In this document: positions 1 through 64,000 of the stretch, one piece after another
Layout: every line of letters begins with the position of its first letter
Position numbering within the stretch: the stretch's first letter is position 1
Origin: Bacteroidota bacterium
GTDB taxonomy: Bacteria; Bacteroidota; Bacteroidia; JABEUT01
DNA: 64,000 nt
Reading direction: 5' to 3'
Assembly: GCA_013289165.1 (NCBI GenBank)
Contig: JABDAL010000005.1
Coordinates: 846 to 64,845, forward strand
Notes under the pieces: generated by a model
Seen by the model: only the letters and a program-made list of their open reading frames with translations
The model's database searches: none
What the model was told of the DNA's origin: nothing
Translations under genes and position numbers: made by a program

Positions 1-10
1 TGTATACAAA

Positions 11-499
11 ATGCTCAAATACCAGGATTTTATATCAACGCATCTTGCCAAAGGAAATAAAATCCCTTATCGGGTATTTAAAAAGTACTTTTCATTTTTC
101 TCTATAACGGATGATGAAAAAAATAAATTTTACTCATCACAATTTGAACACTACAAGCATGAAATCCTCACTCATTTCAAAGATGATAAGACATATTATT
201 TCGATTCATTTGAAGAAATGATTGACGAAGTGATAGGTGGGGTAATTCATCAAATGTTAGAGAAACCGGAAATAAGGACTGATAAGGTTGCATTTCTTCA
301 TTTGGTATACGGTACTATGAAGACGTATCTTGATGAGAATATGAAAAGTAAGGAAAGGAAAAAATATCTTGATTCCCGTATAAAAACCATTGCCGGATAT
401 ATCGCTTATGTTTTTGGCTATCAAATATCCTATACAGCACCCATTGATAGCAATGGACAAATATTTAATGCCGTCAAATATATATTCCATAAAAAGTAA
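11..499 (+). CDS. hypothetical protein (162 aa)
   Basis: Intact ORF followed directly by a stem-loop plus T-run. No motif recognised. Confidence 0.45.
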   Translation: MLKYQDFISTHLAKGNKIPYRVFKKYFSFFSITDDEKNKFYSSQFEHYKHEILTHFKDDKTYYFDSFEEMIDEVIGGVIHQMLEKPEIRTDKVAFLHLVYGTMKTYLDENMKSKERKKYLDSRIKTIAGYIAYVFGYQISYTAPIDSNGQIFNAVKYIFHKK

Positions 500-529
500 A
501 AGCCCTGATTTAATAAGGGCTTTTACTTT
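498..529 (+). terminator. intrinsic terminator
   Basis: AAAAGCCCT (498-506) pairs with AGGGCTTTT (516-524) across a 9-nt loop, with a T-rich tail. Confidence 0.6.
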
Positions 530-734
530 GCTTTCCCATAAAGGGATTAGGCGTCCGCACGCAGGTACAAATATAAGCATAAATCTAAGTACATAAATTA
601 AGTAGTTAAATTTATGTAGTTCTTTTAACCACCCTACTCCATTCCCATCATAAACAGGCTGTTTAGCTTTGTATAATTAAAGAACGGGTAGTTAGTTTAA
701 ATGCTAAAATAACGGCGTCCGCACGCTGAGAGAT

Positions 735-1913
735 ATGGGTTGGAACCCCATACTATCCACTAAATACAATAGTATGAACTTATCAGAACTATCTGAACGA
801 TTTAACACGCATGATAAATGCGTAGAGCATTTAGAAAAAATCCGTTGGGGCTTTAAGCCTAAGCCCGAATGTCCCTACTGTGGTTCGGATAGTATCTATG
901 TCCGGGGAAGAAAACGAAAATTCAGCAAACAAAGAACCGCCCATATTTATAAAACACCCCGCTATTCCTGTAATAAATGCCACAGGGATTTTACAGTATT
1001 AACCGAAACCATATTCGAGGCTTCTAAAATGCCGTTACAGAAATGGTTTCAGGTCATCGCCCTGATGCTAAACAATCCTAACGGGGTATCGGCAATGAAT
1101 ATTCACATAAACGTTGGTATAACATACCGGACTGCCTGGTATTGCGGTATGAGAATCCGGTGCGCCATGCTTGACCAGCCTGATATGCTTGAAGGGGTGG
1201 TTGAAATGGATGAATCTTATTTTGGAGGCCGTAAGCGCCACCGTCCTGCTTATGCACAGGCATATTTGGGGTATAAAGGAGTGAAGGTGGATGAGTGGGG
1301 TAAGGTAAGTTATAAACGTGGCAGAGGTACGGATAAAGTGAAGGTGGTGGGAGTTGTATCACGGGGTAAGAACGGCAAAATAGGTAAGGTAGCTCTAAAG
1401 GTAGAAAATGACCGGCTGACCGGTGAAACTATGCTTAAGATACTGAAGAAATATGTGAATATAGACAGGAAGAAAACTAAGGTAATGACGGATGAGTTCA
1501 GGGGATACAATGTATTTGATAAGCACCTGCTCCATTATACGGTTAACCACATGAGTAAGGAATATGTACGGCATTTGAAGGGCATTAAAGGCGGCATACA
1601 TACCGGGACTATTGATGCGGTATGGAATATTATCAAAAGTGGAATAAAAGGGCAGTACAGAGTGTTAAGCCGGAAATACCTTCCCTTCTATTTAGCCGAA
1701 GCTGCGTATAAGTACAATCGCAGGGATAAGAAAAGAACCAATGCTCCTTTCAATGAAACTATTGCCAATGCGGTGTTGGAGGAAAAATGCGAGGTTAACT
1801 ATAAACCAAAGAAACATCCTGCACTGCTTGCGTATGGACGTAAAGAGAAGAAAGAAACAAAACGAAAGAGGCATGAGCGTGTTTCCGTTCCAGTAAAAAG
1901 AAAACGAAAATAA
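735..1913 (+). CDS. IS1595-family DDE transposase (N-terminal zinc ribbon plus ISXO2-like catalytic domain). The likely true start is ATG 774.
   Basis: CPYCGS...YSCNKCHRDFTVLTETIFEASKMPLQKWF...GITYRTAWYCGMRIRCAM...VEMDESYFGG...VMTDEFRGY...HTGTIDAVWNIIK...YLAEAAYKYNRR matches the IS1595/ISXO2 transposase pattern. Confidence 0.85.
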   Translation: MGWNPILSTKYNSMNLSELSERFNTHDKCVEHLEKIRWGFKPKPECPYCGSDSIYVRGRKRKFSKQRTAHIYKTPRYSCNKCHRDFTVLTETIFEASKMPLQKWFQVIALMLNNPNGVSAMNIHINVGITYRTAWYCGMRIRCAMLDQPDMLEGVVEMDESYFGGRKRHRPAYAQAYLGYKGVKVDEWGKVSYKRGRGTDKVKVVGVVSRGKNGKIGKVALKVENDRLTGETMLKILKKYVNIDRKKTKVMTDEFRGYNVFDKHLLHYTVNHMSKEYVRHLKGIKGGIHTGTIDAVWNIIKSGIKGQYRVLSRKYLPFYLAEAAYKYNRRDKKRTNAPFNETIANAVLEEKCEVNYKPKKHPALLAYGRKEKKETKRKRHERVSVPVKRKRK

Positions 1914-1932
1914 CATGGAAAAGTTTGGCCCC

Positions 1933-2433
1933 TTATTGTTCAGTATCCGGTTCGCTATCCAATAATTCTATCAGCCATGATTCATTTCCTCTCATCAGGC
2001 AGAATGTTATAATGAATTTTTGTTCTGTAATATCCCCACCTGAAATACTTGATTTTAATAAAGCCCTGCATACAATCACGGAATGATTAGTGTCTATTAT
2101 GGTTTTAACAACTTGTGTAATCTTCCATAAATACCCGAATTTATCACCCCTTATCTTTGCATTCTCAATTTCTCTGGCTATATTTTCTATTGACTTTTTG
2201 TAGGCATTGTAATTGGTAACATTGCCGTTTTCAACGGCTATAAATTCATACTGTAATAAATCGGTTATTTTAGTTGGGTCTGGAGAATCTTCATCCCTCA
2301 TTTTGTTAGATTGGCTAAAATAATCCTGCACTATACTTAATGGGGTTGTGCCATTTACTATTCTTTGAGAATAGATATAAGACGAGACTATTGTTAAAGC
2401 TAATGCTATTATAAACCTGCGTATTGTTTTCAT
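1933..2433 (-). CDS. hypothetical secreted protein (166 aa)
   Basis: N-terminal signal-peptide-like segment MKTIRRFIIALALTIVSSYIYSQ. Its start overlaps the stop of the upstream gene. Confidence 0.5.
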   Translation of the reverse strand: MKTIRRFIIALALTIVSSYIYSQRIVNGTTPLSIVQDYFSQSNKMRDEDSPDPTKITDLLQYEFIAVENGNVTNYNAYKKSIENIAREIENAKIRGDKFGYLWKITQVVKTIIDTNHSVIVCRALLKSSISGGDITEQKFIITFCLMRGNESWLIELLDSEPDTEQ

Positions 2434-2804
2434 CTTTTGCTTTTTAGAAGTAAGGTGGCTAATTCATTTTTGGCGATTTTCTGCATAATAACCGTACCAG
2501 CTTTTTTCCCCGTATATTGATTATCACCGCCCTTTTCTTCCGCACTGGTAGCAATTATATCTCCGGTCTTTGTATCAATAATAATTAGGTGGCCTCTTGT
2601 TCTTTCAGTAGAAGATTTTTCTACAATACACTCTATTGTGTACTCTGAGTTTTCCCGTTTTGTAGTAACTTTTTGATTCAATTCTATTAGCTTGTCAATA
2701 ATGGGCTGTTCATAGGTTTGATTCTCCTTTACATAGTATGTTTGAGCATGGGTCATAGTTCCCAATAGCAGCGACAATACAAGTATTAAAAGTTTTGCTT
2801 GCAT
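2430..2804 (-). CDS. hypothetical secreted protein (124 aa)
   Basis: Signal peptide MQAKLLILVLSLLLGTMTHAQ. Lies in an operon-like arrangement downstream of the beta-barrel gene. Confidence 0.5.
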   Translation of the reverse strand: MQAKLLILVLSLLLGTMTHAQTYYVKENQTYEQPIIDKLIELNQKVTTKRENSEYTIECIVEKSSTERTRGHLIIIDTKTGDIIATSAEEKGGDNQYTGKKAGTVIMQKIAKNELATLLLKSKR

Positions 2805-2824
2805 AAAAATTTCAGTTTTAGTTT

Positions 2825-3595
2825 TTATTTTCTTCCAAACACATACCCTATGCCGAACGTTGCGTTTTCTAAGGTGAATTTCTGCCTGTAAGTATATGGT
2901 ACACTCACTGTATTTCCATAATTTGTATTGATTTGTGTTAAGGTCGGGGTAAATGACGGATTGGCTGATAGGTAATCATAATCCAACCGTAAACAGAAAT
3001 GATGGGAAACGTTCCAGCGCAACCCGATTCCAATATCAAAAGCAAAAGCAGTACTATTACTGGAACTCTGATTGAAGTTCGTGACTGTATCTACATTATT
3101 ATCTGTTACAGTATAGTTTATGGCGGGATAACTGGCAAACATAAACCCACCCATAAATCTATAATCAAAAACGAAATTATGTATTGGTATTGTACCATAT
3201 AGTCCGATTAATGCAGTTTCACCATGATAGCCACCTGAATTAATAACTTCTACATCATAACCTGGACTATTGGCAACAAAATTATTCGAGTATGACTGTA
3301 TATCATAGCCATTGCTGAAATTATCAAATTTTAAAGCTATTACAAAATTGGAATGATTGATAGGAATACCTGCCGATATATCAATGATGGAGCCGGATTG
3401 AGCGTAGCCGCTTGCCGTCGAATTACTGGTAGAACCATAATCCCCCAATGGCATAGCTGAACCGAAGCCAAGAGCTATGAACCCCGTCGTCGGGTTATCA
3501 GATACCGGTGCAGGTGGTGGGGTATTTTGTGCTTGTGAACTGCATTGAAACAGTAAAAACAGTGAGAGGGATAAAAATGTAGTTTTCATGGGCAT
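2825..3595 (-). CDS. outer-membrane beta-barrel (porin-family-like) protein. The likely start is the second Met at 3589.
   Basis: Signal peptide, alternating aromatic/hydrophilic beta-strand pattern, Gly/Asn/Ser/Tyr-rich, C-terminal ...ATFGIGYVFGRK. Confidence 0.55.
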   Translation of the reverse strand: MPMKTTFLSLSLFLLFQCSSQAQNTPPPAPVSDNPTTGFIALGFGSAMPLGDYGSTSNSTASGYAQSGSIIDISAGIPINHSNFVIALKFDNFSNGYDIQSYSNNFVANSPGYDVEVINSGGYHGETALIGLYGTIPIHNFVFDYRFMGGFMFASYPAINYTVTDNNVDTVTNFNQSSSNSTAFAFDIGIGLRWNVSHHFCLRLDYDYLSANPSFTPTLTQINTNYGNTVSVPYTYRQKFTLENATFGIGYVFGRK

Positions 3596-3840
3596 TGTTT
3601 TTGTTTCCCCAATGTCCCGAACAGGGGGTTATTTGTAAAAAAATCAGCGTGGGACATTTATCTTATCGCATCTGAGGTACTTAGACAGACCTAATTTACA
3701 AATAAGTAAAGCCCACGCTTTGACGTGAGCGTATAACTTATCCTTGTAAATTGCCGGAGATTGTCTAAGTTTCCAGAAGCAAGAAAGCTAACGCTGATAT
3801 GTTAGTTAATTCTTTGTATTTATATCATTCATCTGTATTT
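3596..3840 (-). ncRNA. candidate structured 5' leader / cis-regulatory RNA, copy 1 (paralog of 39576-39822)
   Basis: About 75-80 % identical to copy 2, while the adjacent proteins are barely alignable. Helices H1, H3 and H4 show compensatory changes between copies. The minus strand is inferred only from the conserved upstream -7 box. Confidence 0.5.
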
Positions 3841-3847
3841 TGAGATA

Positions 3848-3855
3848 CAAATATA
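3848..3855 (-). promoter_or_regulatory. putative Bacteroidota -7 promoter box TATATTTG (TAnnTTTG)
   Basis: The complement of CAAATATA lies inside a 17-nt block, ACAAATATAGAAATATT, that is identical in both copies. It sits exactly 42 nt from the CTAAC..GTTAG hairpin in both. Confidence 0.4.
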
Positions 3856-4121
3856 GAAATATTGTTAATATGTCGGCTAAACAACAACCTTCTGAATATC
3901 TGTATTGTTAATAATAATCTATTGAGCATGTTTTCTAACTAAGGTAGGAATTAAGGTAGAAGTTTAATGATATTAACAATAAAATATTATTTTACTTTGG
4001 GTATAATTCGCAGGAATTGTACTTATATTTGAAGCCATATATTTTATATGGGACATGGGTATTATTTTTTCATCTGATAAAATTCCGTTTCTTTGGGTTA
4101 TAAATTCAAAACCCAAATACT

Positions 4122-4688
4122 ATGGAAGACAAAAAGAAATTCTGGATAAACATAATGGTGGTTGTTACATCGGCCATCCTAACCGCATTCGCTACGGTGT
4201 TTAGTAATGAGCTACATAATATATTTACTCATGCCGATATATGGGCTGATATTTTTGTGGTAACACTTCGAATTATTCTCTTAATGGTTTTAGTATGGGC
4301 ATTAGTGAATGTAATCACTTTTAAAAAGCTGGCTGCATTATCAGCACAAAATAATTGCGCGAAGGAACTTAAAGAACTGGAAGAAGTATTTGAGGATTAT
4401 AAGAAAAAAAACGATGAAACGTTACGGCAGCTCATAAGCGGAGAAACTACGTTGAAAGGAGTATTAGACGTTAGGGAGGATGTTTATAAAGTAATGAATG
4501 GTAAATTCACGGATTTGGAAGGCAGGTTAAAAGACGAGTTCTATTTTATCCGGCTTAAGTCAAGATTTCATACTGCCGGCGGTTTAGACTGGAATTATCA
4601 AAATGAGCACGAAAATCCCAATATGAAAAATATTTATTCGGATGATGAAAAAATACAAATCAGAGACCACAAAGCATGGAAATTTTAA
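4122..4688 (+). CDS. small membrane protein (188 aa; two N-terminal TM helices plus a coiled-coil-like tail)
   Basis: Hydrophobic segments INIMVVVTSAILTAFATVF and VVTLRIILLMVLVWALVNVITF, with a charged C-terminal half. Flanked by the cassette repeat. Confidence 0.5.
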   Translation: MEDKKKFWINIMVVVTSAILTAFATVFSNELHNIFTHADIWADIFVVTLRIILLMVLVWALVNVITFKKLAALSAQNNCAKELKELEEVFEDYKKKNDETLRQLISGETTLKGVLDVREDVYKVMNGKFTDLEGRLKDEFYFIRLKSRFHTAGGLDWNYQNEHENPNMKNIYSDDEKIQIRDHKAWKF

Positions 4689-4693
4689 AAATT

Positions 4694-4735
4694 AAATGCC
4701 GTTATTTCCTATGAAAACCGTCAAAATTCCGTTTC
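4694..4735 (+). repeat. 42-nt inter-cassette direct repeat, copy 2
   Basis: AAATGCCGTTATTTCCTATGAAAACCGTCAAAATTCCGTTTC matches 5233-5274 at 40/42 positions. The 3' 13 nt, AAAATTCCGTTTC, also occur at 4069-4081. Confidence 0.85.
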
Positions 4736-4765
4736 TTTGGGGTGTAAATTATACACCTAAACATC

Positions 4766-5233
4766 ATGAAAAAAACATGGAAGCAAGTAGCAATAGGAGT
4801 TGTTAGCTCTTTAATAGCATCTGTTATATGGAATCAAATATTATCCCCAACCCCTTTAAAAATAGCTGATATGACGATTGGGACTATCTTACATTTTATG
4901 CTTGTTAATTTTATCCCAATGATTTTTATGACTATCTCTATTATTGCACTTATACGTGCTAACTATCTAAAAAGCATAATGCTACCGAATATTAAATTGA
5001 TTGAAGCGAAATATGGTATTCCCAATACAACAAGCGTTACTGATGTGACACAGCTAATCCAAGATGAAATAAGTGCAGGACATTATACATTATCGGCAGC
5101 TAATTATATACTTTGCGGTAAACAAGACCCTGCACCCGGAGTCCGCGATAAAGTCCTCATCATAAAATACAAACTTGGAGGGAGAGAAAAAACCGTTATA
5201 AAAAAGGAAGAAGAATCAATTTCACTTTACTAA
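4766..5233 (+). CDS. small membrane protein (155 aa; N-terminal TM helices plus a soluble C-terminal domain)
   Basis: TM segments VAIGVVSSLIASVIW and GTILHFMLVNFIPMIFMTISIIALI. The C-terminal motif AKYG...DVT...QDPAPGVRDKVLIIKYKLGG is present. Confidence 0.5.
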   Translation: MKKTWKQVAIGVVSSLIASVIWNQILSPTPLKIADMTIGTILHFMLVNFIPMIFMTISIIALIRANYLKSIMLPNIKLIEAKYGIPNTTSVTDVTQLIQDEISAGHYTLSAANYILCGKQDPAPGVRDKVLIIKYKLGGREKTVIKKEEESISLY

Positions 5234-5274
5234 AATGCCGTTATTTCCTATGAAAACTGTGAAAATTCCGTTTC
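5233..5274 (+). repeat. 42-nt inter-cassette direct repeat, copy 3 (no ORF follows)
   Basis: 40/42 identical to 4694-4735. Confidence 0.85.
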
Positions 5275-5372
5275 AATGTATATAGGTGGCAACTTATATT
5301 ATACTGTAGAGTGTTTAAGGCAATCAACCGGGTTTTCCTTCGTAATTGTAAATGAAAAATCTGAATAAATCC

Positions 5373-6518
5373 TTACACGGCCTTTAGTAAAACGGAGGGA
5401 CGGTACCTGTCTTCACCGTATAATTTTTGTAATTCTTCGAGTGTTTTTAAAACATTTTCTATTCCAATTTCTTCCCCCCACATTATAAGGCCTTTTGGGT
5501 AGTTTACCCCTTTTGTCATAGCTGTTTCCAAATCGTCTTTTGCAGCTATTTTATAATAAAGGGCTTCATAAGCTTCATTGATAAGCATGGCAATTATCCG
5601 CCGGAATATCATTTTACCTGTTTTTTCATCTTTAATAGGGTGCAGAGGTTCAGCCCCCGGCGAATAGTCATAATATCCCCTGCCTGTTTTCCTTCCCAAA
5701 AAACCTGCTTCAAATAGTCTTTTTTGGATAAGAGAGGGCCTATAACGCGGATCGTAAAAGAATTGGCTCCATATTGTTTCTGTAACAGCATAGTTAACAT
5801 CATTGCCTATAAAATCCATTAATTCAAAAGGACCCATTTTAAAACCACCTATGTCCTTCATTGCCCAGTCTATAGTAGCAATATCTGCTATTCCCTCTTC
5901 ATATATTCTAATGGCTTCTCCATAAAAAGGACGCGCCACTCTGTTAACTATGAAACCTGGTGTATCTTTTGCAATTACGGTAGTTTTCCCCCAAGATTTA
6001 ATAGTTTCATTTGCCTTATTTAGTATCACATTATTAGTACCGAGTCCGGGAATTACTTCTACCAGTGGCATTATTGGGACAGGATTAAAAAAATGTATCC
6101 CTAAAAATCTATCACTTGTTTTACAAGCTGAGGCAATTGCGGTAACGGAAATAGAGGATGTATTGGTAGCAAGTATTGCCGATGGCTTACAGGTTTCTTC
6201 CAATTTTTTAAATATTTCCTTCTTTATCGTCAAGTCTTCTATCGCAGCTTCTATTACTATATCACAGGCAACAAAATCATTTAAAGAATTTGCAATCCTT
6301 ATTCTTTCTACTATTTCGTTACATTGAGATAGATTGATTTTTCCTTTTTCAACAAGCATCTCTAATGTTGACTTAATCTTTTCCACGGCCCTCGCTGAAG
6401 CTCCATCTAAAGAATCATACAATAGTACATTATGGCCCGATACAGCCGCAAGCTGGGCTATACCACTCCCCATTGTCCCGGCTCCTATAACTCCAATGGC
6501 TTCTTTCCTGTTTTCCAT
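5373..6518 (-). CDS. 3-hydroxyacyl-CoA (3-hydroxybutyryl-CoA) dehydrogenase
   Basis: Rossmann motif [15 protein letters not shown], plus NTSS, HFFNP and the GFIVNR signature of the HAD family. Confidence 0.85.
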
Positions 6519-6519
6519 A

Positions 6520-7602
6520 TTATTCTGATTTGTATTCTGTTAAAATGCTTACTACTGTTTCAGCCCATGTATGCGGAGTTATAGTGTGTGCCAACTCGCT
6601 GCTAGTGTTTCCCATTTGGATTAATTCCTCATCTTTTAAAGAAGCTATTTTTATAAAGCACTCTTTTATTACATTTATGTTGCCTTTTTTAAAAATGAAT
6701 CCGTTTTTGCCATTCCTTACAAATGCTTCCGAAGCGCCAACAGCATCGGAACAAATGAGTGGAAATCCTGCTGCCGCAAATTCATGCAAAACAACACCCC
6801 ATGGCTCAAAGTGACTAGGCAAAATAAACACACCTGTTTCCTGTATAAATTTCTCCATATCGGAAGGCTGAACAAATCCAAAATGTTTTATGCCATCAAA
6901 CTCTATGGGATTTAGATTTCCTGTTCCAAGACACCACAACTCCCAATTTGAGCTCGTTTCCTTTTTCCATTCAATGAATGCAGCCCAAAGGTCAGGAAGC
7001 CCTTTCAGAAAAGTATACCGGCCCACATAGATAAACCTTCTGGGAAACATTTTCTTTTTATCATCCGCATATTTTAACCCTAATTGGTTGTAATATTCAA
7101 AATCGGCAGCATAAATCCCTGTTTTTATATTTTGCTTCTTAAAGCCAAGTTTGAGGGCATATTTCTCCTGCCTTTCCCCAGGGACCCAGCAGTGTGTAAA
7201 TATTTTTTGAAGTGTAAAATAACTAAGAAAACAAGCTACATATTGCTTTATGCGGTTTTGCCAAGGAGTATCTACGCCAATTACCGTTGGAATTTTTTTT
7301 TTGAATCTGGAAATAATTTTAAGATAATCCTTATCGAGCCACCCGCTACAATAGACAAAATCCGGTTCAAAGGATTCAATCTTCTTTGCTAATTCACCAA
7401 TCTCTATTAAATTTTTAGGATAAAACTTTATATGCTCCGGAAATGAAAAACTAAATGGTGCTTCTTTATTGATATCCCAATGAATAACATAAATTTCAAA
7501 ATCATCTATTTGACGGAGCTCTTTAAGGCATGCCAGAAAATACCCCGAGAGCTCAGTGTAAAGGAATAACAGTCGTGGCTTCGAGTGGGAATATTTCATC
7601 AT
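6520..7602 (-). CDS. glycosyltransferase (GT4/GT1-like)
   Basis: C-terminal ...[26 protein letters not shown]... matches the E-x7-E type GT-B motif. Confidence 0.8.
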
Positions 7603-8887
7603 TAGTCAACACAGTTAAGAATATAACAATAATACAGGTAAAAGGATTTAACGATGCGGTGAGATATGATTCAAATACTGCTGAGAACAATATGGCAAAT
7701 AAAGCGGCCACTACCACCTTATTCCGGCGTGCAGCCACTAAAAATGTTCCTATAAACGCATATAAAAACAAAAGCAAGCCAATAAGCCCTGTATCCAACC
7801 AAAAAGTAAGGAACGAGCTATGTGCATTTCCATTATGCCCCAAGGCATTCAGTGCATCCTGATTGGTATGAAACACGTAATCAGTATATTCAAAGCCATG
7901 GCCAAGGAAAATATTACTGGAAATATGATCCCATGCAAATTGCCATGCTATGTATCTTCCTGCCGCATCATTCAAACTCCCCACCCTGAAATAATTTTCA
8001 AGACCGAGCGATTTTACAATATCTACAATGTGTGCATCAATATACCCATAGGCAGAAACAACAAGAAGAAATACGATAAATCCAAAAAATGTGGACAGAC
8101 TTGTCAAATATGAAAACATAATATACACTAAAATGGCAACAATGGTATTTCTTGAACCACACAAGAACACCGATCCAAAGAGCAACAAGTAAAAAAGAAT
8201 CTTTTCCCATCGGCTAAATAATTCGGGAAAGGATAGAGTAGTCAATGCAAACAAAAGAAACACCGTTAAGCAATAAAGCCCCATGCCATTAGGATTACCC
8301 ATTAATCCTCTATATCTCTCATCAAAGGTTACCAAGTCAGGTAAGGTCACTTTAAGGAGAAGCCCAAAAGATAAAACAAATATGGCGACATAAATAAGAA
8401 GCTTTAAAAAATCAAGTCCATCATCCCTATAACTCTTATTTACATAGTTTGGAACCATATATATTAGAATAAAATAGGATAGTGTTTTTGAGAAAGATTC
8501 AATAAAAATACTATATGGTGCATATAGTAAACAGTATAGTGCCACTACAAAAAAGGGAACAAATCGTGAATAAAACTTACTTAAAGGGGAAAACTTTCTT
8601 ATATCAAAAAACAAGAATATTACGAGAAGTATCATACAGGCGTACTTTGCTCCATCGAAACCATTGACAGTAACAATTTGCCCATGGCTGAATTTTCCTA
8701 GTGCATTATCTGACATAGTGCATAAAAACCATAGTCCGGCAATCATTTCTGTATACCTGTTTTTGGCCTTCAAAAGAAACATACTTAACACTACAACAGT
8801 AATATTAAGCGGACCTGAAACAAGAGAAGCCCCTATCCATATTATAAGTAAAAGGAAAAAATGACGGTATTTTGCAACTATAGCCAC
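7553..8887 (-). CDS. O-antigen ligase / polymerase family (Wzy_C-like) membrane protein
   Basis: Polytopic membrane protein with GSRNT and a periplasmic loop, HNGNAHSSFL... Confidence 0.7.
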   Translation of the reverse strand: MAIVAKYRHFFLLLIIWIGASLVSGPLNITVVVLSMFLLKAKNRYTEMIAGLWFLCTMSDNALGKFSHGQIVTVNGFDGAKYACMILLVIFLFFDIRKFSPLSKFYSRFVPFFVVALYCLLYAPYSIFIESFSKTLSYFILIYMVPNYVNKSYRDDGLDFLKLLIYVAIFVLSFGLLLKVTLPDLVTFDERYRGLMGNPNGMGLYCLTVFLLFALTTLSFPELFSRWEKILFYLLLFGSVFLCGSRNTIVAILVYIMFSYLTSLSTFFGFIVFLLVVSAYGYIDAHIVDIVKSLGLENYFRVGSLNDAAGRYIAWQFAWDHISSNIFLGHGFEYTDYVFHTNQDALNALGHNGNAHSSFLTFWLDTGLIGLLLFLYAFIGTFLVAARRNKVVVAALFAILFSAVFESYLTASLNPFTCIIVIFLTVLTNDEIFPLEATTVIPLH

Positions 8888-9076
8888 TCTTAAAAGTTAA
8901 ATGCCTTTAAAATTCCATCTGAAGCGAATAATAAAAGTCGAGAATTTTCTGCAAATCTACCAATGTTCCACTAACCGACAGCATTTACCTTTGCTAGATT
9001 TATCCATATTAATTTTTATCCCATACTTTACTCCAAATTATGTAAGTTTGTCTTTTTTAGTACAAGTCCTAATTAT

Positions 9077-11506
9077 ATGCCTAATAAAGAGGAGATAAGC
9101 GAAACCACAAAAAAAAAAGAAATGTCCTTTTCTGAGTTTAAGGGTATTGTTCTACGCGATTACCGGATTGCGGTTGAAAGCCGTGAAGCAAGTCTTCTTG
9201 GCAGAAAAGAAGTATTGCAGGGAAAAGCCAAATTCGGAATATTTGGCGACGGCAAAGAAATCGCCCAAATTGCTATGGCTAAGGTATTTATGCCTGGCGA
9301 CTTCCGCTCAGGGTACTATCGTGACCAAACTTTTATGTTCGCCAAGGGCTTACTCACCATTCAGGAATGGTTTGCCGGCTTATATGCCCATGCTGACCTG
9401 AAAGCTGAACCATCTTCCGCAGGACGCCAAATGGGTGGGCACTACTCTACCCATTCCATTAATACAGATAACACCTGGAGTAATCTCACTGAACAATGCA
9501 ACTCCTCTTCTGATGTATCGCCAACAGGCAGCCAAATGCCCCGATTGCTGGGCTTAGCCATGGCTTCTAAACAATACAGGAATACGACAGCTCTTCAAAT
9601 CGGTGATTCTGAAAAATTCAGCAAAAATGGAAATGAAATAGCCTTCGGAACCATTGGAGATGCCAGTACATCGGAAGGTATGTTTTGGGAAACTATTAAT
9701 GCTGCCGGAGTAATACAAGTACCTATGTTGGTTTCCATTTGGGATGACGGCTATGGAATATCCGTCCCAATCGGGTATCAAACCACTAAAAATAGCATAT
9801 CGGAAGCGCTGCAAGGTATGCAGCGAGATAAGAACAATAAAGGGCTTGAAATTTTGAAAGTGAAAGCATGGGATTATTCTGCCCTTTGTGAAACCTATGA
9901 AAAAGCAGCATTGCTATGTAGAAAAGAACATGTTCCGGTTATTCTTCACGTAGAAGAGTGTACCCAACCACAAGGACACTCTACCTCTGGCTCCCACGAA
10001 CGGTATAAAACTTCTGAAAGGCTCCAATGGGAAAAAGATTTTGATGGCATTAAAAAAATGCGGGAATGGATACTAAAGTTTGCCATAGCAACCGAAACAG
10101 AACTTTCACAAATAGAGGAACAAGCTAAGACTGAAGTAAAAGATGCTAAAAACAGGGCATGGAAAGCATACCTGGATGAAATAAAGCAAGAGCAGGCAAC
10201 AATCCTCGAGCTTTTACAGAAAGTTTCTGCAACTTCCACGGAAAAAGGGTTGATTGACGCCACCATTACTGAGCTACAGAAATTAAAAGAACCTTTACGG
10301 AGAGATTTAGTATCTTTCGTGAAAAATATTCTACGGATAACACGTAATGAAAGAAGCCCGGAAAGGCAGGAACTCCTTAATTTCTACAATGCATTTTCAG
10401 CAAAAAATATGGAGCGTTATGATTCCCTTCTTTATACTGCCGATGCAATAGGAATAAAAGAGAAAAAACCGGTTTATGATATAGAAGAAACCCAGGCAAA
10501 CGGACATGAAATACTCCGTGATAATTTCGATGCTATACTTGATAAATACCCCAGTGTTTCCATATTTGGTGAAGATGTTGGCAAATTAGGTGACGTTAAC
10601 CAGGGTTTGGAAAACTTGCAAAAAAAATATGGCGAGGAACGGGTTTTCGATACAGGTATTAGGGAAGTTACTATAATAGGCCAGGCAATTGGAATGGCTA
10701 TGCGGGGACTTCGTCCTATTGCTGAAATAGAATATCTTGACTATCTCCTTTATGCCCTGCAAATAATGAGTGACGATCTTGCTACACTTGCCTACCGTAC
10801 AGTTGGCACACAACGGGCTCCTGTTATTGTACGTACAAGAGGCCACAGGCTGGAAGGTATTTGGCATAGCGGCTCTCCCATGGGAATGATACTAAATGCT
10901 TTAAGGGGTATATATGTATGTGTGCCCCGCAACATGACTCACGCCGCAGGATTTTATAATACTTTGCTCGCATCCAACGAACCGGCATTGATTATTGAAC
11001 CACTAAATAGCTATCGCCTCAAAGAAAAGAAACCTCTAAACATGGGAGAATTTAAAATTCCTTTGGGTGTGCCGGAAATAATACAAGAAGGAAATGATGT
11101 GACAATTGTTACCTATGGACCTCTCTGCAGAATGGCTATGGAGGCTGCCCAGCAATTAAATGAATATAATATTTCCGTGGAAATAATTGATGTAAGAACA
11201 TTGTTACCTTTTGATATTAATAAAATGATTGTAGATTCTCTAAAAAAAACAAACCGGGTACTTTTCCTTGACGAAGATGTACCGGGGGGAGCTTCGGCCT
11301 ATATGATGCAACAGGCTTTGGAGGAACAAAGTGGATATATGTACTTGGATTCTCCCCCGAAAACATTGACGAGCAAAGAACACCGCCCTGCTTATGGCTC
11401 TGATGGTGATTATTTTTCCAAACCCAGTGTAGATGATATATTTGATGCTGTTTACAGCATTATGAACGAAGTTGAGCCAACTAAATATCCAGATATTTAT
11501 TCCTAA
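9077..11506 (+). CDS. fused alpha/beta E1 component of a 2-oxoacid dehydrogenase (TPP-dependent)
   Basis: 809 aa. The N-terminal half is E1-alpha-like (GDASTSEG) and the C-terminal half is transketolase-like E1-beta (FGEDVG...FDTGIRE...). Confidence 0.8.
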   Translation: MPNKEEISETTKKKEMSFSEFKGIVLRDYRIAVESREASLLGRKEVLQGKAKFGIFGDGKEIAQIAMAKVFMPGDFRSGYYRDQTFMFAKGLLTIQEWFAGLYAHADLKAEPSSAGRQMGGHYSTHSINTDNTWSNLTEQCNSSSDVSPTGSQMPRLLGLAMASKQYRNTTALQIGDSEKFSKNGNEIAFGTIGDASTSEGMFWETINAAGVIQVPMLVSIWDDGYGISVPIGYQTTKNSISEALQGMQRDKNNKGLEILKVKAWDYSALCETYEKAALLCRKEHVPVILHVEECTQPQGHSTSGSHERYKTSERLQWEKDFDGIKKMREWILKFAIATETELSQIEEQAKTEVKDAKNRAWKAYLDEIKQEQATILELLQKVSATSTEKGLIDATITELQKLKEPLRRDLVSFVKNILRITRNERSPERQELLNFYNAFSAKNMERYDSLLYTADAIGIKEKKPVYDIEETQANGHEILRDNFDAILDKYPSVSIFGEDVGKLGDVNQGLENLQKKYGEERVFDTGIREVTIIGQAIGMAMRGLRPIAEIEYLDYLLYALQIMSDDLATLAYRTVGTQRAPVIVRTRGHRLEGIWHSGSPMGMILNALRGIYVCVPRNMTHAAGFYNTLLASNEPALIIEPLNSYRLKEKKPLNMGEFKIPLGVPEIIQEGNDVTIVTYGPLCRMAMEAAQQLNEYNISVEIIDVRTLLPFDINKMIVDSLKKTNRVLFLDEDVPGGASAYMMQQALEEQSGYMYLDSPPKTLTSKEHRPAYGSDGDYFSKPSVDDIFDAVYSIMNEVEPTKYPDIYS

Positions 11507-11512
11507 TTAATA

Positions 11513-12611
11513 ATGATTACATACGACCAGATTAAGGAAGTGAAGGAGCGCTTTGATGTGCTGAGGGGGCATCTTTGACATAGAAAAGAGGTTAACGAAG
11601 ATAGTCGAACAAGAATCTATTACACAGGAACCCAACTTTTGGAATGATCCTAAAAAAGCAGAACAGGTTTTAAAGCAAATAAAGGGGCTTAAAACCTGGA
11701 CAGAAGCATTTGCGAACTTGCAGATGAGTGTAGATGATATGTTGACCATGTATGACTTTTTTAAGGAAGAAGGCGCTACTGAACAAGAGATGGACACAGA
11801 GTACAACAAAACTCTGAAAATATTACAGGAACTTGAATTTAGAAATATGTTAGGCTCTCCGGAAGACCATTTGGATGCGGTGATGGAAATTAATTCAGGG
11901 GCAGGTGGAACCGAAAGCCAGGATTGGACATATATGCTTATGCGAATGTATATTATGTGGGCTGAAAAGCATGGGTATAAAGTAAAAGAACTGGATAAAC
12001 AAGAGGGTGAAACAGCAGGCCTCAAATCTATAACACTGGAAATTGAAGGGGAATATGCTTTTGGCTATCTGAAGGGGGAAAATGGGGTACATCGATTGAT
12101 TCGCATATCCCCATTTGATTCTAATGCGCGCCGACATACTTCCTTTGCCGGAGTATATGTATATCCCTTGATTGACGACAGTATAGAAATTGAAATTAGC
12201 CAGGGAGATATTGAGTGGGAAACATTTCGTTCAGGAGGAAAAGGCGGACAAAATGTAAACAAAGTAGAAACGGCAGTACGCTTATATCACAAGCCTTCCG
12301 GAATTATTATTAAAAACCAGGAAAGCCGCTCGCAGCTTCAAAATAAAGAAACAGCTTTAAAGATGTTGAAATCGCAGCTTTATGAAAGAGAGCTCCGTAA
12401 GAAAATGGAAGCCGTTTCAGCCATTGAAAGCAGCAAAAAATCAATAGAATGGGGCTCACAAATACGCAATTATGTAATGCACCCGTATAAGTTAGTTAAA
12501 GACCTTCGTACGGACTATGAAACCTCGGATGTGCAAGCAGTAATGGATGGAGAATTAGACGATTTTATTAAAAGCTACCTAATGGAATTTGGAGGCGGGA
12601 AAAAGGGGTGA
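11513..12611 (+). CDS. prfB: peptide chain release factor 2, requires a programmed +1 frameshift at CTT TGA C (11573-11579)
   Basis: Frame 0 gives [21 protein letters not shown] then TGA. The +1 frame continues DIEKRL...[12 protein letters not shown]... into ORF 11718-12611, which carries SPFDS and [13 protein letters not shown] (GGQ). AGGGGG lies upstream of the slip site. Confidence 0.92.
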
Positions 12612-12664
12612 TAAGCTAAAGCCGCCTATTTTGATTATCTTTGTAATCTTTATTTGAATAATTT

Positions 12665-13012
12665 ATGGCACTACGAATAACAGATGAATGTATAAACTGC
12701 GGGGCTTGCGAACCAGAATGCCCTAATAATGCAATATATGAAGGTGGTAACGAATGGCGCTTTTCGGATGGTACCACAGTAAAGGGAGTATTTAAAGGGA
12801 AAAGTGGACTCACAAGTGATGCAGATACCCCCCAATCACCTGTGGAACTTGACAGATATTATATAGTAGGTGATAAATGTACCGAATGTGTAGGGTTTCA
12901 CGATGAGCCACAATGTGCTTCTGTATGTCCTGTTGATTGCTGCATAGTGGACGACAATAACAAAGAAACACCAGAAGAACTCTTAGTCAAGAAGGGAACC
13001 CTTCATTCGTAA
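12665..13012 (+). CDS. 4Fe-4S ferredoxin
   Basis: CINCGACEPECP and CTECVGFHDEPQCASVCP cluster motifs. Confidence 0.85.
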   Translation: MALRITDECINCGACEPECPNNAIYEGGNEWRFSDGTTVKGVFKGKSGLTSDADTPQSPVELDRYYIVGDKCTECVGFHDEPQCASVCPVDCCIVDDNNKETPEELLVKKGTLHS

Positions 13013-13034
13013 TAACATACTAATTCTGTATTAT

Positions 13035-14453
13035 TTAAACACTACTTGCGGAGGGTATTGCTTCCATTAGCTTCTCATTGCTTTTGTGTTTGGAATAACC
13101 ATATCCGGCAGCTATGCAGATAAAAGGGACCACAGGTAATTTGAATCTATACTCGCCAAATGGACCCGTTATAACTGCAAAATAGATAGCCGTAAAAACC
13201 ACCAGGCTGAGCACCATAAAGTTCCGCTCAATAACTAGTTTTATTATCCCATAAATAGCCCCTACATATTGCAGTAGAAGGATTATTATAATAATAATTC
13301 CCAACGCTGCTTCTTTTTTCCCGGAACTAAAATTTTGCTTTATTTTTTGCGGGTTAATTCCTGCGAAATTTTCCGCAGGTCCGGTTTTGCACCACCCTAA
13401 TGTTTTAGCCATACTCCTGTTTCCTAGTGACAAGAACATATTTATATTCCCTTCCAGTATGGTAACTACATATATTGCTTTATGATTAGCAATGTATTTT
13501 GAACCTATCTTTTGATAAATATCTGATTGCACAAAAATATCTCTTGATTTCCGGAAACCCATAGAATCTGCCTGCTTCTGGAAAGAAACTCTGATGGAAT
13601 CAAGATTCTGACGGGACCTGTTTTCTTCTGTAAGACTTGCATTATACATTGCGAGAGCCCAGCCGCCATGAGTAGTAATTTGCCAATGCCCATAACAGGT
13701 ATAATTCCTGATTAACCAAAGGCTATTTAAAAAAGCAAATATAACCGTATATAAAAGGATCGCTTTTAATTTCCACTGAATTTTTTGTCGGGAAAAAATC
13801 AATAAAATAAATACAAGCAAAAGCGGGTACATAAGCGCTATAAGCCTTGTTAAACTTGCCAGCCCCATAAATGCAGCGCCTATTGCAAAGGTGGAAAGTT
13901 TACCCTGCATCATTGCTATAAGGAAATAATAAACGCCGGCAAGAAAGAAAAGAACAAATAGAGTTTCGGTGAGTAATTCATTGGCCGCGTAAATAGAATG
14001 AATATCGAGGGCAAAAAGCAGTGCGGTAATAGTCGCAATCCGGGCCTGTTTAAATAAAAGTGTACATATGCGATAGACTAATATGACCGAAATAAGACTC
14101 AGCATTATCTGGATTAAAATAGCCACATACGGCTTTATACCTGCAACCGAATAAATCCCTGCAAGAAAAACAGCGTATGCCGGCATCATCCATCCATCCG
14201 GATGAGACATAAGATAGCCGGTCGCCCTTAACTCGGAAAATTTATTTATATCAACCGTATCTTTTAAGGGTGCAAAAGAGTGAGAGTGTAGTAGATTTTC
14301 TGCTACCTGCTGGTATCCTTTTGAATCGCTTACAAGAATGGTATTATTCTCTACGGCTTTATCCCATGGCCCAATGTAGCAAAACATTACAAGCTTCAGT
14401 GCCAGGTTAATAAGAACAATATAAGAAAGAGGGATATGGCTAATTTTTTTCAC
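13035..14453 (-). CDS. ArnT/GT39-like membrane glycosyltransferase
   Basis: 472-aa polytopic membrane protein with GT-C-like topology. Assigned by overall pattern only. Confidence 0.55.
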   Translation of the reverse strand: MKKISHIPLSYIVLINLALKLVMFCYIGPWDKAVENNTILVSDSKGYQQVAENLLHSHSFAPLKDTVDINKFSELRATGYLMSHPDGWMMPAYAVFLAGIYSVAGIKPYVAILIQIMLSLISVILVYRICTLLFKQARIATITALLFALDIHSIYAANELLTETLFVLFFLAGVYYFLIAMMQGKLSTFAIGAAFMGLASLTRLIALMYPLLLVFILLIFSRQKIQWKLKAILLYTVIFAFLNSLWLIRNYTCYGHWQITTHGGWALAMYNASLTEENRSRQNLDSIRVSFQKQADSMGFRKSRDIFVQSDIYQKIGSKYIANHKAIYVVTILEGNINMFLSLGNRSMAKTLGWCKTGPAENFAGINPQKIKQNFSSGKKEAALGIIIIIILLLQYVGAIYGIIKLVIERNFMVLSLVVFTAIYFAVITGPFGEYRFKLPVVPFICIAAGYGYSKHKSNEKLMEAIPSASSV

Positions 14454-14467
14454 CTGTCCGCCCTATT

Positions 14468-15208
14468 TTAAACTGATTTTTTAATTGCAATAATGTCGGT
14501 ATAATAACTCCAATCATCTATCAACTGCCTATACTCGTGCTCTCCCCTTGTATCCATAAATGTAAGCACAAAACCCATTTCTTTTAATTGCGCAATAAAT
14601 TCTCCGGGGTCTGTACCAGCTTTATTTAATCCAAATGGCCAAAATTCAGTTATCAGGATAAAATGCTTTGATTTTTTCACCAATTCCTTCATCCCACTAA
14701 TTACGAAATAATCGAAACCTTGCGTGTCTGTTTTTAATAAATCTACCGGTTGTCCATTGTTAAAAAAATCGTCCATCGAAACGCAATCTATTTCAGTAAA
14801 TGGCCTGCCTTCTCCATTATCATAGGTTTGGTGGTCAACATTTATATCGCAGGGATAAAACCTTATTTTACCTGACTTATCAGAGACTGCGGTCTTATTA
14901 TTAATTGCATTCTTATGCGTAGCAGTATTTGCAAGCAAGTGTTGAAAATTGAGTTCGTCAGGTTCAAAGGCATAAACCTTTCCTTTTTCCCCGACAAGCT
15001 TTAAAAAAATCGTGGTATAGAAACCTATATTTGCCCCGATATCAACTATAGTCATACCAGGTTTTATATACTCCCTTAAAAGTTTGATTTTTTTTCTGTC
15101 CTTACGTCCTTTCCAAAAAAAATAGGCCAGTTGATATAATTTATACGCTTTTTTATATGCTGACTCACCAAATTGATAGAAGCGGTACTCCTTTTTTAAA
15201 TACATCAA
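14468..15208 (-). CDS. FkbM-family methyltransferase
   Basis: SAM motif VDIGANIGFYT and FEP...N. Size is typical of the family. Confidence 0.75.
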   Translation of the reverse strand: MMYLKKEYRFYQFGESAYKKAYKLYQLAYFFWKGRKDRKKIKLLREYIKPGMTIVDIGANIGFYTTIFLKLVGEKGKVYAFEPDELNFQHLLANTATHKNAINNKTAVSDKSGKIRFYPCDINVDHQTYDNGEGRPFTEIDCVSMDDFFNNGQPVDLLKTDTQGFDYFVISGMKELVKKSKHFILITEFWPFGLNKAGTDPGEFIAQLKEMGFVLTFMDTRGEHEYRQLIDDWSYYTDIIAIKKSV

Positions 15209-15337
15209 TGATTCTGAGGTTTATTTGCCAAAAGTACATAATAATATGCAAAGGATAAGCAGCCCCAAGCTAAAATTCGGGCGGAGTACTTGTTCGTACG
15301 CTCTCCAATCAATATAGGGAACCTAAGAAAAAACCCT

Positions 15338-16690
15338 TCAGGCGCTTTTCAACGTAACAACTGTAATTTCGGGCCAAATGCCCACCCTGCCAGGGAACCC
15401 GATGAATCCCAATCCCCGGTTAACATAGAGGTAGCGGTTGTTTTCTTCATATAACCCCGCCCATCTTTTATAACGGAATTGCACGGGCGAAAATTTAATA
15501 CCCGGTACTTCTATACCAAACTGCATACCGTGCGTATGTCCTGCGAAAGTGAGATGAATATTCTCTTCAGGATGGTTCATTACCTTTTCTTCCCAATGTG
15601 AAGGATCATGCGAGAGTAATATTTTGAATGAGCCTGTAGTTGTTCCCACCAAGGCTTTATCAAGGTCGCCATATTTACTGAAACCACCCCTGCCCCAGTT
15701 TTCTACTCCAATCAAATCAATAGTGGCTCCATTCTTCTCAAGCTTCAGGTTTTCATTCCGCATCAACCGGAAACCAAGCTCTTTATGCACATTCACGAGC
15801 TTGTCAAGATTTGCCTTCTTTTGGTCTGTATTATACCAGCGGACATAATCCCCATAGTCATGATTCCCGAAAATGGAATATACTCCCATAGGCGCTTTTA
15901 ATTCCTTAAAAACATCTACCCAGGGGTCCATTTCATCAGCTATACTATTCACCAGGTCGCCGGTAAAGAAAATAATATCCGAACCTTGGTCATTAACCAA
16001 TTTTACAGCATGTTTCACCGGTTCGGGGTTATCAAAACTGCCCGAATGAATATCAGATATTTGCGTGATTTTAAGTCCATCAAATTCTTTAGGTAACCCT
16101 TCGAATGCTACTTCTACCTTATGGATTTTAAAATTATATTTCCCTTTCGTTACCCCATAAATAATAGAGATGAATGGAATGCCGGCAATTACGGTAGCGA
16201 ACTGGCTTACAAATTTTCTCCGTGACTGAAAAAAATCCAAAGGTGTATTAGAATGAGAAGCCAATTTGTAAACTCCTATACCCAATGCACGTAATAACCT
16301 ATACACATCTTCCAATAAGAGGAATGAACCGAATATAAGTTTGGGAATATACAGTAGTAAGAATGCTGCAATTGCAAATGATACCAGGAAGGGAGTATGT
16401 CTTACATGTGTGGTATGACCGAAGTAGGTAACAGACAGTATTATATAAATTGCACACAAGCTAAAGGTAATATTTACCAGCCAGTATATCCACGCAGCAA
16501 TCCTTCGCACCGGGAATGATGAACTAGAAAAGATGGTCTTCACTCCTCTGAAAACGTATAAATCAATCAGGAATAAAACGAGAAAAAAGATAATGAATCC
16601 AAAAATCACCCTGCCGTCTAAGGTCATGAGTTTGCTCATTTGAGTATTGACGTACAAAGCTCTGAAAAACTTTAATACCATTTGAGCCAT
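15338..16690 (-). CDS. membrane-anchored metallophosphoesterase
   Basis: N-terminal TM helices followed by DIHSG, GDLV, GNHD and GHTHG calcineurin-like motifs. Confidence 0.8.
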   Translation of the reverse strand: MAQMVLKFFRALYVNTQMSKLMTLDGRVIFGFIIFFLVLFLIDLYVFRGVKTIFSSSSFPVRRIAAWIYWLVNITFSLCAIYIILSVTYFGHTTHVRHTPFLVSFAIAAFLLLYIPKLIFGSFLLLEDVYRLLRALGIGVYKLASHSNTPLDFFQSRRKFVSQFATVIAGIPFISIIYGVTKGKYNFKIHKVEVAFEGLPKEFDGLKITQISDIHSGSFDNPEPVKHAVKLVNDQGSDIIFFTGDLVNSIADEMDPWVDVFKELKAPMGVYSIFGNHDYGDYVRWYNTDQKKANLDKLVNVHKELGFRLMRNENLKLEKNGATIDLIGVENWGRGGFSKYGDLDKALVGTTTGSFKILLSHDPSHWEEKVMNHPEENIHLTFAGHTHGMQFGIEVPGIKFSPVQFRYKRWAGLYEENNRYLYVNRGLGFIGFPGRVGIWPEITVVTLKSA

Positions 16691-16738
16691 GCTTTCTTGT
16701 ACTTTTGCAAACCAGGAATTTGCTCTTAGCCCAAACCT

Positions 16739-17041
16739 ATGAAATACCTTGGCAAAACCAAATACGATTCTGTTATATTAGGCACTGTACTAGGGCTTTT
16801 ACTTCCCCTTGTGATATTCATGAGCTATTACTTAATTGCTTACCATGGGATGAACCTGCTCTCCTTTTTCCACTATTTAGGTACCGGAGAAATATTTTTA
16901 CCTATTATCAGTCTGTGTGCAACATCGAACCTGTTGCTGTTTTTTATATTTATCTGGACCAACCGCGACAAATCTGCAAGAGGAGTATTGCAGGCCACTT
17001 TTGTTTATGCCATTTATGTATGCATTATGAAGCTGATTTAG
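16739..17041 (+). CDS. small membrane protein (100 aa)
   Basis: Three hydrophobic helices. Abuts the lpxB start. Preferred over the overlapping alternative frame 16705-17046. Confidence 0.45.
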   Translation: MKYLGKTKYDSVILGTVLGLLLPLVIFMSYYLIAYHGMNLLSFFHYLGTGEIFLPIISLCATSNLLLFFIFIWTNRDKSARGVLQATFVYAIYVCIMKLI

Positions 17042-17042
17042 C

Positions 17043-18200
17043 ATGAAGTATTATATCATTGCCGGTGAAGCATCCGGCGACCTTCATGCTTCTAACCTGG
17101 TAAAAAATCTTAAACTGGATGATGCGCAGGCAGAATTTAGGGGCTGGGGTGGCGACCTGATGCAGCAGCAGGGTGTTACCTTAGTGAAACACTACCGCGA
17201 CCTGGCTTTTATGGGCTTTGCCGAAGTTGTTCAGCATCTCCCTAAAATACTGAAAAACATTAAATTTTGCAAGAGTGATATTCTTGCTTACCAACCAGAT
17301 GTTCTTATTTTAGTTGATTATCCCGGTTTCAATTTACGAATTGCCCGGTTTGCCAAAAAAGCAGGCATTAAAATAGTATACTATATTTCCCCACAGGTAT
17401 GGGCATGGAAGTCGTCACGGGTAAATTTAATCAAAGAGGTGGTAGATAAAATGCTCGTTATATTTCCTTTCGAAAAGAATTTTTACGCTAAATATAATTA
17501 TGAGGTTGATTTTGTCGGGCACCCCTTATTAGATGTAATAAATCATTCCCCTTATTCTTCATTGAAAGATTTCCAACACACGAATAACCTGCCTGATAAA
17601 CCAATAGTAGCCTTACTTCCCGGCAGCCGGCACCAGGAAATACAAAACATGCTTCCCGTGATGCGAGACACGGCATTGCAATTTCCATCTTACCAATTTA
17701 TTATTGCAGGAGCGCCTTCCGCACATAAAAAGTGGTACGCAGATTTTTTAAATCATACTAATATTTCTATTGTTTATGGTAAAACATACGAATTGCTATC
17801 TCATTCCACAGCAGCTCTTGTTACATCGGGCACTGCAACCATGGAAGCTGCCATGTGGAATGTTCCGGAAGTAATTTGCTACCGCGCTAAGGGACTGACC
17901 GGGACCATTTCTTACCATCTTGCAAAAAAACTGATTGGTAAAAAATTGAAATTTATCGGTATGGTTAACCTGGTAATGGAGAAAGAAGTAGTGAAAGAAT
18001 TAATACAGCATGAACTGACAGTTGAAAATCTTTCGGGGGAATTAAAAAAGTTGCTGGAAGATGTTAATTACCGCAGCCGGATAATAAGTGAATATAAGGA
18101 ACTGTATGAGAAATTAGGTGGACAGGGAGCTTCTTCAAGGGCAGCCAAGGTAATTTTGGATTTTCTTTATGAAAATAAAATACATACTATTGCTACATGA
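17043..18200 (+). CDS. lpxB: lipid-A-disaccharide synthase
   Basis: MKYYIIAGEASGDLHASNL..., ISPQVWAWK, LLPGSR, TSGTATMEAA. Confidence 0.9.
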   Translation: MKYYIIAGEASGDLHASNLVKNLKLDDAQAEFRGWGGDLMQQQGVTLVKHYRDLAFMGFAEVVQHLPKILKNIKFCKSDILAYQPDVLILVDYPGFNLRIARFAKKAGIKIVYYISPQVWAWKSSRVNLIKEVVDKMLVIFPFEKNFYAKYNYEVDFVGHPLLDVINHSPYSSLKDFQHTNNLPDKPIVALLPGSRHQEIQNMLPVMRDTALQFPSYQFIIAGAPSAHKKWYADFLNHTNISIVYGKTYELLSHSTAALVTSGTATMEAAMWNVPEVICYRAKGLTGTISYHLAKKLIGKKLKFIGMVNLVMEKEVVKELIQHELTVENLSGELKKLLEDVNYRSRIISEYKELYEKLGGQGASSRAAKVILDFLYENKIHTIAT

Positions 18201-19354
18201 GGAAACCCTTGTTATTTTTATTTCTTCTTTTGCCTGCTTTAGCTGTATTTTCCACTGATATAAATGTACGCATATATTCCGATGAAAATGTTTCGGCCAT
18301 TATTCTTGCCCCAAATGAGGGGAATTACCTTCTGATAGGAGATGGAAAAGTTATTGATTCAGTAACGTCATCGAGTGTATATCAAATAAAATCTTCGGGA
18401 AATTTATTGGAGGTAAAGACGCTTGACCGCGAATTGGGGAAATATAGTGCTATTCGGTTAAAAGAGTGTACTGCCGATTGCAACTTCAATATAAAACCCA
18501 TACCAGATAAAACAAGCAGGCTGTACGATGACGAACTGCTTATTTCGAATAGCGGGGGGTATTTAAAAATGGTGAATATTGTGGAGTTCGAGCATTATAT
18601 AGCAGGAGTTGTAGAATGTGAGGCAGGGCACCGGCGGCCATCAGAGTATTACAAAGCACAGGCTATTATTTGCCGAACCTATGCGCTAAGTAACTTGACG
18701 AGACATTATGGGGAAGAATATGAATTATGTGACCTTGTGCATTGCCAGGTATATAAAGGAGCAGCTAACATACCCGATATATTGGAAGCTGTTGAAACGA
18801 CAAAAGGGCTGGTAATTGTAGATAATTCCAATCACCTTATCAATGCGGGATACCACTCGAATTGTGGCGGGTACACTGTAAATTCAGAGGATGTATGGAG
18901 CTTGTCACTCCCCTATTTGCGAGCCGTGAAAGACACTTTCTGCCTGAACCAGCTACATGCCACCTGGGAAAAACATTTTAGCACAATTGACTGGCAAAAC
19001 TACCTGTCTAAAAAAGAAGCTACCCTTTCGAAAAGAGATACCCGTGGGGAAAATTACTGGGATTCCATACCCGAACAAAAGAGGGTTTACTTTTATGACA
19101 AAGGATATTTAATTCCGCTAAAAGATATGCGGCTCGAATTGAGCCTGCATTCTACCTATTTTACGGTTGGACAAGATAGTATTGGAATAGTTTTAAAGGG
19201 CAGAGGAAATGGGCACCGTGTTGGCTTCTGCCAAGAGGGTGCCATACATATGGCAGAACTGGGCTATTCATACTTGCAGATGTTAAATTTTTACTACCAG
19301 GGTGTACAGGTAACAGATTTTTCTGCTATACCCGTAGCAACAGGTACTAAATGA
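18197..19354 (+). CDS. SpoIID/LytB domain protein
   Basis: YIAGVVECE, AQAIICRTYAL, YHSNCGGYT motifs. Confidence 0.8.
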   Translation: MRKPLLFLFLLLPALAVFSTDINVRIYSDENVSAIILAPNEGNYLLIGDGKVIDSVTSSSVYQIKSSGNLLEVKTLDRELGKYSAIRLKECTADCNFNIKPIPDKTSRLYDDELLISNSGGYLKMVNIVEFEHYIAGVVECEAGHRRPSEYYKAQAIICRTYALSNLTRHYGEEYELCDLVHCQVYKGAANIPDILEAVETTKGLVIVDNSNHLINAGYHSNCGGYTVNSEDVWSLSLPYLRAVKDTFCLNQLHATWEKHFSTIDWQNYLSKKEATLSKRDTRGENYWDSIPEQKRVYFYDKGYLIPLKDMRLELSLHSTYFTVGQDSIGIVLKGRGNGHRVGFCQEGAIHMAELGYSYLQMLNFYYQGVQVTDFSAIPVATGTK

Positions 19355-19364
19355 AATTTATTTT

Positions 19365-21470
19365 ATGCGTACCAAACTCAGTCAACTACCATTTGTACGC
19401 ATATTTATTCCGTTTGCAATAGGTATTATTATTGAATTAAACTACCCATTACATCATTGTTTAATCTATCTGGGGCTCTTTTCTTTATGCCTGCTTTTGC
19501 TTTGGAATAGACAGAAAAAAGTAAAAAGTGGACAATACTCTTTGCGGTGGATTAGCGGGCTATTAATTTTTATTACCCTGTTCGCTTTCGGTTACTGCAC
19601 GTCATTATTGCGTACTCCTTCTGAGAATAAAAATTATGTTGGAAACATAAAGGGAAATGGCCGGGATAGCCTAATTGTTACACTCACTTCCATCCCACAG
19701 GAGAAACAAAGAACAATAAAAGCGACCGGAGAAATTACAGGCGTATTTAAAAATGGATTGGTTACCAAAGCCAATAGCCAGGCTCTATTTTATTTTCAGA
19801 AAAATTCTATTTCGGAGAATTTAAATTATGGAGACAAATTATGCGTATACTCCAATTTGCAGGAAATTGAACCGCCATCCAACCCTGATGAGTTTGATTA
19901 TAAACAATACCTACAGCTACATGGTATAAATTACGAATGTTATACACCCGGAAAAGATTACATACTATCTGGAACTAACGAGTCCAATAGTTTACTTCAA
20001 TTTGTAAATAACAGCCGGAAAAAATTAGTTTCATTACTTAATGAAAAAATCGGTGGCAAGGAAGCTGAAATTGCTTCAGCCATTTTGCTTGGATATCGTG
20101 AAGATCTTTCCCAGCCCCTTACACAGAGCTTTATCGACAGCGGAGTTATACATGTAATTTGCGTAGCGGGGCTTCATGTGGGCATATTATTCATTATACT
20201 GAATTACATTATTATTTTCCCCGTTAAATTAAAATATGGGAACCAACTAAGCTTGCTTATTATCTTACTGCTTTTGTGGCTTTATGCGCTGTTCACAGGT
20301 TTAGCAACCCCGGTGCTAAGGGCAACTATTATGTTCAGCTTTTTAACTGTTGGCAGGCATTTTAGAAAATATACCAATACGGTTAATACTCTTGCAGCAT
20401 CCGCTTTTTTAATGTTATTGTTCGACCCATTTTCAATTGCAGACAGCAGCTTTCAACTTTCTTATCTCGCGGTGTTTGGAATCATTATAATATATAAACC
20501 CCTTCAATCTGTTTTTAAACCAAGTACTCTGTTTGTAAGAAGAATTTGGGAGTTAATTTGTGTATCTGTTTCGGCACAGTTGGCTGTACTCCCTTTGTCG
20601 TTATTATATTTTCATCAGTTTTCAAATTATTTCATCCTTGCGAATATCCTGGTTGTTCCTCTTCTTGCAGTAGTTATATGCACAGGGATATTCTTTTTTC
20701 TTACTTCGTGGATACCTTATCTTTCTTTTGCTTCAGCATGGTTACTTCAAAAAAGCCTCCTGCTTATGAATACTATCGTTGCAGGGGTATCACACCTGCC
20801 TTTTTCTGTATCAAAGGGAATCAGCATTTCGAATTTTAAAGTAATACTCTTATTTCTTTGCATTACCTGTTTTGTTACCTTCTTCTTTTCGAAAAGATAC
20901 AACCTACTCTTTTCAGGATTGGCAGTATTTACCGTATTTATTGCATATAAAGCAATAGAAAAAACAGCCCATTTGCACCAGCAAATATTGGCGGTTTATA
21001 ATATCCCCGGAAAGTCTGCCATTTCATTTATTTCAGGAGAAAGTTGCCTGCTCCCATTTGGTAAAATTGATTCTGCTGATATTGCCTTTCATATACAGTA
21101 TAACTGGTGGAAACTGGGAATAAAGAATTATCGTACTATTTATTCAGACACAAATGCTACATTATTTTCAGGCAAACTGATGCTGCAAAAGCAGTTTGCA
21201 CAGTTTAACAACCAGAGAGTTGCATTTATAAGGCAAAATACCGATGTGCCTTCTTCCTCCGCTAATAAACTGCACCTGCATTGCATTATAGTCTCCGGTA
21301 GGTATGACCTTGATATGCTTAGTTTAAAAAATGCTTTTAATTTTGATACACTGATATTCGATTCATCGGTACCGGACTATAAATTGAAAAAGTGGGAAAA
21401 AGAATGTCAGCAATTGAATTTACCTTATTATAGTATTAAAACACAAGGCGCATACATAGAAAACTGTTAA
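19365..21470 (+). CDS. ComEC/Rec2-family competence membrane protein
   Basis: 701 aa. Has the competence-domain polytopic core (GVIHVICVAGLHVGI...) after a DUF4131-like N-terminus. Confidence 0.8.
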   Translation: MRTKLSQLPFVRIFIPFAIGIIIELNYPLHHCLIYLGLFSLCLLLLWNRQKKVKSGQYSLRWISGLLIFITLFAFGYCTSLLRTPSENKNYVGNIKGNGRDSLIVTLTSIPQEKQRTIKATGEITGVFKNGLVTKANSQALFYFQKNSISENLNYGDKLCVYSNLQEIEPPSNPDEFDYKQYLQLHGINYECYTPGKDYILSGTNESNSLLQFVNNSRKKLVSLLNEKIGGKEAEIASAILLGYREDLSQPLTQSFIDSGVIHVICVAGLHVGILFIILNYIIIFPVKLKYGNQLSLLIILLLLWLYALFTGLATPVLRATIMFSFLTVGRHFRKYTNTVNTLAASAFLMLLFDPFSIADSSFQLSYLAVFGIIIIYKPLQSVFKPSTLFVRRIWELICVSVSAQLAVLPLSLLYFHQFSNYFILANILVVPLLAVVICTGIFFFLTSWIPYLSFASAWLLQKSLLLMNTIVAGVSHLPFSVSKGISISNFKVILLFLCITCFVTFFFSKRYNLLFSGLAVFTVFIAYKAIEKTAHLHQQILAVYNIPGKSAISFISGESCLLPFGKIDSADIAFHIQYNWWKLGIKNYRTIYSDTNATLFSGKLMLQKQFAQFNNQRVAFIRQNTDVPSSSANKLHLHCIIVSGRYDLDMLSLKNAFNFDTLIFDSSVPDYKLKKWEKECQQLNLPYYSIKTQGAYIENC

Positions 21471-21480
21471 TTTATTTTAT

Positions 21481-21906
21481 ATGGACAATCAAGCATTAGC
21501 AGAAAAAGTGGTAGATACCATGTTTACCAATGATTACTTTAGCCAGTGGCTGGGAATAGAAAGAGTTAAAGTGGAACCGGGGCATTGTATTTTAAAAATG
21601 CAAATCAGGAAGGAAATGTTGAATGGTTTTTCCATTGCCCATGGCGGAATCGCTTATTCCCTTGCTGACAGCGCCCTTGCATTTGCATCCAATTCACATG
21701 GAACAAAGAGCCTTTCGATAGAAACTTCCATTTCGCATACGGTATCCTTAAAAGAAGGCGATACTATACTTGCCGAGGCTACAGAGGTAAGCCTTAGCAA
21801 TAAGATTGGGATTTACTATATTACTGTAAGAAAAGGGGAAGAAAAGGTAGCACTCTTCAGAGGTACGGTTTACCGTACCTCCAAAGAATGGTTCGAGAAT
21901 AAATAA
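21481..21906 (+). CDS. PaaI-family hotdog-fold thioesterase
   Basis: NGFSIAHGGIAYSLADSALAFA motif; 141 aa. Confidence 0.8.
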   Translation: MDNQALAEKVVDTMFTNDYFSQWLGIERVKVEPGHCILKMQIRKEMLNGFSIAHGGIAYSLADSALAFASNSHGTKSLSIETSISHTVSLKEGDTILAEATEVSLSNKIGIYYITVRKGEEKVALFRGTVYRTSKEWFENK

Positions 21907-21913
21907 GAGATTC

Positions 21914-22300
21914 TTAGTTTTGAGCGTGGAGAGCGATTCTGTTACCTTCGGTATCGGTAAAGAATGCCATATATCCAATTTCAGGTGAGATTTGAATTTT
22001 AGGGCTTGCCACTTTACCGCCTGCGTGTTCAATTCTGTTAATAACCGTGTCAATGCTTGGATCAGCATTCAGGTATATAACTGCTCCTTCCGTAGAAGGT
22101 TTATGCTGAGGCCCTTCAACAAGAGCACCGGCTACTTTTCCGTTACCCATTTCAGATGGGAAGCCTGTCATTTTCATACCCATCATTTCACCCATAGGGT
22201 TCATTTTAATATCAAAAACTGTTTCATAGAATTTGGTTGCCCTTGAAATATCTGTTGCAGGTATTTCAAACCAATTCAGGGAGTTTGTGTCCTTATTCAT
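21914..22300 (-). CDS. VOC (glyoxalase/bleomycin-resistance) family protein
   Basis: NWFEIPATDISRATKFYETVF...; 128 aa. Confidence 0.75.
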   Translation of the reverse strand: MNKDTNSLNWFEIPATDISRATKFYETVFDIKMNPMGEMMGMKMTGFPSEMGNGKVAGALVEGPQHKPSTEGAVIYLNADPSIDTVINRIEHAGGKVASPKIQISPEIGYMAFFTDTEGNRIALHAQN

Positions 22301-22568
22301 TTTTTTAGGTTTTTAAAAGTTATTTTATTCTATACGTATCGTTTCAAAGATAGAATATTTTTCCATAACTTTGGCTTTATCTATTTGTTAAATCAAACTT
22401 AACAACTTCGTAATATCATTTTGAGGAAAACCGCAGACAAAAGAATACCTGAAATATGATTTTTACAGATTCTGCGAAGGTTATTGAGATAGGTCTCGTC
22501 TAATTATTCAAAATGTCCATAAATAAAGTGTTATTTAACACTTCAAAGGGCAACCGAAGTGGTCATTG

Positions 22569-22636
22569 AGTGGTTAATTGTTATATGCACGTAAGCGGGG
22601 GTAGCCGTTCAGGGGAAGGCGCCTCCGCTGAAATGC
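22569..22636. repeat. 68-nt hairpin-containing intergenic repeat, copy A
   Basis: AGTGGTTAATTGTTATATGCACGTAAGCGGGGGTAGCC..GGCGCCTCCGCTGAAATGC is near-identical to 23884-23950. Confidence 0.85.
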
Positions 22637-22681
22637 AAGCATGAGGGATAGCCCTCACTCTTAAAATCATTCCATTTTATA

Positions 22682-23794
22682 TTACAAGTAACTAAGCCAT
22701 CTTTTTTCAGGATGTGCCGACTTATATTTTCCATACCAAACACATGGAAAATAAAGAACAAGGACGACTCCGAACCAAACAAGGTAAACAGCCCATAAAT
22801 GAAACTTGTTGGTGGTTCCAGTAAAAAAGGCTGCACAATGAATTAGGTAAAGATGAAGTATATAGTAGAACATAGGCACCTTGCCCACATTAACAAGAAT
22901 TTTCACCAATACATTATCCATACTTTCTAATAAATAAAGACACAAGATGGCTGGTCCCAGGGTCATTAAAGCAAATAATAAAGATACCGGGTATTTATTG
23001 CAATTAATAAAGGAAAGTATAGTGTAACGGGTTCTTATCTGGTACTCCCAGGGATGGGGGTCTCCATATAGGTTAGTATATCTTATTAATATAAACACAG
23101 CAATACAAGAAAGTCCGGTCCATAATATAGCTTTCTTTCTTTTTGACAACTCCGTCCCGGGTGCAAAAACCTTGCCGAAAGTGTATCCAAGGGAAATTAA
23201 GCCCAGGTAAGGCAAAATAGGATATAAGACTATTACTTTTATAGCAGAACCCAGGTTAAGAACCCCTTCCACGTGCAGTAAAGTCCATATATCATTCAGG
23301 CCGGTATTGTCAGCAAAATGAACATTGTCAGTTAAATTGTGCAGGAGAATAATGGCAAGCCCGGCTACTAAAATTACCATATAGGGCAATCTTGATATAA
23401 ACGAGAGAAATACCATACTGACACCAATTGCCCATATTACCTGTAAGATGACGGCATTATTTCTATTGGCAAAAAGCCACGCAAAATGTACAACCGTAAG
23501 CTCAAGGAGAATAAGCCATAAGCCACGTGTAAAAAGGAACTTGCTTAATTCGTTTTTGGTATATTTGAGCCCATACAGATATGCCGATATCCCGGTAAGA
23601 AAAATAAAGGTGGGTGCACAAAAATGGGTTATCCACCGGGTAAGAAACAAATCAGTAGGGGAATAAAGCAAATTGAGGGGGTCATGAACGAAGGCATCAT
23701 AGTGAAAAAAATCCCTGGTATGGTCTAATGCCATAATTATCATTACTAAACCCCTTAAGGCATCGATAGATTGGATACGAGATGACTTCATCAA
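22682..23794 (-). CDS. DUF1624 / HGSNAT-like acyltransferase-family membrane protein
   Basis: N-terminal RIQSIDALRGLVMIIMALDH motif and a polytopic membrane body. Confidence 0.75.
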   Translation of the reverse strand: MMKSSRIQSIDALRGLVMIIMALDHTRDFFHYDAFVHDPLNLLYSPTDLFLTRWITHFCAPTFIFLTGISAYLYGLKYTKNELSKFLFTRGLWLILLELTVVHFAWLFANRNNAVILQVIWAIGVSMVFLSFISRLPYMVILVAGLAIILLHNLTDNVHFADNTGLNDIWTLLHVEGVLNLGSAIKVIVLYPILPYLGLISLGYTFGKVFAPGTELSKRKKAILWTGLSCIAVFILIRYTNLYGDPHPWEYQIRTRYTILSFINCNKYPVSLLFALMTLGPAILCLYLLESMDNVLVKILVNVGKVPMFYYILHLYLIHCAAFFTGTTNKFHLWAVYLVWFGVVLVLYFPCVWYGKYKSAHPEKRWLSYL

Positions 23795-23883
23795 TCAAAT
23801 ATATTCGCTTCAAAATTATTTTTTTTCTTTGCCATTTAAACCATTTAATTTATCTGCGCTCTAAGACTGTAAAATGGTTATTT

Positions 23884-23950
23884 AGTGGTTAATTGTTATA
23901 TGCACGTAAGCGGAGGTAGCCAATAGGGGAAGGCTCCTCCGCTGAAATGC
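23884..23950. repeat. 68-nt hairpin-containing intergenic repeat, copy B
   Basis: See copy A. The stem is AGCGGAGG / CCTCCGCT. Confidence 0.85.
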
Positions 23951-23963
23951 TATAAAAGCCACA

Positions 23964-25055
23964 TTAAATGAATTTCTCTCCTTTCCGGGACTTTACTTCA
24001 TTAACAAAATTACGAATCTGCTGCTCATCCTCCTTTTTACATATGAGCAATATATCTTCCGATTCCACTACTATATAGTCTTCGAGGCCTTCTATTACGA
24101 CAAGCTTATTTTTGGGAACGTGTACAATACACTTCTCTGATTGGAATAGTAACACATTTTTACCAACCACAGCGTTTTTATTCTTATCCTTTTCCATCTG
24201 CTGGTAAAGAGAACCCCAGGTGCCTAAATCAGACCACCCAATAGCCGAGCTACGCACATACACATTAGAAGCTTTCTCCATCACAGCATAATCAATAGAA
24301 ATATTTTTACACTGGCTATAAATTTTTGCAACTTCCACGGCTTCTTTATCAGTGTAATAGTATTTTTTGCCTGCCTTAAATAAATCAGCAATCTCCGGTG
24401 CATGTGTTTCTAGGGCTTTGATGATGCTTTGAACACTCCATACAAAAATCCCCGAATTCCAAAGAAAATCTCCACTTTGAAGAAAAAACTGAGCCATTTC
24501 CAAATCAGGCTTTTCGGTAAATGTTTTCACCTTTTTAATCCTTGGGTCTTTTTCCTTAACAGGAGAGTCTTTATATTGAATATAACCGTAGCCGGTATCA
24601 GGCCATAGGGGACGTATACCAATGGTAATCAAGCAATCTTCCGATGCGGCTTTTTCATAACATGCTTTAAGAGCCTTAATAAACGTCTTATCTTTCTTAA
24701 TGAGATGGTCCGACGGGGCAACAAGTACTAACGCCTTGGGATCTTTCAATGCAATTTTATAGGAGGCATAGGCAACACAGGGAGCAGTATTTTTCCGTGC
24801 CGGTTCACATAAAATATTATCGTCCGGGACATCGGGTAGTTGTTGCTTTATCAAGTCTTTGTAAGACTCATGCGTTACAATAAATACATTTTCCTTCGGT
24901 ATCAATAGCGATAGCCGCTGATAGGTATCCTGGATAAGTGTAATGCCTTTCCCTAAAATATCAATAAACTGCTTCGGATGGGTTGTGCGGCTCATCGGCC
25001 AAAACCGACTGCCAACTCCCCCCGCCATGATTATACAGTATTGATGCTTATTCAT
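23964..25055 (-). CDS. manC: mannose-1-phosphate guanylyltransferase
   Basis: IIMAGGVGSRFWPMSR...PKQF, plus nucleotidyl-transferase and C-terminal beta-helix-like regions. Confidence 0.85.
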   Translation of the reverse strand: MNKHQYCIIMAGGVGSRFWPMSRTTHPKQFIDILGKGITLIQDTYQRLSLLIPKENVFIVTHESYKDLIKQQLPDVPDDNILCEPARKNTAPCVAYASYKIALKDPKALVLVAPSDHLIKKDKTFIKALKACYEKAASEDCLITIGIRPLWPDTGYGYIQYKDSPVKEKDPRIKKVKTFTEKPDLEMAQFFLQSGDFLWNSGIFVWSVQSIIKALETHAPEIADLFKAGKKYYYTDKEAVEVAKIYSQCKNISIDYAVMEKASNVYVRSSAIGWSDLGTWGSLYQQMEKDKNKNAVVGKNVLLFQSEKCIVHVPKNKLVVIEGLEDYIVVESEDILLICKKEDEQQIRNFVNEVKSRKGEKFI

Positions 25056-26350
25056 GCTTTCAATTGTTGTAAGGCATTTCGTAAGCGGCTAATAACATCC
25101 GGAATCTCATCTACCTTTGAGGTTCCTACCGAAAGCCTAAACCAGGAAGATTCTTCCGAACCATCAAATGCATAAAACGGCACGAGTGCAACATGAGCCT
25201 CATCTAATAGATAACGCATAATGGTTTTACTATCACTCAACGTGTCGTCCTTAGGGGTTTTCATTCCTGATAAATCAAAGTTTACGGTGAGATAAATAGC
25301 ACCCTGTGGTTTGACCGCATCCACCCGGAAGCCTTCTTCCTTCAACTTTATAAAGCCTTCGTAAAAGCCTTCCAGCCTTTGAAAAATGCTATCCTTAAAA
25401 CTGTCGAGAAACTTAGCCACGCCTGATACATTATTCAAATATTGGGCAACAGCAACCTGTTCAGCTTTGGGAGCCCAGGCACCCACATGCCCTATGATTG
25501 ACTTCATGCTATCTATTATTTTCTTATGGCCCATGGACCAACCCACGCGAACTCCCGTAGCCGCCAGAAATTTTGAAATACCGTCTACAAATATCGTATA
25601 GTCGCGCATTTCAGGGAACAAGGTTACAGGATTATAATGTTTTACATTAAAACTAAGCTGGCAATAAATTTGGTCATACAGCAAGTATACGGGTTTACGC
25701 CCTGATTCTGCACGACGATTATTTTCCTCCAGGATCAACTGGCAGATACTATGAAGCCCTTCGCGTGTAAATACTGTTCCGGTAGGGTTTTGCGGTGAGC
25801 ATAGAGAAACTAAAGTTACTTTACCAATATATGGTTTTATATCGTCTGCCGATGGCATAAAACTATTCTCAGGATGAGTTTCAATCTTAATAGGCTTTGC
25901 CCCCATCTGGTGGATATAGTGGTTATTATTCCATGATGGAACAGGATATAGAACGTAGTCTTCCGGATCAACCAACGCACGGTACGCGGAATAAATGATA
26001 GGCCTTGCTCCGCCGGCAATAATTATTTCGTCCGTTGGGGAGTAATGTAATTCAAGGGTCGAAGAGAGATATTGTGCTACTGCCTGCCTAAGAGCCAATA
26101 CACCGTCGGACGGAGGATAATTAGTTTGATTATGTTGGTACGCATCAATAATATCAGCCTTTAAAGCCCCCGGCAACGGAAAAATAACAGGGTCGAAATC
26201 ACCCACGGTGAAATTATATATTTTTTCTCCTTTCCGGATTTTCTCATTCACTTCAGCACCTATTTTCAGTATCTCAGAGCCAATCAAATGCTCTGCCATT
26301 TCTGAAACCTTTATTTGTGCCGGTTTAAGCTTTGTTGCTGTAGATTCCAT
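25052..26350 (-). CDS. PLP-dependent aminotransferase (class I/II)
   Basis: 432 aa. NPTG motif and the SKxxxxxGxRxG lysine motif (DGISKFLAATGVRVGW). Confidence 0.85.
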   Translation of the reverse strand: MESTATKLKPAQIKVSEMAEHLIGSEILKIGAEVNEKIRKGEKIYNFTVGDFDPVIFPLPGALKADIIDAYQHNQTNYPPSDGVLALRQAVAQYLSSTLELHYSPTDEIIIAGGARPIIYSAYRALVDPEDYVLYPVPSWNNNHYIHQMGAKPIKIETHPENSFMPSADDIKPYIGKVTLVSLCSPQNPTGTVFTREGLHSICQLILEENNRRAESGRKPVYLLYDQIYCQLSFNVKHYNPVTLFPEMRDYTIFVDGISKFLAATGVRVGWSMGHKKIIDSMKSIIGHVGAWAPKAEQVAVAQYLNNVSGVAKFLDSFKDSIFQRLEGFYEGFIKLKEEGFRVDAVKPQGAIYLTVNFDLSGMKTPKDDTLSDSKTIMRYLLDEAHVALVPFYAFDGSEESSWFRLSVGTSKVDEIPDVISRLRNALQQLKA

Positions 26351-26574
26351 TCGTTACCATTTTAGCGTGGCAAAGGTATAAAAATCGACATTAGAACAAT
26401 GTTAGAAAAATCAGTCCTGTTTGCCATTAAATTGTATCATTCAAAATAAATTCAAGATAAAATAAAGTTTGCTTTTTATGTTATTTCCAAAAATCAATCT
26501 CATTATTTGTGTCCCCTGTATTAATTAGTTAAATATCTTACTTTTGCCCCACCTACTTATTACACCCCATATAT

Positions 26575-27588
26575 ATGACTACCGAAAATAAAAAAAACCT
26601 TTTTGATGCCGGCAATATTTTAACATTTATCCTGAGCCGTTGGAAGCCTTTACTCGTTATAACTATACTGGCCATGGCAGCCTCGGTGGTAATATCGCTT
26701 GTATTACCTGAAAAATACAAAGCGACGGTCATTCTTTTCCCCGGGCAAAACAATAACCTTTCAAGGGCTTTTCTATCTATGCAGGCGGATAATACAAAAG
26801 ATTTTCTTTCGTTTGGCGGGGAAGAAAATGGTTCCGAACAATTAATGCAGGTTTTAAGATCGGACCAATTAATGTATGCCATTGCAAAAAAGTATGACCT
26901 TCTTCACTATTATAGTCTCGATGACCAGTGGGATAAATATTATTTGCTAAAAGGATCTTATAATGAACTCTTTAATTATAGTATAACTGAATATGAATCG
27001 ATAGAAATTAAAGTATTTGACCGTGACCCTAAAATGGCAGCCAAGTTAGCTAATGGAGTGGCTTACCTGGCTGATTCCATCATACAACAAATTATAAAAC
27101 AACGGTCCATGGCTGCATACAAAGTTGTAAAAGGCCAATATGATTCAGCTGTTGCAGTAGCAAATAAGTTAGAAGATTCATTAAACTTTTATCACAATCT
27201 CGGCATCCTGCACTGGCAAAACCAGGTGGATGAATTAACCGCCGGCTATACCGACGCAGAAGTAAATAATAATACCCAGGCTGCAAAAGACATTTCCGAT
27301 AAATTACAAATATTTGAAAAATACGGTAAAGGATTCCTGGTACTTAACAATGAGCTGGAGGCTACGTTCGAGTGGCTTAAGCAGGCTAGGGAATCGTGCA
27401 TGCAGGCAAAGGTTAACGCCGAACAAACTATACCGTCATTCTTTATTGCTGACAGAGCTGTTCCTGCCGACAGGAAAACATACCCCATCCGCGGACTGGT
27501 GGTAATAGGAGGGACTATTATTTCTTTGTTTATTGCAATTCTTGTCCTGCTTATTTTGAACCGTTTCAAAATGGCCCGAAAGGGGTAA
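26575..27588 (+). CDS. Wzz-like polysaccharide chain-length determinant
   Basis: N- and C-terminal TM helices bracket a coiled periplasmic region. LPEKYKATVILFP motif present. Confidence 0.65.
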   Translation: MTTENKKNLFDAGNILTFILSRWKPLLVITILAMAASVVISLVLPEKYKATVILFPGQNNNLSRAFLSMQADNTKDFLSFGGEENGSEQLMQVLRSDQLMYAIAKKYDLLHYYSLDDQWDKYYLLKGSYNELFNYSITEYESIEIKVFDRDPKMAAKLANGVAYLADSIIQQIIKQRSMAAYKVVKGQYDSAVAVANKLEDSLNFYHNLGILHWQNQVDELTAGYTDAEVNNNTQAAKDISDKLQIFEKYGKGFLVLNNELEATFEWLKQARESCMQAKVNAEQTIPSFFIADRAVPADRKTYPIRGLVVIGGTIISLFIAILVLLILNRFKMARKG

Positions 27589-27591
27589 TAA

Positions 27592-28536
27592 ATGAAGGAA
27601 GTTGAGGGGATAAATTTTTTAAAATGGATGTATGTCCATCTTAAACAAATACTCATAGTACAGGCAATTGCCCTGATTCTTTCTATTGTTTTTTCATCTC
27701 CGTATTTTATACCTGAAGAATATAAATCCACTTGTATTGTTTATCCTAATAATTTATGGGAGTATTCCCATGAAACCCCCACGGAACAAATGATGGAGTT
27801 TTTAAACTCGGTAGATGTAAAAAATGAAGTGATAGAGAAATTTAATCTTCGGAAACATTATGATTTGCTTTATACGGAGCCCTATTTCAAAAAACTCTAC
27901 AAAAAATATGACGATAATGTAGACATATCACCTACCCAGTACAATGCTGTAGACATTACAGTTTATGATATAAGCCCGGACACTGCCTATGAAATGGTAA
28001 CAAGCCTTCTCGATTTCCTGAATGATAAAATTAAGGCAGTGCAGCATGAAAAATCTATGGAACTGGTAGCTATGTGGAAAAAAGCGCTTTCTAATAAGCA
28101 ACGGGAAATAGATTCCATGACTAACCGTTCAAAACAGCTAAGTTCAGAGTATGGATTATTTGATTATACTATGCAATCAAAGGAAATTTCTAAGGCATAT
28201 TACGAGGCTTTAACCAATGGAAAAAGCACAAAACAACTGGATGAGCTAAACAAGCAAATGAAAAACCTGGAAGAACATGGAATAGAATTCCAGACAAATA
28301 ATGAACATATTAAATCAGCTATTACCAATTATACCGCCATTGAGACAAAATATGAAGATGTTTTAAAAGATATTAATAATAATCTTACTTATTGGAGCTA
28401 TGTTAGCGCCCCTTATAAACCAGACAATTCTTATTACCCGAATCGGTTTTTAATTATTATTTGTACATGTCTGACAGCTTTTATATTTTCCATTTTAGTT
28501 ATTGGTGGAATTGAGAAATCAAAACAAAAAACATAG
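27592..28536 (+). CDS. second Wzz-like chain-length determinant
   Basis: Same topology, with IPEEYKSTCIVYP motif. Confidence 0.6.
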   Translation: MKEVEGINFLKWMYVHLKQILIVQAIALILSIVFSSPYFIPEEYKSTCIVYPNNLWEYSHETPTEQMMEFLNSVDVKNEVIEKFNLRKHYDLLYTEPYFKKLYKKYDDNVDISPTQYNAVDITVYDISPDTAYEMVTSLLDFLNDKIKAVQHEKSMELVAMWKKALSNKQREIDSMTNRSKQLSSEYGLFDYTMQSKEISKAYYEALTNGKSTKQLDELNKQMKNLEEHGIEFQTNNEHIKSAITNYTAIETKYEDVLKDINNNLTYWSYVSAPYKPDNSYYPNRFLIIICTCLTAFIFSILVIGGIEKSKQKT

Positions 28537-28538
28537 TC

Positions 28539-29999
28539 TTGGTTAATAAAAAAGAAATAATAACCTTTTATATAGCCAGCATATTTTTTGTATGCCTTGA
28601 CCTACTACTTATACTTTTCCGTTTTGATTTTATAGCAGTTCTTCTACCATTGGCTGCCCTGATAGTTTACCTTGCCCTGTTCTCACTTGACAAACTAATG
28701 TTGTTTGTAGTTTTCTGTACACCATTGTCTATTAATATTTTCCAGGTTCCTGGACTACAACTTGGAGAAATAGGTGTGGGTATGGCATTACCTACCGAGC
28801 CTATTATGTTCGGTATTATGTTGCTTTTCTTTATGCATGTTGCCTATTCGGGATATGACAAAAAAATTAGCCGGCATGCTGTAAGTATAATGATTTTCCT
28901 GAGCCTCGGCTGGATGTTTGTTACCTGCTGTACAAGCACGATGTATTTTGTATCATTCAAGTATTTGCTCGAGCGAAGCTGGGGAGTTATTACATTTTAT
29001 TTCCTCGGCATATATTTATTTAAAAACATCAAAAATATCTTTTCATTTAACTGGCTGTATATTTCATCGTTCACTATAGTTATCATATACACTATCATTC
29101 GCCACTACCCATCGCATTTTTCTGAAAAAGCTGCACACACTGCTGTTAATCCATTTTATAATGACCATACTGCCTACGGCGCATTGTTGGCTATGTTTTT
29201 ACCCATAATTGGCGGATTAATTTTAATAAAAAGAAACAAGCCTACTGTGCGTGTGGTAGCTTTTGTCATATTTCTTCTTTTCGTGCTTGCATTAGCACTA
29301 TCCTATAGCCGTGCAGCATGGGTAAGTGTAGTAGCTGCCATTGTCGTATTGACCCTTATGCTTTTCCGGGTAAAGCTGCAGTGGATATTGATTGGATTTT
29401 GCATAGGAATTGGGGTGTTTTTTGCTTATCAAAGCAACATTATAATGAAGCTGAAGCGAAATAACAACCAAGTATCACAAAATATAGGAACCGAAATAGA
29501 ATCGATTTCAAATATATCATCCGATGCTTCTAACCTGGAACGCCTTAACCGCTGGAGCTGTGCTTTCCGCATGTGGGAAGACAAGCCTGTTTTTGGTTAT
29601 GGACCCGGAACATATATGTTTCAATACGCCCCTTACCAATATTCTTATATGCGTACCATTATAAGTACCAATGAAGGAAACAGGGGGAATGCTCATAATG
29701 AATACCTTGGACCGCTTGCCGAGGAGGGCTTATTTGGGATGCTTATTATGTTAGGACTTGCAGCGTCTGTGGTTACTCTTTCTTTCCGGTTGGCTTATAC
29801 TTTAAAAGACCGCGACACGCGAATTTTGGCTATCAGTATTTTTCTTGGGCTGGTAACCTATTTCATACATGGCTTCCTGAATAATTTCCTCGATACGGAT
29901 AAAGCGGCTGTCCCCTTCTGGGGCTTTATCGCCATGTTAGTGGCTATTGATTTAACCAACAAACCAGCAGCTGAGACTACGAAGCCGGCAATAACCTAG
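28539..29999 (+). CDS. O-antigen ligase family (Wzy_C-like) membrane protein (TTG start in the ORF track; true start uncertain)
   Basis: Polytopic. SYSRAAWV motif and a large loop containing GNAHNEYL. Confidence 0.7.
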   Translation: MVNKKEIITFYIASIFFVCLDLLLILFRFDFIAVLLPLAALIVYLALFSLDKLMLFVVFCTPLSINIFQVPGLQLGEIGVGMALPTEPIMFGIMLLFFMHVAYSGYDKKISRHAVSIMIFLSLGWMFVTCCTSTMYFVSFKYLLERSWGVITFYFLGIYLFKNIKNIFSFNWLYISSFTIVIIYTIIRHYPSHFSEKAAHTAVNPFYNDHTAYGALLAMFLPIIGGLILIKRNKPTVRVVAFVIFLLFVLALALSYSRAAWVSVVAAIVVLTLMLFRVKLQWILIGFCIGIGVFFAYQSNIIMKLKRNNNQVSQNIGTEIESISNISSDASNLERLNRWSCAFRMWEDKPVFGYGPGTYMFQYAPYQYSYMRTIISTNEGNRGNAHNEYLGPLAEEGLFGMLIMLGLAASVVTLSFRLAYTLKDRDTRILAISIFLGLVTYFIHGFLNNFLDTDKAAVPFWGFIAMLVAIDLTNKPAAETTKPAIT

Positions 30000-30000
30000 T

Positions 30001-49241: not shown

Positions 49242-50726
49242 TTATTTTTTTAATTCTTTAAGCAAGATAAATGAGGGTTTTTCCATAAAGTAGACTACAG
49301 CTATAAACAGTAAGATTAAAGAATTATTTATAACCAGGTTAAGTATTTTCGACGGAATGTTCAATTGGGTACTTAGGAAGTACAAAATTAACGATAATGC
49401 AAAGTAGACAGATATGTGAAAGAAATCGTATTTAACAGGCAATTGTTTACGACTCATGAAGTAGGAAAGAACCATTATCGAAGCATAGCATATTAATGTT
49501 GCCCAGGCACAACCAATATATCCAATCCGCGGTATCCAGTATACATCCAACACAATGGTAATAATAGCCCCAATGGTGGTAAGATAGGCTCCGTAAAGGG
49601 TTTTATGGCTCAGCTTGTACCATATTGAAAGGGTATAAAACACCCCCAGGCATAAATTAGCCATTAATAATATAGGTACCACTTGCAGGCCACTCCAGTA
49701 GCGGGGGCCAATAAAATACTTTATCCAGGAAATATTGAGCATAGTGCCCAGGAAGATGAGCAGGCACACGATGATGAAATATTTAATTATGTCGGCGTAT
49801 GTTTTCGTAAAATCTTTCTCCTTAGCCGTGGCAAAGAAATAGGGTTCGGCAGCATACTTAAAAGCCTGCACAAACATGGTAATTATCATAGGTACCTTAT
49901 AACACGCGCTGTAAATGCCCGCTTGCTGCCAACTAACATCTGCCGGAAGTAAATATTGCAATAAGATACGGTCAAGGGTTTCATTCACCATGCCTGCAAG
50001 GCCTGCAAACACCAATGGAATGGCATACGGCATCATTTTTTTCCACAATACGGAATCAAACTTAATACCGGCTTTGACTATATCGGGAAGTAGCATCAAT
50101 AGTGTGGCAACACTTGCAATTACATTGGAAATTAAAATATATCCTATGCCGATATTCGGATTGTAAATGGGTTGTATGAAAGAATAAAAAAGGCTATCAG
50201 GATGCTTATAAATGGCAGGGCACAGCAGAAGAAAGAAAAGATTGCTGAGTATGTAGATAATAATATTCAACATTTTAATGGTTGCAAACCGGCGGGCTTT
50301 ATTAAGTTGTCGCAGCTTCGCAAATGGAATGGCACAAATGGCATCTGCACTTAGAATAAGAGCTAACCAAATAATGTATTCCGGGTGCGTGGGCAGATGG
50401 AGCCATCCGGCAATAGTTTGACTATATGCAACTATCAGTAAAATAAATAAAACTGAGGTTGAGGCTACGGACAGCAGTGTGGTACTATATACTTTCTTTT
50501 TATCTTCTTCTAATCGTGAAAAATTAAAAAGAGATGTTTCCATTCCATAAGTAAGTACAATATTTACAAATGAAATATAGGCATACAGAAAACTGATTTT
50601 GCCGTATTCACCCGTAGCAAATATATACGTATATAAAGGGACTAACAGATAGCTTAAAAGCCTTCCAATAATGTTTGGAAGCCCATATACTATTGTTTGC
50701 CCGGCTAAATCTTTGAGTGGTTTCAT
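49242..50726 (-). CDS. MOP-superfamily polysaccharide/oligosaccharide flippase
   Basis: 494 aa with about 14 TM helices. Has the typical position upstream of dut in Bacteroidota. Confidence 0.7.
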   Translation of the reverse strand: MKPLKDLAGQTIVYGLPNIIGRLLSYLLVPLYTYIFATGEYGKISFLYAYISFVNIVLTYGMETSLFNFSRLEEDKKKVYSTTLLSVASTSVLFILLIVAYSQTIAGWLHLPTHPEYIIWLALILSADAICAIPFAKLRQLNKARRFATIKMLNIIIYILSNLFFLLLCPAIYKHPDSLFYSFIQPIYNPNIGIGYILISNVIASVATLLMLLPDIVKAGIKFDSVLWKKMMPYAIPLVFAGLAGMVNETLDRILLQYLLPADVSWQQAGIYSACYKVPMIITMFVQAFKYAAEPYFFATAKEKDFTKTYADIIKYFIIVCLLIFLGTMLNISWIKYFIGPRYWSGLQVVPILLMANLCLGVFYTLSIWYKLSHKTLYGAYLTTIGAIITIVLDVYWIPRIGYIGCAWATLICYASIMVLSYFMSRKQLPVKYDFFHISVYFALSLILYFLSTQLNIPSKILNLVINNSLILLFIAVVYFMEKPSFILLKELKK

Positions 50727-50791
50727 TTTTAATTAGGAATTAGAAATTAAAAATTAGGAATCTATTCTTCTTTATTCCTAATTCGTAACTC

Positions 50792-51565
50792 CTAATTAAA
50801 TTGGGGTTTTCGTTTTTCTAAGAATGCGCTTATACCTTCTTTAATTTCTTCGGAAGCGAAACATTTTCCAAATTCGGTTAATTCAACTTCAAATCCTTCT
50901 TGCGTGCCAGTATAGCCATTTGCTGCCCGGATAGCAGCTCCAATGGCAAAGGGGGATTTGCCATGTATTATATTTAAAAGCTCTACACATCGTGGAATAA
51001 GCATTTCCTGGGTAACTACATAATTTACTAATCCGAGCTCCATAGCCTCCTGCGCAGTTAACATTCCGGCAGTCATCATTAACTCCAACCCTTTGCCCCT
51101 GCCAATGTTACGAATTAAGCGCTGTGTACCTCCATAACCCGGTATCAATCCCAGATTTACTTCTGGTTGTCCAAATTTTGCATTTTCTGAAGCTATTCTC
51201 AAATGACAAGCCATTGCCAGTTCACACCCACCGCCTAATGCAAACCCATTCACGGCTGCAATAACAGGTTTGGAAGAATTTTCAATGTTCTGAAAAACAT
51301 CCTGCCCTGCCTTTGCCATTGCCATGCCCTGCTCCTTATTGAGCCCCATAAATTCTTTTATGTCGGCCCCTGCAGCAAAAGCTTTTGGGCCTTCCCCCGT
51401 AATAATTATAGATTTTACATTCTTATCGTCAATTGCTTCTTCTACAGCCATTCCAATCTCTTTCACGGTTTCACGATTCAAGGCATTCATTTTATCCGGA
51501 CGATTTATGGTAATGATACAAATGCCATTTTCAATATTTATTTTGAGATTTTGAAATGCGGTCAT
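50792..51565 (-). CDS. enoyl-CoA hydratase (crotonase family)
   Basis: NALN, FAAGADI, AAVNGFALGGGCELAMAC motifs. Confidence 0.85.
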   Translation of the reverse strand: MTAFQNLKINIENGICIITINRPDKMNALNRETVKEIGMAVEEAIDDKNVKSIIITGEGPKAFAAGADIKEFMGLNKEQGMAMAKAGQDVFQNIENSSKPVIAAVNGFALGGGCELAMACHLRIASENAKFGQPEVNLGLIPGYGGTQRLIRNIGRGKGLELMMTAGMLTAQEAMELGLVNYVVTQEMLIPRCVELLNIIHGKSPFAIGAAIRAANGYTGTQEGFEVELTEFGKCFASEEIKEGISAFLEKRKPQFN

Positions 51566-51584
51566 ATAATTTATTCCTTTTTTA

Positions 51585-52022
51585 TTAAAATTTTCTATGC
51601 TCTTTCACCCAATCCTGGATATATTTCACAATAATTCCTGTATCTGTCCCGGGAGGAAAAAGCTTGCCTACTCCCATTTTATTCAGCTCTTCCATGTCTT
51701 TATCGGGTATTATACCTCCACCCGTAAGCAATACATCGTCCAGTTTTTTTTCCTTCATCAGCTTGATTATTTTCGGAAAGGCAGTGTTATGCGCACCTGA
51801 TAATATGCTTAGCCCTATAACATCTACATCCTCCTGTAAGGCTGTATTTACAACACTTTCAGGGGTTTGATGTAAACCGGTATATATTACTTCCATACCT
51901 GCATTTCTAAGGAATGAAGCAATTACTTTTGCTCCTCTGTCATGCCCGTCAAGGCCTACTTTAGCTACCAGTACCCTAATCGGGCGATTAAGTGAATTGT
52001 CGCCAGTTGTCATAAAGTACAA
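51585..52022 (-). CDS. cobalamin-binding domain protein (methylmalonyl-CoA mutase C-terminal-domain type)
   Basis: [18 protein letters not shown] (DxHxxG) ...GLSILSGAH...GG. Confidence 0.85.
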
Positions 52023-52024
52023 AT

Positions 52025-52621
52025 TTAGGATATATTCCCAAGTAACAGTTTTTCCACTGTTATTGGGTAATATTTGTATTCTAACTCATGCACTTTTTGG
52101 GCTATAGTTTCTACCGTATCTGAATTATTTATGGAACATTTGGCCTGGAAGATAATTTCTCCCTCATCGTATTTATCATTCACATAGTGAATAGTAATGC
52201 CCGTTTCCTTTTCATTATTTGCTAAAACTGCTTCGTGTACCTTCCGGCCATACATACCTTTCCCGCCATATTTTGGGAGAAGAGCAGGATGTATATTCAC
52301 CATTTTTCGTGGAAAGGCTTTTATAATATTATCCGGTATTATCCATAGAAAGCCTGCTAATACAATAAAATCTGCCTCGGTTTTCAATTTACCCACCAGC
52401 TTATCTGTTTCATAAAAAGTTTCCTTATCAACAACAATTGTCGGTATCCCGGCCTTTACAGCTTTATCTAATACACCTGCTCCTTTTTTATTAGATATGA
52501 TAAGGGATATTGTTACGTCCTTCTTATCTCTGAAGTAATCAATAAATTTCCGAGCATTTGTTCCTTCGCCGGAAGCAAAAATGGCAATCCTATACATATC
52601 TATCTTACCGCTATGCGACAA
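52025..52621 (-). CDS. purN: phosphoribosylglycinamide formyltransferase (start probably the internal Met before [12 protein letters not shown])
   Basis: [35 protein letters not shown] motifs. Confidence 0.9.
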
Positions 52622-52675
52622 AAGTATAGAACATTCTCTACCAAATATGCCCAGAACCTTATAAAGTATGCCTCC

Positions 52676-52711
52676 TAAAAATAGTTAAGCCCCTTAAAAG
52701 GGGCTTAACTC
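52676..52711 (-). terminator. intrinsic terminator of the 1504-aa gene
   Basis: AGTTAAGCCCC (52683-52693) pairs with GGGGCTTAACT (52700-52710). On the minus strand it is followed by ATTTTT. Confidence 0.6.
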
Positions 52712-52732
52712 ATATCAAAATTTACTATTCTT

Positions 52733-55700
52733 TTAGTATTGAAGTATTACGGTACCGTTACCGGCAGGAGCTCCACCTGTTGTATTAATTGGATTTGCTC
52801 CGTTATTTATGGAACCTCCTCCTCCTCCTCCGGCATCATTAATACCTGTACCGCCACCACTATAACCACCACCACCACCGGCAGTTCCACGGTAACAGAA
52901 TGTTCCGCCACCGCCGCCGCCGTATCCACCGGCACCACCAACTTCGGTACCACTGGTACAACCAGCACCAGGAGTAGAACCATTCAGGTAAGAAAAGCCA
53001 GGACCACCACCACTAGGACTTCCATCAAGGCCTCCATTAGTCGTATAACCACCTCCAGGGCCACCGGTACCACTTCCATTCGGCTCTCCGGAGCTTCCCC
53101 CGTTTCCACCAGTTCCACCGGCACCACTATTATCATAGGAATTTTGACCATTTGTCAAACTGTTACCCATAGAATTGGCAATTGTACCAACCGGGCCCGT
53201 ATCCCTTCTTCCGCCGCCGCCGCCGGCAATAATTAATATATTATTGTTATTCAATACATACGAACCTCCACCGCCGCCACCGGCTGAAGTAGTGTTTGGT
53301 GTACCGACTCCCGCTTTTCCAACTAAAATTGTCAGCACTTCGCCCGGTGTAACCGTAAATGTACCTATCATTTGCGCACCATATCCACCAATATATTGAC
53401 CGTTATTAACACTCCCACCTTGGCCTCCGTTGGCGGTTATTGTCATTGATGAAATTCCACAACCTACCGTAAATGTTTGTATTGAACCGGTAGCTGAAAA
53501 GGTTGTTGTGGTATGTATCAAATTGCACACGCTTGAGACAACAGTTAAACAAGAAGGCGAACCACTGCAACCATTATTAGAAGCTGTTACACATATATTG
53601 GTTGTGCCTGCTGTTGCTCCAAAAGTTACCGTTGCTGTTCCGGCAGCCTGAGATGTTACTATTCCAACATTTGTATTCGATGATGTCCAGCTATAACTAT
53701 ATCCTGCAACAACAGGTATGGTATAGGTTTGACTAGTACTAATAAGGGGTGAAACCGATCCTACAGGAGTTGCCGGTGTTCCAGCAGGTGCACCTACCCT
53801 TACTATATACGTTGAATACCCGCTTAAGCAACTGGTTAGTCCACTGTCTGCTACAGATATTGTATATGTTGTAGGAGTAGCTGCAAAAGTTGCCGTTGCG
53901 GTCGTTGTAAACGTAGGGGACGACAACGTAGTTCCTGCTACTGAAGGGCTGATGCTCCAAATATATTTGTTCGCTCCGGCTACCGGTGAACAGGTATACG
54001 TTTGGGCTGATGCTGCTGCGCAGAACTGTTGAGGGCCTCCTATGTTTGATGGAGCTGCAGGCGGAGTACATCCACAAACCATGCTCGTCCACGCTCCGGC
54101 ATATAACTCTAAACAGTTTACACTCGTATTAAATACTACCAATCCATTGGGTGGATTTGGTAGCGCATTCATTTGTGCTGTTGACATCCTCGGGAACAAT
54201 ACCCCGCCCGTACTCGATGTTACATCTATTGCGGCCGACCCATTCGGGCTATTGGTTCCTATTCCTATTTGACCAGGATTGCCTGCATTTCCACTATTCT
54301 CTACTGACAAATAAGTATTCCCCGCTCCTCCATTGCTTATCATAAATTCGCCTGTGCCTACCTGCGCTCCTGTCCCTAAATCTACATTCAGGTTAAAGTT
54401 TGTTTGAGCTATCAATGTATTTTGAATCAACGGGCCTCCTAATTGTACTACTCCTGCATTGAAAGTCAACCCATTGTTTGCAGTCCCTGCCGAACCCCAT
54501 TGAGGCGCTACGCCGGCACCTTGCGACACTAATATCTGACCCGATACACCCGGATTATAAACCGCTCCATAATAAGGCATTAACGCTCCATTAAATTCAT
54601 AACCGGTAACTGAGTGATTCCCGAATACCATCGTATTGCTTGCTCCGGCCACTGCTCCATTTCCTATCGCCGTTACATTCGTTGCTGTTGCTACACTCGC
54701 TCCAGCTCCATAACCTATGGCCGTATTGTACGAACTTGTCATGTTTGATAATGCACTATCTCCTATGGCCACATTGCCCGATCCGGCTGTATTTGCATAC
54801 AATGCTGAATATCCTATCCCTATGTTGCGGCCTCCCGTCGTGTTCGAATATAACGCATAGTAACCCATTGCATTGTTATACCCTCCACTGGTGTTCGTAT
54901 ACAACGCATCATACCCTATCGCATTGTTATGTACACCACTCAGGTTATAATACATAGCATTTGTACCCATTACATTATTATAGGAACCGCTTCCAAAACC
55001 ACTCCCATTATATAATGAAAAAGCACCTATTGCATTGTTATACGAACCGCTGTAGTTTTCATACATCGCATAATAGCCCATCGCATTATTGTACCCTCCT
55101 GTATAGTTATACGCCATCGCAAAGTAACCAACCGCATTATTGTACGATCCCGTATTCCCGCTTATTCCATATAACGCATAATAACCCATCGAGTTATTAT
55201 ACGATCCTCCGCTATTTGTATACTGGGAATAATAACCTATCGCATTATCGTTGCTACCTCCAGCTATATAACCAGCCATGTAACCCATATCATTATTATA
55301 CGAATAGCCACTATTCGTATACCCCGCTTCATACCCTATCGCATTATTATACGATGCACCTCCTGAATTATTATACTGCGCATAATACCCGAATGCATTA
55401 TTATACGATCCCGTTGTATTCGTATACCCTGCTTCGTACCCTATCGCATTATTATAAGACCCTGTCGTATTGCCATACATCGCAGCATAACCCACCGCAT
55501 CATTATACGCTCCCGTCGTATTCCCATACATCGCATTTGCTCCTACTGCCGCATTATACGATCCACTCGTATTCGAATACATTGCATCATACCCTAAACC
55601 CATATTATACGCTCCTGTGGTATTACTGTACAGCGCACTATTTCCTATCCCTACGTTCCATGCTCCCGTCGTATTCTTATACAAAGGCTCATACCCTAGT

Positions 55701-57247
55701 CCCACATTCCCCGCTCCGCTAAGGTTGCTGTTCAAGGCTCCATAACCTAAACCCACGCCAGCTACACCCGTTGTGTTTGATGATAATACTTTCGAACCTA
55801 TGGCCGTATTATAATAACCTGTTGTATTAGAATTTAATGCACTGTCCGCTATCCCTATATTATAAGAACCGGTCGTTACTGCCCCCATAGCCATATAACC
55901 GCCTCCTACATTATACGATCCTATCGTCGCATTCTGCAAGGTTAAATAACCTACTCCTATATTTCCAGTTCCACTCGTATTGCTCCCTAAGGTTCCATAT
56001 CCCAAGGCTGTATTGCTTCCCCCATTGTCGCTCTTTAACGCTCCGCTTCCCACACCTACATCATTGCTCCCCGTCGTAACCGTAGACACACTATTATACC
56101 CTAAGCCGGTATTGTTCGCTCCTGATGTTAAAGGGCCTACGTTGCTTCCTGACAAATAACCTATAAACGTATTGTCGCGAACTTCATCAATACGCCCTGC
56201 CTTATTACCTTTTATCCCAAAGTTCAACGGTGTTGCATCCGTCGTACCCAGGAAATTTGTCCCATCTATGATTCCTCCATTGCCTGTTATAATCCATGGC
56301 GTTCCCGGAGTGATTCCTCCTCCCCAATCGGTTACTACATACCAGTTCGTCCCATTGCTCTGAAGCATCATCGAACCTCCTACCAAAGATAAGGTCGCAT
56401 TCGCTTTCGAGCCGCTATAGATGCTTCCGCTCGCTGCCATAATCGTCACCGCATTTGTCGTCACTACCGCGGGAGCATACAAGACGGTATAATATCTCCG
56501 CATATTTGTCGGGCCTGCCGCAGGCAAGGTTACCGTAAACGTTGCCGCATTCGGATCTACTAACACTGTATTATAAGTGTTATCTAAGGTCGTATTCCCC
56601 GTCAAAGCCACAGCCGATATCTGCGCTCCTACTGACCCGTTTATATCTAAGCTGCTTACAGGGGTCCCTTCATTGATTCCCGTGAAGCCCGTATTATTCC
56701 CTATCTCTACTATCCCGCTCGCTTTCGCGCCGCTTCCTATATTTACTAAACCCGATCCTGTGTTATTCAGGTTCGCTGCACCTGTACTCGTTACAGCTCC
56801 CAATGTGCTCAATCCCACTACATTCAAGGTCCCTCCTATTATTCCCGTATCGTCTATGTTGAAGTTCGCGCCTGCCTGCACCGTCTTCTGGTTCAATATA
56901 TATGTTCCCAGCGGAGTGGCTGAATTATACAGATACACCCACTGTTTTCCACTCCAATAGTAAAATCCTGCTCCATAACCTCCCGCCGTTACCGTCGGGC
57001 TATTCGTGTTCCACACTATCAAACCCGCAGAAGGCGCACTCACCGGTGTGGACGTAGTTACATTCACGATATCTACACTCGTTAACAACATCCCCAAGGT
57101 GCTGTTCGATGGATCGCTTAAATCCAGTATAGTTGATGCATTTCCAGGATTTCCTGAACTGTTTACCGCTACGTTTTGTGAATAAATCGCAGGGGATATT
57201 CCCACAAGAAGCGCTGCTATGGCGCATTTTACGTAAAATTTGTTCAT
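52733..57247 (-). CDS. giant secreted repeat protein (1504 aa): signal peptide, about 40 tail-fibre/adhesin-like N.A.GY.A.Y.NT.G repeats, Ig/PKD-like modules, C-terminal glycine-rich (ALK/LTK GRD-like) domain
   Basis: N-terminus MNKFYVKCAIAALLVGISPAIYSQ. Repeat region about 54640-56110. C-terminus ..GEVLTILVGKAGVG..SAGGGGGGSYVLNNNNILIIAGGGGGRR..GGGYSGGG.. Confidence 0.8.
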   Translation of the reverse strand: MNKFYVKCAIAALLVGISPAIYSQNVAVNSSGNPGNASTILDLSDPSNSTLGMLLTSVDIVNVTTSTPVSAPSAGLIVWNTNSPTVTAGGYGAGFYYWSGKQWVYLYNSATPLGTYILNQKTVQAGANFNIDDTGIIGGTLNVVGLSTLGAVTSTGAANLNNTGSGLVNIGSGAKASGIVEIGNNTGFTGINEGTPVSSLDINGSVGAQISAVALTGNTTLDNTYNTVLVDPNAATFTVTLPAAGPTNMRRYYTVLYAPAVVTTNAVTIMAASGSIYSGSKANATLSLVGGSMMLQSNGTNWYVVTDWGGGITPGTPWIITGNGGIIDGTNFLGTTDATPLNFGIKGNKAGRIDEVRDNTFIGYLSGSNVGPLTSGANNTGLGYNSVSTVTTGSNDVGVGSGALKSDNGGSNTALGYGTLGSNTSGTGNIGVGYLTLQNATIGSYNVGGGYMAMGAVTTGSYNIGIADSALNSNTTGYYNTAIGSKVLSSNTTGVAGVGLGYGALNSNLSGAGNVGLGYEPLYKNTTGAWNVGIGNSALYSNTTGAYNMGLGYDAMYSNTSGSYNAAVGANAMYGNTTGAYNDAVGYAAMYGNTTGSYNNAIGYEAGYTNTTGSYNNAFGYYAQYNNSGGASYNNAIGYEAGYTNSGYSYNNDMGYMAGYIAGGSNDNAIGYYSQYTNSGGSYNNSMGYYALYGISGNTGSYNNAVGYFAMAYNYTGGYNNAMGYYAMYENYSGSYNNAIGAFSLYNGSGFGSGSYNNVMGTNAMYYNLSGVHNNAIGYDALYTNTSGGYNNAMGYYALYSNTTGGRNIGIGYSALYANTAGSGNVAIGDSALSNMTSSYNTAIGYGAGASVATATNVTAIGNGAVAGASNTMVFGNHSVTGYEFNGALMPYYGAVYNPGVSGQILVSQGAGVAPQWGSAGTANNGLTFNAGVVQLGGPLIQNTLIAQTNFNLNVDLGTGAQVGTGEFMISNGGAGNTYLSVENSGNAGNPGQIGIGTNSPNGSAAIDVTSSTGGVLFPRMSTAQMNALPNPPNGLVVFNTSVNCLELYAGAWTSMVCGCTPPAAPSNIGGPQQFCAAASAQTYTCSPVAGANKYIWSISPSVAGTTLSSPTFTTTATATFAATPTTYTISVADSGLTSCLSGYSTYIVRVGAPAGTPATPVGSVSPLISTSQTYTIPVVAGYSYSWTSSNTNVGIVTSQAAGTATVTFGATAGTTNICVTASNNGCSGSPSCLTVVSSVCNLIHTTTTFSATGSIQTFTVGCGISSMTITANGGQGGSVNNGQYIGGYGAQMIGTFTVTPGEVLTILVGKAGVGTPNTTSAGGGGGGSYVLNNNNILIIAGGGGGRRDTGPVGTIANSMGNSLTNGQNSYDNSGAGGTGGNGGSSGEPNGSGTGGPGGGYTTNGGLDGSPSGGGPGFSYLNGSTPGAGCTSGTEVGGAGGYGGGGGGTFCYRGTAGGGGGYSGGGTGINDAGGGGGGSINNGANPINTTGGAPAGNGTVILQY

Positions 57248-57531
57248 GTTATTATGTTTTACTGGTAAAATTACTAACGGATTATGGGCGCAATGTAGTA
57301 TATTTCCTCAATACATAACATACCCCACCTCAACTCCTCCATAATTATTGTCCTCATCTTTATATTATCTATTGATTATCAGAAAAATAAAATTTCAACT
57401 TTTCAGAGAGAGCCCGCTGAAATTTTGCCTTTTCAGTAAGAAAAATACTCTTTTGCTTATTTACTAATACAAGCATGAAAAAGTGACTGATTTTTTATAT
57501 TTTTCCCTAAAGGCCGTTTATCGGACCGAAG

Positions 57532-57605
57532 AGCCTCGCAGGGGACTCGAACCCCCGACCTGCTGATTACGAATCAGCTGCTCTAGCCAGCTGAGCTAAC
57601 GAGGC
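57532..57605 (-). tRNA. tRNA-Thr (anticodon CGU)
   Basis: The reverse complement GCCTCGTTAGCTCAGCTGGCTAGAGCAGCTGATTCGTAATCAGCAGGTCGGGGGTTCGAGTCCCCTGCGAGGCT folds as a cloverleaf with anticodon loop TTCGTAA and T-loop GTTCGAGTC. No encoded CCA. Confidence 0.9.
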
Positions 57606-57641
57606 AATTTTTAAAAATATATTTATACCATGTATCGAATA

Positions 57642-58925
57642 TCAAATAAATTTTATCAAATAGTAATTTTTCTTCCCCTTTTGGGCCAGAAGATATCGTT
57701 TCTTAATAATGTTATTTAGCCCCATCACAAGGTTCAAATCCTCCACTTTTTCTTTATTAATAAAAACACCTCCGCCCATCAACATTTTTCTGGCCTCTCC
57801 TTTAGATGGAAAAATACTTGTAGTTGTGCTGAGAAAATCAATAATAGGAATCCCACTTTGCAGGTCAGTAAGAGGAACACTTACCTGTGGAACTCCTTCA
57901 AAAACAGCTTGCAGGTCCTGTTCTGAAAGTTTCTCCAGGCTATCTTTGGTTCCCCGCCCAAAAAGAAGTTCGGAAGCCTCAACGGCAAGATTATAATCTG
58001 CTTCGGAATGCACCCGAATAGTAACATCTTTGGCCAGTTCTTTTTGCAAAATACGTAAATGTGGTGTGGCCTCATGTTCTTTTTCCAAAGACTCTATCAT
58101 TATCTTGTCGAATAACGTAAATATCCTGATATATTTTTTTGCATCTTCATCGGAAACATTTAGCCAAAACTGGTAAAATTTATACGACGATGTTTTATCC
58201 GGATCGAGCCAGATATTACCTTCTTCTGTTTTTCCAAACTTGGCGCCATCTGCTTTAGTAACCAACTGAGTGGTAATAGCATATGCTTCTCCTCCACTCA
58301 TTCTCCTAATCAATTCTGTACCCGTAACAATATTGCCCCATTGATCTGAACCACCCATTTGAAGTTTGCAATTTTTATTTTTCCATAAGTAGTAAAAATC
58401 ATACCCCTGCACAAGCTGGTAACTAAATTCAGTGAAAGATATCCCATTCTCCATACGATTTTTCACAGAATCTTTAGTCAGCATATAATTAACGGTAATA
58501 TGTTTACCTACCTCTCGTATAAAATCTAAAAACCCGTATTCTTTAAACCAGTCATAATTGTTTACAATTTCAGCAGAATTTTCACCGCAATCAAAATTGA
58601 GAAACTTTTCCAGTTGATTACGTTGGCAAGTAAGATTATATTCCAATATATCGGAAGTCAATAAATTCCTTTCCTGTGATTTACCAGAGGGATCACCTAC
58701 CATTCCGGTTGCCCCGCCTACCAATACAATTGGCTTATGTCCTGCCTTTTGAAAATGCAGCAGGGTCATAACTTGCGCCAGGTTGCCAACGCCAAGGGAA
58801 TCGGAAGTAGGATCGAAACCAATATATCCGCTTACCAAACCACTTTTCAGCAGTTCTTCTGTTCCCGGCATAATATCGTGAAGCATCCCTCTCCACCTTA
58901 ACTCTTCTATAAAATTTAGTTTCAT
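57642..58925 (-). CDS. tyrS: tyrosine--tRNA ligase
   Basis: [17 protein letters not shown] (HIGH-type region), KFGKTE (KMSKS-type), C-terminal S4-like domain. Confidence 0.92.
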
Positions 58926-59024
58926 GAGCCGGCAAAGTTAAAAAGTTACAAGTTTAAAAAGTTTATAAAGTTGAAAGTTATTTAACTTTATGAACTTTTA
59001 ACGATAGGAACTTTATAAACTTGT

Positions 59025-60029
59025 ATGGTATTTGTAACCGGAGGAACTGGTTTTTTAGGTGCTTATCTTTTAGCTGAACTAGTAAAAAAAAATGAATTGG
59101 TTGTAGCCTTGAAAAGGCCAGGCAGCAGCACTTTTAACACTGAAAAACTTTTTTCTTTAAAATTTGAAGCAGAGGGGCAGGAACAATTTCAAAAAATAAA
59201 ATGGGTAGACGGAGATATTCTTGACCCGTGGTCGCTTTCGGAAGCAATGCAAGGTATAAAAGATGTTTATCACTGTGCGGCGGAAGTAAGTTTACGTGAC
59301 CATAATCCGGATTCGATAATAAATACAGCCACAAAGGGAACAGAAAATATGGTACATGCTTCGCTGGTAGTTGGCGTTGAAAAATTTTGCCATGTAAGCT
59401 CTGTAGTAGCCTTGGGCAAACCAGCAGAAAACTATATTGATGAGGAATGTTTCGAAGATTTTTCTTTTAAAAATGCACCTTATTCTATTGGGAAGCACTT
59501 GGCTGAACTGCAAGTATGGAAAGCGCATGCTGAAGGGTTAAAAGTAGTTATTGTGTCTCCATCTATTATTCTTGGCCCATGGAACTACGTTACAGACGGA
59601 AGTATGAGTATGTTTCCATATATAGACAAAACATCCCTGTTTTACACACGTGGAGTTATGGGTTTTGTAGATGTGAATGATGTTGTAAATACTATGTTGT
59701 TATTAATGGAAAAAGGGCCCTATAATGAGCGCTTCATTATCAATTCTGAGAATATATCTTTTAAAGACATTATTACAACAATAGCTATAAATATTAATAA
59801 ACCTATCCCAAGAATTCCTTTAAGCTATTCTACTCTAAAAATATTTAAATTACTAAATAATATATGGAACAAACAAAAGATAAGTAATACCATGGTAGAG
59901 CATGCAACAGGTACACACAGCTTCAGTAATATGAAGGTTAAAAAAACATTGAGCTATTCATTTATTCCGGTAGATAAGAGCATTGAAACAACTGCAAAAT
60001 TTTATATCAGTGAGAGGGGGAGAAAATAA
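59025..60029 (+). CDS. NAD-dependent epimerase/dehydratase (extended SDR) family protein
   Basis: VFVTGGTGFLGAYL Rossmann motif and YSIGK (YxxxK). Confidence 0.8.
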   Translation: MVFVTGGTGFLGAYLLAELVKKNELVVALKRPGSSTFNTEKLFSLKFEAEGQEQFQKIKWVDGDILDPWSLSEAMQGIKDVYHCAAEVSLRDHNPDSIINTATKGTENMVHASLVVGVEKFCHVSSVVALGKPAENYIDEECFEDFSFKNAPYSIGKHLAELQVWKAHAEGLKVVIVSPSIILGPWNYVTDGSMSMFPYIDKTSLFYTRGVMGFVDVNDVVNTMLLLMEKGPYNERFIINSENISFKDIITTIAININKPIPRIPLSYSTLKIFKLLNNIWNKQKISNTMVEHATGTHSFSNMKVKKTLSYSFIPVDKSIETTAKFYISERGRK

Positions 60030-60588
60030 AACGGATAAGGTAATTTTGGGTATTGACCCAGGAACTACTATTATGGGATATGGCCTTGTAAAAATAACAG
60101 GGAAAGAGGCGAGCCTTATTCATATGGATATTCTCATGTTAAATAAACTTCCCAATCACTTTTTAAAATTGAAAAAAATATTTGAAGAAACCCTCCGCAT
60201 TATTGAACTATACAAACCCGACGAAGTTGCTTTAGAAGCTCCTTTTTATGCGAAAAATATCCAGTCAATGTTAAAACTGGGCAGGGCACAGGGTATTTCA
60301 ATGGCCGCCGCTCTTCATCACAATTTACCTGTTTTTGAATACTCGCCCCGTAAGATTAAACAATCTATCACCGGGAAAGGTTCATCGAGCAAAGAACAGG
60401 TTGCTATTATGCTTCAACGTATACTGACACTTCAATCGCTTCCTGAAAAATTGGATGCAACCGATGCCCTTGCAGTTGCAATATGCCACTTTTTTCAAAA
60501 TACTGTCGAGTCTTTTACACCGGCAAAAAAAATAAATAGCTGGAAATCCTTTGCCAGTGAAAACCCCGGGAAGATTAGCGGCTTATAA
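59983..60588 (+). CDS. ruvC: crossover junction endodeoxyribonuclease RuvC (true start probably GTG 60010 or later)
   Basis: ILGIDPGTTIMGYG..., EAPFYAKNIQSMLKLGRAQG, DATDALAVAICH. Confidence 0.88.
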   Translation: MKQLQNFISVRGGENKTDKVILGIDPGTTIMGYGLVKITGKEASLIHMDILMLNKLPNHFLKLKKIFEETLRIIELYKPDEVALEAPFYAKNIQSMLKLGRAQGISMAAALHHNLPVFEYSPRKIKQSITGKGSSSKEQVAIMLQRILTLQSLPEKLDATDALAVAICHFFQNTVESFTPAKKINSWKSFASENPGKISGL

Positions 60589-60975
60589 ATACTTGCAAAT
60601 TTCTGCCTGAACCTGCTTAAGTTCTTCGGGGGATGGTGTAAGTTTTCCCCTGGAGAAATTTAAATCCCCTACACTATTCAATGGCACCAAATGTATGTGT
60701 GCATGAGGTACTTCCAGACCAATTGCTGCTATTCCTATCCGCTTACATGAAACAGCTGCTTCAATAGCCTTCGCCACCTTTTTGGCAAATAAATTAAGCT
60801 CGGAAAGCAATGCATCGTCTAAATCAAAAATATAATCAATTTCTTTTTTAGGAATAACCAACGTATGCCCTTTAGCTAACGGAAAAATATCAAGAAAAGC
60901 CAGACAATTTTCCGTCTCCGCTATTTTGTAACAAGGGAGTTCGCCATTTACAATTTTTGCAAATATGGAAGCCAT
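60583..60975 (-). CDS. HIT-family protein
   Basis: Histidine-triad motif HAHIHLVP; N-terminus IFAKIVNGELP. Confidence 0.85.
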   Translation of the reverse strand: MASIFAKIVNGELPCYKIAETENCLAFLDIFPLAKGHTLVIPKKEIDYIFDLDDALLSELNLFAKKVAKAIEAAVSCKRIGIAAIGLEVPHAHIHLVPLNSVGDLNFSRGKLTPSPEELKQVQAEICKYL

Positions 60976-60976
60976 T

Positions 60977-61450
60977 TTAGATAGAAACTTCTAGTATCTC
61001 GAGCCCCATTTCGCCCGCAGGAGTGGCTACCTTTACCTTATCACCTACTTTTTTGCCCAGTAACCCTTTTGCAACAGGGGAATTAACCGATATTTTCCCT
61101 TCCTTCAAATTTGCCTCATTTTCTGTCACAATAGTATAGTTCATGATGGAGCCTGTTTTCTGATTTTTAATTTTCACCCTGGATAGAATAAGAACCTTTG
61201 AATGATCGAGCGTTGAGGGGTCAATTATTTTTGCATTACTAACTATGTCCTCCATTTTAGAAATTTTGAGCTCCAACAATCCCTGGGCTTCTTTGGCAGC
61301 ATGATATTCTGCGTTTTCCGACAAGTCGCCCTTGTCTCGTGCCTCAGCAATTTGTTTAGAAATGGAGGGTCTTTCCACTGTTTTAAGGTGATGCAGTTCC
61401 TTCAGGAGCTTATCCAGCCCTTCCTGGGTAAAATACGCAGCTTGTGACAT
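60977..61450 (-). CDS. greA: transcription elongation factor GreA
   Basis: AREKGDLSENAEYHAAKE motif; 157 aa. Confidence 0.9.
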   Translation of the reverse strand: MSQAAYFTQEGLDKLLKELHHLKTVERPSISKQIAEARDKGDLSENAEYHAAKEAQGLLELKISKMEDIVSNAKIIDPSTLDHSKVLILSRVKIKNQKTGSIMNYTIVTENEANLKEGKISVNSPVAKGLLGKKVGDKVKVATPAGEMGLEILEVSI

Positions 61451-61554
61451 GGAGAAAGTACTTTTATTACTATTAAGAGGGTTTTATTTAGTGTAAAAAG
61501 GAGAGAGCTATAGCACCCCCTCCTTTTGCAAATATATATAAAAAATTTTAGAAA

Positions 61555-62664
61555 TTACAAATCTAGTTTTATACCTATTGTATTACATCCCTGGTAAGGA
61601 TTGGTACTCCGGTAAGCATAGGATACGCCAAAAACGCTATGTTTCTTTTTGCCGAAAGGACACTGCAAGGTTACTCCAGCGCAAAAACCGGTGAAGACTG
61701 TAAGACGCCCCCCGGTAGTTGGGTTTGTACTGAGTGAACTTGTAATTCCATTTTGATAATCATATCCTACTCTTGCACTAAAATAGGATTTAAAAGCATA
61801 TTCTACTCCCAGCATTTCCTCATCCTGAGTGAAGGAATTAGAAGTAAAGTTAGCTGCGACTGTTAAACGATGAACACTTTTTGTGCCCGAATCCTTAGCA
61901 AGATAAAAATCGTAAGCAGCACCTATATTGACCAATGAAGGAAGTTCAAAAGACTGTGACCGCTGCTCAGCCGTTTCTGTAGCCGACCCATTGGGGGGTT
62001 GTTGTTGTGGCAAAGGGGTTTGAAATGCAAGCCCGTCTCCGGAGAATGTCACAGGCGGCCCCACATTTTTCAACGCTATACCAAAATGAATATTTTTTTG
62101 TTTCCCGGCAACATACTGTATTCCTGCATCAATAGCCACACCCGCAGCATGAACATTGGCAATCTGCTCGTCAATAAACTTTACGTTTACTCCCCCATAA
62201 ATATAATCGGAAAAATGCTTTGCATATCCGGCACCAATGTTAATAAAATCAGGAGTAAAAGTTCCTATTCCTCCATCGGGATAATCATACGATGTCATGT
62301 TTATTGTTCCTAAACTCATATCCATAATAGAAAAACCAATGGCACCCGATTCGCCAACCGGCTGGCTCAATCCTATTTCTGATATGTGTATACCGGCACC
62401 ATCAAGATAATCGGTACTGGCTCCCATAATTTCAGTCTTGTTTAATGTAGCTATTCCGGCAATATTTAAAAACTGTGCTTCAATACCCTGCACACAGGCC
62501 GAATTAGCTCCTGCAAAACCCGATGTTCCTGCCCAAGGGTCAATAAGCAACTCCGAAGCTCCCGCCTGACCTGATCGCTGAGGGTCACCAGCTTTTATTT
62601 CATTGCAATAATAGCTTGCTGCAAAGCTTATTAGGATTGCTGCTACGGTACTCTTGTTTTTCAT
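61555..62664 (-). CDS. PorV/PorQ-family T9SS-associated outer-membrane beta-barrel
   Basis: N-terminal GQAGASELLIDPWAGTSGFAGANSA...EAQFLNIAGIA resembles the PorV/PorQ signature. Beta-barrel periodicity ends ...IGIKLDL. Confidence 0.55.
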   Translation of the reverse strand: MKNKSTVAAILISFAASYYCNEIKAGDPQRSGQAGASELLIDPWAGTSGFAGANSACVQGIEAQFLNIAGIATLNKTEIMGASTDYLDGAGIHISEIGLSQPVGESGAIGFSIMDMSLGTINMTSYDYPDGGIGTFTPDFINIGAGYAKHFSDYIYGGVNVKFIDEQIANVHAAGVAIDAGIQYVAGKQKNIHFGIALKNVGPPVTFSGDGLAFQTPLPQQQPPNGSATETAEQRSQSFELPSLVNIGAAYDFYLAKDSGTKSVHRLTVAANFTSNSFTQDEEMLGVEYAFKSYFSARVGYDYQNGITSSLSTNPTTGGRLTVFTGFCAGVTLQCPFGKKKHSVFGVSYAYRSTNPYQGCNTIGIKLDL

Positions 62665-62771
62665 ATAAACATTTAATGTTTTTAACTATTTCCTTTTATT
62701 TACTTCAAACACTACCCCCCTTATATGCCCAAGGAAGGTAGTGTTACTTTTCTTTTATTTTAATTGACTAC

Positions 62772-64000
62772 TCAATAAGATGTTACGTCTAAAGGTCTCA
62801 TTACTCCAAACCACTTCAATGTTACTTCCCCTACATTGGGTACAGCAACGTGAATCAGGTACAACCCACTCGCAATAGGCACATTATACTGGTTTTGCAG
62901 GGTCCAGTCGACATACGTTTGTGGGGAGTTCTTATTTATTACTTTTATCAGTGTTCCTCCTAACGTAAAAATAGAAATAGTGCATGTAGGAGGTAAATTT
63001 GTAATTCTAACTCTCGTATCCAAGCCGCTGGATTCGTACCCTGAATATGCATAATATGGATTAGGTACTACATTTATCAGGCTGAGTGCACTTACAGCTG
63101 CCGCATTATTATTTGTAACAACTTGTAATCCGTTCGTGGTGAATGAATACATAGGGTAATTCTTGTTGTCCGGAGTCGGGTTTCTCCATATCGAACCCTC
63201 TTTTGTATTCCCTGCACCATTAACCTTGCTTCCATTAAGGAATGTTTCACTATATGCTGTATCGTAAGGTTTTTGTACCCTTAACCTTACTGTCGCATCA
63301 CACTCTAATAATTGGTGCCCGGCTGTTAAAAGAGGGATACTTACCCACATTACATCATTCAATATTCTTTCCTGCCACCAATGATAGTTAGATCCCGGAG
63401 TTGTTTTTTGAAAGTCTGCAAATAGTGTGCTGTCCTTATCGTATGCAGGTATACTATAGTTATAACTGGTAACACCATTTACCTCAACATTATGATTATG
63501 GCCAAAAACATAAATGTAGTGTTTGCCTCCAAAAATACTTGTTACTCCAAAGTATTGCCCTGCACCGGAAGTACCACCGGAGGAGAAAAGAATAGAATCG
63601 GGGTCCCATTTCATATCCCGACCCCCGTCTGCATTGAGCCAGGAATCTTCTCCGAAAGCCATATTGAGCCTTTCACCTGTTTCAACATTAATAGCATAGC
63701 CTGGGAACCAACTCATACCAGTAGGAGAAATATAACTCGGCAGTGTGGGGTCAGTATATTCAGCCACATCTGTGGGTGAAGCAGGTTTATAGGTCATCGA
63801 CAGGGAAGGTGCTTTTCTTGGAGTTAACTTATTGGCATTTCCCTCGGCAAGGTTTGGATTATCATCTTCTTCTAAAACAACACACCTTGTCCACTTAGAT
63901 GGGTCAGACGTAAATACAATATCCACACTGGCAATATTACCAATTGAATCAGCCACCTGGGCATTTGTTTGTATGGCAGGGCTTGTACTACCACTGGGGG
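62772..64000 (-). CDS. large secreted protein, 3' part (the frame stays open to the window edge) with a FlgD-Ig/T9SS-CTD-like C-terminal beta-sandwich
   Basis: No stop lies upstream of the GTG at 63954-63956 up to position 64000. C-terminus ..VVPNPYYAYSGYE..VRITNLP..ISIFTLGGTLI...SGLYLIHV... Confidence 0.5.
   Translation of the reverse strand, partial: PSGSTSPAIQTNAQVADSIGNIASVDIVFTSDPSKWTRCVVLEEDDNPNLAEGNANKLTPRKAPSLSMTYKPASPTDVAEYTDPTLPSYISPTGMSWFPGYAINVETGERLNMAFGEDSWLNADGGRDMKWDPDSILFSSGGTSGAGQYFGVTSIFGGKHYIYVFGHNHNVEVNGVTSYNYSIPAYDKDSTLFADFQKTTPGSNYHWWQERILNDVMWVSIPLLTAGHQLLECDATVRLRVQKPYDTAYSETFLNGSKVNGAGNTKEGSIWRNPTPDNKNYPMYSFTTNGLQVVTNNNAAAVSALSLINVVPNPYYAYSGYESSGLDTRVRITNLPPTCTISIFTLGGTLIKVINKNSPQTYVDWTLQNQYNVPIASGLYLIHVAVPNVGEVTLKWFGVMRPLDVTSY

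Follow-up and report, generated by a model that had tools for sequence, protein, structure and literature searches.

The locus raises the question of why a non-coding block is kept twice within one stretch of bacterial DNA, each time directly 5' of a gene with a different product. The whole stretch that was analysed, referred to here as the window, is 64,000 nt long. The first copy of the block (c1) occupies 3596-3863 and the second copy (c2) occupies 39576-39832, and both are minus-strand leader blocks. They align at 82% mean column identity, so the second non-coding copy claimed in a preliminary description of this DNA is real, and the downstream proteins are as hard to align as that description had stated (c1 versus c2, BLASTP E 0.034). 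Direct reading of the sequence recovered all of the motifs named there, at these plus-strand coordinates:

3611-3618, AATGTCCC, and 3651-3658, GGGACATT
3645-3653, CAGCGTGGG, and 3712-3719, CCCACGCT
3680-3687, CTTAGACA, and 3762-3769, TGTCTAAG
3788-3792, CTAAC, and 3801-3805, GTTAG
3847-3863, ACAAATATAGAAATATT, a 17-nt block common to c1 and c2

The genes that follow the two copies, and the putative signals at their promoter ends, are:

2825-3595, minus strand: c1 gene, encoding a 256-aa signal-peptide protein
2430-2804 and 1933-2433: two small signal-peptide genes after the c1 gene
38889-39575, minus strand: c2 gene, encoding a 228-aa signal-peptide protein
38716-38892: gene for a 58-aa membrane protein after the c2 gene
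3848-3855, minus strand: c1 -7 box, TATATTTG, within the 17-nt block that c1 and c2 have in common
39825-39832, minus strand: c2 -7 box, TATATTTG, from sequence and alignment
3820-3828, minus strand: c1 mini-ORF, AUG AUA UAA, between the promoter and the first hairpin (P1, below); its role is speculative

No further copy besides c1 and c2 was found within the 64-kb window, and six additional distinct copies were recovered from metagenomes with DNA patterns and protein neighbours. This gives eight distinct sequences in all (c1, c2, L003, L017, L025, L033, L035, and L040), five of which are close relatives. The TAnnTTTG-type -7 box proposed in the preliminary description lies at the homologous place in all copies, where its sequence suggests a promoter. 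A scan of the genome collection with GATAAGATAAATGNCCCAC yielded one true match, L003, and six chance matches; this block was later seen to vary within the family. Scans of the viral collection with the blocks conserved between c1 and c2 gave no match, and viral scans using other gap ranges gave chance matches only. The element is also absent from the region upstream of P0003 (locus L010), a distant relative of the c1 protein. The distribution of the family is narrow, and its reach is limited accordingly: the eight distinct copies all come from metagenomes of one poorly known uncultured Bacteroidota group. Comparison of orthologous loci gives 93% identity in the structured block, 68% in the coding sequence (dS about 1.8), and only 46% in the DNA 5' of the promoter.

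The conserved block encodes a folded RNA of ~215 nt, 5' of the signal-peptide genes. The minus strands of c1 and c2 fold better than shuffled sequences (z -4.0 and -3.2, respectively). In the alignment of the eight sequences, 94.2% of 448 cells are paired across 57 pairs, compared with only 35-43% in slid controls, and 30 of the 57 pairs have changed on both sides. This alignment has a covariation score of 0.565 versus 0.212 in shuffles, and none of 500 shuffles reaches the observed value. The compensatory differences first noted between the two window copies are thus confirmed by six further sequences, and the covariation persists after the homologs are added. Larger alignments were fitted to the covariance model and therefore favour its own structure. 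The paired positions hold 35 G-U cells and 3 A-C cells, which indicates that the RNA is transcribed in the sense of the gene, as the claim of minus-strand transcription requires. The covariance model likewise gives 200-255 bits on the gene strand versus 18-27 bits on the opposite strand; c2 scores 200.6 bits with model R1, and the L025 copy scores 222 bits. No shared ORF occurs in the element on either strand, the indels are not multiples of three, and the substitutions are paired across helices, so the block does not behave as a protein-coding sequence.

The 35 to 3 asymmetry also bears on a possible role at the DNA level, either as an IS1595-type transposon end or as an invertible or recombination site derived from a long inverted repeat, because it suggests that one strand is transcribed into a single-stranded RNA. 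An IS1595-family transposase gene does adjoin several loci (window 735-1913, L011/L012, L033, L035, and a 9.2-kb JGI contig). In L033, L035, and the JGI contig its start lies 30-37 nt from an upstream TACATTTG box and about 70-90 nt from the leader's own -7 box, and a 27-nt inverted repeat in L035 brackets the transposase gene together with one other gene. However, the transposase is absent near c2, L017, and L040, and the transposases have diverged with their loci (61% amino-acid identity) and are not recent copies. The arms of the L035 repeat resemble a pair of outward-facing promoters, and the gene served by one of them encodes a small basic protein and is syntenic with window 40451-40585. 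A transposon terminal repeat also fits poorly with c1 and c2 themselves, which lie on the same strand 36 kb apart, are about 80% identical, and have housekeeping genes between them. The homologs are gene-linked leaders and not transposon ends, and we regard a DNA-level element as highly improbable. Two related ideas were rejected: transposon cargo, because the window shows no inverted repeats around the element, and replacement of the 5' part of the leader by an IS end in L033 and L035, because the homology of L035 reaches the mini-ORF and the -7 box. The latter idea is further countered by the left repeat arm of L035, which is followed by an ordinary small gene with a syntenic counterpart in the window.

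The helices of the c1 RNA and their c2 counterparts, all on the minus strand, are:

3788-3805: P1 hairpin of c1 (CUAAC/GUUAG), whose loop contains most of the P0 5' strand (below)
3662-3787: P2 long hairpin of c1, about 44 pairs in five stacked helices (RNAalifold and pair counts)
3711-3730: tip hairpin of P2 in c1, GCUCACGU-CAAA-GCGUGGGC, whose 3' arm is also complementary to CCCACGCU
3611-3658: P3 helix of c1, AAUGUCCC (3658-3651) with GGGACAUU (3618-3611), the proposed anti-sequestrator
39587-39791: structured leader of c2 (model R1 score, folds, and pair counts)
39764-39782: P1 of c2
39640-39763: P2 of c2
39686-39705: tip hairpin of c2
39630-39637 with 39594-39601: P3 of c2

The P2 helices (helices 2-6) are 83-98% paired across the family, with changes on both sides in 27 of 44 pairs, and P3 (helix 7) is 96% paired, with three pairs changed on both sides. 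The P1 sequence is unchanged in the five close copies and is replaced by AAGGA/UCCUU in L035; L033 is without a clear P1. The largest internal loops of P2 comprise 5-6 nt, and these loops differ between subtypes and are not conserved family-wide. Nearly every P2 stem position has changed, and three blocks are invariant in the family, namely AGCGU, AGCGUGGG (a tip arm), and CCCACGCUGA. At the tip, the 5' arm varies by G-U-preserving changes and the 3' arm never varies.

None of the known RNA families accounts for this structure. The preliminary description had recognised no Rfam family in it, and Rfam 15 likewise returns no match by gathering or E-value thresholds. At gathering thresholds, the whole window contains only a tRNA (57532-57605). 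Window 3400-4100 gives chance-level matches only at E<=10 (13-18 bits versus thresholds of 37-100), and the L033, L035, and L025 copies give no match on the element at E<=0.1. Nor does the element resemble 6S RNA: there is no Rfam 6S match, P2 is without a large central bubble, and two gene-linked copies occur per 64 kb. The element probably represents a previously undescribed RNA family of a known kind, the cis-acting leaders.

The short helices around P2 compete with further pairings, all on the minus strand:

3791-3798: 5' strand of the closing helix P0 in c1, AUCAGCGU, which pairs with ACGCUGAU (3643-3650)
39767-39772 with 39623-39628: P0 of c2
3643-3653: switching sequence of c1, CCCACGCUGAU, comprising the P0 3' strand and the partner of the tip arm
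3637-3642: U-tract of c1, directly 3' of P0 in a terminator-like arrangement
3590-3618: start-codon sequestrator of c1, GGG(A)CAUUG (3618-3610) with CAAUGCCC (3597-3590)
39573-39597: start-codon sequestrator of c2, CAUUGGG (39597-39591) with CCCAAUG (39579-39573), whose AUG is the start codon (39575-39573)

P0 with its U-rich tail and the start-codon sequestrator are elements absent from the preliminary description. A P0 of 6-9 bp is possible in all eight copies, with AGCGU in its 5' strand and CCCACGCUGA in the switching strand identical in every one. P0 and the tip pairings are without covariation support because their sequences are invariant. A U-rich tail follows P0 in all eight copies (AUUUUUUU, AUUUUUUA, AUUAUUUA, ACUAUUUA, and AUUUUAUA), although it is weak in c2 and L017, so that a stem and then a U-rich tract stand upstream of the coding sequence, as in intrinsic-terminator attenuators. 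At 125 nt, the hairpin closed by the P0 stem is atypical of an intrinsic terminator. Computed alternative pairings show that P0 formation excludes both P1 and P3, and the c1 switching sequence shares CCC with the 5' arm of P3. The tip hairpin was also flagged as terminator-like, but it is unlikely to be a working terminator, since the stems 3' of the tip covary and this covariation requires the full-length RNA. Pairing between the tip and the base is sterically doubtful with a straight, intact P2 and would be possible only if P2 bent at its bulges.

The 3' arm of P3 has a second potential partner at the start of the gene. It is complementary to the start-codon stretch in all seven copies that retain a gene. 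In c1, the first AUG (3595-3593) lies within CAAUGCCC, and the second (3589-3587) directly adjoins it. The sequestrator is part of the minimum-energy fold in both c1 and c2, with a duplex of -11.6 kcal/mol in each, matched by 3 and 8 of 2000 shuffles, respectively; across c1, c2, L003, L017, L033, and L035 the complementarity is matched by 1-8 of 2000 shuffles. The copies reach it by four sequence solutions: the CAUUG:CAAUG types, GGCUUGUG:CACAAGCC, GGGGCGG:CCGCCUC, and AUAGGGUCUUGGU:ACCAAACUCUAU (L040). In L025, where the gene has been lost, the start-region complementarity is absent and 1031 of 2000 shuffles match it.

The predicted energies of the two arrangements are near-equal in most copies, and folds forced to contain P3 or the sequestrator lie within 0.2-5.4 kcal/mol of each other in five of the six copies compared. 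The exception is L035, whose OFF fold (defined below) is 14 kcal/mol more stable than the ON fold, so this copy may not toggle. In forced folds, P0 co-occurs with the sequestrator in c1, c2, L003, and L017, and P1 co-occurs with P3 in c1, L003, and L017; when the sequestrator is forced in L033 and L035, local hairpins around CCCACGCUGA form instead of P0. According to these computed energies, P0 would compete with P1 and P3, and P3 with the sequestrator, in line with the mutually exclusive folds suggested in the preliminary description.

A static structural leader, with the P2 duplex as an mRNA stabiliser or RNase III processing site and no switching, has precedents in the E. coli ompA, rnc, and pnp leaders. 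It is compatible with the near-continuous duplex of about 44 bp, with stems that covary freely as if shape alone mattered, and with the unconserved internal loops. However, it leaves unexplained the three invariant, mutually complementary blocks, the exclusivity among P0, P1, P3, and the start-codon sequestrator, the small energy gap between the two folds, and the 93% sequence identity at a dS of about 1.8. We consider this explanation unlikely.

We instead favour, as the rather probable reading, a new family of cis-acting leaders that toggle between an ON fold (P1, P2, and P3) and an OFF fold (P0, P2, and the sequestrator, possibly with termination). A Bacteroidota-type promoter of its own would drive transcription of the leader and the envelope-protein gene on the same strand, and the RNA would form a rod-like P2 flanked by short helices unable to form all together. 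In fold A (ON), P1, P2, and P3 would be formed and the start-codon region open. In fold B (presumed OFF), the invariant CCCACGCUGAU would pair with the 5' block AUCAGCGU as the closing helix P0, which would abolish P1, enclose the 5' arm of P3, and be followed by the U-rich tail in a terminator-like manner; the released 3' arm of P3 would then pair at the start codon. Initiation by Bacteroidota ribosomes does not involve Shine-Dalgarno pairing and relies on an unstructured start region, and fold B should therefore block translation. Switching of the RNA, termination by P0, and the assignment of fold B to the OFF state are what the modelled folds predict. Candidate triggers are temperature, a small ligand, masking of AGCGU by a protein or an RNA, and ribosome occupancy of the mini-ORF.

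The genes governed by such a leader would encode envelope proteins, though not beta-barrels only. For the beta-barrel genes described downstream, the c1 protein offers a weak Pfam hint (PF13505, E 3.5e-5, below the family cut-off) and is probably an outer-membrane beta-barrel, as judged from its sequence, but the c2 protein has no Pfam match, and its structure prediction reaches a pLDDT of only 38.8, from which we claim no fold. Orthologs of the c2 protein, P0005 (60%) and P0006 (41-43%), also have the leader. The link to genes for signal-peptide envelope proteins stands, and it extends past beta-barrels: the L040 gene encodes a 198-aa membrane protein, L025 has lost its gene, and L017 retains only a 45-aa remnant ORF. 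The downstream products overall are thus OMP-like proteins, the 198-aa membrane protein, and the 45-aa remnant, and no conserved neighbouring protein was found across the loci.

The two decayed loci are among the arguments for a free-standing, trans-acting small RNA of roughly 200 nt that ends at the P0-P2 hairpin and U-tract, with the gene link incidental or due to read-through. The L025 RNA is intact (222 bits) though its gene is gone and a DUF805b motif serves the next gene, and L017 keeps the RNA beside the mere remnant. Such an RNA would also fit with the element's own -7 box, the U-rich tail after P0 in all copies, and a leader far better conserved than the coding sequence. However, the two arms of P3 lie on either side of the U-tract, and in each of the seven gene-linked copies the 3' arm can pair with the start-codon region, although the sequences involved differ. 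L025, the copy that has lost its gene, is also the one that lacks this complementarity; conservation continues up to the start codon, and no trans target or seed was found. A small RNA of this type is therefore improbable.

A cis-acting leader appears to have moved between genes. The c2 leader is 70% identical to the c1 leader and only 42-44% identical to the leaders of c2's own orthologs, indicating that a promoter-leader cassette was apparently swapped between unrelated genes within the genome. This apparent exchange marks the cassette as a self-contained regulatory module.

Bacteroidota also carry conserved non-coding RNAs, to which no role has been assigned, immediately 5' of outer-membrane transport genes (PMC13472631). 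The element could accordingly belong to dCas12f-ECF sigma RNA-guided transcription, either as a guide RNA or as an hth-associated ncRNA at target sites, since the latter likewise sit upstream of outer-membrane transport operons (PMC13472631) and the window contains one ECF-type sigma gene (43171-43770). However, no Cas12f/TnpB-like or HTH gene occurs near c1 or c2 or elsewhere in the window, and the dCas12f guide RNAs are 85-105 nt long with a 3' guide and are encoded beside dcas12f (PMC13472631), whereas the element is 215 nt long and has its own -7 box. Compared by description and context, the element shares with the hth-associated ncRNAs (PMC13472631) a promoter-proximal position upstream of outer-membrane-related genes in Bacteroidota, but it has a standard TAnnTTTG box and is without an rpoE-dcas12f operon or HTH gene. 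Membership of this system is the least probable of the explanations considered.

The cis-acting leader resembles riboswitch and attenuator platforms in several respects. It is a sense-strand 5' leader whose structured domain on the gene strand is supported by covariation, and one switching strand has exclusive partners, giving mutually exclusive expression-platform helices in silico; a U-tract comes directly after the closing helix, and another helix occludes the start codon. In contrast to these platforms, its core is a rod-like hairpin and not a multi-helix junction, no ligand or sensor pocket was identified, and the sequestrator masks the start-codon region itself, in a phylum without Shine-Dalgarno pairing. 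It also differs from typical metabolite aptamers, because the family-wide invariant blocks (AGCGU, AGCGUGGG, and CCCACGCUGA) sit in the switching strands and helices and the internal loops of P2 are unconserved.

Protein-dependent antitermination leaders, such as the BglG/SacY RAT hairpins and those of PyrR and TRAP, offer another parallel, in that the small, weak P1 overlaps the 5' strand of the much stronger, terminator-like P0. The default fold would consequently be OFF unless P1 is stabilised or AGCGU is masked. The element differs from them in having no sequence similarity, no binding-protein candidate encoded nearby, and an unclear P1 in L033. Structured 5' UTRs are also known from OMP mRNAs of Proteobacteria, for example the stabilising ompA leader and the RNA thermometers on OMP genes. 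With these the element shares a long structured leader before an envelope gene, in which RNA structure would govern access to the start site; it is much larger, unrelated in sequence and fold, restricted to an uncultured Bacteroidota group, and marked by three invariant, mutually complementary blocks. The DUF805b motif (RF02914), which directly adjoins the L025 copy, is likewise a small cis-regulatory motif of Bacteroidota, placed 5' of a gene for a small membrane protein or lipoprotein, but it is a 35-nt hairpin motif without similarity to the element and simply occupies the neighbouring intergenic stretch.

To our knowledge, post-transcriptional control in Bacteroidota is little known, with few descriptions of leader RNAs at envelope genes. 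With its clear covariation, the family is a compact test case for how RNA folding alone may switch start-codon access and termination, and it points to a signal or factor that would coordinate several exported proteins. A more far-reaching and tentative proposal, which we think possible but on balance doubtful, is a new class of riboregulators specific to the Bacteroidota, which do without Shine-Dalgarno sequences: a portable promoter-leader cassette in which the rod-shaped P2 would sense a signal and a three-way competition among AGCGUGGG, AGCGU, and CCCACGCUGA would set termination and start-codon access of the following envelope gene. A 5' mini-ORF of two or three codons could couple this decision to ribosome loading. 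As a universal feature the mini-ORF was rejected, because it is missing in L033 and L040. AUG-(0 or 1 codon)-UAA occurs in six of the eight copies with a different middle codon each time, and in the otherwise variable stretch between the promoter and P1 no triplets other than ATG and TAA are invariant.

The two non-coding stretches at 3596-3863 (copy 1) and 39576-39832 (copy 2) are present as the preliminary description had them, and direct reading of the sequence shows that all of its helices and coordinates are correct. The two blocks share 82% column identity and are the only leader copies in the window. The proteins encoded downstream are, as claimed, scarcely alignable (BLASTP between the copy 1 and copy 2 proteins, E 0.034). 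Their assignment as beta-barrels finds a weak Pfam hint for the copy 1 protein (PF13505, E 3.5e-5) and no such hint for the copy 2 protein, whose predicted structure has a pLDDT of 38.8. Both proteins are extremely rare: 2-3 relatives turn up in a set of 5.8 billion proteins. The window is an ordinary Bacteroidota chromosome segment (LpxB, RF2, TruB, TyrRS, GreA, along with several cargo proteins of type IX secretion).

Leader of copy 1 and the genes downstream of both copies
2825-3595, minus: gene downstream of copy 1, signal-peptide protein of 256 aa, leader directly 5'
38889-39575, minus: gene downstream of copy 2, signal-peptide protein of 228 aa, leader directly 5'
3855-3848, minus: -7 box
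3828-3820, minus: mini-ORF AUG AUA UAA
3805-3788, minus: hairpin P1 (CUAAC/GUUAG)
3787-3662, minus: long hairpin P2, about 44 pairs
3730-3711, minus: P2 tip, GCUCACGU-CAAA-GCGUGGGC
3658-3651 with 3618-3611, minus: helix P3, AAUGUCCC with GGGACAUU
between P3 and the start codon, minus: A-rich linker

Six more distinct copies were found by DNA patterns, by the contigs of protein relatives and by an invariant-block scan. L003 (same sequence as L011, L012, L021, and L027), found with DNA patterns from the conserved blocks, is the copy 1 ortholog in a Bacteroidetes MAG, and the same metagenome scan with these patterns gave L017 and L025. The much more diverged L033 and L035 lie on contigs encoding relatives of the copy 2 protein, and L040, from a family-wide scan with the invariant blocks (1 true match in 20), lies on an 89-kb contig listed as viral by IMG/VR. 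A covariance model trained on the first five of these sequences gives all eight copies scores of 53-255 bits and finds nothing beyond them in the roughly 0.8 Mb of DNA retrieved. The element had not been recognised as any Rfam family, and Rfam 15 indeed has nothing on it, either at gathering thresholds over the whole window or at permissive E-values over copy 1 and three homologous loci. It is a real, previously undescribed family of structured leader RNA, sampled here as eight different sequences, of which five are closely related; all derive from metagenomes of a little-known Bacteroidota group.

Across 57 predicted pairs in the eight sequences, 94.2% are paired, and 30 of the 57 have both partners changed in one or more sequences, in agreement with the compensatory changes first noted, the larger alignments being fitted to the model and so biased in its favor. 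The covariation score is 0.565, compared to 0.212 ± 0.020 for shuffled alignments (attained by 0 of 500 shuffles), and sliding the partners by 1-3 columns lowers pairing to 35-43%. Sixteen compensatory pairs are already present in the five-sequence MAFFT alignment, and the same long hairpin appears in single-sequence folds of L033, L035, and L040. Three blocks are invariant in all eight sequences, while almost all P2 stem positions have changed: AGCGU, located in the loop and stem of P1, AGCGUGGG, which forms the 3' arm of the P2 tip, and CCCACGCUGA just 3' of P2. Between the -7 box and P1, six of the eight leaders also carry a mini-ORF (window 3820-3828 and 39793-39801, both minus, L003, L017, L025, and L035; none in L033 or L040), in which AUG and UAA are fixed around zero or one variable codon (AUG AUA UAA, AUG GAG UAA, AUG GCA UAA, AUG UAA, AUG GUA UAA, AUG AAA UAA) and the stop lies 7-15 nt before P1.

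Minus-strand transcription into the gene had been proposed, and G-U outnumbers A-C by 35 cells to 3, indicating that the folded strand is that of the downstream gene. Every copy has the proposed TAnnTTTG -7 box upstream; the distance to the first conserved block is 55-70 nt for the five close copies and 10-30 nt for L033, L035, and L040. The leader RNA is structured and belongs to the gene strand. The same asymmetry speaks against a DNA-level element, a very improbable reading to which the IS1595-type transposase genes adjoining several leader loci lend some color; these genes have diverged along with the loci, and in the window no repeats enclose the leader.

IS1595-family transposase genes near leader loci (none near copy 2, L017, or L040)
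window 735-1913, plus
L011 3945-4631
L012 1-1026
L033 2-91
L035 740-1705
JGI 3300050821 contig

Where the copy 1/L003 operon ends, the transposase gene is convergent, and its 61% amino acid identity indicates divergence along with the locus; those of L033 and L035 are divergent and start 30-37 nt from an upstream TACATTTG box. Membership in the Bacteroidota dCas12f-sigma systems, which include an ncRNA of unassigned role upstream of outer-membrane transport operons (PMC13472631), is even more remote, because no such genes are found in the window and the sizes differ from those in the published description.

Two pairings are new relative to the preliminary description. The first is a closing helix, P0, at the P2 base, where CCCACGCUGAU can pair with AUCAGCGU over 6-9 bp in all eight sequences; a C-to-U change in L033 and L035 keeps the pair as G-U. 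Because P0 takes up the GU of P1 together with most of that hairpin's loop and encloses the P3 5' arm, it excludes both P1 and P3. A U-rich tail follows P0 in all eight copies, giving a terminator-like arrangement. The second is the sequestrator, in which the P3 3' arm is complementary to start-codon nucleotides.

Sequestrator pairings
copy 1: GGG(A)CAUUG with CAAUGCCC
copy 2: CAUUGGG with CCCAAUG (AUG inside)
L003: ACAUUGG with CCAAUGU
L017: GGACAUU with AAUGUCC
L033: GGCUUGUG with CACAAGCC
L035: 14-bp helix, GUG start included
L040: 13-bp helix, up to the AU of AUG

These duplexes are equaled by 1-8 of 2000 shuffled start regions in copy 1, copy 2, L003, L017, L033, and L035, and by 1031 of 2000 in L025, where the original gene is gone (AUG UAA). 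For L040 the count is 153 of 2000 in a narrow test window, and the 13-bp helix is seen in the minimum-energy fold. A free-standing small RNA ending at P0 and the U-tract would agree with the RNA being retained in L025 and L017, where the gene is absent or truncated, but it leaves the gene-dependent sequestrator unaccounted for, and we consider it unlikely.

The predicted gap between P3-forced and sequestrator-forced folds is 0.6 (copy 1), 0.8 (copy 2), 5.0 (L003), 0.2 (L017), and 5.4 (L033) kcal/mol, and in L035 the sequestered fold is favored by a predicted 14 kcal/mol. P0 occurs together with the sequestrator in predicted folds of copy 1, copy 2, L003, and L017, and P1 together with P3 in those of copy 1, L003, and L017; with the sequestrator forced, L033 and L035 form local hairpins around CCCACGCUGA instead of P0. 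The fourth pairing reported earlier is also possible: the tip arm AGCGUGGG can pair with CCCACGCU over 8 bp in copy 1, and over 9-11 bp through lineage-specific nucleotides in copy 2, L017, L033, L035, and L040. Changes in the 5' arm of the tip hairpin are confined to those keeping G-U or G-C with the fixed 3' arm, a pattern that fits a 3' arm with two potential partners. As the tip of an intact P2 is far from its base, this contact would need P2 bent at its bulges. A static stabiliser or RNase III site would account for the rod and leave the mutually complementary invariant blocks unexplained; it too has a low probability.

The predicted folds make a convincing case for a switch-like architecture, and a cis-acting leader with two folds is most likely. 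The ON fold would comprise P1, P2, and P3, and the OFF fold P0, P2, and the sequestrator, possibly with termination at the U-tract; masking of the start region is a plausible means of silencing the gene. P0, GC-rich and 8 bp long, is far stronger than the 5-bp, AU-rich P1, so OFF should be the default state unless P1 is stabilised or AGCGU is masked by something, which resembles protein-dependent antitermination. The leader is a new family within an already known kind of regulator, and it offers a way into the RNA-based regulation of envelope genes in bacteria that do without Shine-Dalgarno sequences.

When the window is compared with the L003 locus, identity is 93% in the structured block, 68% in the adjacent coding sequence (synonymous divergence about 1.8), 56% in the next gene, and 46% in the DNA preceding the promoter. 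The leader of copy 2 shares 70% identity with that of copy 1 and only 42-44% with those of L033 and L035, whose proteins are orthologs of the copy 2 protein (60% and 41% identity, respectively). The simplest reading of these identities is that a promoter-leader cassette was exchanged or converted between the copy 1 and copy 2 loci within the window's genome, in which case it would be a self-contained module. Immediately ahead of the copy 2 promoter is a strong terminator-like hairpin with a T-run (39868-39886, minus), and copy 1 has a degenerate version in the same position, which suggests that an upstream insulator is part of the duplicated unit.

L040 (IMGVR_UViG_3300033076_001012, 2247-6252), the only copy whose contig is listed as viral, has among its neighbors a ResIII/DEAD-type helicase gene and several paralogous genes for small membrane proteins. 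In L025, the stretch separating the orphaned leader from the gene for a 72-aa lipoprotein contains a DUF805b RNA motif (802-834, plus; RF02914, 40.8 bits, threshold 35.6). Two tandem genes for small membrane proteins (4122-4688 and 4766-5233), situated on the opposite strand immediately upstream of copy 1, are flanked by intergenic repeat pairs within 4079-5274 (4079-4138/4723-4782, 75%; 4694-4735/5233-5274, 95%). The minus-strand genes 22682-23794 and 23964-25055, which follow one another, each have one unit of a 50-nt direct repeat (22557-22606 and 23872-23921, 92% identical) just downstream. The gene for release factor 2 (11507-12611), whose listing begins at a TTG (11718) and shows PCRF and RF-1 domains, probably has the usual prfB programmed frameshift, with its first part in another frame. 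A 1504-aa ORF with a PKD-like domain (52733-57247, minus), likely encoding a large surface protein, includes a periodic repeat of 51 nt (17 aa) in at least 14 copies at 54781-55851.
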